Assembly: GCA_030610945.1 (NCBI GenBank)
Contig: JAUWQV010000004.1
Coordinates: forward strand, 53,812-117,811
Direction of reading: 5' to 3'
Source of the DNA: Methanocellales archaeon
GTDB lineage: Archaea; Halobacteriota; UBA148; JAUWXC01
DNA: 64,000 nt
Shown here: piece after piece, positions 1 to 64,000 of the stretch
Layout: the number at the start of each line of letters is the position of its first letter
Numbering within the stretch: position 1 is the stretch's first letter
Translations under genes and position numbers: made by a program
Notes under the pieces: model-generated
The model's database searches: none
The model's input: the letters and a program-made list of their open reading frames with translations, nothing else
Told to the model about the DNA's origin: nothing

Positions 1-96
1 GTCATATCCATAGTTATCTATGAAAAAATCTATGACCCTGAAAAAAGGGCTGGCTCCAAACCTTTTTATGAAGAATGATTCTTTCATTTTGCTCAT
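1..96 (-). CDS. N-terminal part of a small archaeal winged-HTH protein (runs off the window edge)
   Basis: Read by hand: MSKMKESFFIKRFGASPFFRVIDFFIDNYGYD..., with an AGGTG SD-like motif just upstream. Resembles the FG.SP..RV.DF.I.N..YD start of archaeal wHTH proteins. Confidence 0.6.
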   Translation of the reverse strand, partial: MSKMKESFFIKRFGASPFFRVIDFFIDNYGYD

Positions 97-159
97 CACC
101 TAATTATAAGACAACCTTTAAATATTTTTGCGTTCAACGATAAGTAAACTTTACAATAG

Positions 160-432
160 ATGATTTTCATGAAGGATGTAAAAGAACAGATCATATGGAA
201 ATTGGTGAGAAAAGGTTACTGGGGAAATAGGTTAATCAATTTTGATGATATGTTCAAACACTTCAAAGGTATAAGAAGGAGAGATTTTGAAAAAATATTG
301 AGAGAAATGCTAGACGAAGGTTTTCTGATAACAAAAACCGGCAAGTACGGAGCGAGATTCTCCCTTAATTCAAGTAAAAAGGCAGAGATAATGGAAACCT
401 ATGGACGAATTTTAGAAGATAAGTTGAAGTAA
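160..432 (+). CDS. small basic hypothetical protein, probable winged-helix fold
   Basis: 90 aa ORF with KLVRKGYWG and LREMLDEGFLITK..YGARFSLN; divergent from the wHTH gene at 1-96. Confidence 0.6.
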   Translation: MIFMKDVKEQIIWKLVRKGYWGNRLINFDDMFKHFKGIRRRDFEKILREMLDEGFLITKTGKYGARFSLNSSKKAEIMETYGRILEDKLK

Positions 433-497
433 ATGGTGGCCGGGAGACGTAATAATTACATAACATACACAAAAGAGATGTCGACAACGGCCTCGAT

Positions 498-938
498 CTA
501 CCCAAACTTAACAACATCAACACTGGCCTGTTTTAAAAACTCGAGCGCCGCCGTGTCTGGATACTGGTTGGCGTACACGACCTTCTTGATGCCTGCGTTG
601 ATCATCATCTTGGCGCAGAGAATGCAGGGCTGGTGCGTGCAGTACATGGTCGCGTTCTCAGTGCTCACGCCGTGAATGGCTGCCTGCAGAATCGCGTTCT
701 GCTCGGCATGAACCGCCCTGCACAGCTCATGGCGCTCGCCTGAGGGGATATTGTTTTGCTCCCTGATGCACCCGATGTCCAGGCAATGCGGCAACCCCTT
801 GGGCGCGCCATTGTATCCGGTTGCGATGATTCGTTTGTCTCTTACAATTACCGCCCCAACCTGATTCCTTAAACACGTGGACCTTTTTGCCACCACCGAT
901 GCAATTTCCATGAAATATTCGTCCACTGACGGCCTCAT
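498..938 (-). CDS. dCMP deaminase (cytidine/deoxycytidylate deaminase family)
   Basis: RSTCLR, TGYNG, HAEQNA and PCILC zinc motifs. Confidence 0.93.
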
Positions 939-1702
939 TTTTTAGTCTCCCTTGCCTTGTTGGCGATTTTTGCAGCGAATGCCCCGGCGACAAAACCGGC
1001 ATCGATGTTCACCACCGAAAGCACCGAACACGACTGCAGCATTGACAGTAAAGCGGCTTCACCATTGCCGCCAGCACCATACCCCGTTGAAATAGGAAGC
1101 CCAATCACGGGAACATCTACAAGACCTGCCACCACTGCCGGCAGCGCTCCTTCCCTGCCCGCCGCAACCACGAGCGCGTCCACACCGGCATCGACCATCC
1201 TGCTTAACTCAGGAAAGAGCCTGTGAATGCCCGCAACGCCCACATCGTATGCACTAATGACCCTGCAGCCCATTTCCTCGGCGATGATTTTTGCCTCCTC
1301 AGCAACCGGAATATCCGCGGTTCCTGCAGCGATGATGCCGACAACACCCCCCGTAGAGGATTTCTTCTTTTTCCTGAGAATCGCTATCCTTGCATGCGGA
1401 TGCCACTCCACCCTGGATGCCTTTCGCAGCGCCTCCAGCTGCTCATCCGACACCCTCGTGATAATCGCCCTGCCCTCTGACTTCAATTGTGCCAGAGCTA
1501 TGTCTACGAGGTCTTCTATCCTCTTCCCCTCTGCCAGAATCACCTCAGGAATCCCAACCCGTGCCATCCTGTTTGCGTCAAGTTTTGCGACGTCGCCAAC
1601 ATTCTGGCACCCATAGAATCGTATCTGCTTCTCTGCCTCATCTGCGCTCATGCCACCTTTTTTTACCTTGTTGAGTAGGTCTCTTAGATACATTCCATCC
1701 AT
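935..1702 (-). CDS. larB: LarB-family (PurE/AIR carboxylase-like) nickel-pincer cofactor biosynthesis protein
   Basis: [56 protein letters not shown]. Confidence 0.9.
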
Positions 1703-1795
1703 ACTATACGCGACTCACTAATATGTTCTTTGGAAGAAGTATTAAATGATATACGTGTAGTTATAAATAGTGCCTTGCTGGAGTGATGAGATAAA

Positions 1796-3010
1796 ATGAA
1801 GGTCCAGAGACCGAGGGGGACACGCGATTTTTTACCCATGGATATGGCAAAGAGGCGCTTTATCGAATGCCAAATGCGAGAGATTGTGGAGCGCTGGGGA
1901 TATCAAGAGGTTCAAACACCGACCTTTGAGGACCTGAAGTTGTTCACCATCAAGTCCGGCGATGCCATTGTAGAGGAGATTTATGCGTTCAAGGATAAAG
2001 GCGGAAGAGATCTGGCGCTTCGCCCTGAATTGACCGCGCCCATAGTTAGGATGTATGTGAACGAGTTTCAGAAAAAGCCAAAGCCGCTGAGATTTTACTA
2101 TTTTGGAAATTGCTTCAGGTACGAGAGGCCGCAAAAGTCTCGGTTCAGGGAATTCTGGCACTTTGGAGCGGAGCTGATTGGCAGCAATAAACCAGAGGCG
2201 GACGCCGAGGTCATCGCACTTGCATCTGCCATATTAGATGAGATAGGGCTCGATGGGGACCTGCGTATCGGGCATCTGGGAGTGCTGAGAATACTTGTGC
2301 GCTCGCTGGCACCGGAAGTGCAACGCGCAGCCATGAGGTGCATCGATAAAAAGGACGTGCAGGGACTTGTGAAACTTCTGGAAGACTGCGATGCCACATT
2401 AAAGCAGAATATTCTCCACCTGATAAAGAGCAAGAGCACCAGCGATGCACGCGAAATCGTTGGGGATATCCCGGAATTGAGACAGTTCGAGGATATGTTA
2501 AACACACTGGATGCACTGGGGGTGCAGTACAGTGTCGACTTCGGCATTGCCAGGGGCCTGGAATATTATACCGGCATGGTATTCGAAATATATGCAAAAA
2601 ATTTGGGCGCGCAAAATCAGATATGCGGTGGAGGGGCATATCGCCTGGCGCATCTGCTGGACGGAGAGGATGTGCCGTCTACGGGCTTCGCCTTCGGTTT
2701 TGATAGGGTCATCGAGGCGCTTGATATCAAAATGGCACCTCAAAAAAAGGTCGTTGTTATAACAAGAGACGAGACGAGAAAGGAGGCTCTTAAAATTGCA
2801 AACTCCCTGCGAAGGCATGTGCCAACACACGTCGACGTGATGGAGCGGAGCGTTACCGCCCAGATATCCTATGCCAATGCAATTGGCGCTTCCTATGCAG
2901 TCATCGTGGGCCCAAAGGAGTTGCAGGCAGGAAAGGTAACACTCAAAGACATGGAAACCGGAGAGCAGGAGTTGTTGGCGCTGGATGACGTTATCCAACG
3001 TATGGCATGA
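1796..3010 (+). CDS. hisS: histidyl-tRNA synthetase
   Basis: RPRGTRDF, LRPELTAP, FRYERPQ, RGLEYYTG, ICGGGAY; C-terminal anticodon-binding domain. Confidence 0.97.
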   Translation: MKVQRPRGTRDFLPMDMAKRRFIECQMREIVERWGYQEVQTPTFEDLKLFTIKSGDAIVEEIYAFKDKGGRDLALRPELTAPIVRMYVNEFQKKPKPLRFYYFGNCFRYERPQKSRFREFWHFGAELIGSNKPEADAEVIALASAILDEIGLDGDLRIGHLGVLRILVRSLAPEVQRAAMRCIDKKDVQGLVKLLEDCDATLKQNILHLIKSKSTSDAREIVGDIPELRQFEDMLNTLDALGVQYSVDFGIARGLEYYTGMVFEIYAKNLGAQNQICGGGAYRLAHLLDGEDVPSTGFAFGFDRVIEALDIKMAPQKKVVVITRDETRKEALKIANSLRRHVPTHVDVMERSVTAQISYANAIGASYAVIVGPKELQAGKVTLKDMETGEQELLALDDVIQRMA

Positions 3011-3860
3011 GCGCAAAGGCAGTGTATACGAGGAGCATGAGAATCACAGAATGTTTTAAGCCGGCAGTAATTTCTCCTTCCCCCATCTGACCGGCAACGA
3101 GCCCTGATACGAAGGCTTGAATGATTGCCGTGTGGAAGAATAACCTCTCGTATAGTATTGGATCAAATGCCATGAGGAAAAATCCCCCTGTCTCTCCGAT
3201 AGCTGCTCCTGCCTCGGACATGACCGGCAGGAAAAACGCTGATAGAATCATGATGACAAAAAGAAAGACAAAGGATGCCAGATAACATATCGCAACGTAT
3301 ATGGCCATGCTGCCGCGCCGCTCATCGTCCATGGCTTTGATATCCCTGGCATCTTTTGCAGCCACCTCCAGGATAGTGGGAACGTTTGCCCCTGCCCTCT
3401 CTGCCTGGATAATCAATGAAACCGTTCGCCTGATTAACGGCGTTTTTACCCTTTTGGCAAACTCTTGTAGCGCCTCCTGGAATGGAATGCCCCATGACAC
3501 CAGCGCATCCATCTTCTTTACCTCGCGAGTCAGGGCACCGTATTCGCCCCTTGCTACGGCCCTTAAGCCCCTGGGAAGTGTCATGCCGGAGCGTTTAATC
3601 TCGGCTAAATCTCGTATGAAATTTGGAAAGCTTTCTTCAATTTGCTTTATGCGCATATACCGGTAATATTGTGCAAAACCGGGCGGTGCTACTGCAATTA
3701 GCACAGCAAAAATGACTACGTCATCGACGAGGGGTGTGCCTCCATACACGTGCAGGCCAAAGAGAAGGAATATCATGGCAGCGGGCACGCTAAGAATCAT
3801 CGCATAGATGGGCTTTTCCGTAGGAATTGCCCTTATTTTTTTAGTAAGATTGAAATTCAC
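2991..3860 (-). CDS. type IV pilus/T2SS F-family membrane platform protein (TadC-like)
   Basis: FPNFIRDLAE..RSG, YGALT.EV, multiple TM helices, GLKHS at the C-terminus; downstream of the ATPase. Confidence 0.88.
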   Translation of the reverse strand: MNFNLTKKIRAIPTEKPIYAMILSVPAAMIFLLFGLHVYGGTPLVDDVVIFAVLIAVAPPGFAQYYRYMRIKQIEESFPNFIRDLAEIKRSGMTLPRGLRAVARGEYGALTREVKKMDALVSWGIPFQEALQEFAKRVKTPLIRRTVSLIIQAERAGANVPTILEVAAKDARDIKAMDDERRGSMAIYVAICYLASFVFLFVIMILSAFFLPVMSEAGAAIGETGGFFLMAFDPILYERLFFHTAIIQAFVSGLVAGQMGEGEITAGLKHSVILMLLVYTAFALMPYVG

Positions 3861-3864
3861 CTTA

Positions 3865-4731
3865 TCACGCCCTCGGAGTGGTCATCTTGGTTGCCAATAT
3901 TGTGACTGCCCCGCCCAATGGGATGAGGAAATATGTAATTAAATACAATGGCCTAGGAGCGCCCCCGCTCAACATTAACATGACGGATAACATAATGGTA
4001 AGGAGCAGGGGGCCTGCTACAAACGCCGCCACGTACATCTCGCCTATTAATCCCAGGGTTTCAATAAACTCTTTTTGGGCTAACCTGTTCTCGTTTGCAT
4101 ACACCTCTGCCTTGATTCTAAAATAGGGCTCAAGCTCGCCACCAGACGTGCTCGTCGTAATCACGCCATACAGAAACTCCTGCAACCGCATGGATGGTGT
4201 GGTCGCAGCGACGTTCTTTACTGCAGTATTCAAATCACGCCCGAAGAGGTCAATGTCCCTGACGATGTATCTTGCTTCGACGGCGACGTCCCCATATATG
4301 TCCGCCTTTGCCAGCGAACGAAAGACATCTGCAGGGATTACCTTTGCCCCTGCCATGGCAGCGATGTAGTTGATGGCATATGGCAGCACGGCATCAATAC
4401 GCCTTTTGCGTCTAGCAGCCACTAAGGAAGGATATACCAAAAAGCCAAGGTATGTTAGCATGCAAAATCCAATGCCAATGAGGATGGAAAGACTAACAGT
4501 AATGACATTTAGAGAGCCAAAGACGTGCACAATTATAATGGCAATAATGGTGCCCAAAGCCCCGGCTAGAACAGCGCACACTAAAGTAGTGGCGAGATAC
4601 ATCTCGAATGTGGTTTCCATCCTTGTTTTTAACAGGTCTTGCCGAAGCCCATAGTACTTTTCCCTGTGCGATTTGAGCTGGTCGCCCAAGATGCCATATG
4701 CAAACGTTTGAAGGGCATTAACCACGCACAT
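3865..4731 (-). CDS. type IV pilus/T2SS F-family membrane platform protein (TadC-like)
   Basis: RIDAVLPYAINYIAAMA, TTPSMRLQEFL and TM helices; coupled to the ATPase gene. Confidence 0.88.
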   Translation of the reverse strand: MCVVNALQTFAYGILGDQLKSHREKYYGLRQDLLKTRMETTFEMYLATTLVCAVLAGALGTIIAIIIVHVFGSLNVITVSLSILIGIGFCMLTYLGFLVYPSLVAARRKRRIDAVLPYAINYIAAMAGAKVIPADVFRSLAKADIYGDVAVEARYIVRDIDLFGRDLNTAVKNVAATTPSMRLQEFLYGVITTSTSGGELEPYFRIKAEVYANENRLAQKEFIETLGLIGEMYVAAFVAGPLLLTIMLSVMLMLSGGAPRPLYLITYFLIPLGGAVTILATKMTTPRA

Positions 4732-6526
4732 CCCGCCTGACCATTTTCATCAGTTTTTCGGGCTCCCTGTAATACATGACCACTATCTTTGCCACATCTT
4801 CATAGTGCGTTATGCCTTTTTTCCTCATATATTCTAATATATCCTGGCGTATTTTCAGTTCTTCCGCCATCCTTTTTTCATCCCAGGAATGCTCATTCAT
4901 TATGTCCTCCAAAACATAGGAGCGGCCGCTATATTCGAACGTATCGGATGATGGAACCCACTTGAAGATTTCGTTGGTTAGCAACTCGCCGGTTCTCGAA
5001 TCCACACCGACAATCTCGGTGAGCGTTTTCATTCTCCGTACCCTCTTGCCACCGACCCTGGCTTGAAGCTGAATGGCGACCAGGTCCAGTGATTTGAGCA
5101 ATATCCGCGGAATATTAATCGGTGGATTCTCCAGCCTGTGCACCACAGAGAGTATAGAATCTGCATGCATCGTCGAGAACGTGGTATGGCCGGTCGCCAT
5201 TGCCTGAAACAGCACAGATGCTTCCTTCCCGCGCACTTCCCCTACAATTAAGAACTCAGGCCTTTGTCGCAATGCAGAACGAAGCAGTTCATACATGTCA
5301 ATTTCACCTGCTCCCTCTCCAGCCACCTCCCTCGTAACACCTGGAATCCAATTCGGATGCGGCAGATTTAATTCCCTGGTATCTTCGATTGAGACAATCT
5401 TCATCTCAGGGGGGATGAACAGCGCTATGGCATTAAGCGTAGATGTTTTGCCCGAAGCTGTGCCGCCAGCGAATATGATGCTTTTGCTGTGTTCTACAGC
5501 CAGCCAGAGGTGTGCAATCGCCCCAACTGGAAAAGTATGGAACTCGATGAGGTCTGGCGGAGTAAAAGGGCTTTCCCTGAATTTTCTGACGGTAAACGTG
5601 CTTCCCTTGGTGGTGATTTCTTTGCCCAGCGTTAACTGTACCCTGGAACCATCTGGCAGCGTCCCGTCCAGCAGGGGGTCTGCGATGGATATGTGCCTTC
5701 CGCAAATCTGGGCTAACTTGATGATAAAGGAATCCAAGTCATCCTCTTCTTCAAATATCACATTAGTTTCGATTGATTCGTACTTTTTATGATACACAAA
5801 AATGGGGGTGCCCGGACCGTCGCAGGAGATGTCCTCAATCCCTGGATCTCTCATTATTGGATCGATTTTTCCATAATTCAGAAACTCGCGTATTAAATAG
5901 TACATAATCTTCTCTTTCGAGACGGAGCCAAGCTCTATGCGGTAATCCTTCAAAATCTTGTTCGTGCTATTTTTCAGATATAGAAGTGCGCCCTGTTCTT
6001 CGAATACCCTTAGGTCAACATCCAGCGCCTCGATTAATTTGGTTCGCATGTCCTTGAATAACTTTTGCTCGCTCCTACTCAACCTGGGCTCAAGAACCTG
6101 GTAACGATATTCATGTGTAGCCGGCTCATCTATAATCCGTATATAGGCATACGGCGCGTTAACGGGATATGTCTCAATCACTTTGTACGAAACGTCTTTT
6201 GGCGCACCCAAGTCAACCAGTGGGCCATGTTTTTTTAGATTATATGTCTCCTCTTTTGGCATCCCAAATAGGCGCTCACGTATATGCCAGAGCGGTGGCT
6301 TGCGCTCGATTTGTTCTGCCTTTTGCACTTTGACGGGGGGCGGGACCGGTTCTTTTTTGGCTATTTTGCCCTCTTTCACTGCCTTTTTCCATACTGCCTC
6401 AACCTCTTTGCCCACCTTGGCCCTTTTTGAAACTTTAACCTTTGGCGTTATTAACCGCTCCAATGTCTCCCTCGAGACGTCCGTTGCCTTTTTGCGCCTT
6501 TTCTTGGAGACTTTTTTCTTTACCAT
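4718..6526 (-). CDS. type II/IV secretion system ATPase (PilB/ArlI-like)
   Basis: EDISCDG, Walker A GGTASGKT, IEDTREL, LRQRP, VGEVRG, TGH..STMHA. Confidence 0.95.
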   Translation of the reverse strand: MVKKKVSKKRRKKATDVSRETLERLITPKVKVSKRAKVGKEVEAVWKKAVKEGKIAKKEPVPPPVKVQKAEQIERKPPLWHIRERLFGMPKEETYNLKKHGPLVDLGAPKDVSYKVIETYPVNAPYAYIRIIDEPATHEYRYQVLEPRLSRSEQKLFKDMRTKLIEALDVDLRVFEEQGALLYLKNSTNKILKDYRIELGSVSKEKIMYYLIREFLNYGKIDPIMRDPGIEDISCDGPGTPIFVYHKKYESIETNVIFEEEDDLDSFIIKLAQICGRHISIADPLLDGTLPDGSRVQLTLGKEITTKGSTFTVRKFRESPFTPPDLIEFHTFPVGAIAHLWLAVEHSKSIIFAGGTASGKTSTLNAIALFIPPEMKIVSIEDTRELNLPHPNWIPGVTREVAGEGAGEIDMYELLRSALRQRPEFLIVGEVRGKEASVLFQAMATGHTTFSTMHADSILSVVHRLENPPINIPRILLKSLDLVAIQLQARVGGKRVRRMKTLTEIVGVDSRTGELLTNEIFKWVPSSDTFEYSGRSYVLEDIMNEHSWDEKRMAEELKIRQDILEYMRKKGITHYEDVAKIVVMYYREPEKLMKMVRRDVRG

Positions 6527-6555
6527 CGCCCATCACCTAAATTACTAATAATATT

Positions 6556-7347
6556 TTAATAAAAGCGGGACATAAATGAGTCCTTGAATTTTTCGATTAA
6601 TCCCTTTTCTTCCAACTTGCCAAACCTCTCTTCAAACAAAGATGTAGCTAATCTATTAAATGCTTTAGCTGCGGGCGAGTTCGGTGCATCACTCACCACG
6701 GGCGCCCTGAGTATGGATGCCTTCTTCACCTTTGAATCCTCAGGGATTACCTGCAGAATATCAAGGTCCAGCAGTTCTTCCACTTTCTCGACCGACAGTT
6801 CGTCCTTTTTGCCAACCCTGTTGAGAATTACGCCCCTTACCTCGCTGTCGTACCTCTCTGCCAACATCTTAATTTTCAGGGCATCCACAATGGATGCCAG
6901 GTCAGGATTAACCACCAGGAATATGCCGTCCGCTACCCTTAGCGGCACCATGCACTCTTTACTCATTCCCGGCGGCGCGTCAATCAGTACAAAATCGGCC
7001 ATCTTGCGAAGTTGCCCGACAACACCTGGAAATCTCTTGAACGATGTCCGCGAGCCTTGCAATGAGATGCCGCTTGGCAGAACTTTTACCCCGGCATACC
7101 CACCATATATCGCATTCGTTACATTTGCCTTGCCAGCCAACACCTCATGCAACGTAGGCATGCACTCTTCTAATCCAAGCACTAAACCCATATTAGCCAT
7201 GCCGATATCTGCATCCACCATGATGACTTTTGGCTCCCCGAGATGGCGAGAATATAGGGTTGCAAGTGCGACACCGAGATTTACCACGGTCGTCGTTTTT
7301 CCTGTACCGCCCTTGCCTGAAGCAATAGTATATACCTTTGATTTCAT
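6556..7347 (-). CDS. minD: MinD/ParA-family ATPase
   Basis: deviant Walker A SGKGGTGKTT, DADIGMAN, IDAPPG, IPED..V. Confidence 0.88.
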   Translation of the reverse strand: MKSKVYTIASGKGGTGKTTTVVNLGVALATLYSRHLGEPKVIMVDADIGMANMGLVLGLEECMPTLHEVLAGKANVTNAIYGGYAGVKVLPSGISLQGSRTSFKRFPGVVGQLRKMADFVLIDAPPGMSKECMVPLRVADGIFLVVNPDLASIVDALKIKMLAERYDSEVRGVILNRVGKKDELSVEKVEELLDLDILQVIPEDSKVKKASILRAPVVSDAPNSPAAKAFNRLATSLFEERFGKLEEKGLIEKFKDSFMSRFY

Positions 7348-7380
7348 GACACGCCCATTATGTTTTATTCAGCACATATA

Positions 7381-7655
7381 TTAAAACCTAATATCAAAAC
7401 GGTCAAATTCACCAGTATATGGCTTCTGCATGACCTGCACATCCGTAACACGCGCCATAGGCGCCCCTTCTCGCAGCAACGAGACTAAGTCCTCAACCCT
7501 GCTTTCTACCCCCTCCACAACAACTTCGACACACCCGTCATCCAGATTTTTAACATACCCCTTCAAGCCCAAAGCAGACGCGTGCTGCGCCGTAAAGGAG
7601 CGAAAGCCCACCATTTGAACCTTGCCTGAGATGAGAATTTCAGCGCGTATTTTAG

Positions 7656-7659
<4 letters not shown>
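7381..7659 (-). CDS. acyP: acylphosphatase
   Basis: SGKVQMVGFR, GYVKNLDDG.VE. Confidence 0.93.
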
Positions 7660-9118
<1,459 letters not shown>

Positions 9119-9201
9119 TTATATGTTAAAGAGTAATGATGTTGGTTTTCATAAACTCATCGGATTCTTCATCTGACAATTTCACTTACGCACTTCGTGA
9201 A

Positions 9202-10065
9202 TTATATATGCAGGATTGCCACATTCCAGCCCTTTTTAATGCCAAGAGATGTGGCGATTGGCTCGCACTTTGCCCGAAGAAGATATGCAATCGGCCCAAA
9301 ATCGTATTCTGACAGCGCTTCGTAATTCGCCATGCCCTTGCTGATAATCAGCGAAGCATTTTTCAGTGCCTCTTTCAACTCGTTGGGCGCTTCATTTAGG
9401 TCAATACCTACGGCATTTGACCCGGTGGTCAATACCCGGTCCGCCTTTTTGCCGACCCCGGTCTCCTCTGCATCTTCCAGCGTGGCATCCGTGAGTATGG
9501 GAGCGCCCTTGACCGCTAATGTCACCTTTCCACCCAGTCCCTTAATCTGGTCCAGCACCAGTCCATCAAAGACGATTTCTCCACAGTTATCTGTAAGATA
9601 TAGAACGTCGTCCAAGAGCACCTTCATCTTATCCGTATCGTCAACGTCCAGCCCTTTTTTGAACATATCCATGAAGTAGGCATCAAATTGTTCTTCGGGC
9701 TCAAATCCGAGCACGCCAAAGTCAAACGTATTTCCAGCAATGGATGCGATGACACTTCTACGAAATGCATCATCTTTGGTTGACGTTACCATTTCCTCCG
9801 CCATTGGAAGCAATTTCAGTGCGATTTCATTACTCATTTTCTTCTTTGTAACATATGGATCCTCATCGCCAAGAACCTCGTATGCCCTCCTGTGTATTTC
9901 GGTTGAGATATAGGTGGCTGGCGTGTTTATGGAAAAACTCTCATTCAACCACCGAATGCCTGCTTGAATAGCCCTCTGCTGAAGTTCCGGGTCATCTGTA
10001 GACAATGCTGCTTCATAATGCACCCTGGCCAGCAGGCAGGGCGCACATCTCGGGTGTGCTTTCAA
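9202..10065 (-). CDS. ARMT1/DUF89 damage-control metal-dependent phosphatase
   Basis: C..CL N-terminus, GNTFDFG, DNCGEIVFD, KGMANYE, AKCEPIA; TTG start inferred. Confidence 0.88.
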   Translation of the reverse strand: MKAHPRCAPCLLARVHYEAALSTDDPELQQRAIQAGIRWLNESFSINTPATYISTEIHRRAYEVLGDEDPYVTKKKMSNEIALKLLPMAEEMVTSTKDDAFRRSVIASIAGNTFDFGVLGFEPEEQFDAYFMDMFKKGLDVDDTDKMKVLLDDVLYLTDNCGEIVFDGLVLDQIKGLGGKVTLAVKGAPILTDATLEDAEETGVGKKADRVLTTGSNAVGIDLNEAPNELKEALKNASLIISKGMANYEALSEYDFGPIAYLLRAKCEPIATSLGIKKGWNVAILHI

Positions 10066-10122
10066 TAAATCACCGCACCGAAGTTTTAATGTAATAGGAC
10101 ATAAAGATTGTTTGTGATTAAT

Positions 10123-10470
10123 ATGGCAGAAGAAAAAAGTCCGAAAGAAATGAAGTTGGATGAATTGAAAAATTATGTTGACCAAAAATTCAAGGACGTA
10201 GAGGCAGCACTGCGAGAAGTAGAAGCGAAGGCGATAAAAGAGCCGGTCGGCAAGAGTTTAGAAGAGCCCCTCAGGAAATTTGAGGACCTTGCCATTTCGC
10301 TGTCGGCGCTGGCACTCGGCGTAGCATCAGATGTGGCATCCAGACTCAGCGAAACGGGAAAGGGAGAAGAATATGTGAAACTCGCCTCTGATTTAGGAGA
10401 GAAAGGGAAAGAGGCAAAGCTTAAACTGGCAGACAGTTTGGAGGCTCTAGCCAAAAAACTAAGAGAGTAG
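10123..10470 (+). CDS. hypothetical helical/coiled-coil protein
   Basis: Glu/Lys/Leu-rich ORF divergent from the DUF89 gene. Confidence 0.6.
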   Translation: MAEEKSPKEMKLDELKNYVDQKFKDVEAALREVEAKAIKEPVGKSLEEPLRKFEDLAISLSALALGVASDVASRLSETGKGEEYVKLASDLGEKGKEAKLKLADSLEALAKKLRE

Positions 10471-10527
10471 GCATCTCTTAATCTTTGTTACTCAATTATT
10501 TATGCAAACGAGACTAAAAGCGCCCGT

Positions 10528-11874
10528 GTGCAAACGCGCCGAATAATATTAGTGTTATTGATCGTATGTCTCATACTTCCGATAGCTGGTGCTACCGACA
10601 TCGTCATCAATCCCGTATCCAGTCCCAATGGGGCAATCCTGCTAGTTGTGGATGGCCTGGGCTCATCTTATTTTTACCCTGAGTTTGTGCCATACGATTT
10701 AGATGGAAATGAATTGATGAAAGCTGAAGCCGACAACATCATATTAATCGCCGATGGCGGTGTGCGCGTTTTAGATGTTACAGCGCCCCAGCCGAAAACT
10801 ACACCCGGGCACTCTATACTTGCCACAGGCTACTCGCATGCGAACCCATCGATAGTGGGATTTGATGATGCAACGATTTTTGACTCCGCACATAAGCACG
10901 ATTACCTGTGCATTGCAGTGATGCAAAAGGGCGATTTTGAGGCTCTTAGGGCCAAACAGGATATTATCCTCTTCGATAGTTCCAACTCGCTCAAAACGCC
11001 GACCGCAGACCTGGAGATTAATGCCCAAGTGCCAGCAGATGTGGTTGAGTTGATGGAGGAATGGCAAAATGGTCTTCCATGTTATTTAGAGGGTAAAGAG
11101 GGAATCGAAAGATATGGTGCCTATAACAGGTGGGGTATTGATACATCAGATGCAATTGTGCGCCATATGTGCAACCACTATCCAAACCAGAAATTCCTGC
11201 TCACCGTGAATGTTGGCGCAGTAGATGTGGCCGGCCATTACAGGGGACCGGAACAGTATGTGAAATTGATCGAAGAACTGGATGGAGACATATGCAATCT
11301 TTACTGCACATGTTTCGAGAATGATTTAGCGCTTATCATAACCGCAGACCATGGGATGAGTTTCAGAAAGACGGAGAATGGCAGGTATGTAGGAGGGCAT
11401 GCCTCGGATACATATGTAGATGCCGTGGAGAGCCGGCGAATACCGCTGATAATAAGCGGCCCAAATGTGCAAATCGGCATAATCAACGAAACACATGGTC
11501 AAGAGGACATTGCACCGACGCTGCTCAGTATACTAGACGTTACGGAAGTGCTGCTACACTCAGATGGAGGCACTATTCCCGTTAAAAAATACGCCAATCT
11601 GCGCGTCATCGCGGACTCACCCACAGAGATAACACTGCAGAGGGAGGGTGTTATCATATATTCCATTACTGATGAAGATGTTACATTCATCGGACTGGCG
11701 CCAGGAGAGTATACAATTTCAACAGGCAGGCATACAATGAGCGTAAATTTAGACTCGGACCAGGTGATTGAAATCGAGGCATCCTCATATGACGGGACAG
11801 TTCTGGCTGCCGCAATAATATCTGTAATTATGATTGGCGGCGGATTGACAATCAGAGAGATTATAAAGGAATGA
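10528..11874 (+). CDS. secreted, membrane-anchored alkaline-phosphatase-superfamily metalloenzyme
   Basis: signal peptide, VVDGLG, D.AGH, TADHGM, DIAPTL, C-terminal TM helix. Confidence 0.8.
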   Translation: MQTRRIILVLLIVCLILPIAGATDIVINPVSSPNGAILLVVDGLGSSYFYPEFVPYDLDGNELMKAEADNIILIADGGVRVLDVTAPQPKTTPGHSILATGYSHANPSIVGFDDATIFDSAHKHDYLCIAVMQKGDFEALRAKQDIILFDSSNSLKTPTADLEINAQVPADVVELMEEWQNGLPCYLEGKEGIERYGAYNRWGIDTSDAIVRHMCNHYPNQKFLLTVNVGAVDVAGHYRGPEQYVKLIEELDGDICNLYCTCFENDLALIITADHGMSFRKTENGRYVGGHASDTYVDAVESRRIPLIISGPNVQIGIINETHGQEDIAPTLLSILDVTEVLLHSDGGTIPVKKYANLRVIADSPTEITLQREGVIIYSITDEDVTFIGLAPGEYTISTGRHTMSVNLDSDQVIEIEASSYDGTVLAAAIISVIMIGGGLTIREIIKE

Positions 11875-11928
11875 CCTATGCGATATTACCATTTGTTATA
11901 AATAACATACAAAATTATTACTCCTTAT

Positions 11929-13434
11929 ATGGGCAAAACCGTCGAGGAAATCAACCAGAAAATCAGGGATGGCAGCGTTCATGTCGTCACCGCCGAGGAA
12001 ATGACAGCGATAGTGGAGACGCTTGGTCCAGAAGGCGCAGCCAAAGAGGTAGATGTAGTCACCACTGGTACGTTTGGTGCGATGTGCTCTTCGGGTGCAA
12101 TACTCAATTTTGGACACGCGGACCCGCCAATAAAAATGCAAAAACTCTGGCTGAATGATGTAGAGGCATATGCAGGCCTGGCAGCAGTGGATGCATATAT
12201 CGGCGCCACACAGGTATCTGAATCGCGAGGAATGGAATATGGCGGCGGGCACGTGATAGAGGAGTTGGTGTCAGGGAAAGCTGTTGTGCTACGCATCAGT
12301 GGAAGTGGAACTGACTGTTACCCCTTAAAGAATGTCGAGACGATGCTTGCAATAGAAGACCTAAATCAAGCAATTATGATCAATCCAAGAAATGCATATC
12401 AAAGATACAATGCAACAACCAACACATCCGACCAAACCATGCACACATATATGGGCCCCCTGCTCCCGGATCTGGGCAATGTGATATACGCAGGATCCGG
12501 AGCTCTATCACCACTCTCCAATGACCCGACATATGCCACGATTGGCATGGGAACGCGCATCTTTTTGTGCGGCGCTCAAGGATACATAATAGGCGAGGGT
12601 ACACAGCATGACCCGAAAAACAACATGGGAGCCCTGATGGTCAAAGGCAATTTAAAAGAGATGAGTTCTGAATTCGTTAAAGGTGCCTCATTCCACAAAT
12701 ACGGCACAACACTCTATGTGGGCCTTGGTATTCCGATACCAATTCTTAATGAAGATATTGCTTTGTGCACAGGGATAAGCGATGCAGAGATTAAAACCGA
12801 AGTTTTAGATTATGGGGTGCAGAGAAGAGAGAAGCCCGTACTCGGAGAAGTCACATACGAAGAGTTGAAATCCGGTTGTATAGAGATTAATGGCAAAGAA
12901 GTTAGAACAGCCGCCATCTCGAGTTTATATGTAGCCAGAAAAGTCGCAGAGTCGCTCAAAGACTGGATTTTAAAGGGAGAATTCATGTTAACCACGCCCA
13001 TAGAGGGGCTATCCACTAAACCGGGAGTTAAACCGATGAGGCAAACGGGTGGGCTGCTGCTTGTCAAGGATGTCATGACGGCTGGCATTGGTACCATAAA
13101 ACCAGATGTAAGCATCGAAGAGGCGGCGAAGAGAATTATAAAGGGGCAATTCAACCATCTCCCAGTGGTATCCGATGATGGCAGGTTAATGGGCATCATC
13201 ACCACCTGGGACGTGTCGAAGGCTGTCGCCCTTGCTAAGCGAGGCAGGGTGGAGCAGATTATGACGCGCAAGGTTGTTGTAGTTAATCCAAGGGACCCCA
13301 TAGACATAGCTGCCCGTAAATTAGAACAACACAATATCTCGGCGTTGCCGGTAATTGATGCCAAGCGAAAGGTCATCGGCATTATCACCAGTGAGGATCT
13401 GAGCAAATTGCTTACAGGAGGGGGACGTAAATGA
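11929..13434 (+). CDS. L-aspartate semialdehyde sulfurtransferase (MA1821-like, DUF39 + CBS pair), homocysteine biosynthesis
   Basis: VDVVTTGTFGAMCSSG, NPRNAYQ, two C-terminal CBS domains. Confidence 0.92.
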   Translation: MGKTVEEINQKIRDGSVHVVTAEEMTAIVETLGPEGAAKEVDVVTTGTFGAMCSSGAILNFGHADPPIKMQKLWLNDVEAYAGLAAVDAYIGATQVSESRGMEYGGGHVIEELVSGKAVVLRISGSGTDCYPLKNVETMLAIEDLNQAIMINPRNAYQRYNATTNTSDQTMHTYMGPLLPDLGNVIYAGSGALSPLSNDPTYATIGMGTRIFLCGAQGYIIGEGTQHDPKNNMGALMVKGNLKEMSSEFVKGASFHKYGTTLYVGLGIPIPILNEDIALCTGISDAEIKTEVLDYGVQRREKPVLGEVTYEELKSGCIEINGKEVRTAAISSLYVARKVAESLKDWILKGEFMLTTPIEGLSTKPGVKPMRQTGGLLLVKDVMTAGIGTIKPDVSIEEAAKRIIKGQFNHLPVVSDDGRLMGIITTWDVSKAVALAKRGRVEQIMTRKVVVVNPRDPIDIAARKLEQHNISALPVIDAKRKVIGIITSEDLSKLLTGGGRK

Positions 13435-13817
13435 AGATAATGCTGTGTTTCAACTCCCAGATAATAAAAAAACCACTGATCGCAGAAGTCATATTAGAAA
13501 CTGGTGCCTTGGTGAACATCAACAAAGCAACCATAGACATTACCGGCGGCGAGTTAATCATAAACGTTCCTGATGAAGATGCGAAAAAGGTCATTAAATC
13601 GTTTAAATCACGTGGGGTTGACATCATCACTCTGGAAAAACCAATCGTTCGCACAGACGAGGAGTGTGTACATTGTGGAGTGTGTATTTCAGTCTGCCCA
13701 ACCAACGTGTTCAAGTATGAAGCCGATGGCAGCGTTTCCATGGACCACAAGGAGTGCATCCAGTGCGGAGCGTGTATAACGGCCTGTCCGCACAACGCCC
13801 TTAAATTATCTAGATAA
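13431..13817 (+). CDS. NIL-domain 2x[4Fe-4S] ferredoxin (MA1822-like)
   Basis: CVHCGVCISVCP and CIQCGACITACP; coupled to the DUF39 gene. Confidence 0.92.
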   Translation: MKIMLCFNSQIIKKPLIAEVILETGALVNINKATIDITGGELIINVPDEDAKKVIKSFKSRGVDIITLEKPIVRTDEECVHCGVCISVCPTNVFKYEADGSVSMDHKECIQCGACITACPHNALKLSR

Positions 13818-13820
13818 TTT

Positions 13821-14531
13821 ATGAAAAGCAGATTTCAGTTAAAGGAAACCGTCGTAACAATCATTTCTGATGCTCCGTATATTGAAGCTGCCCGGCAGGC
13901 GATTATGGAGCACAGAAGGCAACTCGAGCGGTACATCACATTCGACCCCTTTTTTAGAGTTACGATGGAACCACATCCTATGCCAGAGGAAAGGCCAGAA
14001 ATCGTGAAAAGGTTGTTCTTGGCAGGGAACGCAGTGGGCGTCGGTCCAATGGCCGCAGTAGCCGGCACCATAGCAGAACTGGCTGTAGAGGCAGCGCTGG
14101 ACAAAGGCGCAAAGCATGTAATAGTGGACAATGGCGGAGATATAGCATTGTTCACCGATAAGCCCGTATTAGTCGGAATATACGCTGGCGGATCGGCTGC
14201 TAAGCACCTGGCGTTTCAGGTGGAAGCGCATGAATCAAAAGGGATATGTACCTCCTCAGGCAGGGTAGGGCCTTCAATCAGTTTCGGTAATGTGGATGCA
14301 GCTACGGTTATAGCCAAAAGTGCATCGCTCGCAGATGCTGCTGCGACGGCGCTTGGCAATACAGTCGTCGGAAACTCAAAGAAGGAGATAGAAGGGGCAT
14401 TCGACGTCATAAAGAGCGTGGATGGTATAGAAGGTGCCATCCTGATCAAAGATGACCACATAGGAATGTGGGGCAAACTTCCAAAGATAGTAAAGGCGCC
14501 TGTAAATCCAGATTTTATCACCCGACCATAA
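13821..14531 (+). CDS. UPF0280/ApbE-like protein (MA1715-like, sulfide assimilation)
   Basis: VGPMAAVAG, DNGGDIA, GICTSSG.VGPSISFG, ADAAATALGN. Confidence 0.9.
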   Translation: MKSRFQLKETVVTIISDAPYIEAARQAIMEHRRQLERYITFDPFFRVTMEPHPMPEERPEIVKRLFLAGNAVGVGPMAAVAGTIAELAVEAALDKGAKHVIVDNGGDIALFTDKPVLVGIYAGGSAAKHLAFQVEAHESKGICTSSGRVGPSISFGNVDAATVIAKSASLADAAATALGNTVVGNSKKEIEGAFDVIKSVDGIEGAILIKDDHIGMWGKLPKIVKAPVNPDFITRP

Positions 14532-14586
14532 GACTGGCGAGTTTGTTTAGGAATATGTTAAATCTAGCGAAACTTATTTATAGATG

Positions 14587-14656
14587 CAATACATAAAACA
14601 ATACATAGAGTAAGACAAAAAATAACACGCAAGATAATACAAGGAGTAATACAAGC
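14587..14656 (+). promoter_or_regulatory. six phased YAANAC boxes at a 12-bp period upstream of the AbrB-like gene
   Basis: caatac 14587, caatac 14599, taagac 14611, taacac 14623, taatac 14635, taatac 14647. Confidence 0.6.
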
Positions 14657-14848
14657 ATGAAATTCAAAACAAAATTGTGGCAGAGGGGGAAAACAAGCTT
14701 CGCGTCCACGATTCCACACACCGTTTTATTGCAGTTAGATCCCGATGAAAAAAAGTATCATGTGGTCTGGGAGTTCAGTGAACCCAACAAATGGACCGTA
14801 ACCCTGGAGGAGTTGGGGTCAGAAACCCTGTCGTCTGCTGATAAATAA
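14657..14848 (+). CDS. small AbrB/MazE/SpoVT-like DNA-binding protein
   Basis: TKLWQRGKTSFASTIP swapped-hairpin pattern; AGGAG SD. Confidence 0.6.
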   Translation: MKFKTKLWQRGKTSFASTIPHTVLLQLDPDEKKYHVVWEFSEPNKWTVTLEELGSETLSSADK

Positions 14849-14875
14849 AGAATCTATGAAAGGAGGTGAATGTCG

Positions 14876-14962
14876 ATGAGTGATCCGCTTGTAATAATTC
14901 ATGAAACCGCGGCTGTAGTTATGACCGTCGTAGTTTCGCTTACCATTCTGTTTGGATTGTAA
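14876..14962 (+). CDS. 28-aa hydrophobic micropeptide
   Basis: MSDPLVIIHETAAVVMTVVVSLTILFGL preceded by a perfect AGGAGGTGA SD at 14861-14869; absent from the ORF track. Confidence 0.5.
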   Translation: MSDPLVIIHETAAVVMTVVVSLTILFGL

Positions 14963-15181
14963 TTTAGGGTGAGAATCTGGCAAATATGCAGCCGATGAAG
15001 TCAGTGAGACTGTGGTGAAGGTGGCTGATTATCTGGCTCACTTAAGGCGTTAACTATGGCGCGGTTACCTTCCTGCCATTATTGTTAGTGGTTAAGCCTA
15101 CGGGACATTTCATATGGCGCATTTTAGGTCCTATTTTTAGAGATATGAGGTGCCAAAACAGCCCTCACAATACTTTTAAGC

Positions 15182-15688
15182 ATGAAGGAAATATTATCTT
15201 TAACTGATAGCATGCCAGGAAACATAATACATATTTGCGGCCCAGAACATTCGGGAAAAACATATATGGCGCTAGGCATGGCTGAAAGGCTGGAAAAGGA
15301 TTTTGATTTATCGCGCGTGATTGTCGACGTTAATGATATCTTTACTACACAGAAAAAATTGATAACGAAAAGCCCTACGACGATAGTGATAGATTCGCCG
15401 AAGGAGGCTCCACTCCCAACCACCAGTAAATACAAACTTGTCGAAACCATAATTCACTTGGCAGCCAGAGGCAATAACATAATAATGACCGGATATCCTG
15501 GCGATAGCCTGTATGAAGCGCTGGTTAAAACGTCGACCAAGTTCGTGGCTTCGCGCGACGTCAACATAATCGGGATCGATCTGCACAGTTACAACGAGCC
15601 GGATTATCTGAAAATATTGGGCATAGAGCCAAGTAAAGGCCTTATGAACAAGTACGATGCGAAATTCAAAGAGGCTATAACGAAGTAG
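15182..15688 (+). CDS. short P-loop NTPase resembling mobile-element/viral ATPases
   Basis: Walker A GPEHSGKT, DFDLSRVIV, degenerate Walker B IVIDS, C-terminal PSKGLMNKY. Confidence 0.6.
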   Translation: MKEILSLTDSMPGNIIHICGPEHSGKTYMALGMAERLEKDFDLSRVIVDVNDIFTTQKKLITKSPTTIVIDSPKEAPLPTTSKYKLVETIIHLAARGNNIIMTGYPGDSLYEALVKTSTKFVASRDVNIIGIDLHSYNEPDYLKILGIEPSKGLMNKYDAKFKEAITK

Positions 15689-15696
15689 GTTCTTGC

Positions 15697-16464
15697 ATGG
15701 CGATGAACCTCGATGGAATACGGATACTGATATGCATCCACCTTTTAGTCTACTCGTGCTACTCTGATTTTAAGACCAGACGAGTTCCTAATAAGATATG
15801 GCTCCCGATGATTGGCATTGGCGTTATTTTGGCATTCGTCGATTTCATCACTTATGGCCCTGACTTTTTCATCCACTTCGCATTTTCCGTGGTCCTACTC
15901 TCTGTATTTGCGTACCTGCTCTTCAAGATAAACGCCTTTGGCGGCGCAGATGCCAAGGCCATCATTACCCTGTCCATACTAATCCCAACATTTCCTTCTT
16001 TTGTACTATTTGGGCGCGCCCTGCCATTAACCGGCATTCCACCGCTTAATCTGTTTGCCTTCAGCGCCCTCGGAAATGCTGTATTGCTATCCCTTGTAGT
16101 GCCCATTGCGCTCTTCATCTACAACCTGACTCAAAACCCAGAAGAAGTGATCGAGAAGCCGTTGTACTCGTTCATAGGCTACAAATCAGAGATATCTAAA
16201 TTGAAAAATCAGCACATTAGATTAATCCAAGATTTCGTTGAACAGGACGACAGAGTCGCCCCAAGGTTCAGATTTAATGGTGTGCAAATAGACGATGCGC
16301 TTATAGAGAGACTTCGGCGCCTGTCCAAAGAGGAGAAAATCCCGGAGAAGGTATGGGTAATGCCTGGTTTGCCTTTTATGATTTCGTTGACGGTTGGATT
16401 TGCCACTGCCCTGATCTATGGAGACATTATCTACCTGATTACTCTATGTATGTTGGGGATGTGA
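15697..16464 (+). CDS. A24-family prepilin/prearchaellin peptidase (PibD/FlaK-like)
   Basis: SDFKTRRVPN, FGGADAKA, VWVMPGLPFM, several TM helices. Confidence 0.92.
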   Translation: MAMNLDGIRILICIHLLVYSCYSDFKTRRVPNKIWLPMIGIGVILAFVDFITYGPDFFIHFAFSVVLLSVFAYLLFKINAFGGADAKAIITLSILIPTFPSFVLFGRALPLTGIPPLNLFAFSALGNAVLLSLVVPIALFIYNLTQNPEEVIEKPLYSFIGYKSEISKLKNQHIRLIQDFVEQDDRVAPRFRFNGVQIDDALIERLRRLSKEEKIPEKVWVMPGLPFMISLTVGFATALIYGDIIYLITLCMLGM

Positions 16465-16488
16465 ACCCAAAAAAGATTAAGGCATGAG

Positions 16489-17313
16489 TTGATATCTGTA
16501 ATGATGCGAGCAATGTTAAATTCAGAGGATGGCGTCTCACCAGTAGTCGGGATGCTCCTGATATTAACCATTATAATTCTCTCAATAACGGTCATCTGTG
16601 TGGGAGGATTGCCCTTGATAAACGCTGCGAGAGAGTCCGCCCACCTTCAAGGAATGCGCAATTCGTTTGCTGTGCTCCACGCCGATATAGAAGAGGTTGT
16701 TCGGGGACCCATTGTAGGTGTGGGACCCGCCAGAATCACGAGGATGAACGTTGGCGGTGGCGCATTAAGTGTGGAGCCTAATCCTATTATTGGCAGATTT
16801 ATGGTGGATAATGGAACTAGCGTACTTGACGTCAATCCTGGTATCATCACATACGAATACGCAGAACAAACGATCGCCTATGAAAATGGTGCGACGTTCT
16901 CGAGATACAGGTCTGGCGCAGTCATGGATTCTACCCCGCTGATGTACGTCCAGAGAGCGGACGGCAACAACATCACAGTTATGATTCACGTGGTCAACAT
17001 CACAGGAACTGATTCATCTGTTGGAGGAAAGGGATTTGCAAAGGTGCTGACGACGTATGAGGGGTTTATATCGTGCGTGTCTGGTGAAACACAGCCAAAT
17101 GCACAAACTGTAACAATAACGATTTGGAGTGAATACTATGATGCGTGGGGAAAGTATTTTGAGAGAGAGTTGGAGCGCATAGGGGCAAATGATACTATAA
17201 CCTACAATGATGGTAGTAAGACAGTAACGATCACAATTACAAACATAGACCCAGGAACGCCCGACATCTACCTGTGCGTCCACGAAACCCAGATCAGTGC
17301 GCAGGTGGAGTGA
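16489..17313 (+). CDS. pilin-like protein with class III signal peptide
   Basis: SEDG/VSPVVGMLLIL then a hydrophobic helix; YENGA motif. Confidence 0.8.
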   Translation: MISVMMRAMLNSEDGVSPVVGMLLILTIIILSITVICVGGLPLINAARESAHLQGMRNSFAVLHADIEEVVRGPIVGVGPARITRMNVGGGALSVEPNPIIGRFMVDNGTSVLDVNPGIITYEYAEQTIAYENGATFSRYRSGAVMDSTPLMYVQRADGNNITVMIHVVNITGTDSSVGGKGFAKVLTTYEGFISCVSGETQPNAQTVTITIWSEYYDAWGKYFERELERIGANDTITYNDGSKTVTITITNIDPGTPDIYLCVHETQISAQVE

Positions 17314-17804
17314 TTTTTGTGTTTTCTCTTAAGCGATTTGCCAAGGACGAGAGCGCCCAAGCGGTGACACTGGATTACATCCTCATACTCTCGCTGACCG
17401 CGATTTTTCTGGGCGGGTTGCTCCTATCATTTGGCATGGTGAAGGACACCGTCTCGGCGCAAGCGATGAGAGCGCAGTACAAAGACATCGGGAATGCGAT
17501 AGTTGGAACAATTGCTGATGCATACATGACTGGACTGTATAATGGAGTTGCCACGAAAACGATCCAGATTCCTATGCAAGTAGCAGGACAGAGCTATATC
17601 ATCGAAACCTGCAATAAAACGCTCTATCCGGGCAGTGAGTTGCAAGCCCTTAAAATCTCGGCAGGCCGCACCGACATTGAGGTCTACGTTCCGCTTAACA
17701 ACATCGACAAGAATATCAACGTTTCTGGCATAGTTACCAGCAGCGCCGGACAAATCGTGGTGCAATATGATGGGGCCAATATAACCCTCAGGAGCGATGA
17801 GTGA
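17310..17804 (+). CDS. pilin-like protein with class III signal peptide
   Basis: KDESA/QAVTLDYILIL; GTG start overlapping the previous stop inferred. Confidence 0.75.
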   Translation: MIFVFSLKRFAKDESAQAVTLDYILILSLTAIFLGGLLLSFGMVKDTVSAQAMRAQYKDIGNAIVGTIADAYMTGLYNGVATKTIQIPMQVAGQSYIIETCNKTLYPGSELQALKISAGRTDIEVYVPLNNIDKNINVSGIVTSSAGQIVVQYDGANITLRSDE

Positions 17805-18378
17805 GATGCGTAGCATAACAGATGACCAAACTGCTGCGATTAGCCTTGATTTTATGACTGCCATCGCGATTTTTGTAGTTGCATTTCTATATGTCGTCTA
17901 CTCGCTTTCTGGGGCAATTACACCATACACCGGTGAATCCAAGAGCATCTATCCCGTTGCAAGCAGGATGAGTGAGATGTTGGTGAGTGACCCTGGGGCA
18001 CCAGAAAACTGGGAGAATGACTGGAAAACTGGCGATTATGCGAATGTTGGCAGGATTGGCCTTGCAGTAGACAATGAAAGCCACAACGTCCTTGATAAGA
18101 GCAAGGTCGATGCGCTTATGCACAGCTCTACAAAAGGACTGACTTGGTGGGAGTTTGGCGCAAAGACGAACACGACAGAGCAATATGATAACGCCACAAG
18201 AGCGCTTGGCTTGAAACCCTATGATTTTTACATGCAAATTCGCCCAATTAATACTACATTTAATAATTATGCCAATCAAAATGTCACCAGTGCCGGTGAT
18301 ATCTGCAAAATAGAGCGGATCGTCACGATAAAAGATGGCACCTATGCCGAGTATAGGCTCATTCTGTGGATGTGGTAA
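17797..18378 (+). CDS. pilin-like protein with class III signal peptide
   Basis: DDQTA/AISLDFMTAIAIF, PG.PENWE, IGLA. Confidence 0.75.
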   Translation: MSEMRSITDDQTAAISLDFMTAIAIFVVAFLYVVYSLSGAITPYTGESKSIYPVASRMSEMLVSDPGAPENWENDWKTGDYANVGRIGLAVDNESHNVLDKSKVDALMHSSTKGLTWWEFGAKTNTTEQYDNATRALGLKPYDFYMQIRPINTTFNNYANQNVTSAGDICKIERIVTIKDGTYAEYRLILWMW

Positions 18379-18379
18379 G

Positions 18380-18772
18380 ATGTTTCGTTCAGACAACAAA
18401 GCGCAGATGCACACTTTTGAGGCCATAATTGCTGCGATTCTGATGGTCGGCGCCGTGATGTTTATTAGTGTGACTGCACCTATGGGCACGCAATCTGCCC
18501 AGCAGTATTCTGAGGTACAACTAAAAATTTATGGAAGGGATGCGTTGAACGTGCTAAGTGTAGAGGACAAACTTCAGAATAACGAATTAGATGTAAATCT
18601 TGGAAAACTTCTGCCGGAAAACGTTGGATATAATGTCATCGTCTATGATGGCGCGGGCACTCCCATCTCAAGCACCAACAGAATAACTGCACCCAACGCA
18701 GTAGTCGTGTATTGTATCACGTCAATTGGTGGTGATGTTAAGGAGATTAGGGTAACGTTGTGGTATAAATGA
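18380..18772 (+). CDS. pilin-like protein with class III signal peptide
   Basis: DNKA/QMHTFEAIIAAILM, LLPENVGYNV, terminal VTLWY. Confidence 0.75.
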   Translation: MFRSDNKAQMHTFEAIIAAILMVGAVMFISVTAPMGTQSAQQYSEVQLKIYGRDALNVLSVEDKLQNNELDVNLGKLLPENVGYNVIVYDGAGTPISSTNRITAPNAVVVYCITSIGGDVKEIRVTLWYK

Positions 18773-19554
18773 CGCATAGTTCGAAATTTAGGAGAAACGA
18801 GAAGGCACAGATAATCACCCTTGCTGGGGTAATCATAGCACTTACCATAGTGCTTCTCGCCATCGTGATTAACACCGCAGCGATCTCCGGGCAGAGGACG
18901 GTAACGCAAGAAGTTGATGATGCGCATTACGTGTTCAAAAATGTGCGGGATGTATATGGGGATGTTTTATGGCAAGCGTCTAGTGATGGGTTTGACCCAT
19001 TTAAAAATGACAGCTTAAAGTCGGCCGAAGTAGATATGACAAAAATGTGCAATGCGCATGGTTTTTCTCTCCTCTTTAAAGACAAGTTCTATGATAACTC
19101 TGTCAACCCTCCCACTGCCGCGGCGCTACTCATTTTCTCAGATGGAGATACTATGTACAAGGATCGTGTAACATACACTCTAGCCTTGATAGTGCGAAGA
19201 CTACAGTTTGTTGGGGGCACTCTTAATGTGAGCACTTTCAACAAGTTGAATGATACAATTTCGTTCAACGTCACAAACATCGCATCCCAAAATGTGACCA
19301 TAGATAAGATGAATGTGAGTTGGATTCCTGATGAGGGTGAGAAACTGAGAGAGATACGGATTGACGGAGTGAATGTCTGGTGGGGTTCGGCTGATAGTGG
19401 CAAAATAGTTGATCTCAAGACATATGCAACGATAGATTCGGGAGATACCGTACCGATTACACTGATATTCAATAAAAATATGGCCGACAAAATCTTCACC
19501 GTGGAGTTCATTTACACAGACGGCCTCTCGGACTCCGTCACATTTGAGACGTGA
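18769..19554 (+). CDS. pilin-like protein with class III signal peptide and C-terminal beta-rich domain
   Basis: RNEKA/QIITLAGVIIAL; coupled to the previous gene. Confidence 0.75.
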   Translation: MTHSSKFRRNEKAQIITLAGVIIALTIVLLAIVINTAAISGQRTVTQEVDDAHYVFKNVRDVYGDVLWQASSDGFDPFKNDSLKSAEVDMTKMCNAHGFSLLFKDKFYDNSVNPPTAAALLIFSDGDTMYKDRVTYTLALIVRRLQFVGGTLNVSTFNKLNDTISFNVTNIASQNVTIDKMNVSWIPDEGEKLREIRIDGVNVWWGSADSGKIVDLKTYATIDSGDTVPITLIFNKNMADKIFTVEFIYTDGLSDSVTFET

Positions 19555-19601
19555 AAACGAAAACTAAAAATCAATGAACGTAAAGTTTGATTTGGTAATC
19601 C

Positions 19602-19919
19602 ATGAAAACAAAAATCCGACAATTTAGGGAAGCAGATTTAGAAGCCGTCCTTGACATCGAAAGAGAATTTCCCCCGACATCTAGAGGGTTGATAACGAAA
19701 GATGATGTCGTGCGCTTATCTAAACAAAGCCCCAAAACGTGTTTGGTCGCGGAAAAAAAAGGCGAAGTGGTCGGCTTCATATTTGGCGAATTGGAAGAGG
19801 GTTCGTGTGTTATAAGATTTTTTCAGGTTCTTCCAGAATATTTGGGAGATGGCATCGTTACTGACCTGATTGGCGGGGTTGAAAAATCGACAAATGCGAG
19901 GGTTTTGTTGAAAGGGTAA
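19602..19919 (+). CDS. GNAT-family N-acetyltransferase, short and possibly truncated
   Basis: IRQFREADLEAVLDIE, LVAEKKGEVVGF, degenerate acetyl-CoA loop PEYLGDGI. Confidence 0.7.
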   Translation: MKTKIRQFREADLEAVLDIEREFPPTSRGLITKDDVVRLSKQSPKTCLVAEKKGEVVGFIFGELEEGSCVIRFFQVLPEYLGDGIVTDLIGGVEKSTNARVLLKG

Positions 19920-19975
19920 GTAAAAGTATCGCTTTGAGGTATAGTTGTTAAAGTAAAATAATAGGTGATGATTCG

Positions 19976-20515
19976 ATGTTACTTGAATTATTGATCCGAT
20001 TTTTCCCTTCTAGAATTATTTTATGGCTTCTTTCTAAAGTAATAGCCCCTCTTCAGAGAGCAATATTAAACAGCATCTCCCACCAGGTGATAATAAAAGA
20101 GATTGAAAGTCATCTTGAAACTGCTTATGCACATCCGCCAGTATCTTTTCGACTTCTTTTGGATAGTAAAGCACCTATTAAACTAAGAACAGAGCGAGTC
20201 GTGATGAGTATCAATTTAGAGGGGATACCTTTTGATAAGTTCATTTGGTCTCGAGGGGATAAAGGAATACACGAAGAGTTCTTAGGCGCCGTAGATGATG
20301 TGCCTGCTCTAGAGGGCGGAAATATCGTGTTTAAATATACCCCACCCATGTATTCTTATTTTAATATTTCCAGGATATACCTGAGAGGCTATATCAGATT
20401 CAGATGTTTGTTTGGTGCTTTTAATTTATTGATAGAAGAACCGATTAAGATAAAAGATGATGAGAAAGATAAGGCTATAAGGAAGATTAAAGAATACTAT
20501 AAGGATTTCTTCTAA
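19976..20515 (+). CDS. hypothetical protein (AT-rich)
   Basis: 179 aa ORF with an AGGTGA SD; no recognised motif. Confidence 0.6.
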   Translation: MLLELLIRFFPSRIILWLLSKVIAPLQRAILNSISHQVIIKEIESHLETAYAHPPVSFRLLLDSKAPIKLRTERVVMSINLEGIPFDKFIWSRGDKGIHEEFLGAVDDVPALEGGNIVFKYTPPMYSYFNISRIYLRGYIRFRCLFGAFNLLIEEPIKIKDDEKDKAIRKIKEYYKDFF

Positions 20516-20611
20516 GAAACCCTACAAATTCCGTCTTTTTGTTCATTTACAAAAGTTTAAAAAGCAAAAGGTTAAAACCTACATTAGTATCTACTGTTGA
20601 GGGTGTTGAAA

Positions 20612-20947
20612 ATGGACAATAAGCATCATGTAAGGAGACAAAACAGATTCATGCCTAAAGTTATTGATGATTTATTTACAGAAAGTAATTCTGAAATTGC
20701 GAGAAAAGTAAATGAAGATAAAGATTCAATGTCCTCCAAGGTGCCAGGAATAAATCATCGAGCTCATGGACATGGAGTAGGGTCTAATATCAAATATCTT
20801 CAAAAACATGGATTAAGAGGGTGGAAGGCTGGAATTCAGCATGACTTGGATGACGTCAGAGATACATTGGGAAGAGATGATAAAAGTAAAATAGGACTTG
20901 TAAAAGAATTAATTAATGTCCGAAGAAGGAAAAAGGAAATTCAATAA
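20612..20947 (+). CDS. hypothetical His-rich basic protein
   Basis: KHH, PGINHRAHGHG and QHDLDD; ATG start inferred. Confidence 0.55.
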   Translation: MDNKHHVRRQNRFMPKVIDDLFTESNSEIARKVNEDKDSMSSKVPGINHRAHGHGVGSNIKYLQKHGLRGWKAGIQHDLDDVRDTLGRDDKSKIGLVKELINVRRRKKEIQ

Positions 20948-20967
20948 AAAGCAATCCCCAAAGTAAA

Positions 20968-21393
20968 CTAACCCCCATCCGGAATCGGATCAAGGACCTC
21001 TAAACCGAGAGTCTTAAAAGCCTTGTCATGCGTAAGGATTTTTATCGTGTGATTTTTCTTCATCATGGCGACTATGGTAGCATCTCTACCTCCAATTGGT
21101 TTCTGCCATGATGTGGAAAGTTCATCGATGGATGCATCCAGATTGGATAGATCAAACGATTCTATCGCCATCGTAGACAGGCGCATCAGTTTCTTGATTT
21201 TATGTTTGAGCTCCTCCCTGGGCATATCTGATACTTTGTAAAGATAGTGGGAGACCTCCATCCAGATGATGGTATTGGTCAGAATTTCCTCGCCGTTCCC
21301 AATAATTTCATCGACTTTTGGTTTCACATATCGATGTTCTTTAGTAGATTGATCCAAGTAATAGCAGAGGATATTGGCATCAATAACGATCAT
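20968..21393 (-). CDS. vapC: VapC PIN-domain toxin
   Basis: IVIDANIL, E in WMEV, RDATIVA, THDKAF. Confidence 0.92.
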   Translation of the reverse strand: MIVIDANILCYYLDQSTKEHRYVKPKVDEIIGNGEEILTNTIIWMEVSHYLYKVSDMPREELKHKIKKLMRLSTMAIESFDLSNLDASIDELSTSWQKPIGGRDATIVAMMKKNHTIKILTHDKAFKTLGLEVLDPIPDGG

Positions 21394-21397
21394 TCGC

Positions 21398-21661
21398 TCA
21401 CAGATCCCGTGTCCACATTTCTTTGATCTTTAGAGGGGCGATCTCCCTGACCTTGGTTTTTTTAATCTTTTTTGCCAAATCCTCCGCCTCTTTTATGAAC
21501 TCCCTTGGGCTTATTGGCTTGGTGATTATAATCTCATCATCTCGCCCCTCTATGATGATTTCGTCATTTGGTTTGATACCTACTTTTCCCCTGATCTCAC
21601 TAGGGAGTGTTAGTCTACTTCTATCATCTATCTTGGTTACTATACCCATTGTTTCCCTCAA
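21398..21661 (-). CDS. AbrB/MazE-type antitoxin (VapB)
   Basis: KIDDRSRLTLPSEIRGKVGIKPND; immediately upstream of vapC. Confidence 0.88.
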   Translation of the reverse strand: MRETMGIVTKIDDRSRLTLPSEIRGKVGIKPNDEIIIEGRDDEIIITKPISPREFIKEAEDLAKKIKKTKVREIAPLKIKEMWTRDL

Positions 21662-21694
21662 ATACCCATAACGTGGGAATATATAAAAAGTTTT

Positions 21695-22348
21695 CTACTC
21701 AACACTCTGAATCAGCGTGATAACCTCGTTGAACTCGGCTTCTCCATCGATTAGAACGATTGTGGTTCCCTGATATATAAGGTCCTCAACAGGAGTCAGC
21801 GCACCCACTATGATGGTCGACCCGTCGGCATTCCACATCGCCAAGACGGCCTTCACCCTTACAGAGCCACCCTCATAGTTGATGGTTCCTTCATAAATTC
21901 TGGCATTTGCTGTATGTCCGCTGGCGATTGAGATCGTTCTGGTTCCTGTCTGTTGTAGATCGGGGATGAGTTCCCTCGCTTCTTGTAGGAGCTGTTCCTC
22001 TCCCAAGCTGAATAGCAAATCGGCTGGTGGACTGATTCCCAATGGCAGTACTATCCGGAGGGTCATCAGGTAGGATGATGCACTTGATATCGGCACACCC
22101 GTATCGCTTGCCATTATATCCTCTAACGCCTTGTCCTTGTAGACTACCATTGAGGTATTCACATTAATCGTGAATCCGGATACGCTCGTTTCCAATGTCT
22201 GCTTCTGTATTTCTCCTTCTTGAGCCCATCCGAGCTGTGCAAGCGCGGCTTCACTTACCCTTGCAGGAGCCGCTTCTCCGGGCTCTAAACAACCAGCAGA
22301 AGCAGTAAGAATTGTCAGAATGATCAAAATTGAGAGTATCTTCTTCAT
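21695..22348 (-). CDS. putative lipoprotein (DUF6517-like)
   Basis: lipobox SAGC, PARVSEAALAQLGW. Confidence 0.65.
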   Translation of the reverse strand: MKKILSILIILTILTASAGCLEPGEAAPARVSEAALAQLGWAQEGEIQKQTLETSVSGFTINVNTSMVVYKDKALEDIMASDTGVPISSASSYLMTLRIVLPLGISPPADLLFSLGEEQLLQEARELIPDLQQTGTRTISIASGHTANARIYEGTINYEGGSVRVKAVLAMWNADGSTIIVGALTPVEDLIYQGTTIVLIDGEAEFNEVITLIQSVE

Positions 22349-22437
22349 AACGTTGCACGTTTATCCCCTTTAACGCCTATTAACTTTTTCGTGATAACCT
22401 TCATAATGCATTATGACATTAAGATGAAATCGATGTT

Positions 22438-23547
22438 ATGAGCCACAATGCACTACTCCTCATTGGAAATAGCATGCACGACGCCAGCCTCTATTACTTC
22501 ACGAGATTTCTAACGTCGAGCACGGTCACCTATATAAGAAAGGGCAAGAAGGAATTTATCGTGCTCTCCCAGATGGAGGTAGAGCGCGCGAAGAAGGAGT
22601 CGAGAATCGAGGATATTAGACCTACTACTGACTACGATGTCAAAGAGTTAATTAAAAAATACCAAGACCCAAAGAAGGTCCGCTGTGAGTTGTTATACAG
22701 GATTCTACGTGAGGAGAAAGTAGAGCAGATAAAAGTGCCAGCCAATTTTCCATTCTTTCTCGCAGAATGGCTGCAGAAAAAAGGCATCGGCATAACCCTG
22801 ACAGAAGACCTCGAGAAGGTTAGAGAGGTCAAGAGTAAAACTGAAATAGAGTGCATCATCAGGGCGCAACGCGCATGTGAAAAAGCGATGAAGGCTGCGA
22901 TAGATGCCATCAAAAGCGCAAAGATAAGAGGAGATTCTCTGGATATTACATCAGAGAGAGTGAGATGCATTATAGAACATGCATTGGTGGATGAACAATG
23001 CACAACCAATGACACCATTGTGGCATGTGGCAAGCAGGCAAGCAACCCTCATTGCACAGGCCATGGAATGCTTAAAAAAGATGCACCGATTGTTATCGAT
23101 ATATTTCCGTATCACAGAAAGGAGCGCTACCACGCAGACATGAGCAGGACCGTACTGAGAGGCGATGCTTCGGCGGAAATCGTCGACATGTATCAGGCGG
23201 TTTTAGATGCACAAAATGTTGCATTTGATACCATCAAGGCGGGTGTTACAGGCGAAGATGTGCATAACGTGGTGTGTGATTTATTTGAAGAACGCGGATA
23301 CGGCACTGAGAGGAAAGGGGCAAAAACAGGGTTCATTCATTCCACAGGACATGGTGTCGGTATCGAGATTCACGAAGGGGCTTCTTTAAGCATAGGAGGT
23401 GGGGCGCTGAAGGCGGGCAACGTCGTTACCGTGGAGCCGGGATTATATGACCCCATGATAGGGGGGGTTAGGATAGAGGATATGGTCCTTGTCAGCGCCA
23501 AGGGTTGTAAAAATCTCACGAAGTTTCCAAAGCAGTTGGTGATATGA
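22438..23547 (+). CDS. Xaa-Pro aminopeptidase (M24B)
   Basis: IDIFP, ADMSRT, HSTGHGVGIEIHE, TVEPGLY, GVRIED. Confidence 0.93.
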   Translation: MSHNALLLIGNSMHDASLYYFTRFLTSSTVTYIRKGKKEFIVLSQMEVERAKKESRIEDIRPTTDYDVKELIKKYQDPKKVRCELLYRILREEKVEQIKVPANFPFFLAEWLQKKGIGITLTEDLEKVREVKSKTEIECIIRAQRACEKAMKAAIDAIKSAKIRGDSLDITSERVRCIIEHALVDEQCTTNDTIVACGKQASNPHCTGHGMLKKDAPIVIDIFPYHRKERYHADMSRTVLRGDASAEIVDMYQAVLDAQNVAFDTIKAGVTGEDVHNVVCDLFEERGYGTERKGAKTGFIHSTGHGVGIEIHEGASLSIGGGALKAGNVVTVEPGLYDPMIGGVRIEDMVLVSAKGCKNLTKFPKQLVI

Positions 23548-24422
23548 TGATGGGCGAAGATGTAGTCGAAAAGTATTGCAAAGCGGGCAGGATTCTTGCC
23601 GAGGTCAGGGCAGAGGTAGTTAAGATGGTGAAACCGGGCGTTTCACTGCTGAAAGTCGCAGAATTTGCGGAAACGCGCATCAAGGAGAAGGGGGGTATGC
23701 CCGCATTCCCGTGCAACATTTCGCGAAACGATATAGCAGCACATGCAACTCCTTCAGCCAACGATACTTCGATCTTCGAAGATGATATGGTAAAACTCGA
23801 CATAGGTGTGCACATAGATGGCTACATTGCCGATACAGCCATAACCGTTGATTTAAGCGGAAATCCTGAGCTGGTAAAAGCATCCGAGGTTGCTCTAGAG
23901 AATGCCATTGGCATAATCCGCGCAGGCACCAGTACTGTGGAGATAGGCGCCATTATTGAAAAAACCATAAATGAATTTGGCTACAAGCCCGTGGCAAATC
24001 TCACGGGACATGGGCTCGATAGATACGTGCAGCACGCAACCCCATCCATTCCAAACAGGCACGTTGAACAGGGTGTGCGTCTTAAAGCAGGAGATGTCAT
24101 CGCGATTGAACCATTTGCGACAAATGGCGCAGGACACGTATCTGAGAGAGGGGGAGCCGAGATATATAAAGTAGATAGGCTAAAACCAGTGCGATTGCCT
24201 GCTGCAAGGAAATTACTAAAGGAGCTCGATGAATACAAAGGACTTCCATTTGCGAAAAGGTGGTTGTGCCAAAACAAATTAGATTTCATGTTGAACCAGT
24301 TGGAGGCGGTGGGGATTCTTCATTCTTACCCTGCCCTCAAAGAGGATGCTGGAGGACTGATTTCGCAGGCAGAACACACACTCATAGTGGAAGAAGATGG
24401 TTGCCAGGTCATTTCCAGATGA
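23544..24422 (+). CDS. map: type II methionine aminopeptidase
   Basis: AFPCNIS, DIGVHIDGYIADTA, NLTGH, AIEPFAT, SQAEHT. Confidence 0.96.
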   Translation: MMMGEDVVEKYCKAGRILAEVRAEVVKMVKPGVSLLKVAEFAETRIKEKGGMPAFPCNISRNDIAAHATPSANDTSIFEDDMVKLDIGVHIDGYIADTAITVDLSGNPELVKASEVALENAIGIIRAGTSTVEIGAIIEKTINEFGYKPVANLTGHGLDRYVQHATPSIPNRHVEQGVRLKAGDVIAIEPFATNGAGHVSERGGAEIYKVDRLKPVRLPAARKLLKELDEYKGLPFAKRWLCQNKLDFMLNQLEAVGILHSYPALKEDAGGLISQAEHTLIVEEDGCQVISR

Positions 24423-24483
24423 TTCAATACATATATTTTAAGATGATTGACGCATATTTACGCAGTGTTTGGGGTCATACTAA

Positions 24484-25398
24484 ATGGTGAATGCTGAGCG
24501 ATTTATAGAACTGGGCATTGAAGAGATTGGGCAAAGTGTCAAGGACAAAGCCATCATCGCCCTCTCGGGAGGGGTTGACAGTTCAGTATGCGCAGTACTG
24601 GCGCACAGAGCCATCGGAGACAGATTAATTCCCATCTTCGTCGACACAGGACTGATGCGCAAGGGCGAAGTTGAGCGAATTAAGAAAACGTTTGGGCACA
24701 TGAATCCGCACTTCATAGAGGCGAGCGAGCGATTTTTGGGCGCGCTGAAGGGTGTGAGAGATCCGGAAAAGAAGCGAAAAATCATAGGTGAGACGTTTAT
24801 CAGGGTATTTGAGGATGCAGCACGAAAGGAGAACGTGCGCTACCTCATCCAGGGGACCATCTACCCAGACAGGATTGAGTCCGAGGGCGGAATAAAGTCG
24901 CACCACAATGTAGGAGGACTGCCTGTAAAGATAGGGTTTGATGCCATCATAGAGCCGCTACGCGATTTGTACAAGGATGAGGTGCGGGAGGTAGCGAGAG
25001 CATTGGACCTGCCAAAGGAGATATGCGAAAGGATGCCATTTCCAGGACCCGGATTGGCAGTCAGGATAATTGGCGAGGTAACCAAAGAGAAGTTGAAAGT
25101 AGTGAGAGAGGCAAACGCCATCGTAGAGGATGAGATAGTGGACGAGTTTCGTCCCTGGCAGACATTTGCCGCTGTGCTTGAGAGAGGGACAGGTGTGAAA
25201 GGAGACAAGCGTATCCATGGCTGGATTGTCGCGGTTAGGGCGATAGAATCTAGAGATGGCATGACGGCTACGCCAATGGTGCTGCCCTGGAAAAAACTGA
25301 AGCACATAGCATCCAGGATTGCCAACGAGATTCCTGAGGTGGCAAGGGTCGTATATGACATAACACCAAAACCACCCGCCACCATAGAGTTTGAGTGA
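24484..25398 (+). CDS. guaAB: GMP synthase, ATP pyrophosphatase subunit B
   Basis: [39 protein letters not shown]. Confidence 0.96.
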
Positions 25399-25401
25399 GA
25401 G

Positions 25402-26553
25402 ATGATGAGCGAGAAGGATGTAATGGAGAAGTACGCAAGGTATGTGATGCAGACATACACGCGCCAGCCCATCGTGTTAAAAGAAGGAAAAGGAGCAGTC
25501 GTAAAAGACGTCAATGGCAAGGAGTACATAGACTGTGTAGCTGGCATCGCTGTCAACAACGTTGGCCACTGCCACCCAAGGGTGGTCTCTGCGATTAAGG
25601 AGCAGGCAGAACATTTGATACATATTTCTAATTTGTACTACAATGAGCCGCAGGCCCAACTGGCAGAAAAAATAGTAGAGCTAACGCCAATTGACAGGGT
25701 GTTCTTCTGCAATTCTGGAACGGAAGCGGTCGAGGCAGCGCTAAAACTCGCCAGGAAAGCATCTGGCAAAAAGGAGTTTATCGCCGCGGAAGGCTCCTTC
25801 CATGGCAGGACTCTTGGAGCGCTGAGCATCACCTACAAAGAGAAATACAGGAAACCATTTGAACCGCTGATTCCCGGTGCCAGATTTGTGCCGTACAATG
25901 ATGTTGATGCGATACAGGATACGATAAACAATGAAACGGCAGCCGTCATATTAGAGCCAATTCAAGGCGAGAACGGCATACGCATACCGTCGGAGGGATA
26001 TTTGGGGGCTGTGAGAGATGTCTGCGATGAGAAAGACGTTCTGCTCATCCTCGATGAGGTGCAGACAGGTTTTGGCAGGACTGGAAAATGGTTCGCATAT
26101 GAGCATTACGGCGTAGAGCCGGATATAATAACCATGGCAAAGGCGCTGGGCGGTGGTTTTCCCATGGGTGCGATGTGCGCCAAGGAAGATGTAGCCAGGT
26201 GTTTTAAAGCAGGCGACCATGCCTCAACCTTTGGTGGAGACCCTTTGGCATGTGCAGCTGCTTTGGGCTCAATAGCCGCGATAGAAGAGGAGAATTTAGT
26301 ACAGAGGGCAGAGAAGGTTGGCGCATACTTCTTGCAGAAATTGCGCGACCTACGACATGAATACGTCATAGAGATAAGAGGCAAAGGGCTGATGATAGGG
26401 ATAGAGCTGAGCATAGACGGCAATGCAATCGTTGATATGGCCAGAGAAAAAGGTGTGCTGCTCAACTGCATCTCAGATAGAATTATCAGAATCGTGCCGC
26501 CACTCGTCATCACCGAGCAACAAATCGACAGGGTGGTGGAAGTGCTTGGTTGA
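25402..26553 (+). CDS. argD: acetylornithine aminotransferase (class III PLP)
   Basis: NSGTEAVEAA, FHGRT, EPIQGE, DEVQTG.GRTG, AKALGGG. Confidence 0.92.
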   Translation: MMSEKDVMEKYARYVMQTYTRQPIVLKEGKGAVVKDVNGKEYIDCVAGIAVNNVGHCHPRVVSAIKEQAEHLIHISNLYYNEPQAQLAEKIVELTPIDRVFFCNSGTEAVEAALKLARKASGKKEFIAAEGSFHGRTLGALSITYKEKYRKPFEPLIPGARFVPYNDVDAIQDTINNETAAVILEPIQGENGIRIPSEGYLGAVRDVCDEKDVLLILDEVQTGFGRTGKWFAYEHYGVEPDIITMAKALGGGFPMGAMCAKEDVARCFKAGDHASTFGGDPLACAAALGSIAAIEEENLVQRAEKVGAYFLQKLRDLRHEYVIEIRGKGLMIGIELSIDGNAIVDMAREKGVLLNCISDRIIRIVPPLVITEQQIDRVVEVLG

Positions 26554-27622
26554 GATAAGGAAGTCTATCAGTGGAATCAATAAATACGCGCCCAGCAAGA
26601 CTACAGAAGAGGTAACAAAACAGTATGGATTATCGCCCGCAGATATTATCAAATTAGGGGCGAACGAGAACCCACTGGGACCGTCACCAAAAGCAGTCCA
26701 GGCAGTAAGAGAGTACGCAGATGCCATCAGCATGTATCCATCTGCTGACGCCATCGAATTAAGGGCTGCGCTGTCTAAATATACTGGCTATCCAACAGAG
26801 CAGATAGTAGTCGGAAATGGTATGGATGGCGTGATTGATGTCACAACACGATTATTTGTTGAAAAGGGCGATGAAGCCATTATCTTACCCCCCACGTTTT
26901 CCTATTACGAGCTTTTCACCCTGATGTGCAGCGGGATTCCGCGATTTGTGCCAAGAAAGTCAAATTTTGATATAGACGTTGATGCGCTGATTGATAATAT
27001 AACCAAGAAGACCAAGGTGATCTTCCTGTGCTCTCCCAATAATCCCACGGGGAATGTAATTGGCGAAAAAGAACTGCTGCAGGTGTTAGATGCCACAGAT
27101 GCAGTAGTCCTGGTAGATGAAGCATACGTAGAATTTGCAGATTCGTCAGCAATCGAACTTGTAAGGGAGTGTGAAAATCTCGTGGTCACGCGCACCATGT
27201 CAAAGGCGTTCGGATTGGCAGGACTGAGAGTTGGCTATGGTATCGTCCCTCCCTGGATTTTCAGGGAGTATATGAAAGTGTTACCTGCCTTTAGTGTCAA
27301 TCACATCGGAATAGTTGCAGGAATAGCAGCATTGGAAGATAAAGAGCATCTTCAGTCCACGATACAAACCGTAAAAAAGGGAAGAGCATATCTTACAAAG
27401 AATATTCCTTTCAAGACGTATCCCTCGCAGGCGAACTTCGTGCTGGTAGACGTCTCGCCACTGAGCGCTGAAAAGGTGTGCGAAGCCCTGATGAAAAAGG
27501 GCGTCATCGTGCGGGATTGCAGCTTGGTCAGGGGCGCTGGCAAATCCCTGATTCGCGTGAGCGTTGGCACGAGCGATGAGAATCGGCGTGTTGTAGGAGC
27601 GTTAAGAGAGGTCGCGCCTTGA
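26546..27622 (+). CDS. hisC: histidinol-phosphate aminotransferase
   Basis: KLGANENPLG, CSPNNPTG, DEAYVEF, RTMSKAFGLAGLRVGY; TTG start inferred. Confidence 0.93.
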   Translation: MVEIRKSISGINKYAPSKTTEEVTKQYGLSPADIIKLGANENPLGPSPKAVQAVREYADAISMYPSADAIELRAALSKYTGYPTEQIVVGNGMDGVIDVTTRLFVEKGDEAIILPPTFSYYELFTLMCSGIPRFVPRKSNFDIDVDALIDNITKKTKVIFLCSPNNPTGNVIGEKELLQVLDATDAVVLVDEAYVEFADSSAIELVRECENLVVTRTMSKAFGLAGLRVGYGIVPPWIFREYMKVLPAFSVNHIGIVAGIAALEDKEHLQSTIQTVKKGRAYLTKNIPFKTYPSQANFVLVDVSPLSAEKVCEALMKKGVIVRDCSLVRGAGKSLIRVSVGTSDENRRVVGALREVAP

Positions 27623-28146
27623 AAATAGCCATCACTGGGACACCTGGTACCGGTAAAACTTCTGTCTGCAGAATTCTTAAGAAACGCTATCCTGTTATCG
27701 ACCTGAACGAACTTATCGAGGACGAGAAACTCTATACCGGAATGGACAAAGAGCGAAATACCAAGATAGTGGACACGAGTACGCTAATAGAGCATGTAGC
27801 CCGTCTGGACCTAAAAAATACAACTATATTCGAAGGACATTTAGCGCATTATTTGCCCGTCGACATCGTTATCGTGCTCAGGGCATCACCATCTGAACTC
27901 AGGAAACGACTGGGCAAAAAGGGATTCAGCGAGGCTAAAGCCAAGGAGAATATCGAGGCGGAGGCGTTGGATGTCATTTTGGTAGAGGCAGTCGAGAGAA
28001 GTGACAACGTATATGAAATCGACACATCCAGTAAAGACATCGAGGAAGTTGCAGAGCGCATCATAGATATTATCGAAGCCCCAGAGAAGTACAAGAACAG
28101 ATACAAACCTGGAAGCGTGGACTGGAGCGGGGAGGTATTTGGTTGA
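27619..28146 (+). CDS. AK6/Fap7-type adenylate kinase
   Basis: ITGTPGTGKT, EGHLAH, ENIEAE. Confidence 0.9.
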   Translation: MKIAITGTPGTGKTSVCRILKKRYPVIDLNELIEDEKLYTGMDKERNTKIVDTSTLIEHVARLDLKNTTIFEGHLAHYLPVDIVIVLRASPSELRKRLGKKGFSEAKAKENIEAEALDVILVEAVERSDNVYEIDTSSKDIEEVAERIIDIIEAPEKYKNRYKPGSVDWSGEVFG

Positions 28147-28751
28147 CGCTAGACTCACTAAGGCCAAGGGCAGAAAAAGCGATGATACCACTTGCGGGAG
28201 CGTTGGAGCGTATAGGAGTTACTCCGGATATGCTGTCAGTTGCATCCCTCATATCTGCCGTGCTGGCAGGCGTTTTGTTTTGCTACACGCCCAGTAAGAC
28301 GTTTCTATTCCTCGCTGCAGTGATGGTATTTTTAAATGCATTCTTCGATGCGGCAGATGGTGCGGTAGCAGCGCAGATAGGCGCGACGAAAAGAGGCGAC
28401 TTTTTAGACCATGTGCTTGACAGATATTCAGATATTTTCATCATATGCGGCATCTTTTTTGGGGGCTACGCTCCCTGGCAGGTTGGCGTAGTGGCCATAA
28501 CAGGAGTCCTGCTGACAAGTTATATGGGGACGCAGGCGCAAGCCCTCGATATAGAGCGGTATTACGGCGGCATTCTGGGCAGAGCTGATAGATTGGTGAT
28601 AATATTCCTCGCCGCCATTGCGAATGTCGCGTACGTAAATGAAATCTATGGAATGCCAATCCTGGGGTGGATGTTAGTTGCGGTGGCGATTACAAGCCAT
28701 CTAACTGCCATCCAGCGATTTACATATATCTGGCGCGCGCTGTCAAAATAG
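28143..28751 (+). CDS. CDP-alcohol phosphatidyltransferase (archaetidylinositol-phosphate synthase-like)
   Basis: DAADGAVA...GDFLDHVLDRYSD signature. Confidence 0.92.
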   Translation: MTLDSLRPRAEKAMIPLAGALERIGVTPDMLSVASLISAVLAGVLFCYTPSKTFLFLAAVMVFLNAFFDAADGAVAAQIGATKRGDFLDHVLDRYSDIFIICGIFFGGYAPWQVGVVAITGVLLTSYMGTQAQALDIERYYGGILGRADRLVIIFLAAIANVAYVNEIYGMPILGWMLVAVAITSHLTAIQRFTYIWRALSK

Positions 28752-28783
28752 GGTTAAGCTACATTGGCACTCATATGCTCGTC

Positions 28784-30007
28784 TCAAGCAAACATCGCGC
28801 CGGTATCACGTGATGGTTGCATCTTCTGTGTAGTCAAAACCTTCTTCGCAGCCTCTTCAAAGTCGCTCATCGTTACTATGTCTTTGCCTAAGCGAATCGC
28901 AAACATGCCGGCTTCCATCGCGATTGCCTTTAGGTCAGCACCGCTTAGACCTTCTGTGATAGGTGCCATTTGTTCAAGCTTGACATCGTCTGCGAGATTT
29001 ATGCCCTTGGTGTGAATCTTGAGTATCTCCGCCCTTGCGTCAGAATCAGGCAAAGTCACCTCAATCAACCGATCGAATCGACCTGGCCTAAGCAACGCTG
29101 GGTCGAGAATGTCCAATCGATTAGTTGCCCCTATAATCCTGACGTTTCCCCTTGCATCAAAACCGTCCATCTCAGCTAATAATTGCATGAGCGTCCGCTG
29201 TACTTCTCTGTCGCCGGATGTGGCGCTCTCAAGTCGCTTTGCACCTATCGCATCCAGCTCATCAACGAAGATGATGGAAGGAGATTTCTCCCTTGCCATC
29301 TCAAATAGTTCGCGAACAAGTCGTGCGCCCTCGCCAATGTACTTCTGCACCAGTTCGGAGCCTACAACTCTAATAAACGTAGCATTCGTTCTCTGTGCGA
29401 CCGCCTTCGCAAGCATCGTCTTTCCAGAACCAGGAGGTCCATGAAGCAAAACGCCCTTTGGAGGCTCAATTCCCACCTTGGCAAACATCTCCGGCTTTAT
29501 CAGCGGCAGCTCGACCGTTTCCTTTAACTCCTGTATCTGCGCCTTGAGCCCGCCTATTTGGCCATAGTCTACAGAAGGGGACTCGATTATTTCCATGCCA
29601 TAAACCGTTGGGTCCTTAGGCGAAGACAGTACGCCAACAACGGCAAGCGTCTGCTGGTTTAGTGCAACCCTTGTGCCAGGTTGTAAATCTGCTCCATCTA
29701 TGAACTGTGACGAGCCGACGATGAATCTCGGTCCTGTGCTGCTCTTAATCACAACCTTGCCGTTCTCCAGAACGTCTAAAATAGTCCCAATGACTAATGG
29801 AGGCGTCTTTAATCTCTCAAGCTCGCTTCTCAACTTCCTGAGTTCACGTTCGAACCTTAATCTTTCGCTTTCCACAGACCGCTTTTCAGATTCTACTCTG
29901 CTGTACTCCCCTTTAAGCCTGAGATTTCGTTCCTCCAACTGCCTGACTTTATCTAGGAGGTACCTTGAAAAATCTGAACCAGATTCATCACTTGAGATGT
30001 CAGCCAT
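28784..30007 (-). CDS. pan: proteasome-activating nucleotidase
   Basis: N-terminal coiled coil, [33 protein letters not shown]. Confidence 0.97.
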
Positions 30008-30074
30008 GTGGACCTCCGAATGTTATTTAAATTACTCCCCTATATATGTATATATTGTGTTTTGTGTGGCCTAT

Positions 30075-30524
30075 ATGAATTGTGAGATATGCGGCACCGA
30101 GATAAAAGGCATACCCCATAGAATAAAAATAGATAGGTCTGAACTAAGCGTGTGCAACAATTGTGCACGATATGGGGAGGCCATAACTACAGTTGAGACG
30201 AAAAAAGCCAGAGCTAGAGTGCCCATGCTAAGAAACGTCTACAACATAGACGAGGTTATTTCCAACTACCCAGAGGTCATCCGCAAAGCACGCCAGACCC
30301 GGAATTTGACTGTAGAGGATCTGGCAGTAAATATCAAAGAAAAAGCATCACTAATAAAGAGAATAGAAAGGGGCAAAATAATGCCCGAGGAAGGGGTCAG
30401 GAAGAAACTTGAGCAATTCCTGGATATTAAACTGACAACGCACATTGAAAAGATAGAGTTAACACATATCACCCCCAAGACGCTCACGCTGGGCGATGTT
30501 GCCACGATTAAACGTAAACGCTAG
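30075..30524 (+). CDS. mbf1: archaeal multiprotein bridging factor 1 (Zn ribbon + HTH)
   Basis: MNCEICG..VCNNC, HTH, LTLGD; true start lies inside track ORF 29673-30524. Confidence 0.9.
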   Translation: MNCEICGTEIKGIPHRIKIDRSELSVCNNCARYGEAITTVETKKARARVPMLRNVYNIDEVISNYPEVIRKARQTRNLTVEDLAVNIKEKASLIKRIERGKIMPEEGVRKKLEQFLDIKLTTHIEKIELTHITPKTLTLGDVATIKRKR

Positions 30525-30895
30525 AAGTCTGTGTAAGATGGTGGTTTTCGGTATCCTTCCAGTGCCGGCAAGGTGCCAACACTACCCAGCAGTTCATTGA
30601 ATATAGAATATCTCGAGCTGACTATGATAATGTGCGCAGGAGGGTGAATCTTTTTCAACGTATCTATGGCAACACCAGCACTTTCATGCAATGGCACAAT
30701 CGCAGCCACCTTGCACTCCCATCTCAGTTCATCCTCTCTGAGTTGCATAATGTCAAGAAGTATTCTGTCCGCAAAATCTGGATTCAGTTCCTTGGGAACA
30801 TCCACAAATGTTAGGCCACCATGGCGCTCGAGATCGGCTAAAGCAGTTTTTAATTTAGAGTCATCATCCGCTCTAATCACAGCAAATGATTCCAT
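30521..30895 (-). CDS. DUF356-family protein
   Basis: IRADD..K..TALADLERHG and IHPPAHIIIVS; start inferred. Confidence 0.8.
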   Translation of the reverse strand: MESFAVIRADDDSKLKTALADLERHGGLTFVDVPKELNPDFADRILLDIMQLREDELRWECKVAAIVPLHESAGVAIDTLKKIHPPAHIIIVSSRYSIFNELLGSVGTLPALEGYRKPPSYTDF

Positions 30896-30965
30896 TTTTT
30901 CGCCTTCATAATTGTGATGATGCTTATTAGGTAAGTATATTTCTATAAAGGGCGTAAGGGCAACC

Positions 30966-31568
30966 ATGCGAGAGACCGCGGACGATATTGAGCGGGCTGC
31001 TGACATCCTCAGAAACGGTGGCGTTGTCGTATATCCCACTGAGACCCTATATGGCCTGGGTGTCGATGCCATCTCAGAACGTGCGATTAAAAAGGCCTAT
31101 GCCATCAAGAAGAGAGCGCTGAGCGAGCCTATATCCCTTGCAGTTGCATCTTATAAGATGATGGAACAGGTTGCATACATAGACTCATGGGAGCTAATAA
31201 GACAGCTCCTACCAGGACCTGTTACAGTCTTGCTTAGAAAGCAGGAGAACGTCCCTGATATGTTAACCGCACATTCAAAACTGGTTGGAGTAAGGCTGCC
31301 AGCACACCCTGTCGCAATACAATTGATTGAATCATTTGGGTCGCCAATCACATCAACTAGTGCCAACATCTCAGGGTCAGCGCCCCCAAGGAAAGCAGAC
31401 GAAGTGCAAATCACCGCAGATTTGATACTTGACGGCGGAGAGTGCAAATATGGCATGCCGTCCACAGTTGTTGATTTAGTGAATATGAAAGTTATACGAA
31501 AAGGCGCCAATTACGACAAAGTCAAGACACTTATGGAACAGTATAAACTGTGCAGATCCAGCGATTAA
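30966..31568 (+). CDS. tsaC: L-threonylcarbamoyladenylate synthase (YrdC/TsaC domain)
   Basis: YPTETLYGLG, PGPVT, GVRLP, STSANISG. Confidence 0.93.
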   Translation: MRETADDIERAADILRNGGVVVYPTETLYGLGVDAISERAIKKAYAIKKRALSEPISLAVASYKMMEQVAYIDSWELIRQLLPGPVTVLLRKQENVPDMLTAHSKLVGVRLPAHPVAIQLIESFGSPITSTSANISGSAPPRKADEVQITADLILDGGECKYGMPSTVVDLVNMKVIRKGANYDKVKTLMEQYKLCRSSD

Positions 31569-32116
31569 AGCAAAAACACAGCAGCTGACAGCACAGTCGT
31601 CCATAACCCCTTTTTGTTCCCGAGTGCGGACTGGGTTATATTTGTCGTTCTGACTATTTTGCCGCTGATTTTCCAGACCTCTTTTCGCTCGTCGTAGCTT
31701 GTATCTGGGTCAAAATCCACGCCCAAAGTGGTCGCAAGCATTGATGCAGCCAAGTCTTCGGCATAGTCGCCTGCCTTATGTTCCGTCTCGCCAAAGGAGT
31801 GGTGCTCGCTCAGATAACCATAGGCATTTGGGTCTGCAGGAACTGCACATCCAACGGAGGCGGCAATTAATCTATTTGACTCGTTTGTGGCATTTTTCGC
31901 CATGACACAAAATACCACCTGGCCGGGTTCTAATGCACTTAAGCCCTTGGCTCTTGAAATTATTTTGCACCCAGGAGGGTAAATGCTGGAAACTAGAACA
32001 AGATTGTACTTCTCTATACCGGCACTTCTTAGCGCAAGTTCAAATGATGCCAACTTCTCCCTATGCCTGCCAACGCCTCTTGTGAAAAACATCCTCTTTG
32101 GTATCAATGCATTCAT
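31565..32116 (-). CDS. pdaD: pyruvoyl-dependent arginine decarboxylase
   Basis: SFELALR.AGI, NLVLVSSI cleavage site, YGYLSEHH. Confidence 0.93.
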   Translation of the reverse strand: MNALIPKRMFFTRGVGRHREKLASFELALRSAGIEKYNLVLVSSIYPPGCKIISRAKGLSALEPGQVVFCVMAKNATNESNRLIAASVGCAVPADPNAYGYLSEHHSFGETEHKAGDYAEDLAASMLATTLGVDFDPDTSYDERKEVWKISGKIVRTTNITQSALGNKKGLWTTVLSAAVFLL

Positions 32117-32210
32117 GCAATATCGTGATACGGTTTTAGGATATAAAATATTAGGTTGTTAGACCGTGAACAGTTTTATATGCTCAAAATTAATAGTTTG
32201 TTTGGTTCGC

Positions 32211-33998
32211 ATGTCATCCAAAGAATCGGTTGACCGGCTTGATTTTGCCGACACGACGGAATTGATAGAGGACGTATTAGCAAAAAGGAGCTGGCTAACC
32301 AAGGAGAACTCGAACACACGTGTCAGTCCCTCGCTTATAGACCTGCACGTTGCATCGCAGGCAAAAAAGAGATACGCATTGGAAAAGCTCTACAGCAAGA
32401 ATGTGACGCAAAATCACATAGATGGGCACATCCACATCCATGACCTTCACAGCCCGTTTAGCCCTTATTGTACGGGACATGATGGCCGCGTGTTTCTCCT
32501 CGATGGTTTACGATTTCCAGACGTGCGAAGCAATCCAGCAAAAAGATTTGAGGCTGCCGTCTATCACACGATGGCGTTCATGTTTCATGCCCAGCAGTTT
32601 TTTGCCGGCGCTCAGGCAGTGGATATCTTTAACTGGCTGCTTGCACCCCACCTTCATTACGACGACCTGAGTTTGGAGCAAACCGAACAAGTCCTGCAGG
32701 GATTTTGCTTTCAGATGAATGAGTCCAACAGAATTGGCTCACAGAGTGCCTTCACCAACATTGGCATGAGAGTGAAATGCCCACCATATCTCAAGAAGGA
32801 GCCTGCGGTCTGGGCTGGAAAGCGACTGGACGAAACGTATGAAGATTTTGAAGAGGAGGCACGAGCCATCTACCAAGCCACGATGAAGGTGATGGGAGAA
32901 GGGGACGCGGATGGCGCGCCTTTTACGTTCCCGCTTGTGACGACTGCCATAACCAAGGACCTTGACTGGGATGATCCGTTATGGAACGCTACCATGAAGG
33001 CAGCTGTACAAACCGGTGCGCCATACTTCCTAAACCTGGCTGCTGATTACCTCGACGAGAATTTCGTACAGGCGATGTGCTGCAGATTGCTCGTCGCCCA
33101 CGCAGGAGGCATATGGACAGCCGGCGGCATGGGAACCGGTTCAAATAAGATTATCACATTAAATTTACCAAGGATTGCCCTTGAAACGAAAAATGAATCA
33201 GGATTCTTTGAATTGTTGGATGAGAAACTGGAAATAGCGCGCCTTGGATTGCTCGAGAGCAACAAGATAATCAAAAAATCGTTGGATGAATGGGGGCTTC
33301 TCCCATGGCTGAAGTTGAAGACCAAGGGTGGAATGCCCTACTATGATTTCAAGAATAGGAGGCTGACATTTGGTATGGTAGGATTAAATGAATGTCTCTA
33401 CAATTTAACAGGTGAGACATTGGCCGCGCAGACCGAACTTGGCATAAATATCATAAAACACATGCTGGATAGAATTGACGAGTTTTCCAAGAATGATGGA
33501 ATCGTATACACGTTTGAGCAGACACCAGCAGAGAGCACGGCACATCGATTTGCCATGCTCGATAAATCCCGTTTTCCTAAGAAAGCGTACGTCCAGGGTT
33601 CTGATGATATAGCGTATTATACAAACAGCACACATGTACCGTATCATTCTGACATACCCCTGACCGATAAGATTAAAATCGAGGCCGAGTTTCACCCCTA
33701 TTTCACGGGAGGCGCGATATGCCATATATGGATGGGGGAGAGCAGACCTGACCCTAGTGGACTGAAGGAATTCATCCGGAACCTATCAAACACGAAACTG
33801 GCATACTTCACCTTCTCACCGGATTTTAGTGTGTGTGAAAGTGGGCATGTGTCAAGGGGCAAGAACAAGCAATGTCCAACCTGTAATGGAAAAATCATCG
33901 ATTATATATCCAGGGTTACAGGTTATTATGGCCGCACAAGCCACTGGAATCCTGGGAAACAGGAAGAATATGAGAATAGAAAGAGGTACGCTGTATGA
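32211..33998 (+). CDS. nrdD: class III anaerobic ribonucleotide reductase without ATP cone
   Basis: IHIHDL, PYC, MCCR, TLNLPR, QTPAES, YYTNS, C-terminal Zn site and glycyl-radical loop SRVTGYY. Confidence 0.92.
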   Translation: MSSKESVDRLDFADTTELIEDVLAKRSWLTKENSNTRVSPSLIDLHVASQAKKRYALEKLYSKNVTQNHIDGHIHIHDLHSPFSPYCTGHDGRVFLLDGLRFPDVRSNPAKRFEAAVYHTMAFMFHAQQFFAGAQAVDIFNWLLAPHLHYDDLSLEQTEQVLQGFCFQMNESNRIGSQSAFTNIGMRVKCPPYLKKEPAVWAGKRLDETYEDFEEEARAIYQATMKVMGEGDADGAPFTFPLVTTAITKDLDWDDPLWNATMKAAVQTGAPYFLNLAADYLDENFVQAMCCRLLVAHAGGIWTAGGMGTGSNKIITLNLPRIALETKNESGFFELLDEKLEIARLGLLESNKIIKKSLDEWGLLPWLKLKTKGGMPYYDFKNRRLTFGMVGLNECLYNLTGETLAAQTELGINIIKHMLDRIDEFSKNDGIVYTFEQTPAESTAHRFAMLDKSRFPKKAYVQGSDDIAYYTNSTHVPYHSDIPLTDKIKIEAEFHPYFTGGAICHIWMGESRPDPSGLKEFIRNLSNTKLAYFTFSPDFSVCESGHVSRGKNKQCPTCNGKIIDYISRVTGYYGRTSHWNPGKQEEYENRKRYAV

Positions 33999-34783
33999 AA
34001 AGAATTGCAATTATAGGCGGAAGCGGGATTTACGACCTTGACATATTGAATAATCCCCAAGAGAGGAGCATCGAGACGGAATATGGGACGGCAAAAGTAA
34101 AAATGGGATTATATGAAGGTCAAGAGGTCGTTTTCCTGGCAAGGCATGGGAAAGGGCATGCACTGCCGCCACACAAAATCAATTACAGGGCTAACATCGC
34201 TGCGCTGAAGAAGTTGGGCGTGGAAAGGATTATCGGAACCACATCTGTTGGAGGCATAAGCGCAAAGCTGAGGCCGGGAGATTTCGTTCTACTGGACCAG
34301 TTCATCGATTTCACCAAGAATAGGACCTACACATTCTATGACGATGCCGTGCATGTGGACATGACTCGCCCCTATTGCCCGGAGATTAGGAAAACTGTCA
34401 TGATGGCAGCGGAGATGCTGAAGGTAAAGGTGCATGAGAAGGGCACGTATGTCTGCACCGAAGGACCCAGACTTGAAACAAGTGCAGAAATCAAGATGTT
34501 CGCATCTCTTGGAGGCGATGTCATTGGGATGACGAATGTACCGGAGTGCATTCTCGCAAGGGAGGCTGAGATTTGTTATGGAGCAATTGCGTTAGTTGCA
34601 AATCCCGCAGCTGGCTTTACAGACAAAATCAGTTACCAAGATATCGTTGAGATGACCAAATCCGGAGGAGAGACACTAAAGAGTCTTCTGACGAAGAGCA
34701 TATCGCTGATGCCAGAAGAGCGAAGATGTGCATGTAAAGATGCATTAAAAGGCGCCCATTTCGGAGAGCTTTTTACCAAATGA
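33995..34783 (+). CDS. mtnP: 5'-methylthioadenosine/methylthioinosine phosphorylase
   Basis: IIGGSG, LARHG, NYRANI, EGPRLET.AE, GMT..PE. Confidence 0.9.
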   Translation: MKRIAIIGGSGIYDLDILNNPQERSIETEYGTAKVKMGLYEGQEVVFLARHGKGHALPPHKINYRANIAALKKLGVERIIGTTSVGGISAKLRPGDFVLLDQFIDFTKNRTYTFYDDAVHVDMTRPYCPEIRKTVMMAAEMLKVKVHEKGTYVCTEGPRLETSAEIKMFASLGGDVIGMTNVPECILAREAEICYGAIALVANPAAGFTDKISYQDIVEMTKSGGETLKSLLTKSISLMPEERRCACKDALKGAHFGELFTK

Positions 34784-34803
34784 CATCAAAAGTGCAACTG
34801 TCA

Positions 34804-34922
34804 TGCGGCTGCCGGGATTCGAACCCGGGCTTCAAGCTATTTCCGAAACTTCGGATTTTTGATGAAACTTTTGGTAAAAGTTTCTTGGGAAGCTTAAGTC
34901 CTAACCACTAGACTACAGCCGC
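34804..34922 (-). tRNA. tRNA-Gly(CCC) with a 47-nt intron at canonical position 37/38 (intron 34839-34885)
   Basis: acceptor GCGGCTG/CAGCCGC, D arm GTCT/GGAC, anticodon arm TAAGC-TTCCCA^A-GCTTG, T arm CCGGG-TTCGAAT-CCCGG; BHB central helix TTCC/GGAA with 3-nt bulges; TTTAATAT box about 42 nt upstream. Confidence 0.93.
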
Positions 34923-35096
34923 TGATTGTTGTCGAAGTGCTACACTATGTAGGAGGGACCCCCATATTAAACTTACAATGACATATGGCCCACTAAAGGT
35001 CGCAGTATTATCGACTCAGGCGTTCAGTCACATCGCAATACCCTTTATGAAATCGGCTACCAAGCACACAAAATCCCATCTGGTGAAGGGCAATGC

Positions 35097-36823
<1,727 letters not shown>

Positions 36824-36825
36824 CC

Positions 36826-37104
36826 TTATTGCGCCTTCTTCTTGAACTTCCTCTTGAACTCGTCGCATTGTTTGCTCAGCAGGGCAGATGCATCCTTCAG
36901 CGCCTCAATTGGGTCGCTGTCCTTCGTCCGCAGATATAGTATAGGATCGCTGATGCCAGGGAACTCAATGTCATAGGTGGCGATTTTCACATCTTCATTT
37001 TGAAGAAGTGCTGACTTCAGCGCATTTAAAAAGGTATGGTCCTCCCCCTTGATTTCCAGCTCGAGCTCGTGCTTAGTTTTCCTCAAGACTTTTATTCCAC
37101 TCAT
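36826..37104 (-). CDS. rpoL: RNA polymerase subunit Rpo11 (L)
   Basis: ELEIKGEDHTFLNAL; downstream of csl4. Confidence 0.92.
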   Translation of the reverse strand: MSGIKVLRKTKHELELEIKGEDHTFLNALKSALLQNEDVKIATYDIEFPGISDPILYLRTKDSDPIEALKDASALLSKQCDEFKRKFKKKAQ

Positions 37105-37112
37105 ATTTTCAC

Positions 37113-37682
37113 CTAAACAATCCCTGAGCCGTAATCCTCTGCAATTTTTCGCGTTTCTGTATGCTTGCACTTCGGGCACTCAAGTTTATCGCCCTTTCTT
37201 TTCAATGCAGTCGTGCATTTAGAGCAAAATGCCTTGATGACGCCCAAGTCCCTGCCATCAGTGCTGAGTCGCAAGGTCTTGGCATCAATTACCTTCGCCC
37301 TTACGATATCCTGGTAGCCGAATTCATAGGAAAGGTCCTTGACATACGCATTTTTCACATTAGAGATATGAATCGCCCCCTGCTCGGGAATGGCAATCGC
37401 TCTGTCTTCTTGGCCCTTAATACATGCGATATCCACAAGGGCAACTGAACCTTTAAGGTCCAAGATGCGCCCTATAACAATATTCCCTTCATTTGGGATA
37501 GGGGGCACATCGGTCCTGGGCAAGACAGAGACACTTCTCTCCTTTGAATTGACCTGAACAATACCAACATTTGCCGCACAGATACTCCCATCAGCCTCGT
37601 AAGTGCCTGGACCTGGAAGAAACTCCTCGGAAGTTCCGATAAAATCACCAGGCAGAACAAGTTCACTCTTTGTTTCTTGCAT
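37113..37682 (-). CDS. csl4: exosome RNA-binding subunit Csl4
   Basis: VLPGD.IG..EE, S1 domain, [19 protein letters not shown]. Confidence 0.93.
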
Positions 37683-38295
37683 CTTTCTCTCTCCGCTCAA
37701 ATCTGTATAATTCTACGTTCACAAGTTTTATATCTTTTTTGTGGAATCCAAACGTTCGCTTCATCGGAAATTCTATTCCAGCACAGTCAGTTATAATGCC
37801 ATATGGCTGGATATACTTGCTGATGAACCCCATACTGCCAGCATTATGAAGTGAGTAAACGACTTTTCCAATTTCCAGCGCCTTTTGCAGGAATGGCCGG
37901 TCACTCGCTTTTATCTGCGCCCCGAATGGCGGATTCATTACCACCGTGGGACTGGTACTCCGATGCGCATGGATTGTAACATTTCTCACATCACAACAGA
38001 TGAATTCGACATCAACTCCAAGATTTCTGGCATTGGCCCTTGCAATGCGTAGCGCCCCTACATCGCTGTCAACACCTATAACTCTTTCTGCTCCCAGTAG
38101 CTTCGCACCTATGGTAAGAATACCAGTGCCGCATCCAAGGTCGTACACAACGCCATTAAGATCGCCACGCATATAGGCAAAATAAAGCAGTTCGGCAACG
38201 ATGGTCGCGGGCGTCAAATACTGCTCCCTGCGTATATTCGGCTTGGAAAAACCCTGAACCTTTTCCAAGAGGATTTCAAGTTGTTTTTTCTTCAT
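37663..38295 (-). CDS. METTL5-family SAM-dependent methyltransferase
   Basis: EQYLTP, DLGCGTG, MNPPFG. Confidence 0.9.
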
Positions 38296-39271
38296 TGCAT
38301 CCGCCCAGAATCTCATCAAACTTAATTTTGCTCCAGTCCCGCTCACCCAGAACTATCTCAAACTCGATGGGGCTGAGCACAGGCTTCTTAAACAACGCGA
38401 CATCGTCGATTGCGATTCTCGGACATGCTGTATCGACAAATGCATCCACTCTAAATTGAGTTAGCTGCCCAGATGTGATTTCATTCATAAAAATTATGTG
38501 CGCATCGAGATGCTTTTTTTTAGCCTTTTGACATAATTTTTCTGCCAAGCTCAGCCTCATCTGGAGCTTTTTGGTACCGACTAGTATTCCAAAGGAGTTG
38601 ACATCCAGCGCTTTAGCAATAACAGCATGCCTCTGTCGAAGGATTTGCTCAGGGTTAGCCTCCCTTGCCTCATTGAGTGTTGGGTCTGCGACTATGACTC
38701 GTTTTCCAGTGGCAAGCGCTACACCCAAAGGATGAAAATCACCGCTACCGACATAGATGAATTCATCCACATTTACACGCGCAGCAGAAAAATTGCATCC
38801 AAGCACTTGCCCATCGTACTTAATCCGCGAGTCACCCTTTCCGATAACGCATCTCTTCCCATACTTGGTAAGAAAATCCCTTGCTTCATTCAACTTGTGG
38901 ACATGCTGAACCGTTGCAACTAATCCGATGCTATTGCCTTTGAGCATCTTGAGCGCTTGCTCCAATGCAGGAATAACTTCTGCGTTCGACCTGGCCTCGA
39001 TAAACACCACTTTCTCAAGTGGCTCTATCTCTGCATGCCCAAAATGAAATAAGATGTCGACACAATCACGCAGTGCATAGTCCACATCACAAGCGCCATA
39101 GCATGGATTCCCTGAAATATATACAACGGCGCCGGTCTTCTCTTGAATTTCATTGGCGACTGTTAATCCACGCAGCTTAAGCCCTCCCGGAAACTGCAAT
39201 CCAACTCTTTGGGCGCCCCTTTTTTCTATAATGGATATGACGCGCTCCATATCTAAATCAAAACTATTCAT
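38276..39271 (-). CDS. dph2: diphthamide biosynthesis enzyme Dph2
   Basis: LQFP.GLK, CYGACD, GQVLGC, ACPRI. Confidence 0.93.
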
Positions 39272-39830
39272 CTGCACTCCGCTTGATGATGACCTTGCCC
39301 TCAGAAACGTCAACGTCAATCAATGCCCTTGCGTTGTAGCCCATTTTCATGAGTTCCTCAACGCCATTGCCCCTGCTGAACACGACAAAGATATCTTTAA
39401 TCTCAGCGCCAGCGATTTTGAGTGCTTCAATCGTCGCCCGCATCGTGCCACCAGTAGAGATGACATCATCGACTATCAACACTTTGTCCCCTTTATGAAT
39501 GCCGTTCAGGTATAACTCGCCCTTTGAATACCCAGTCGCCTGATGCACGGCGATTTCTCCAGGCAAGCCATACATCCTTTTCCTGATGATTACCATAGGA
39601 ATACCAGTCTTTAACGAGAGGGCGGTCCCGATATGAATCCCCATTGCCTCTATTGTTACGATCTTGTCCACGTTTGTCTCCGCATTTTTAGCGATGTAGG
39701 ATGTTATCTCTTCAATAAGACTTGGCTGCAACTCCGGTACGCCATCTGTTATAGGGTGAACGAAATAATGGTAATCGCCCTTTTTAACGATGGGTACACC
39801 TTTCAGCGATGCCTTTAATATATCTAACAT
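39264..39830 (-). CDS. hpt: hypoxanthine/guanine phosphoribosyltransferase
   Basis: [26 protein letters not shown]. Confidence 0.92.
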
Positions 39831-40960
39831 TTTGCCACACCCAGTACATCTTTTAAATCGTCGAGGAATGTATTCAAGATTTCCTCTGTTAGGTGAGGCA
39901 TGACAACCAAGCGCAGGGCTTTTGGTTCAAATATAGTAGACACATACCAGTTTCGCTCTTTGAGCCTGAATGCAACCTCTTCTGGAGAATTAACGCGCAA
40001 CGCGATAACGTTAGTTACCGGCTGAATGGCAAGAGGAATGCCCATAACAGCTGCCTCTTGTTCAATCATTGAAACTAACTTCATACAGCGCGTTACGATG
40101 CGTTTATAGCCGCTTCGCCCAAGATATTTGAAAACAGCATACGTCGCCGCTATGGATGCGCCGGTTCTTGTCCCTGCAAGCGTGTGCTGCGCTCTCGAGG
40201 CCAAGTATGGCGTTGAGGTGGTGAGAGCATCCAAGCACGCCCTATCCCTGAAGAGCAGAGCACTGGAGGGAATGGTGCTGGTGCCCATCTTGTGTGGGTC
40301 TACTGTCATCGATGACACTCCCTGCACCTTGAAATCGAATGAATACTCTTTGTCTAAAAAAGGGATTACTAGGCCTCCAAATGCGGCATCTACATGCAGG
40401 AATAAGTCATGAGACAGCGCTATCTCTGCTAACACATCTATTGGGTCGATCTGTCCGAGTCCCGTGGTACCCGCTATTCCTACAAGGGCAATGGTATTTT
40501 TATCGGTCAACACTTCCACAGACGCTGGATCCACTCTGAACTCTTCATCCAGCGATGCCTTCCTGAGCTCTATCCCTAGAACATCCGCAGCCTTGTCAAA
40601 TGAGAAGTGCGCTGATTCGGGAATGACAACGTTGGGATGCGCCTTTCCGCTTAGATTTCTTGCTGCCCTGAGAGCCTGAATATTTGACTCGGTGCCGCCG
40701 GCCGTGACATAACCATGGGCATTTGGCGCGTGTAGTAGAGAACCGAGCATTGTTATTACGCGCCCTTCTAATTCCTTAGTGCCAGAAAAAACAGTGGGGT
40801 CACCTAGATTCGTTTCTATGAACTCCGTATGCGCTTTGACTGCCAAAGGATGGGGCATGGTGCACATCGAGCTGAGTACCCGTTCAAATGGCACATCCTT
40901 TTCTTTGATGTTGTGTAGGATATTAAGGACTTTGCTTTCCGCGGTCCCGGTTTCATCCAT
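39824..40960 (-). CDS. mfnA: L-tyrosine/L-aspartate decarboxylase
   Basis: [35 protein letters not shown]. Confidence 0.93.
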
Positions 40961-40969
40961 CGCCTACCC

Positions 40970-43231
40970 CTACAATGATTTCCTTGCTGTATCGAGGATT
41001 ATTCGCTGCTCAGTCCTAGCAACCATCTCCCGAACCGACTCAACGGCGTCGATATTTGCAGAGATGCTGGAAATGCCCATCTCCACCAACTTCTGCGCCA
41101 TCTTGGGATATGACCCGGCCTGCCCGCAGATGGATGTTTTCACACCTGCCTTATTGCACTCGGCAATCACGTATTCGATAAGTTTTAGAACCGCAGGATG
41201 TTGCTCGTCATACAAATAGGCCACGTTCTCGTTGTTTCTGTCTACTGCCAGCGTATACTGTGTCAGGTCATTGGTGCCGAATGACACGAAATCTAGGCCT
41301 TCTTTAATGAATTGGTCGATGGTCAACGCAGATGCAGGGGTTTCGACCATTATGCCTATCTCGATTTTATCCAGGTTCAATCCAACCTCTCTCATGATAG
41401 TTTTAGCCCTGCGCAACTCTTCCGGATGCTGTACCAGCGGTAACATAATTCCAACGTTGTTATACCCCATCTCATACAACTTCTTGAATGCCTGTAACTC
41501 AAGCTTGAAATGCTCTGCCTCGGTCAAGTCCCGCCGAATACCTCTCCAGCCCAGCATGGGGTTTGGTTCCTCCGGTTCATCCTCGCCGCCTTTCATGCTC
41601 CTGAACTCATCCGTTGGAGCATCGAGCGTCCTGACCCACACTGGCTTTGGATAAAATGCGTCAGCGACGGCTTGGATTCCCTTGACCAATTCAGCTACGT
41701 ATTCGTCTGATTTGTTCTCTCTGATGTACAGCATAGGGTGTTTGTTCAATCCCAAAATCATGTGCTCGATTCTGAGCAACCCCACTCCATCAGCCCCTGT
41801 TGCTGCTGCTTTCTGTGCAGCCTCTGGGATGGATATGTTCACCTTCACCTCTGTCACCGTAATGGGCTTCGCCTTTGTAATTGTGGAAGCGATCGCTGGC
41901 TTCTCCTCAACCCGTTCCAGTACTCCTTCATACACATACCCCTTCTCTCCATCTACTGTCACCATCATGTCATCTTTCAGCGCCTTTGTAGCCTCTTTGG
42001 TGCCAACGACGGCGGGTGTTCCAAGCTCACGCGATACGATGGCGGCATGGCAGGTTAAACCCCCTTCATCGGTTATGATCGCTGCCGCCCTCTTCATAGC
42101 TGGAACCATGTCAGGGGTAGTCATAGCAGTGACCAGAATGTCCCCCTCATTGACTTTGTCCAGTTCATCGAGTTGCATCACGATTCTTACTTTCCCGGAT
42201 GCAATACCTGGTGAGGCGCCGAGACCTTCTAAGATTGCTTTTCCAGTGGCCTTCGCCGCCTCTTTAACCGGCATCTTCTGAATCGTCGTGATTGGCCTAG
42301 ACTGCAGCATATGGATTTTTTCGTTCTCTATCGCCCATTCGACATCTTGTGGAGAGCCATAGTGCCTCTCAAGCAGCTCTCCAAACTCGGTTAACTTCAG
42401 CACTTCTTCATCGCTTAGAACGGGCTTATCCACCAAGTCCTTTGGCGTCTCCTGCTGAATGGTGCGCCCTGTCTTAGGATCTTTAATATGCATGACCTTC
42501 TTGCTCGAAATCTTGCGCTGGATGATGTTCCCCGTCTGCCTATCAACCACATAGTTATCTGGAGAAACGGCTCCGGAGACAACGGTCTCGCCCAATCCCC
42601 AACTTGCCTCTACAATGCATAGCGGCTCGCCAGATGTGGGGTGGGAAGTGAACATGACACCTGCCTTCTCAGCATCTACCATTTTCTGAATGACGACGGA
42701 AATGTAAACGTGCCTGTGGTCAAAACCCTGCTTAACTCTATAGAATATCGCCCTCGCACCGTATAGCGATGCCCAGCACTGTTTGACCGCATCAACAACG
42801 GCTTTTCCTCCAGAGATGTTCAGAAAGGTATCCTGCTGACCTGCAAAGGATGCATCTGGTAAATCTTCTGCAGTTGCGCTGGACCTGACGGCAACAAATA
42901 TGTTTTTGCCCTCCCTCCTGCACAACTCCTCGTACGCACCCAGTATCTCTTTCTCGATGTCGGGTGGCATCTGGCTATTCAAAATCAAATCCTTGGCAAC
43001 TTTCTCGGCATTCTTTAACATCTCAGGATTGTCGACATCCACATCTAATGCCTTGAATAATTTATCAGCTATCTTAGTTTCCTCTATGAATCGCTTAAAT
43101 GTGGGTGCTGTCACCGCAAACCCTCTTGGAACTGGTAGCTCTGCGTTTATCATTTCACCAAGACTTGCGCCTTTGCCCCCTACTAAAGGTATGTCGCCAG
43201 ACCTTACTTCCTCCAACCATGCAATTATCAT
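40970..43231 (-). CDS. ppsA: phosphoenolpyruvate synthase
   Basis: GGKGASLGE, RSSATAEDLP.ASFAGQQ, GGLTCHAAIVSRE, NPMLGWRG, SFGTNDLTQ. Confidence 0.97.
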   Translation of the reverse strand: MIIAWLEEVRSGDIPLVGGKGASLGEMINAELPVPRGFAVTAPTFKRFIEETKIADKLFKALDVDVDNPEMLKNAEKVAKDLILNSQMPPDIEKEILGAYEELCRREGKNIFVAVRSSATAEDLPDASFAGQQDTFLNISGGKAVVDAVKQCWASLYGARAIFYRVKQGFDHRHVYISVVIQKMVDAEKAGVMFTSHPTSGEPLCIVEASWGLGETVVSGAVSPDNYVVDRQTGNIIQRKISSKKVMHIKDPKTGRTIQQETPKDLVDKPVLSDEEVLKLTEFGELLERHYGSPQDVEWAIENEKIHMLQSRPITTIQKMPVKEAAKATGKAILEGLGASPGIASGKVRIVMQLDELDKVNEGDILVTAMTTPDMVPAMKRAAAIITDEGGLTCHAAIVSRELGTPAVVGTKEATKALKDDMMVTVDGEKGYVYEGVLERVEEKPAIASTITKAKPITVTEVKVNISIPEAAQKAAATGADGVGLLRIEHMILGLNKHPMLYIRENKSDEYVAELVKGIQAVADAFYPKPVWVRTLDAPTDEFRSMKGGEDEPEEPNPMLGWRGIRRDLTEAEHFKLELQAFKKLYEMGYNNVGIMLPLVQHPEELRRAKTIMREVGLNLDKIEIGIMVETPASALTIDQFIKEGLDFVSFGTNDLTQYTLAVDRNNENVAYLYDEQHPAVLKLIEYVIAECNKAGVKTSICGQAGSYPKMAQKLVEMGISSISANIDAVESVREMVARTEQRIILDTARKSL

Positions 43232-43599
43232 ATTTTAGCCTCCTCAAGTGCAATACCCAAAATTTGGTCAAGTTTATCACGTGGGATTTCAAGTTCCTTC
43301 GCAATTCTATCAAAGAAAGGAAACTCAATTTCCTTGCCCTGTGCCCTGTATGCTCTCACGGCCTCGGTTATAGATAGCATGCAAGAAAAGTTATGGATAA
43401 AGTGAATTGTAGGATTTACCGTGCCGCCTTCAATGCGCGATATTGTTTCACGCCTAAGCCCCATCAACTCGCTTAACTGCTTTTGTGTCATCCCGTATTT
43501 TTTTCTGTACCTACGGATTACATCTCCGTGCGTTGACGAAATCACTATAGAACCTGCAATATCCTGTGCAAATTTAATCAACCATTCGGGCGCATACAT
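43228..43599 (-). CDS. XRE-family HTH transcriptional regulator heading the ppsA operon
   Basis: IRRYRKKYGMTQKQLSELMGLRRETISRIEGG..NPT. Confidence 0.88.
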   Translation of the reverse strand: MYAPEWLIKFAQDIAGSIVISSTHGDVIRRYRKKYGMTQKQLSELMGLRRETISRIEGGTVNPTIHFIHNFSCMLSITEAVRAYRAQGKEIEFPFFDRIAKELEIPRDKLDQILGIALEEAKI

Positions 43600-43609
43600 A
43601 ACTACTCCA

Positions 43610-43630
43610 ATGTTACATATTATGTAACAT
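43610..43630. promoter_or_regulatory. perfect palindromic operator candidate
   Basis: ATGTTACATA-T-TATGTAACAT, 10 nt upstream of the HTH start codon, in the divergent HTH/serA intergenic region. Confidence 0.7.
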
Positions 43631-43779
43631 AATTATGCCAAATTCAGAAAGTATTAGAAAGTATTTAAATCTTTCTAATTATTGTGATATATTAAGTCAC
43701 ACCATGCAACACATCAGGTGGAGAGCATCCAACGAAAAGATAAAAAGGAAGTAATTCAATTATCATTTGAGGAGTTGAA

Positions 43780-45354
43780 TTGAAGGTTATCGTAACCGAC
43801 CCTATATCTGAAGAGGGGGTAAAGAGACTTAAAAAAGAGGCGACCGTAGAGGTAGCGACTAATCTGAGCGAGAGCGAACTGGTCGAACAAATCAAAGATT
43901 ACGATGCATTGATAGTTAGGAGCGGGACGCAAGTCACGCGAAAGGTCATAAACGCCGCTACTAAGCTAAAAGTTATAGGGCGTGCAGGCGTAGGCGTGGA
44001 TAATATAGATGTAGATGCAGCGACTGAAAAGGGTATCATCGTCATAAACGCTCCAGAAGGAAATACGATATCGGCAGCGGAGCATACAATCGCAATGATG
44101 TTGGCGCTGTCGAGAAACATACCACAGGCCAACGCTTCACTGAAAAGAGGAGAGTGGAGCAGAAGCAAGTTCGTTGGCGTGGAAGTTAACAACAAGATTC
44201 TAGGAATCATTGGGTTGGGACGCGTGGGCACAGAGGTCGTAAGAAGAGCACAAGGACTGGGCATGCAGGTTCTCGCATATGACCCGTTCATATCTGCTGA
44301 AAGGGCAGAAGAACTGGGGATTCAACTCGCTGATATTGATGAAATACTCAAAAAGTCCGATTATATAACAATACATACCCCGTTAAATAAAGATACACGC
44401 CACTTAATTAGCGAGGAGCAGTTCAAAAAGATGAAAGATGGGGCGAGAATCATAAACTGCGCCAGGGGTGGCATTATTGAGGAGGATGTGCTGGCCAGAG
44501 CCATTAAAAGCGGAAAGGTTGCAGGCGCCGCCCTGGACGTTTTTGAGAACGAGCCGCCCAAGGATAGTCCTTTATTGCACTTGGATAACGTGATAGTGAC
44601 GCCACACCTTGGAGCTTCAACCAGAGAGGCACAGGTCAACGTCGCCGTCACCGCCGCAGAAGGTGTACTGGAGGCTCTGAAAGGGGGGCCAGTCAGAAAT
44701 GCCGTGAATATGCCATCCATTAAACCCGAAACGCTAGCCGTGATCAAACCCTATTTGATGCTGGCTGAGAAGTTAGGGAGTCTATGCATTCAGTTGGTAG
44801 AGGGGCGCATAGACGCCGTGGAGGTTTCATACAGCGGTGACGTTGCATCTATAGATACAGGACCGTTGACAATTGCGGTGCTGAAGGGGATTTTAAATAG
44901 AATGCTTTCCGAGCCGGTCAACTTCGTGAATGCACCCGTGATTGCTAAAAGCAGAGGAATCAAGGTTGTAGAGAGTAAGATTGGTGCAACCGAGGATTTT
45001 GCTGACCTGATAACCGTTACAGTAAAAACTCCGAAAGGTGAAAAAAGCGTTGCTGGAACGCTATTTGGGAAGAAGGATGCGAGAATCGTGCGAATCGACA
45101 GATACCATGTAGATGCAGTGCCCTCTGGACACATGCTTGTGTCAGCGCACTTCGACAAGCCGGGCATCATTGGCAGGGTCGGCACAATTCTGGGTGAGAA
45201 TGACATTAACATAGCGGGAATGCAGGTCGGACGTGAAAAGATAAGGGGCAAAGCAGTGATGGTGCTAAACGTCGATAGCGCAGTTCCAGATAAAATACTC
45301 AAGCAAATCGAAAAGATAGATGGTATTTTTGATATAAAACCGGTAGTGCTATGA
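43780..45354 (+). CDS. serA: D-3-phosphoglycerate dehydrogenase (with ASB and ACT domains)
   Basis: GRAGVGVDNID, GLGRVG, NCARGG, TPHLGAST, DKPGIIG. Confidence 0.96.
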   Translation: MKVIVTDPISEEGVKRLKKEATVEVATNLSESELVEQIKDYDALIVRSGTQVTRKVINAATKLKVIGRAGVGVDNIDVDAATEKGIIVINAPEGNTISAAEHTIAMMLALSRNIPQANASLKRGEWSRSKFVGVEVNNKILGIIGLGRVGTEVVRRAQGLGMQVLAYDPFISAERAEELGIQLADIDEILKKSDYITIHTPLNKDTRHLISEEQFKKMKDGARIINCARGGIIEEDVLARAIKSGKVAGAALDVFENEPPKDSPLLHLDNVIVTPHLGASTREAQVNVAVTAAEGVLEALKGGPVRNAVNMPSIKPETLAVIKPYLMLAEKLGSLCIQLVEGRIDAVEVSYSGDVASIDTGPLTIAVLKGILNRMLSEPVNFVNAPVIAKSRGIKVVESKIGATEDFADLITVTVKTPKGEKSVAGTLFGKKDARIVRIDRYHVDAVPSGHMLVSAHFDKPGIIGRVGTILGENDINIAGMQVGREKIRGKAVMVLNVDSAVPDKILKQIEKIDGIFDIKPVVL

Positions 45355-45969
45355 GACGCGCTCCACTAAATCGGCAAACGCGAGAGTGCCTGAGACTTTG
45401 TTAACCTTGGCTTTGACGATATCGCCTTTGTTGACGTTGGGAATAAAAATTGTGTATCTGTCAAGTTTCGCAATTCCATCCCCTTTCCTACCGACGGCTT
45501 CAATCTTGAGTTCGTAAACATTGCCTTCCTGAACTGCTTCTTTTGGCGCTTCCTTCTGAACCTTTCTCTTTGCAATTGGCCTGTGACCTCCACAGGCATC
45601 GCATTTTAGTATCAAAACGCGGTCGGATTTTATCAGGTGTGTATCCGGCCTTCCGCACTCTGAGCAAATCACGTATTCCCTTACATAATTGTCTACATGC
45701 GACTTAATCGCATCACTAGAGAAGCGCCCCTGAAACGTCGCTCTTCTCCCCTCTATTTTGCCGGCAGTTCCAAGTTCGCGGAGCATGTATTTCATAAAGT
45801 GCGCGGAGTCCCTGCGCAATACATCAATGATGTCCCCGAAGTTCTCTAAAACCGTTGCCCTGCCCTCTGAGAATAGTTTTGGAATAGGGACCACAAAACG
45901 CGTGTCAGCAGTTTTTACTGCAGGCGCCTGTTTAAGTGCCCTATCCAAAAAAGTCTCATAATCGTCCAT
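45349..45969 (-). CDS. eif2b: translation initiation factor aIF2-beta with C-terminal TRAM domain
   Basis: RELGTAG, CSECGRPDT, CDACG, GRKGDGIA. Confidence 0.95.
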   Translation of the reverse strand: MDDYETFLDRALKQAPAVKTADTRFVVPIPKLFSEGRATVLENFGDIIDVLRRDSAHFMKYMLRELGTAGKIEGRRATFQGRFSSDAIKSHVDNYVREYVICSECGRPDTHLIKSDRVLILKCDACGGHRPIAKRKVQKEAPKEAVQEGNVYELKIEAVGRKGDGIAKLDRYTIFIPNVNKGDIVKAKVNKVSGTLAFADLVERVS

Positions 45970-45975
45970 AATGCC

Positions 45976-46494
45976 TCATGTAAGCAGTTCTGCGCCCTTA
46001 TTCACTACTATTTTACATGGTGTTGGAAGTTTACTGCCAGCCCGCCTCAACGCATCCTTCGCCTGGGAGAAATGCGGTGGGCGCACCCCAAGAGATATGA
46101 CCCTTTGTCCTGCACGTACCCTGGCAGCGGTCCCAACTGCCTTGCCAAATGCCTTCCTCATGCCATCTGATACCCTGTCAGCACCAGCACCGGTCGCCTG
46201 TTTATTCTCCCTGAGAACGTTATGCGGGTAAACCAACAGTTTGAGATGATAATTCAAACGCCCCACATCCCTGAGTAGAAAACGGTTGGAAGCGATACGT
46301 GCCGACTCGAGGGCACTATGCCTGATCTGGCACGCCTCCTTCGCGACTAACGTCAGCGACACCGGGAACTCTTCAGTTAAATTGCCCATGTCAAACTGGA
46401 CAATCTTACTCCCTGGTATTCCACCCATATATTTTCTACGCGTATAAGCCCTATCTCGTAGGTCCCTATACATGCTCGCTGGTTTTCTCGCCAT
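45976..46494 (-). CDS. rpl10e: 50S ribosomal protein uL16 (L10e)
   Basis: [34 protein letters not shown]. Confidence 0.97.
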
Positions 46495-46546
46495 TTTATC
46501 ATCCTTATAAGAGGTTCACTCCAATTAGTCTACACCATAATAAATC

Positions 46547-47488
46547 TTATTGATATTGAATATACGCCCCTGTATTTCTTGCACGCGATAACATAACGTT
46601 TCCTTTATCACCCATATAGTCTTTAACCGCTTCTTGTACCTCGTGCGGAGAGTCCGTGATGGCGTAAATAAGAGGGCCAAATGAACTCATTCCCGCACCT
46701 GCTGCACCGCTCTCCAGCATCACGTCCATAAGCGCTCTCGCAATTGGTTGATGTTTGACTTCCCTCTTCTTGAAGCCCGTACCTTGGAGGGCGTTGATGG
46801 CTGAGCCAAACGCCTTCAAATCCCCCTCTAAAAGTGCTGGCAGCAACCCCATGAGGATTATGTGCGATGTTGCTTGCACTTCTGCTAAAGGAATTGGACA
46901 CTCCTCTTGGAATATGTTAACTTCCTTCGTGCTGAACGCACCCTTAAGAGCTGGAAGAGCCAGTATGATGTCCCAATTTGGAAAGTCATGGCGCATCAGC
47001 ACAGGAGGTGGCGGTGCCCGGCTCACCGAGGATGGCTCGAATCCCCCTTTTTCATCAAACCGGTGTCCACCATCGAGGATAAAACCTCCTTTCTCAAACG
47101 CGGCTACGCCGATGCCGGATGTCCCGCCCCGTCGCACAATCCTTGCAATGTCTTGGACTGATAGTTCAAGGTCGTATAGCGCGTTTACTGCCATCCCTGC
47201 CGCAAGCGAGGCTTGTGTACCAGAGCCGAGCCCTACGTGCGATGGGTAGCCCTCTTCAATCACGATATGAACGCCGCCATGCCCTCTTGCTACTGCCTCT
47301 GCGCTCTTCTTCACACGCGCTTGCAGTGCATTGTTTCCCTCCACGATGATTTCGTCTGCCTTTTCCGCTGAGAGGATTGTCGATGGCGTGTCCAGCGCAA
47401 GACCGATGCCACCATCAATCCTGCCAAGGGCTCCGTTTAAATCAATCAAAGCGATGTGCAGGCGTGAGGGCGTCGTAATTCTTAACAT
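46547..47488 (-). CDS. mptG: beta-ribofuranosylaminobenzene 5'-phosphate synthase (methanopterin pathway)
   Basis: TPSRLH..LIDLNG, HVGLGSGTQ, RGGTSGIG, GMSSFGP. Confidence 0.92.
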   Translation of the reverse strand: MLRITTPSRLHIALIDLNGALGRIDGGIGLALDTPSTILSAEKADEIIVEGNNALQARVKKSAEAVARGHGGVHIVIEEGYPSHVGLGSGTQASLAAGMAVNALYDLELSVQDIARIVRRGGTSGIGVAAFEKGGFILDGGHRFDEKGGFEPSSVSRAPPPPVLMRHDFPNWDIILALPALKGAFSTKEVNIFQEECPIPLAEVQATSHIILMGLLPALLEGDLKAFGSAINALQGTGFKKREVKHQPIARALMDVMLESGAAGAGMSSFGPLIYAITDSPHEVQEAVKDYMGDKGNVMLSRARNTGAYIQYQ

Positions 47489-47585
47489 GCTCCTTTACTT
47501 TTAATCCAATATGGCATAAATTTTCTGAGCGCTACAGAAAGATATATTTCTCAACACGATATTTAAAGTGCGAGACGTGAGCCAG

Positions 47586-48479
47586 ATGGACCTGACGATT
47601 GATTTGAGTGGCCTGAAATTGAAAAATCCCACCATACTAGCTGCCGGCATTCTCGGAACCAGCGCCGCCTCGCTGAAGAGAGTGGCACAGCATGGCGCAG
47701 GTGCAGTCGTAACGAAGTCGATAGGTGCCTCGCCACGAGAGGGGCATCCTGGGCCCGTACTGGTCAAAACAGAGCGTGGCTTTTTGAACGCAATGGGGTT
47801 GCCCAACCCATCTTATCATGAATTTGTACGCGAGTTAGAGACGGTAAAAGGAGATGTGCCGGTAATCGCAAGCATATTCGGCTCTAACGCGAAAGAGTTT
47901 GAGGAAGTTGCCTTAGGACTGAGTAAAGCAAGGCCTGATGCCTTCGAGTTGAACCTGAGCTGCCCCCATGCTAAAGGATACGGTGCGACCCTAGGCACGG
48001 ACCCATTGAAAGTCAAGGAGATTATAAAGAGCGTCAAGAGTGTAGTAGACGTGCCGGTATGGGCAAAACTTCCACCGGTGGCAAATATCGTGGAACTGGG
48101 ATTGGCTGCCCAAGAAGGCGGGGCAGATGCTGTGGTCGTGATTAATACTATACCAGCGATGGGCATCGATATAGAATCTGGTTGTCCAATCCTGGGCAAC
48201 AAGGTCGGTGGACTGTCCGGGGCAGCGATAAAGCCGGTGGCGCTTAGATGTGTGTATGAGTTGTGCGCTACATTGAGCATCGATGTGATCGGTGTGGGTG
48301 GTATATCCACATGGAAAGATGCTGTCGAATTCATCATGGCAGGCGCCTCTGCCGTTGAGATAGGGTCCGCGGTGCACGATGACATAAATGTCTTCAGGAA
48401 TGTCTCCAAGGGAATCACACAATTTCTTGAGAAGAGGCAATGCAGCCTAGAAGATATTAGGGGCGTGGCACAGAAATGA
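47586..48479 (+). CDS. pyrD: dihydroorotate dehydrogenase, family 1B catalytic subunit
   Basis: NAMGLPNP, ELNLSCPH, INT, GGLSG.AIKP. Confidence 0.95.
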   Translation: MDLTIDLSGLKLKNPTILAAGILGTSAASLKRVAQHGAGAVVTKSIGASPREGHPGPVLVKTERGFLNAMGLPNPSYHEFVRELETVKGDVPVIASIFGSNAKEFEEVALGLSKARPDAFELNLSCPHAKGYGATLGTDPLKVKEIIKSVKSVVDVPVWAKLPPVANIVELGLAAQEGGADAVVVINTIPAMGIDIESGCPILGNKVGGLSGAAIKPVALRCVYELCATLSIDVIGVGGISTWKDAVEFIMAGASAVEIGSAVHDDINVFRNVSKGITQFLEKRQCSLEDIRGVAQK

Positions 48480-49246
48480 TGCCCATTAACGCAAGAATAA
48501 CGAAAATTGTGGATGAAACACCATCCACCAAGACGTTTTTTCTGGATTTAACGCTGGACAGCAAGTCTGGACAGTTCGTGATGGCCTGGATCAGAGGAGT
48601 TGACGAAATTCCAATGAGCCTGTCATACCCCAATGCCATCACGGTCCAGAAGGTGGGCGATGCTACCTCTGCTTTATTCAAACTAAAAAAAGGCGATTCG
48701 ATTGGGGTAAGAGGCCCTATTGGAAATGGTTTTACGCTGAGCGGAAAATCAATCCTGTTAATCGCAGGCGGTGTCGGTGCTGCGCCACTGGCGCCTCTGG
48801 CAGAAGCGGCTAGAGATGAAAAAATAAGGGTAAAAACGCTCCTGGGTGCTAAAACAGGCGATGAACTGTTATTCGTAAAGCGATTTAGGGGGGCGGGAGA
48901 GATACAGACAGCAACAGATGACGGGTCTAAAGGGCACAAGGGACCTGTAACTGGATTATTGGATGAATTAGACCTGCAAGACTACGACCAGATATACTCC
49001 TGCGGACCCGAAAAGATGATGGGTAAGGTTTTGGAGATGGCCAAGGATGAAAACATGGTGCCAAAAACGCAGTTCAGCCTCCAGCGTTACATCAAGTGCG
49101 GAATGGGCATCTGTGGCACCTGCTGCATCGACCCGTCGGGGCTGAGAGTCTGTGTAGATGGCCCAGTATTTAGTGGGGACATATTGGTCGATTCAGAATT
49201 CGGACGATATGCCAGAGATGCAAGTGGAAGGAAAATGAAACTATGA
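48476..49246 (+). CDS. pyrK: dihydroorotate dehydrogenase electron transfer subunit
   Basis: GQFVM.W, RGPIGNGF, CGPE.M, CGMGICGTC..VC.DGPVF. Confidence 0.95.
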   Translation: MMPINARITKIVDETPSTKTFFLDLTLDSKSGQFVMAWIRGVDEIPMSLSYPNAITVQKVGDATSALFKLKKGDSIGVRGPIGNGFTLSGKSILLIAGGVGAAPLAPLAEAARDEKIRVKTLLGAKTGDELLFVKRFRGAGEIQTATDDGSKGHKGPVTGLLDELDLQDYDQIYSCGPEKMMGKVLEMAKDENMVPKTQFSLQRYIKCGMGICGTCCIDPSGLRVCVDGPVFSGDILVDSEFGRYARDASGRKMKL

Positions 49247-51663
49247 CGAACAAATTGCCAAAGACATACGAACCCGATAAAATCGAGCCAAAATGGCAGG
49301 AGCGGTGGGAAAAGGAGGAGTTTTACAGATTTGATTTTGACGTAGAGGGTCCAGTATATGTCATCGACACGCCGCCCCCCTTCACCTCGGGCACCCTTCA
49401 CATGGGACATATATTGAATCATACGTGGATTGACATTGCTGCGCGATACAAGAGGATGAGAGGGCATAATGTTCTGCTGCCGCAAGGTTTTGATTGCCAT
49501 GGCCTGCCCACAGAATTACAGGTGGAGAAACTCGGCATCTCCAAGGAAGACAGGGAGAGATTCAGGGAAGCGTGCATAGACTGGACAGAGAAGAGCATAG
49601 AGAAGATGAAGGCCCAGTTTAAAAGACTGGGGTATTCGGCGGATTGGTCCAAGGAATACAGGACCATGTCCAAAGACCACATCACCAAGGTCCAGTTATC
49701 GCTGCTCAAGTTCAATGACCTCGGGCTGGTTTATAGAAAACGCCATCCAATACACTACTGCTGCAACTGTGGAACCGCGCTTGCCAAAGCAGAACTTGGA
49801 TATATCGAGCGGGATGGCACCCTCAGTTACATGCGATTGGGTGTTGATGGAATTGACAATGGCCACATAACCATTGCCACAACCCGCCCCGAATTGATGT
49901 GCGCATGCGTTGCGGTCATGGTGCATCCTGACGATGAAAGATACGGCAACTATATCGGAAAGACGGCGCGATTACCCCTTTATAAGAGAGAGGTTCCCAT
50001 CATCGCAGATGAGGACGTAGACATGACGTTCGGAACGGGCGCGGTTTACGTCTGCACGTACGGTGATGAGCAGGATCTGGTGTGGCAGCAGAAATATTCG
50101 CTGCCGGCGATTGTCGCCATTGATGAAAATGGGCGTATGACGGAATATGCTGGCAAGTACAAAGGCATGACTATAGAAGAGTGTCAAAAGCAGATTATAG
50201 AAGATTTGAAATCTAGTGGTGCAATCACCAAGCAGGAGCCTATAACGCACAGGGTCCTAATTCACTCAGAGCGAAGTGGCTGCCAGAGGCCGATTGAATT
50301 TATCCCAATGCCCCAGTGGTTCATCAAGATTAAAGATAAGTCAAAAGACGTGATTAACGCTGCTGAAAAGATGAACTGGTATCCAGAGTATATGTTTCAG
50401 AGACTAACAGACTGGGCGAACTCCCTGGACTGGGACTGGGTCATCTCGCGTCAAAGAGTCTTTGGAACGCCGATACCTTTCTGGTACTGTGAAGATTGTG
50501 ATGAGATAATCGCGCCCTTGCAAGACGACCTGCCTGTTAATCCTGCAGTAGATGGTGCACCAGTAGATTCGTGTCCGCGGTGTAATTCGAAAAATATCAA
50601 AGGCAACCTTGACGTGTGCGATTGCTGGGTTGATAGTTCAATAAGCCCCCTCATAGCAAGCAACTGGCTGAGCGATGAGTTCGAAAAACTTTACCCCACG
50701 TCCATCAGGCCACAGGGATACGAAATCATCCGGACATGGCTATTTTACACTATCTTTCGCTGCCTTATCCTGACCGGGGAGGCGCCATTCAAAGATATTT
50801 TAGTCAATGGAATGGTGCTCGGAGAAGATGGCAAAAAGATGTCCAAGAGTCTTGGCAACGTCGTTGCGCCAGACGAAATCATCGATGAGTATGGAGTTGA
50901 CCCCGTCAGGCAGTGGGCCGCCATAGCGTCATTGGGAGAGGATTATCCATTCGAATTGAAGGAAATCGTTCATGGAAAACGTTTTCTAACCAAGATGTGG
51001 AACGTTGTGAGATTTGGCATGCTCCATCGTTCCGGTGCCCCTGGAGAGCTAAATATCGTCGATAAATGGATTCTGAGCAAACTGAATAGGCTGGTTAGAG
51101 AAGTCACCGCCGACCTGGATGGGTATGAATTCAAGACGTTGCAAAAAATCAGGAGTTTCGCTTGGAGCGAGTTAGCCGACAACTACATTGAGATGACAAA
51201 ATATCGATTGTACGGTGATGATGTCGGCGCAAAGAATGCAGCAAGATACACGCTAAGCAGGGTTGTTGAAACTGTCCTTCTGTTACTGGCGCCATTTGTT
51301 CCTCACTTTGCGGAGGAGTGCTATTCATGCATAGGAGATAGCAGCATTTATAGATGCAAGTGGCCAGAAGCGGACGAGTCGCTGATAGATGATGAGGCAG
51401 AAAAGGGCGGCGAGGTTATCAAAGAGGTTATAGGTGCCATAAGGAGATACAAATCTGAAAAAGGCCTCCCACTAAATGCTGAGTTGGAAAAAATCAAGAT
51501 ATATGCTAATGCTCATGACGAAAAATGGATTAAGCAGGGCATCAATGACATTAAGGGCACGACCTGGGCGAAGAGCGTGGAGATTATGAGAGGCGCACCA
51601 GAAAAGAAAGGGGATGCCCTCCAGGTCAGGGATGTGACTGTTGTTATTTGTGGCGTCTATTGA
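49243..51663 (+). CDS. valS: valyl-tRNA synthetase
   Basis: DTPPP..SG.LHMGH, ATTRPE, DWVISRQR, KMSKSLGN. Confidence 0.96.
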   Translation: MTNKLPKTYEPDKIEPKWQERWEKEEFYRFDFDVEGPVYVIDTPPPFTSGTLHMGHILNHTWIDIAARYKRMRGHNVLLPQGFDCHGLPTELQVEKLGISKEDRERFREACIDWTEKSIEKMKAQFKRLGYSADWSKEYRTMSKDHITKVQLSLLKFNDLGLVYRKRHPIHYCCNCGTALAKAELGYIERDGTLSYMRLGVDGIDNGHITIATTRPELMCACVAVMVHPDDERYGNYIGKTARLPLYKREVPIIADEDVDMTFGTGAVYVCTYGDEQDLVWQQKYSLPAIVAIDENGRMTEYAGKYKGMTIEECQKQIIEDLKSSGAITKQEPITHRVLIHSERSGCQRPIEFIPMPQWFIKIKDKSKDVINAAEKMNWYPEYMFQRLTDWANSLDWDWVISRQRVFGTPIPFWYCEDCDEIIAPLQDDLPVNPAVDGAPVDSCPRCNSKNIKGNLDVCDCWVDSSISPLIASNWLSDEFEKLYPTSIRPQGYEIIRTWLFYTIFRCLILTGEAPFKDILVNGMVLGEDGKKMSKSLGNVVAPDEIIDEYGVDPVRQWAAIASLGEDYPFELKEIVHGKRFLTKMWNVVRFGMLHRSGAPGELNIVDKWILSKLNRLVREVTADLDGYEFKTLQKIRSFAWSELADNYIEMTKYRLYGDDVGAKNAARYTLSRVVETVLLLLAPFVPHFAEECYSCIGDSSIYRCKWPEADESLIDDEAEKGGEVIKEVIGAIRRYKSEKGLPLNAELEKIKIYANAHDEKWIKQGINDIKGTTWAKSVEIMRGAPEKKGDALQVRDVTVVICGVY

Positions 51664-51878
51664 GGTCCTATAGCTGCATCAAGCAGCGCCTTGAGTTCGC
51701 CTATCTTCGCTACAGGCACACTGATGCCTTGTTTTGTGTATCCGGTGTAGCGCTCACTATCCACAAACTTGCGAATGTCTACGCGCTTCTCGCTCTTCCA
51801 TTCCGTCAGCCTGACTATGATCTTAGTAGATTTGTCCAATTCAATCTTTCCGATTTCCTCATCGACCATATTTATCAC
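51657..51878 (-). CDS. PC4/YdbC-family ssDNA-binding protein
   Basis: VRLTEWK...VDIRKF...TKQGISVP. Confidence 0.85.
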   Translation of the reverse strand: MINMVDEEIGKIELDKSTKIIVRLTEWKSEKRVDIRKFVDSERYTGYTKQGISVPVAKIGELKALLDAAIGPQ

Positions 51879-52010
51879 CTGCCATTAATCATGCCTATAT
51901 TTAGTGTCTTCGTTTAAACGTTTAACGTTTAATTGACTGGGAGCTTCGCGTTTATTAAAAGGGCCAAACAATTAAGAGCTGCAAATTACAATATCATATG
52001 GAGGAATGAA

Positions 52011-52364
52011 ATGGAGGACGTAACCAACATATTTGAGAACACGGGCTCCAGCCTGATAAAAGGCATCATGGAGAGAGGTGGCGCCATTTTAGGAGAAAAA
52101 ATCGAGGGTTTTGCCGGCGTTCTGGTAGAGGACAAGGCATACGCGGATGCTCTCCAAAAGAAGGTGGAGGTGCAAGCCGGCGTAAAAGGCTACATCTCGA
52201 CCGACGAGTTGCCTGCCTATGGAATCTCCAAGGAAGAAAAAGAAGCAATAGAGAGCAGGTTCGGTGTTACGGGAAACGATGTCGTCATCCTGGTTGCTGA
52301 TGAAGAGAGCAAAGCAAGAAGGGCGCTGGAAGTGATAAAAGAAGACGTTTCCAAGCGAAAATGA
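52011..52364 (+). CDS. stand-alone GAD-like domain (GatE/AspRS insertion domain homologue)
   Basis: DVTNIFENTGSSLI, GFAG, GVKGYISTDELPAYGIS.EE, VILVA....A..AL match the GatE insert; has its own GGAGG SD. Confidence 0.75.
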   Translation: MEDVTNIFENTGSSLIKGIMERGGAILGEKIEGFAGVLVEDKAYADALQKKVEVQAGVKGYISTDELPAYGISKEEKEAIESRFGVTGNDVVILVADEESKARRALEVIKEDVSKRK

Positions 52365-52404
52365 TAGACTATATAACAACGAAATCACAAACAAAAAGGG
52401 GGAT

Positions 52405-52560
52405 TTGCCATCTTTTTTGGCCAGAAAAATCCTGAAGGTCGGATCATCCTACATGATCACTTTACCCATGGATATTGTCCGGGGCTTCAGCTGGGACGAG
52501 AACACCAGGATAAAGGCCAGGATAACTGGCAAAAATACGTTGGAGATAAGTGAGGCATGA
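52405..52560 (+). CDS. AbrB/MazE/SpoVT-like small DNA-binding protein (not in ORF track)
   Basis: TTG start after GGGGG; MPSFLARKILKVGSSYMITLPMDIVRGFSWDENTRIKARITGKNTLEISEA. Confidence 0.75.
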   Translation: MPSFLARKILKVGSSYMITLPMDIVRGFSWDENTRIKARITGKNTLEISEA

Positions 52561-52589
52561 AGTTGCAGAGGCAGAGGAATAGAACCTAG

Positions 52590-53345
52590 TTAGGCGAGTT
52601 TCTTTGATATTACGCTTGCCATAAATCCGGTAATAAGGTGATATCTTACTTTTTTACATTCCACATTTCCGCGCTTTGTTGCGGCAACCTTTTGAGAGAG
52701 GGAAGGAGGTATCTCTTTTGATAAATTGAATATATTCAGTTCAGGCTTAAAATCAATCGGCGAAATACCAAACTTTGCAAATACTGGAGGACAGATCTTC
52801 AAAATATCCTGGTTTCTATCATACATCGCGTTAATCATATTTTCAATATGGGTTGTTGTGTATTCATGTTCATCAGACTTGCCTACGGCATCTCTCAGAA
52901 AATCTCTTATAGCGTATGGCAACACCAAACACGACACCAATTCATCATAAATATTGAAAGATGGGCGATCAGTCACAAAACCAACATTGGCATATTCTTT
53001 CATGTACTTTCTAAAGCTGGTCTTCAAGAATTTTAACAATACTCCCCTTTCTTTGTCGTCTAGCTCCTTGTTCACGCGTGCTAAGTCCTCTTCGGTCAGC
53101 TTGAGTAATGGCTCTGCTCTCGATAGAATTGGCTTTGCTAATCCCCTTTTTCCTTTTCCTTCTGTCCTCTTAAAGAGGTGCGCATACTCCTTCGATACGA
53201 TCTTGTAGATCTGATCTGTCCGTGGATTTTTCACTCTTTGTATTTTCTGTCCTATCTCGTAACCACTTATCGGCGCGCCGTATGCTAGGCAATAAATCTT
53301 TGATGGTAAGCCATCTAATATAGGATTTTCAATTTTTCTTGGCAT
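52590..53345 (-). CDS. hypothetical protein with probable N-terminal winged HTH (candidate element repressor)
   Basis: KIYCLAYGAPISGYEIGQKI...QIYKIV; divergent from the RHH operon. Confidence 0.5.
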   Translation of the reverse strand: MPRKIENPILDGLPSKIYCLAYGAPISGYEIGQKIQRVKNPRTDQIYKIVSKEYAHLFKRTEGKGKRGLAKPILSRAEPLLKLTEEDLARVNKELDDKERGVLLKFLKTSFRKYMKEYANVGFVTDRPSFNIYDELVSCLVLPYAIRDFLRDAVGKSDEHEYTTTHIENMINAMYDRNQDILKICPPVFAKFGISPIDFKPELNIFNLSKEIPPSLSQKVAATKRGNVECKKVRYHLITGFMASVISKKLA

Positions 53346-53363
53346 TTTATACCCCCTAAACAA

Positions 53364-53391
53364 TCTTTGGAATATACGTTCTTTGGAATAT
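53364..53391. promoter_or_regulatory. direct repeat operator candidate
   Basis: TCTTTGGAATAT at 53364-53375 and 53380-53391 in the divergent promoter region. Confidence 0.5.
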
Positions 53392-53474
53392 CAATTCTCT
53401 ATATTCCTATATCATAATATATGTAAAAAAAACACATATAATACTTGTGGTCATATGTGGGGGTGTGGTGCCGG

Positions 53475-53600
53475 ATGAAAAAATGGATACACATTACAAT
53501 CGACCACGATGTGCTTGAGAGAATAGACAAAGAGCGTGGTCTAATCCCTAGGTCCACATGGATCAATGACAAGTTAAAGAGAATCGTGGAGGACATATGA
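53475..53600 (+). CDS. ribbon-helix-helix (CopG-like) protein (not in ORF track)
   Basis: MKKWIHITIDHDVLERIDKERGLIPRSTWINDKLKRIVEDI; beta strand plus RGLIPRS pattern. Confidence 0.8.
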   Translation: MKKWIHITIDHDVLERIDKERGLIPRSTWINDKLKRIVEDI

Positions 53601-53746
53601 CCAAAAGCGCTCATATCGAGAAGAGAGGGGGGATCGCCTCGCCTCCCTCTATCCCCTCTGAAGATATCCTAGCTCGCTTGCTGGAGTGGAAGCGCGCTTG
53701 GTGGAAATGGCGAGCAGCGAAAAAGGACAGATGGGAGTTATTATGA
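53597..53746 (+). CDS. 49-aa Trp-rich hypothetical protein (not in ORF track)
   Basis: MTKSAHIEKRGGIASPPSIPSEDILARLLEWKRAWWKWRAAKKDRWELL; ATGA overlaps at both ends and a GGAGG SD. Confidence 0.55.
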   Translation: MTKSAHIEKRGGIASPPSIPSEDILARLLEWKRAWWKWRAAKKDRWELL

Positions 53747-54000
53747 ATCATCAGCTTGCGCCCCAAATTCCCTCTAAGTCCATAAAAAGAATCATGCGAT
53801 CTGCAGGTGCTGGGTGTGTGAGCAGGGGGGCCATTGATATTCGCAATGCAAAAACCTTGCTCCAAGATATACCCCCCGAAATTTTGGATAAATTCGAGTT
53901 TTGGGAGATTGTACTTTTTAAAATTGTTGAAAAGGTGGATCTGAAACTTCAGAAAAAAGGAAGGAAGGAAAATAATGAACCGAAATATCAAGGAAATTAG
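53743..54000 (+). CDS. small protein with archaeal-histone-like N-terminus
   Basis: IPSKSIKRIMRSAGAGCVSRGA resembles HMf [22 protein letters not shown]; the remainder diverges. Confidence 0.5.
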   Translation: MNHQLAPQIPSKSIKRIMRSAGAGCVSRGAIDIRNAKTLLQDIPPEILDKFEFWEIVLFKIVEKVDLKLQKKGRKENNEPKYQGN

Positions 54001-54151
54001 ATTCGTCCATGCGTTTGTTCTTCACACCAATGCCGAGGATGCGGAAAGGGTGAAAGAGTTCATTCTCGAAAAAACTGGGGCCCGTTTGATTTTTGAGAAG
54101 CATTCTGGTGGGCATTTAATTATTAAAGAGGAGAGCGAGTGCCATGGCTAA
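53975..54151 (+). CDS. 58-aa hypothetical protein (not in ORF track)
   Basis: MNRNIKEIRFVHAFVLHTNAEDAERVKEFILEKTGARLIFEKHSGGHLIIKEESECHG; overlaps the helicase start. Confidence 0.55.
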   Translation: MNRNIKEIRFVHAFVLHTNAEDAERVKEFILEKTGARLIFEKHSGGHLIIKEESECHG

Positions 54152-55835
54152 AGCCAAGACTAAGAAAAAGATAGAGGAATGGCACACCAAGGCTGGATTT
54201 TGCCCATTCTGGCGCATTAAAACCCTTAAAGGCGTTGATGAAAAACATCCAACCATCGCCGTTAAATGCCTGATCAACAAAAAAGAACGGTCCATATACG
54301 GGGGCAAGTGCGTCCACGTTGATGCTTCTAGCACCGAAGGAATACAAAATTATAATGATTGCACCCTATACCTTAAAGACCTGAAGAGAAAAGAGGCGGG
54401 GCAAGAAAGTTACTTCCGAGACAAGGCATTCATTGGGAGGTGGTTGGCCAAAGATATCTGCGCAAAACACCGCTTTTTGACACATGAGAAAAGCCACATT
54501 ATTTATGCCTATTCGGATGGTGTTTATTCTGATAATGGTAGCGAGGTTGTCCAAGCAGAGTCCATACGGCTACTTGGTGATTTTTCGAAACGGAATAGGA
54601 TAAATGAGGCGCTGGCATACATTATGTATTCTACATACACTGCGCCAGATAAGTTTGAAGCACCAATAGATTTAATTAATGTAAAAAACGGAATTCTAAA
54701 TTTAGAAACAAACGAACTCATCCCACACACACCAGATATTATTTTTCTAAATCGAATCCCAGTCGATTACGACCCAAAAGCGGACTGCCCTGTAATAAAG
54801 AAGTTCCTTAAGGAAGTTTTACAACCAGATGATATTCCGCTTTTTCAGGAGTATTTTGGTTTTTGCCTTTTGAGAGAATATCGGTTTGCGCGAGCATTGA
54901 TGTTATTGGGTCCTGGAGAGAACGGAAAAACATCGACCCTTTCATTATTAGAGGCTTTTTTAGGCACGGAGAACATCGCAACACCATCGCTACAAGATGT
55001 GGTTTCTAGTCGCTTTTCTCAATATGAACTATATGGGAGACTAGCGAACATCCACGATGATATCCCCTCTTCTAAGCTGTCCTACACGGGCAGATTTAAA
55101 ATGCTGACGGGGGGCGGACTTGTGAGAGGCGAAAAGAAGCATAAGGATGGTTTTAATTTTAAAAATTATGCGAAGTTGATTTATTCGGCTAATGAATTGC
55201 CTGTCGTTGAGGATTCTTCGTTGGCTTTCTGGAGGCGGTGGTTTGTTCTTAAGTTTGATAATAGTTTTCCAGAGGGGGGTAAAAATACAGATCCGAATCT
55301 TCAAAAGAAGTTGACTACGCCAGAGGAGCTGTCGGGGTTTTTGAATTGGGGATTGGTTGGGTTGCGCAGGCTGTTGGAAAATAAGAAGTTCACAACGACA
55401 AAATCGACGCAAGAAACCAAGCGTGAGTGGGTTATGCAGACGGATAGCCTGAGGGCGTTTGTGATGAATTGTGTGAAGCTCAATCCAGAGGTTTCCATTA
55501 CAAAAAACGACTTTTTCGAGGCGTACAAATTGTTCTGCGTTGAATATGAAATCACACCATTAGATAAGGCAAACCTAGGGCGTAAGCTACCCACAATAAC
55601 ACCACAAGTGAGGGATTATATCCCAACTATTGATGGTAAGAGACAACGGGCATGGAAAGGCATAGAGTTATTTTTTGATGAATCTACTGAAAATGGTAAA
55701 GAATTTAGCAAAAAAATTAAAGAATATAACAATAAAGTTGAAAAAGATGGGGGTAGCCACGAGGAAAAAGACATATGGAACGGATATCGAAAAAAAGTCT
55801 GTTCCACCCCCCAAAACACAGAGGAGCGGGGGTAA
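54144..55835 (+). CDS. P4/D5-family SF3 replicative helicase lacking a recognisable primase domain
   Basis: D5_N motifs INVKNGILNL and PVDYDPKA.CP; Walker A GPGENGKT, Walker B NIHDD, motif C SANELP, AFWRRW. Confidence 0.9.
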   Translation: MAKAKTKKKIEEWHTKAGFCPFWRIKTLKGVDEKHPTIAVKCLINKKERSIYGGKCVHVDASSTEGIQNYNDCTLYLKDLKRKEAGQESYFRDKAFIGRWLAKDICAKHRFLTHEKSHIIYAYSDGVYSDNGSEVVQAESIRLLGDFSKRNRINEALAYIMYSTYTAPDKFEAPIDLINVKNGILNLETNELIPHTPDIIFLNRIPVDYDPKADCPVIKKFLKEVLQPDDIPLFQEYFGFCLLREYRFARALMLLGPGENGKTSTLSLLEAFLGTENIATPSLQDVVSSRFSQYELYGRLANIHDDIPSSKLSYTGRFKMLTGGGLVRGEKKHKDGFNFKNYAKLIYSANELPVVEDSSLAFWRRWFVLKFDNSFPEGGKNTDPNLQKKLTTPEELSGFLNWGLVGLRRLLENKKFTTTKSTQETKREWVMQTDSLRAFVMNCVKLNPEVSITKNDFFEAYKLFCVEYEITPLDKANLGRKLPTITPQVRDYIPTIDGKRQRAWKGIELFFDESTENGKEFSKKIKEYNNKVEKDGGSHEEKDIWNGYRKKVCSTPQNTEERG

Positions 55836-56068
55836 AAAGGACGTGAAAAACGCAAAGTGAAAAAAGCAAAAAATGGGGCGATGCACTGCGATGGAACAGA
55901 TGTAACAGATATTACTCACATTTTAAGGGGGAAAGACGGGGGGAGATAGTATATACGGTAACCAAGGAAGAAGTTGCACCAAAAGTCCGTTACATCCGTT
56001 CCGATACAGAGGAGCGCCTCAAAAAACACAAAAAACATCCGTTCCAAAAGATGCAATATTCGTTCCGT
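55775..56068. repeat. iteron-like 9-bp repeats in inverted arrangement; candidate replication origin
   Basis: ATGGAACGGAT 55775, TCTGTTCCA 55798, ATGGAACAG-ATGTAACAG-AT 55891-55910, TCCGTTACA-TCCGTTCC 55986-56002, ATCCGTTCCA 56037, TTCGTTCCG 56059. Confidence 0.7.
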
Positions 56069-56330
56069 TAAAAAAGAAACAAATCCAAAAAAAAACCAAG
56101 AGGGCTACCCAGAAGTAGACCAAGAAACATTGGTAAACTTCTTTTTAAAACACCACCGAGAAATAGTCAACAAGGAGCGCAGCCACCAACCAAGCATTGA
56201 TTTTACGGCTGCCGTTGGTCGTGCTCATCGGGTTTTAGGCGTGAGTAAGGAGAGAGCAGCCAATACACTGGAGAACCTCGTAAGAGATGGAATAATCTCA
56301 ACCTCATTACCAGAATCAAGGAAGAGTTAA
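55974..56330 (+). CDS. hypothetical protein with possible C-terminal wHTH; start uncertain
   Basis: LGVSKERAANTLENLVRDGII; the N-terminus overlaps the repeat region. Confidence 0.35.
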   Translation: MHQKSVTSVPIQRSASKNTKNIRSKRCNIRSVKKETNPKKNQEGYPEVDQETLVNFFLKHHREIVNKERSHQPSIDFTAAVGRAHRVLGVSKERAANTLENLVRDGIISTSLPESRKS

Positions 56331-56454
56331 ACATGAAGTTGATCAATCAACTATCAACTGTCGATCGATGTATTAAAACATCATGAACAAAACTCAATAA
56401 AAAGACAAATATATTTGAAGTAAGAATTCATATTCTGTCTAGGGAGATTGTTGA

Positions 56455-56838
56455 ATGAACGAAGCAGATTTTGTCGTTTATCGGAAAGAGGATATCGCAA
56501 AAATACCCAGAGATGCAAAGGTAGTGCACATCGGCTACAAGATGAGCATCGAGGACATCGGCGAGATAATACGAACGAGGAAAAACCTGAAAGCGCTACG
56601 ATTTCCACCCAGCATCGCGGATCAGCTGCACCCGTTCGTAGGCACCATGCTCGACATGCAGGGCATCAGGAAGCTGGCGGGCTATGCAGACCGGTATGAT
56701 TCAAAGTTCGTAAAGGAAGCGAGAAAGCTCCGCCAGAAGGGATGGAAATATGAAAAGATCGCCGATCACATCTCAGATAAGATCGGAGCAGAACTGTCCG
56801 CGCAGACGATCTGGTATTGGGTGAATAAGAGGAAGTGA
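56455..56838 (+). CDS. DUF1699-like protein with C-terminal HTH
   Basis: VVYRKEDIAKI...VVHIGYKMS..DI...P.S....MLDMQGI resembles Methanosarcinales DUF1699; ends with WKYEKIAD...LSAQTIWYW. Confidence 0.6.
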   Translation: MNEADFVVYRKEDIAKIPRDAKVVHIGYKMSIEDIGEIIRTRKNLKALRFPPSIADQLHPFVGTMLDMQGIRKLAGYADRYDSKFVKEARKLRQKGWKYEKIADHISDKIGAELSAQTIWYWVNKRK

Positions 56839-56867
56839 ATGAATTTCTTACCCACGGGGGATCTTAA

Positions 56868-56978
56868 TTGAGGCCAATTCTGATTATTCTGGTATTAATA
56901 ATTGTTTTAATCGGTGGCTGTATCGGTGGATTTGATACAGAAAAGGTTCTGGAGCCCTCCCCTTGTAAATCCTTCTAA
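56868..56978 (+). pseudogene. lipoprotein signal-peptide stub
   Basis: MRPILIILVLIIVLIGGCIGGFDTEKVLEPSPCKSF* has a lipobox GGC and then stops. Confidence 0.45.
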
Positions 56979-57008
56979 ATACGTTTATATTCAACACAAC
57001 GATTTAGA

Positions 57009-57272
57009 TTGGTGAATTGTATGACAAAGGCATCTAAAACAATCTATTGGAAAGATGTACTCGTAGTAGCAGTGTCCGTTGTCGTAGGCATATATTTGCA
57101 GCGTCCACTTAGTGACGTTTTTGAAAGATATGTTAACGACATCGTTGGAGGGATTTTTGGAACGGTTCTTGTTAACATAGTTGCCATGGTTATAGTAGTG
57201 ATTATAGCAATAGGAACGATTATGTTTGCCATATACATGCTAGCTCGAGCACGGGGATATGAATTTAGATGA
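57009..57272 (+). CDS. small two-TM membrane protein
   Basis: two hydrophobic stretches. Confidence 0.6.
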   Translation: MVNCMTKASKTIYWKDVLVVAVSVVVGIYLQRPLSDVFERYVNDIVGGIFGTVLVNIVAMVIVVIIAIGTIMFAIYMLARARGYEFR

Positions 57273-57341
57273 TCTAAGAAATACCCCCTACCCCCCTACC
57301 ACCGTAATCTATATAACCTAGAAAAGCCATATTTCATCATC

Positions 57342-57593
57342 ATGGCACAAATTAAATCGATCGAAAAAATAACAGAAAACTACGTTTTGAGCACTATAAA
57401 GGCTAGCATTAATATAGAAAAACATATGCAAAGGAGCGGGTGGAGCAACCCAAAAGAGAGGGCATTAAAGTATGCAATTTCCACTATTGTCTCCTCAGGG
57501 GTAAAAAAAGATAGAGCAATAGAGCTTATCGATAGTATAATAAAAAGGGCAAATGAAATAAAGTCCCTTTTATCTCACATTGAAAACTTTTGA
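57342..57593 (+). CDS. hypothetical protein
   Basis: 83 aa ORF with an upstream TATATAA box. Confidence 0.5.
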   Translation: MAQIKSIEKITENYVLSTIKASINIEKHMQRSGWSNPKERALKYAISTIVSSGVKKDRAIELIDSIIKRANEIKSLLSHIENF

Positions 57594-57625
57594 TCGGATA
57601 AAAAAAGTGTAAGAAGCGGATTTAA

Positions 57626-58067
57626 ATGGTTGGAAAGATAAAAGAGGACGTCAAAAGGGACGTTTTGAGATATCTGAATAGTAGAATTCACAAAAGGTGG
57701 AAAGTAGAAGATTTTACCTTATCTTCCATCTGCGAAGCTGTGAATGAAACAAGCGACAGAACTGAAAATATATTGGAGAAACTCAAAGAAGGCGGGTCAA
57801 TCGACAGTCATAGGGTTGAAACTGATATTTTCTTGCCAAAGGACAAAGAACTCACCGAAAAGATAAAGTCGGCTGTAAAGAGCATTCCAACAAACCACCA
57901 GTTGGTCGCGGGCGATTCCAGAAAGACCATCACCATTGAATTACACCACAGGACAGCTGATGATTTACACCATAGCCAGTCTTAAACATGCAATATGGGG
58001 AGGTTTTGCAATGCTCTGCATCGCATTTGGTAGCGCGTGCTTTTTTTGCGCAGGATTGGGTGACTAA
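57626..58067 (+). pseudogene. probable disrupted wHTH + membrane protein
   Basis: wHTH-like N-terminus (FTLSSICEAV...ILEKLKEGG); a hydrophobic segment QLMIYTIASLKHAIWGGFAMLCIAFGS continues in another frame. Confidence 0.4.
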
Positions 58068-58163
58068 GCTCAGCCCCGTATTGATGTCAGAGATTTAAAC
58101 ATTTGGATTCGATTATAAAAGAACCAAAGAACCACATTCACGTGGAGTTGATGACAAGAAAAT

Positions 58164-58378
58164 TTTATGTTAAATTACATAACAATGCTGGAACTCCTTC
58201 GACCCCAGTAAATCTGACATGAACCTGGGTTTGGGATATATCCAATTGCTGAGGGACTTTAAATAAAACCCAACCTTCAACGGTAACACCAGGATATACC
58301 TCATAAGGGGGGGTGATATTCTTCTTTGCCCTTCACATTTTCAAACCCTGTCCTTTTGATATGCGCTAATGAGCGTAT
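58164..58378 (-). pseudogene. remnant of a DUF4352-like surface protein
   Basis: YEVYPGVTVEGWVLFKVPQQLD...NLT*; frame break at the G7 tract 58307-58313. Confidence 0.45.
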
Positions 58379-58440
58379 CCTACTTAATTTGCCTTGTTAG
58401 ACGACAATAACCTCCCCTTATTCCAAATATCTCTTGAAGC

Positions 58441-58917
58441 CTATAAGTTGAAGATATATGCTACATATGGTTCGTGATCTATATATTCGATGATGTGTAA
58501 CTCAATAGGATTCTCATCAAGTGGTATTGATTTGCTTTCCGATGTGTCTTTTTCCTCTCCAGGATAAAAATCTGTTAGTAATCTGACAGGATCTAATCTA
58601 TAAAAATTTCCCTTGGCTGTTTTTAACTCTAAAGAGACAATGGGACTACCATACACCTCGAAATTGGCTGTGTTCTTGAATGTTAAACAAACCTCGAAAA
58701 CCTTGTACTTTTCTCCCTTGAACTCTTTTTCAACAGTCGTTGCATTCACGATTGTTACTAGATACGGAACCTCTTGGGTCCGATGATATTTTTCATAAGT
58801 ATAGGGGAACGATACGACTTTAGGAGAAGGAATTTCAGGTGCTTTTTCTCCAAGACATCCAATGTAAACACATATAATCAAAGCCAACAAAAGCACAACG
58901 GTTACTGCCCTTTTCAT
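58441..58917 (-). CDS. putative lipoprotein (DUF4352-like Ig fold)
   Basis: lipobox YIGC, LTFKNT, LKTAKGNFY, FYPGEEK. Confidence 0.65.
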   Translation of the reverse strand: MKRAVTVVLLLALIICVYIGCLGEKAPEIPSPKVVSFPYTYEKYHRTQEVPYLVTIVNATTVEKEFKGEKYKVFEVCLTFKNTANFEVYGSPIVSLELKTAKGNFYRLDPVRLLTDFYPGEEKDTSESKSIPLDENPIELHIIEYIDHEPYVAYIFNL

Positions 58918-58963
58918 CTCATCACCTTGGTATCTCCTTCTGCCTCGTTTTATCCCTAGGGAA

Positions 58964-59503
58964 TTACGGTTGATCGTATAACATCACTAAAGTATCCGAG
59001 TGAAAGTCTCCTTGAGCTGGTGTGTGTACTGTTACTTCCATCGTGCCATACTGGTTAAGCGGTAAGCTTGAATACTCGCCGTACTCTGGCTCCACCGGAA
59101 TGGCCTCAAATGGGATCCTGATCTGTTCCATATTATTGTTGAAGGTAGCCATGCCCTCGTAAACTAGTTGATCCTTCACTCTCTCAAAGTTCTCGTATTT
59201 TGTCGTGTATATCTTAATCGCCATTGTGCACTCTGTATTTCGGAAGGATATTATCTCCGATTTTTGATTGAAAAAGTAGACAATAACTTTTAGCCCATCA
59301 TATTCTGGGTCGGCATCATCGGTGTATCCCCATGCATACACCGTCGTATATGCTAACCCAGGTATCTCTTTTTTGGCCGTTGGAGACGGCACCGGACTCG
59401 ATGTCGGCGTGATTGGCTCCCGCTCAACACATCCTGCGAACATCACAACGGACGCAATTACTATAATAGCTGCCAAAGTTGCTATGGTTTTATGTTTAGC
59501 CAT
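58964..59503 (-). CDS. putative lipoprotein
   Basis: lipobox FAGC, Pro/Thr/Ser linker, DDADPEYDG. Confidence 0.7.
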   Translation of the reverse strand: MAKHKTIATLAAIIVIASVVMFAGCVEREPITPTSSPVPSPTAKKEIPGLAYTTVYAWGYTDDADPEYDGLKVIVYFFNQKSEIISFRNTECTMAIKIYTTKYENFERVKDQLVYEGMATFNNNMEQIRIPFEAIPVEPEYGEYSSLPLNQYGTMEVTVHTPAQGDFHSDTLVMLYDQP

Positions 59504-59512
59504 TTTCTCACT

Positions 59513-59755
59513 TTATAACTTGAAAAATTTTTTATCATATTGAGGAACAAAATCTCGATAATCTTCTTTAATTCTTTCAATTGATCTTCTTAATACTTCC
59601 TCTTTTGTTTCGTTAGACTTGGCCTTTTTACCTAAACTATGCATTCTCAAAGGCCAATAAAGCATTCTTAATTCATTTTGGGGCGTGTTGCCTCTTGGTA
59701 TGTGTTCCAGTTCTTTTTTTACTTGTTCACGCATTTCTTTTAGTTTACTGGTCAT
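59513..59755 (-). CDS. hypothetical protein
   Basis: 80 aa basic ORF co-oriented with the lipoprotein genes. Confidence 0.55.
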   Translation of the reverse strand: MTSKLKEMREQVKKELEHIPRGNTPQNELRMLYWPLRMHSLGKKAKSNETKEEVLRRSIERIKEDYRDFVPQYDKKFFKL

Positions 59756-60041
59756 TTTGCCACTTAAGTATCTATTTATCCCGATACTTTACTTAAAGTT
59801 TTCTATTGTAAAAACATTTGTCATTTGTCAACAGCTTCATTGGGCGGAAAATCTACTTGTCCAACTAATGATCCAAACAGAATTTACTTTGTCGCAGGTT
59901 TTAAGGTTATTTTGAAAAGGTTGAGACACAAAAGCCATCGAAATTGGTGGGGACAAAAAGGATAATCCCTTCGTACAAGTTTTTTAATCTTAATGGTTTC
60001 GTTGGCATAAATAATTCTAGCGACTTATCAAGATGCATTTT

Positions 60042-60413
60042 TTAGATACCTAGTACCTTCCCTGTGAATCCAATGGCAATATAGAGAACCCAAATTATTG
60101 AAGTTAATAGGATCCAACCAAATACGAAAGAAAACCAACCAAGACCCATAAAGAAGTTCCATAGACGACTATCTCCTTTTCCTTTTCCTGCCAACCAAAT
60201 GAAACCATAAACACACGCTAGAATGAAGAAGAAACTTGAAGATATACCTAACTTAATAGGTTTCAACCATATTTTTGCTGCATCTAATTGTCCTCGAGCA
60301 CCTACTTGGTAAAATATAAAGAGCAATACTGAAGTTACTGCGATGCTAATTCCTGCCATCGTGGCTGAAACGGAGGTAAAAGTCGATGCTAGCAGGTTAT
60401 CGGCTTTTGGCAT
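60042..60413 (-). CDS. three-TM membrane protein
   Basis: three hydrophobic helices; GAGGTG SD. Confidence 0.65.
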   Translation of the reverse strand: MPKADNLLASTFTSVSATMAGISIAVTSVLLFIFYQVGARGQLDAAKIWLKPIKLGISSSFFFILACVYGFIWLAGKGKGDSRLWNFFMGLGWFSFVFGWILLTSIIWVLYIAIGFTGKVLGI

Positions 60414-60424
60414 TTACACCTCTT

Positions 60425-60814
60425 CTACCAAGTATAACTAATTTCCTTTGAGTCTAATAATGATGTTCCTGTATCGTTCCATAACTCAACTTGGATCTTA
60501 AGCAAATCACCTTTGCCCGGATTAGGATTACAATAAACTGCTGTATACTCGGACCCCAACTCCAATCTCGCGCTATTATTGCTAAGTGTTCTGCCGTCTG
60601 TATCGTTCACTATTTTCACTTTAACTATCCCCACTGTAGGAGGGGGTGCTATTTGCATAATTGGCATCTGTATACTGCTTTTTTTAGGTACTATATTCGT
60701 TATCTCTGAGTTCTGTACCCTGACACCTACTGTCAAAGAAGGACTAATGCAACAAGAAGAAAGCACCAGAACAATTGAAATAAGGACCAAAAATAGCCAA
60801 TTTAGTTTTTTCAT
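60425..60814 (-). CDS. secreted protein or lipoprotein
   Basis: signal peptide with LSSCC; beta-rich mature part. Confidence 0.6.
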   Translation of the reverse strand: MKKLNWLFLVLISIVLVLSSCCISPSLTVGVRVQNSEITNIVPKKSSIQMPIMQIAPPPTVGIVKVKIVNDTDGRTLSNNSARLELGSEYTAVYCNPNPGKGDLLKIQVELWNDTGTSLLDSKEISYTW

Positions 60815-61161
60815 TCTTCTCCCATTTAGACTTTAAACGGTGAAGTTTATAAATATATTCGTTTAGACAGTAGATGGCAAATCAAGAAGATTGAACAATT
60901 TTCTTAATCTAATCCAATCTCTTCTCTAACCTTAGTTATATATTCGTTCAGTTTCTCTTCATAATCAGGACTACTTTTTGCCATTTTTTTTGATGCTCTT
61001 TATATCCAAAGTACCAAAATCCTTCACTTACTTCCTCGGTTGAATATAATCTGTGCCACTCCTTTTTTTCGTCCACAGTACAAGATAAACAGGTATCACA
61101 TGAAAATGGATATGTTGGAGCTATTGTAAGGGTTGGGGGTTTCTTGTTAGACGATTAAAAC

Positions 61162-61335
61162 TCATCCTCGCTCTGGGACGAGCACGCCTTTCTCAACGTA
61201 AATTTTTCCACCCTCTTCACAGAAAAGAAGATAGTCGCCCACTCTGAGCCCGCCCATTCTCTCTTGCACCTTCTTTGGAATCGCGATCTGTCTTCTCACC
61301 GTCACCTTTGCCTGAGCAAAATAATCGTGTTTCAT
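61162..61335 (-). CDS. AbrB/MazE/SpoVT-family DNA-binding protein
   Basis: AKVTVRRQIAIPKKVQERMGGLRVGDYLLF.EEGGKIYVEK. Confidence 0.8.
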   Translation of the reverse strand: MKHDYFAQAKVTVRRQIAIPKKVQERMGGLRVGDYLLFCEEGGKIYVEKGVLVPERG

Positions 61336-61458
61336 GGATAGCGTGTTCAAGCGAAAACATTAAAAGCAATATACACTTAAATCTTGTATCAAGATAATAA
61401 GGAAGAATGGTATGAAGAGGATAGGGCTAATTTTGGTCTAAAGATGCATGAGGTCTAA

Positions 61459-61623
61459 GTGAAGCGATATTATACCTGCAACGGCTGCGGCGCCAAGCAT
61501 TCGTTTGAGACCACCCAGGACTATATAGATGGTCTCATCGTGGCGTTCTGTCCCAGCTGCGGAAAGATGAAGGAATTCCTGATGGTTGACGCCGGCGAAG
61601 AGGCAGGGCTCAGGTTGAAATGA
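61459..61623 (+). CDS. 54-aa zinc-ribbon protein (not in ORF track)
   Basis: MKRYYTCNGCGAKHSFETTQDYIDGLIVAFCPSCGKMKEFLMVDAGEEAGLRLK; GAGGT SD, GTG start, ATGA overlap with the next gene. Confidence 0.65.
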   Translation: MKRYYTCNGCGAKHSFETTQDYIDGLIVAFCPSCGKMKEFLMVDAGEEAGLRLK

Positions 61624-61823
61624 AAATGCTAGCACCAGAAGAGGTTAAGATCGGAATGATAATGCTGACAGCAATCATAACGGCTGTCGTAGGATGCTGC
61701 CTGCCAGTAGGGTGGACAACGGGAATAACGATCATTTACCCAATCCAGCTCGTGATTCTCATAACACTGACCCTCCAGATAATAAGAATAACATTGAAAG
61801 AAGAAGGACATTCCCGGGCATAA
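61620..61823 (+). CDS. small two-TM membrane protein
   Basis: two hydrophobic stretches; coupled to the zinc-ribbon gene. Confidence 0.55.
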   Translation: MKMLAPEEVKIGMIMLTAIITAVVGCCLPVGWTTGITIIYPIQLVILITLTLQIIRITLKEEGHSRA

Positions 61824-62356
61824 CACGATGTCGCCTCCCTCCTCTCCTTCTCTTATCGCACGAGGAGGGCAGGAGAATGACTTAATGGAGCTCTAAGCAA
61901 CGTTTAGAAGGACTCTGAACACATTCCATTCAATCTGCGAATGCCTTCTGAACCAATTAACTAAATGGGTATTTACAAACGGAGGCTATCCTGGTATTTT
62001 CACTCCCTGCGCCGACGAGTCAAGGCGAGGAGGCGCAAATCGTCTAATGAAAAGCCTTGAGATGTTATGACGAATTGATATGCGCCCCCATTCATCTTAC
62101 CTTCCAGAACGCTCAAAGTGATGCAGGTTGGAGAATGAGACGAATCCCAATTTTATCTCCTAGCTCTGTGACACTAGGATTTTTATTACTTGGAAGGGTA
62201 ATGACATCACCCTTAACTCCATTTAAATACTCGAGGTTAGCGTAAAATAAAAGTTTTCCTATAAATTTGTCTGTCTAGGAGTTCAGCGAGAAAAATAGGA
62301 AGTTGGATAGCGAGGTTTGTGGAGATCGAAACCGAGGAGTTCGCATCCATACACTC

Positions 62357-62728
62357 TTAGAGGCTACTCATCTCTACTATTCCTCCGGGGAATGCTTCTA
62401 CTCTCTTCTTGTCGTCCAGCTCCTCCTTGCTCAGATGTCGGAGCGAGCGTCCATCCTTCCACTCCTTGTCAGCGTAGATTCCGTACCTGTTCAGCCCTAT
62501 CTCTATCTCCTTCTCGAATTTCTCCCTGGGGGTTAGAACAGTCCTTGATCTTGGATTTTGTTTCTTTATCCATTCTTATCTCGGAATTACTTTCTTGCCT
62601 TTGTCCAGATGCTCTTTCACTTCGTCTCTGATGTTCTCGATCGCATCGTCCAGGTCTGCCTCGTTGCTGATGATGCTCTTCTTCGAGGCTTTTCCAAGAC
62701 TAACTTGCGCCCTCTCCACCCCCCTCAT
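62357..62728 (-). pseudogene. probable BREX scar: BrxC-like C-terminus followed by a frameshifted PglX-like N-terminus
   Basis: 62728-62576 reads ...SIISNEADLDDAIENIRDEVKEHLDKGKKVIPR*; from 62573 MDKETKSKIK/(shift)TVLTPREKFEKEIEIGLNRYGIYADKEW...LRHLSKEELDDKKRVEAF. Confidence 0.5.
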
Positions 62729-63653
62729 TAGGTGGAATCACACCTGCAAGTATCATCTCCCGCTTCTTTTCCACCGCCAAAATGTGATTGTCTAGCTCTG
62801 AGAGGCTGTAGTTACATCCGGAGCACCTGAGCATATCAGGATTCCACTTATAGCCTTCCTTGCATAGGAACGTCTTTATCGGATTAAAGGTGGCATCTTT
62901 AATCCGGGATTTACACTCCGGGTTAGAGGATATCTCCTCCCTCAGCTCGCTATAAACCCTATATCTTTCTTCGTGGAGCTTTTCGTAAACATTTTTGAAC
63001 TTAGAGACGGCTTTATCATAGTTCGAGGTCACAGTGGACTCCATTCCTGAGGCCCCTGCTAATCCTCCTATTATCGCACCAATCAATGCTGACCCCCCAT
63101 AGATTAACATAAGGATGCTTTCCTGGGTCCATGAGGTGATTCCTAGCCACTCAAAGATAAGAAAAATAATATAAAGAGGTGCAAGCGCTATCGCAAGCAC
63201 TAACACCCCTACGGGCCCAAGAATCCAGAAAATGATGAGTGCAAATACAATACAGATTACGAGGACGATTGTGGCGAAGATAGAAACACCAAGTCCCACA
63301 ACAGCACCAACCAAAGCACCAACAAGAGCATCCACAATTCGATAAGAGATCGGTGTTTTGTACGCCCTACCGATCTCTTTGGACAGCTCTTTCTGAACTA
63401 TCGCTATTCCAGTATCACCAACAGCTTCACCCGATGTTATTGTTGCCCATTCCGTAGCAGTATGTGTTTGATTTAAATAAGCATCGTCCCCTTTAGTTAA
63501 CGTAAACTTCCCTCTAAAACCTCCTCCCTTAAACACCACTCCACAAGATGTACACTCAACCAAGGAGTTCTGAGATTTGAGTGAGTTGGGTGCTTTGCAC
63601 ATCGGGCAGCCGCCTCCAAATCCTTGGTTTATCCATTTATCACGAATACCCAT
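62700..63653 (-). CDS. membrane protein with N-terminal zinc ribbon and C-terminal Cys cluster
   Basis: CPMC..CTSC, three to four TM helices, C..C..CSGC near the C-terminus. Confidence 0.65.
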   Translation of the reverse strand: MGIRDKWINQGFGGGCPMCKAPNSLKSQNSLVECTSCGVVFKGGGFRGKFTLTKGDDAYLNQTHTATEWATITSGEAVGDTGIAIVQKELSKEIGRAYKTPISYRIVDALVGALVGAVVGLGVSIFATIVLVICIVFALIIFWILGPVGVLVLAIALAPLYIIFLIFEWLGITSWTQESILMLIYGGSALIGAIIGGLAGASGMESTVTSNYDKAVSKFKNVYEKLHEERYRVYSELREEISSNPECKSRIKDATFNPIKTFLCKEGYKWNPDMLRCSGCNYSLSELDNHILAVEKKREMILAGVIPPNEGGGEGAS

Positions 63654-63824
63654 ATCGAGTGTGTCCTCCCGCTTTTTACTTCAAATTCTCTTGCTCAGTC
63701 TATTTATACCATTGATATTTCTTCAATATAAACATGGACTGTCCGAGATTCTTTAATCGATCTCGGGGGTACGAATTACTTATGTATTCAAAACAAAAAT
63801 GAGAATGTATTGGGGGCGTATGTA

Positions 63825-64000
63825 ATGGCAGAAACGAAGAGGAATACTAAGCATAAAGATGCACAAAATGAACTAGCAGAAAAATTTAGAAAAAAACTTG
63901 GAGATGAAGATAAAGTTTCAACCAAAGGGAACAATCTACCGATATCACCACAAAAAGGAAAACCCACACGAAAAGAAGCCGTTTATCGGCCAGATATAAT
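63825..64000 (+). CDS. N-terminal part of a hypothetical protein, possibly a PD-(D/E)xK nuclease (runs off the window edge)
   Basis: MAETKRNTKHKDAQNELAEKF...AVYRPDI. Confidence 0.4.
   Translation, partial: MAETKRNTKHKDAQNELAEKFRKKLGDEDKVSTKGNNLPISPQKGKPTRKEAVYRPDI

Follow-up and report, generated by a model that had tools for sequence, protein, structure and literature searches.

Positions 52405 to 56838 of the 64,000-nucleotide stretch of archaeal DNA analysed here (the window) probably form the left end of an integrated mobile element, the end that holds its regulatory and replication module. The element would belong to the class termed cryptic integrated elements (CIE). This class, which is already known, combines an integrase and a replication protein without recognisable virion or conjugation genes. 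A sequence-only reading had envisaged a mobile element of 4.4 kb; an integrase, flanking repeats and empty sites in relatives support the integrated mobile element, but not the size of the unit: the island measures 22.8 kb or more, a lower bound as its two halves lie on separate contigs (C1 and C3) without overlap and the gap could hide genes. On C1 the island runs on for 1336 nt past the window, up to the contig end, and comparison with three congeneric genomes (G001, G002 and G003) suggests that the part on C3 is its other end. The reading frames flagged earlier are all among the following features:

52365 to 52371, no strand: core of the left junction (attL), TAGACTA, directly 3' of the GAD-gene stop codon
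52405 to 52560, plus: AbrB/SpoVT-type small DNA-binding protein, 51 aa (Pfam PF04014, AbrB/MazE, E 3.8e-7), the first gene inside the element
52590 to 53345, minus: regulator candidate, 251 aa, with an N-terminal PadR/ArsR-like winged helix and a helical C-terminal half
53360 to 53391, no strand: tandem 16-bp repeat, ACAATCTTTGGAATAT / ACGTTCTTTGGAATAT, in the divergent spacer, an operator candidate
53475 to 53600, plus: first gene of the rightward operon, 41 aa, RHH-like by topology only
53597 to 53746, plus: Trp-rich ORF, 49 aa with 5 Trp, its start overlapping the preceding stop (ATGA)
53743 to 54000, plus: 85-aa ORF, earlier labelled histone-like, of uncertain coding status
53975 to 54151, plus: 58-aa ORF, part of the helicase cassette
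54144 to 55835, plus: D5-like SF3 helicase, 563 aa, with about 90 unique N-terminal residues, D5_N, SF3 ATPase and a C-terminal winged helix
55777 to 56066, no strand: ATCYGTTCC-type iteron cluster, two copies inverted relative to three, a putative replication origin
55974 to 56330, plus: ORF of up to 118 aa, nearest named clusters below 0.8
56455 to 56838, plus: DUF1699 protein (match 1.9e-12)
57009 to 60814, no strand: low-G+C cargo (0.37-0.39) of eight small ORFs, whose N-termini mostly look, by eye, like membrane segments or signal peptides
61156 to 62068, no strand: multi-copy block inside the island, with an AbrB gene (61162-61350, minus), a 54-aa zinc ribbon, a 67-aa membrane ORF and a non-coding tail
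62576 to 64000, no strand: further island genes, namely a 50-aa ORF, a zinc-ribbon membrane protein of 317 aa (minus) and the first part of a 158-aa ORF
contig C3, about 44779-44785, no strand: second TAGACTA copy, overlapping the tmk stop codon

In this small-genome archaeon the GAD-domain gene and tmk, both housekeeping genes, converge, and the insertion point falls exactly between their stop codons. Two of the three congeners (G001 and G002) are without the island and have these stop codons 1 nt apart, inside one TAGACTA that is the only copy of the 7-mer there, while the host genome (G000) and G003 have it at both junctions. The two genes are spaced by 0.25-0.6 kb in 6/6 order-level loci examined, and G+C drops from about 0.47-0.50 to 0.37-0.43 across 52-61 kb. 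A repeat of 7 bp is very short for an att site, which is a caveat against the best explanation; CIE att sites as short as 8 bp are described (PMC6563490). The only Phage_integrase match in the assembly is a tyrosine integrase on C3 that starts 55 nt from the right junction. An integrase further along, flanking repeats and, in two of the three congeners, an empty site after the GAD-domain gene, all of which the sequence-only reading had proposed to look for, are present. The integrase is under purifying selection, with a dN/dS of 0.12 and a dS of 0.17 against G003. It has Gly where XerA has its first catalytic arginine (Ser in a 63% homologue) and therefore its activity is not assured. Homologues with 62-63% identity adjoin genes of replication type in G011 and G012, two further genomes of the order; the neighbors in G011 are an AbrB gene and a 967-aa protein, which shows a 43% match to residues 109-525 of the helicase described here and is longer by about 310 residues at its N-terminus.

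Today the element is a mosaic and has decayed at least in part. The 33.6-kb island of the congener G003 has both ends in common with that of the host genome but lacks the helicase cassette; positions 53940-56388 are replaced there by 677 nt, the similarity stopping at 53939 inside the 85-aa ORF, and its cargo includes type I restriction-modification genes and a SNF2/methylase cluster. G003 has apparently lost the cassette, although the cassette could also have been inserted later into an element that originally lacked it. Between the two islands dS per segment varies from 0.03 to 0.92, the latter being the value for the first AbrB gene (dN/dS 0.15). This gene is a recombination breakpoint in other strains, and two further strains share attL and its start before diverging. 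Such block replacements with sharp breakpoints, including the G003 cargo at the site, would also be expected of a recombination hotspot or an integron-like cassette array run by the neighboring recombinase, with the helicase block being an exchangeable cassette and no part of a replicon. However, the seven breakpoints examined share no junction motif or hairpin, TAGACTA does not recur internally, no G+C-rich islet is present in the C1 portion of the island, and the repeated stretch at 61815-62075 folds no better than shuffles (z -1.14). One breakpoint falls inside duplicated 3' ends of AbrB genes, a sign of homologous recombination, and the integrase-replicase linkage recurs in G011 and G012; we consider this explanation decidedly improbable. 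The island also contains cell-type genes (an S8 protease with a PGF-CTERM anchor and a universal stress protein) and may therefore be composite. Copies of the multi-copy block are found at the start of C3, at C4:2839-4729 and at the end of C7, and none of the eight cargo ORFs at 57009-60814 is found in the congener.

The assignment to the CIE class rests further on the replication protein. The rightward operon is packed, with the gene overlaps described earlier, and its last gene is an intact D5/SF3 helicase, as had been predicted, with matches to D5_N (3.6e-16), DUF5906/SF3 helicase (8.9e-18) and NCBIfam TIGR01613, 'phage/plasmid primase, P4 family' (203.7 bits, cut-off 108.7). It retains all columns that are invariant among 20 sequences, including K262, D306, N350 and R365, and shares the arrangement of D5_N, SF3 ATPase and C-terminal winged helix with D5-like or P4-family SF3 helicases of archaeal viruses and plasmids. 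The best relatives among 439 show 50-54% identity, and the closest named hosts are Hadarchaea (50-51%). Unlike many D5-like relatives, which have a fused Prim-Pol domain, it contains neither a primase domain nor a remnant of one, and the separate Prim-Pol gene found two genes upstream of the relative in locus L038 is absent here. The first 90 or so residues match nothing across the 201 loci used for comparison (121 genome and IMG/VR loci and 80 metagenome loci). In these loci the helicase is found without any of the small genes, and the 58-aa ORF has no homologue in any searched genome, IMG/VR or metagenome locus. The earlier suggestion of an undescribed family is thus not upheld, and elements with an integrase and SF3 helicase are already described in PMC6563490.

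The iteron cluster is a putative replication origin. In the 64 kb ATYYGTTCC has 7 matches against 2.31 expected, and 5/7 of these cluster within 55777-56066, two on the minus and three on the plus strand, in agreement with the inverted iteron-like repeats noted previously. The 5' part of the following ORF overlaps the iterons and hence the real gene may be shorter; it has no PDB or family match, and its C-terminal part may, as a lead only, be a winged helix. The DUF1699-like gene was correctly recognized; it is one of five paralogues in the genome and shows 76% amino-acid identity in the congener.

On the regulator side the flanking AbrB gene and the leftward winged-helix-like gene both hold up. 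The start of the latter is placed at Met7 (53345) because the alignment of 93 relatives begins there. The protein itself has no family match; PadR matches 9/53 members of its family, and residues 3-82 of its model (pLDDT 84.5) align with winged-helix regulators, with a best structural match of Z 8.1 and an rmsd of 3.3 over 75 residues. Foldseek alone returned nothing below E 0.16 with this model. The direct repeat reported in the divergent spacer is a pair of tandem 16-mers identical at 14/16 bases, the second of which is altered at two bases in the congener; the window contains 3 copies of their 10-bp core, TCTTTGGAAT, where 0.29 would be expected, and 0/100 shuffles reach this count. The first rightward gene is taken as 41 aa because the longer frame holds a stop in the congener, and shows 0 changes in 126 nt. 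Its single-sequence model (coil-helix-helix, pLDDT 74) is compatible in topology with the ribbon-helix-helix label given to it, which lacks proof, there being no family or PDB sequence match. The Trp-rich ORF also has no family match and is kept in the congener with 1 synonymous and 3 non-synonymous changes. The histone-like label of the 85-aa ORF is not supported, as there is no Pfam match, no histone among PDB matches up to E 5, low Atlas recognition (1292) and a dN/dS of 1.0 against the congener. The leftward regulator shows 5 synonymous and 15 non-synonymous changes (dN/dS 0.82). Overall, the regulator block, with a dN/dS of 0.82-1.0 as against 0.08-0.12 for ValRS, PC4 and IMPDH, drifts nearly neutrally.

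On C3 the integrase is accompanied by a candidate small terminase (TerS) and by a large one (TerL), so that the absence of capsid genes stands, with a contig gap remaining, while an absence of any virion-related genes is not quite right. No portal or capsid family was detected in G000, G001 or the complete G003, nor any such PHROG among the 29 proteins of this island and 18 of the G003 island that were scanned. TerL on C3 has one nonsense codon (CAG to TAG at an invariant Gln), and no PylS above the cut-off was found in the 4 genomes searched; the frames on C4 and in G003 are intact. The three copies differ mostly synonymously (dN/dS 0.09-0.10, dS 0.6-0.9) and were therefore functional for most of their history. 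The terminase pair beside the integrase would fit a head-tailed provirus reduced to a remnant by loss of its head and tail genes, with the helicase module being its old viral replication module. Relatives of the helicase are encoded by 41 IMG/VR loci, the closest of which (L110, 52% identity) lies on a contig that also encodes a terminase and a portal protein, and a similar element with TerS, TerL and integrase is read as a likely viral relic in PMC6563490. However, all three full-length TerS/TerL loci seen (C3, C4 and the G003 island) are without structural genes, and intact frames on C4 and in G003 with selection in all three comparisons are also unexpected for independent relics. Moreover, helicase relatives occur in many non-viral contexts, and TerL and the helicase lie at opposite ends of a mosaic island and, given the range of dS per segment, may have separate histories. 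A provirus origin is accordingly regarded as rather unlikely.

Bacterial PICIs and P4-like satellites have the order integrase, divergent regulators, small ORFs, primase-helicase-type replicase and origin, and P4-type satellites carry defence cargo. The likeness to these elements that had been proposed applies to the layout, and the P4-family helicase core (TIGR01613) is shared, but it does not extend beyond this. A PICI-style satellite, which would ride in the capsid of another virus, is a possibility; a working one, which would excise on infection by a head-tailed helper, use its own helicase and pack its DNA into helper capsids through TerS/TerL, is improbable. The gene order, the lack of portal and capsid families, the selection on TerL copies that are each without structural genes, and the defence cargo of the G003 island favor it. 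Against it, no helper virus is known and TerL has no close relative in IMG/VR (distant ones being 24-34% identical), its own TerL is broken, G003 is without the helicase and the regulator block shows no purifying selection. The archaeal host, the size of at least 22.8 kb, the cell-type cargo and the lack of a primase domain also differ from PICIs and P4, Pfam and PHROGs scans found no homologues of their regulatory or capsid-redirecting genes (the capsid-size and packaging-interference functions that define them), and TerL is an additional gene of the present element.

Satellites of archaeal viruses include pSSVx/pSSVi of Sulfolobus. Others are the SRCE elements of haloarchaea (bioRxiv 10.1101/2025.02.15.638363) and, putatively, the Asgard NMV2S, which is reported to encode an Arc-like regulator together with a helicase-primase and to be linked with a head-tailed virus (bioRxiv 10.64898/2026.08.12.739948). 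As described, these likewise have plasmid-type replication modules without a full virion module, but are small circular episomes supported by coverage or particles, whereas the present element is a chromosomal island with integrase and terminase genes. The closest parallel to the cryptic integrated element favored here is with the archaeal CIE defined for Thaumarchaeota by an integrase and an SF3-helicase replication protein (Krupovic et al. 2019, PMC6563490). As described there, these have a tyrosine integrase at one end, short flanking repeats (down to 8 bp there, 7 bp here), and similar RHH, winged-helix and restriction-modification cargo. NitKor-E1 has only TerS, TerL and integrase, with no other viral gene, recalling the terminase pair beside the integrase here. 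The present element differs in its archaeal lineage, in a helicase without a fused primase domain and in accessory genes with no sequence similarity to any compared locus.

As a CIE, the element would use its integrase to recombine at the TAGACTA core, and the excised circle would replicate from the inverted iterons. The primase-less SF3 helicase would bind and open this iteron origin, leaving priming to the host primase, while the leftward PadR-like protein and the 41-aa RHH-like protein would form a switch on the tandem 16-bp repeat.

The stretch at window 52405-56838 is probably the part of an integrated mobile element that serves its regulation and replication; the element would belong to the cryptic integrated element class. 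Upstream of the stretch lie a PC4-like gene and a GAD-domain gene, the latter present in all three congeners (G001, G002 and G003) at 83-85% identity. In two of these, G001 and G002, tmk lies on the opposite strand directly after the GAD gene, with both stop codons inside one TAGACTA, and the spacing between GAD and tmk is 0.25-0.6 kb in all six order-level loci. The empty site and the att repeats sought by the sequence-only reading are both there: TAGACTA, only 7 bp long, occurs once in the empty sites of the two congeners and at both junctions of an island in G003 and in the assembly under study (G000; 992 kb, 7 contigs, 82% complete), where tmk is on contig C3, apart from the GAD gene on C1.

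Position and extent of the island in G000
C1:53812-117811, the window, with C1 ending 1336 nt past it
Window 52365-52371, left junction TAGACTA, after the GAD stop
C3, at the tmk stop, right junction TAGACTA
C1:106183 to the end of C1, left piece of the island, 12,965 nt
End of C3 back to about C3:44786, right piece of the island, about 9.8 kb

The island thus totals at least 22.8 kb, with a gap between the C1 and C3 pieces; in G003, a single complete contig of 987,146 nt, the same two junctions are 33.6 kb apart. Accordingly, of the compact replicon unit proposed earlier the replication module stands, whereas the 4.4 kb do not make up the whole unit. The 4.4-kb stretch as a unit with flanking direct repeats of its own was rejected, no convincing repeats being found around it. 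The G+C content drops from about 0.47-0.50 to 0.42-0.43 (52-57 kb) and then to 0.37-0.39 (57-61 kb). The window holds no tRNA gene, and tRNA-targeted integration is therefore ruled out. Rfam gave no matches on either island piece at E up to 0.1, and PADLOC, run on 18 of the approximately 29 island proteins of G000, gave a single, sub-threshold match. The left junction reads TGA-TAGACTA-TATAAC (window 52362-52376); through the insertion the GAD gene now ends in a different stop codon, TGA, and a TATA-like sequence has come to lie some 30 nt ahead of the start of the AbrB gene.

No overlap joins the end of C1 to that of C3. A multi-copy block at window 61156-62068, comprising an AbrB gene, a 54-aa zinc ribbon, a 67-aa membrane ORF and a non-coding tail, has copies at or near contig ends (C3:2-501; C4:2839-3340 and 4541-4729; C7:75812-76229; C1:48104-48258) and probably breaks the assembly; the only overlap found, of 141 nt, links the first bases of C3 with the last of C7.

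Genes at the far end of the island, in order inwards from tmk on C3
First, 420-aa tyrosine recombinase, C3:44840-46102 (extracted locus L153:4841-6103), Phage_integrase, E 1.8e-14
Second, acylphosphatase-like ORF
Third, 203-aa HTH-bearing ORF in the small-terminase (TerS) position, without family match
Fourth, large terminase (TerL) in two in-frame halves, phrog_675 (3.3e-47 and 1.3e-18) and Pfam GpA_ATPase; with the third gene, C3:47027-49280 (L153:7027-9280)
Fifth, 161-aa ORF
Sixth, 1403-aa S8 protease with a PGF-CTERM anchor
Tail of C1, universal-stress-protein gene

An integrase, which the sequence-only reading proposed to look for by extending the contig rightwards, is thus present at the far end of the island. 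Its gene begins 55 nt inside the right junction, and the 82%-complete G000 assembly yielded no other Phage_integrase match or tyrosine recombinase. Its score on the XerA model is 73.8 bits against a cut-off of 220. Alignment to XerA structures shows H290-x-x-R293, H316 and Y325 all in place, while the position of the first catalytic arginine (Arg I) is occupied by Gly, and by Ser in the 63% homologue from G012, another genome of the order; the dN/dS of 0.12 argues for a functional protein despite the Gly at Arg I. Of 14 genomes from the order, 5 encode homologues. Next to the G012 homologue are a 297-aa gene, HTH-type by eye, and another of 991 aa; that of G011 (62%) has as neighbours an AbrB gene and a gene for a 967-aa protein, which in its helicase part shares 43% identity with the island helicase. 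The G011 integrase gene (C10:29234-29863; L167:17235-17813) contains an in-frame TAG and is truncated where the contig stops; TTGGATAT repeats, possibly arm-type binding sites, crowd the spacer that separates it from the AbrB gene.

Features of the module (window coordinates)
52405-52560, AbrB/MazE gene, family match
53345, start of the leftward gene, 251 aa
53360-53391, tandem 16-mer in the divergent spacer
54144-55835, SF3 helicase gene
55777-56066, cluster of five iteron-like repeats
56455-56838, DUF1699 gene, family match

All ORFs named in the sequence-only reading exist, and its AbrB and DUF1699 labels are backed by the family matches. Its D5/SF3 helicase call is likewise borne out by above-cut-off matches to Pfam (D5_N and DUF5906) and to NCBIfam TIGR01613, 'phage/plasmid primase, P4 family', which corresponds to the helicase (203.7 bits, cut-off 108.7). 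The PHROGs class is that of 'DNA primase' families, and a weak RFX-type winged helix lies at the C-terminus. The protein keeps every invariant column across 20 aligned relatives, including K262, D306, N350 and R365, which we take to be the Walker A, Walker B, motif C and arginine-finger residues, respectively. A primase domain of AEP or Toprim type was sought both within the helicase and beside it: the protein matched no primase family, and the DNA upstream, examined for a primase remnant, showed no similarity to the N-terminal approximately 310 residues of two longer same-phylum relatives.

Relatives of the helicase number 439 among 8000 scored candidates, the best being 50-54% identical, with a Prim-Pol domain in some and none in others; named hosts are Hadarchaea, Aenigmatarchaeota, Thermoplasmatota and Bathyarchaeia. 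In a Hadesarchaea relative (50%) the Prim-Pol gene is separate and lies two genes upstream, and the closest of the relatives encoded in 41 IMG/VR loci (52%) is accompanied by a terminase and a portal gene. The helicase was not found in the three same-genus genomes, nor did a single-protein scan of genome and viral collections return close relatives. The search for conserved synteny of helicase and small ORFs proposed earlier, IMG/VR included, found none: the small ORFs have no counterparts in 121 genome and viral loci, and in 80 metagenome loci no homologues beyond one weak AbrB match and one weak match to a 257-aa protein. Integrases of 23-24% identity occur in 3 of these 80.

For the leftward gene, which has no family match of its own, a search of 1.84 billion library representatives gave 93 relatives (E up to 0.001). 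In nearly all of these the alignment begins at query residue 7 and covers roughly the first 120 residues, and the gene is therefore taken to start at 53345 and to encode 251 aa. Its earlier description as winged-helix-like draws support from PadR matches in 9 of 53 aligned family members and, on a second look, from residues 3-82 of the AlphaFold model (pLDDT 84.5), which align with ArsR-, PadR- and MarR-type regulators (best Z 8.1, rmsd 3.3 over 75 residues), but none from Foldseek, where nothing fell below E 0.16. The gene labelled RHH encodes 41 aa, because the longer frame has a stop in a congener; its single-sequence model (pLDDT 74) has the coil(1-10)-helix-helix topology consistent with that label, which no family or PDB sequence match backs. 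The 'histone-like' label finds no support, there being no Pfam match at E up to 0.01, no histone among PDB matches up to E 5, and an Atlas recognition of 1292.

Both kinds of repeat reported earlier were recovered. The direct repeat of the divergent spacer is a tandem 16-mer with 14 of 16 bases identical, its 10-bp core occurring three times in the window against 0.29 expected. The iteron-like ATYYGTTCC has seven matches in 64 kb, five of them in the cluster by the helicase end, two one way and three opposite. Judged from this anatomy, the integrase would act at TAGACTA, the helicase would work on the inverted iterons with priming left to the host, and the tandem repeat would be the site of a PadR-like/RHH-like switch.

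Comparison with G003 reveals a mosaic. Identity is 91.6% over the core as far as the AbrB gene, beyond which 4 kb are peculiar to G003 (an AAA_14/DUF4143 ATPase and others). It rises to 96.6% in the block at 52544-53939, with the regulator, spacer and small ORFs; core segments of the same genomes span 88-97%, and this value is therefore no proof of recent transfer. The next segment in G000, 53940-56388, with the 58-aa ORF, helicase, iterons and a 118-aa ORF, is replaced in G003 by 677 nt. The DUF1699 gene is 83% identical, 4.3 kb of small membrane ORFs in G000 face 16.6 kb in G003 (a CAAX protease, type I restriction-modification and an SNF2-helicase/methylase/NOV_C cluster), and the second AbrB block is 89% identical. 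The restriction-modification system of G003 is complete and, with the SNF2-helicase/406-aa/DNA-methylase/NOV_C cluster (L027:3531-9317 and L029:13718-19950), makes up defence-type cargo at the same site. DUF1699 has five paralogues at 72-82% nucleotide identity in this approximately 1-Mb genome (window 56455-56838; C1:52107-52562; C2:18479-18868; C5:186748-187131; C3:10236-10462), the island copy marking a block boundary.

Among metagenome contigs, one from run X2 has the G003-type arrangement, those from X9 and X10 share attL and the AbrB start and diverge beyond, and in X1 the helicase region is covered by short, low-depth assembled pieces. One breakpoint lies inside duplicated AbrB 3' ends, and the seven examined share no motif. 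An integron-like cassette array was rejected, as the junctions have no repeated recombination site: they lack a common motif, the C1 part of the island has no G+C-rich islets, and the repeated stretch has no significant fold.

Selection on core and island genes (dN/dS)
ValRS, core, 0.12
PC4, core, 0.08
IMPDH, core, 0.10
Integrase, 0.12 (dS 0.17)
TerL, three copies, 0.09-0.10 (dS 0.6-0.9)
AbrB1, 0.15 (dS 0.92)
251-aa regulator, 0.82 (5 synonymous, 15 non-synonymous changes)
Trp-rich ORF, 0.85
85-aa ORF, 1.0
41-aa gene, no ratio (zero changes)

The element looks sedentary and appears to be eroding in both genomes that hold it, G000 and G003. TerL is broken by a single CAG-to-TAG change at a position where 18 aligned relatives invariably have Gln; pyrrolysine was rejected, PylS scoring above cut-off in none of four genomes searched, and the TAG is therefore a true stop. 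G000 has another TerS/TerL pair, this one intact, among toxin-antitoxin-type genes (G000:C4:5837-8015; L155), and G003 has one full and two partial terminase loci (196544-198199, 284524-285744, 816050-816271). The pairs in both genomes have toxin-antitoxin or integrase genes as neighbours and no portal or capsid gene beside them. Portal and capsid families PF05136, PF04860, PF06381, PF05065 and PF03864 were not found in G000, G001 or G003, PF06381 having matched no control genome either, and a PHROGs scan of 29 proteins of the assembled G000 island and 18 of the complete G003 island gave no portal, capsid or tail protein. Of the terminase, portal, major capsid and tail genes expected of a head-tailed provirus, these scans recovered the terminase. 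The earlier statement that capsid genes are lacking thus agrees with these searches, but the TerS candidate and TerL mean that the island is not free of virion-related genes. Most differences between the TerL copies are synonymous (dN/dS about 0.1), a pattern that at the sequence level suggests long-term function over simple relics.

The terminases raise the alternative that the island and the TerS/TerL-only loci (C4 and the congener) are undescribed archaeal satellites of head-tailed viruses, which we consider unlikely. If it were true, the satellite would supply the integrase, the PadR/RHH switch, a primase-less helicase with iteron origin and the terminase, the helper lending only capsids and tails, and purifying selection on capsid-less terminase genes would mean function rather than relic status. 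Of the two bacterial models proposed earlier, PICI islands are small, about 10-15 kb, with integrase, divergent regulators, replication module and origin. That layout recurs here, whereas our island is of at least 22.8 kb with the integrase at its far end. P4-like satellites carry Sid/Psu/Delta-type capsid and helper-control genes and a cos site; no such Sid, Psu or Delta families are among the Pfam or PHROGs matches of island proteins. Comparisons of TerL with viral collections and relatives identified no helper virus, and a Methanobacteriaceae contig (L171) with a 41%-identical TerL has no portal or capsid PHROG and one weak tail match. Archaeal satellites are tied to spindle-shaped viruses in the accessible part of one preprint (bioRxiv 10.1101/2025.02.15.638363), and that of another has one putative Asgard case (bioRxiv 10.64898/2026.08.12.739948); judged from these portions of the literature on archaeal satellites, such a life style would possibly be new for head-tailed archaeal viruses.

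The features of a cryptic integrated element are more closely matched: an integrase by one junction, junction repeats that are single in the empty site, and absence from relatives. As for the lack of virus and conjugation signature genes that marks this class, the island has TerS/TerL, and the five portal/capsid families were not found. The class is described for archaea, and the accessible part of that account includes one thaumarchaeal member for which the same puzzle of an unexplained TerS/TerL pair was already raised (PMC6563490).

The findings thus define a cleanly bounded mobile element, with empty site, junction repeat and integrase, in an uncultured, Methanosarcinales-related lineage of very small genomes. 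They also illustrate how such an island turns over: between close species entire blocks, the replication module among them, are exchanged or disappear, and selection on the integrase persists meanwhile. The terminase pairs, kept under selection without capsid genes in two genomes, may be a more useful observation than the element itself, and bear on the question of terminase-carrying archaeal satellites.
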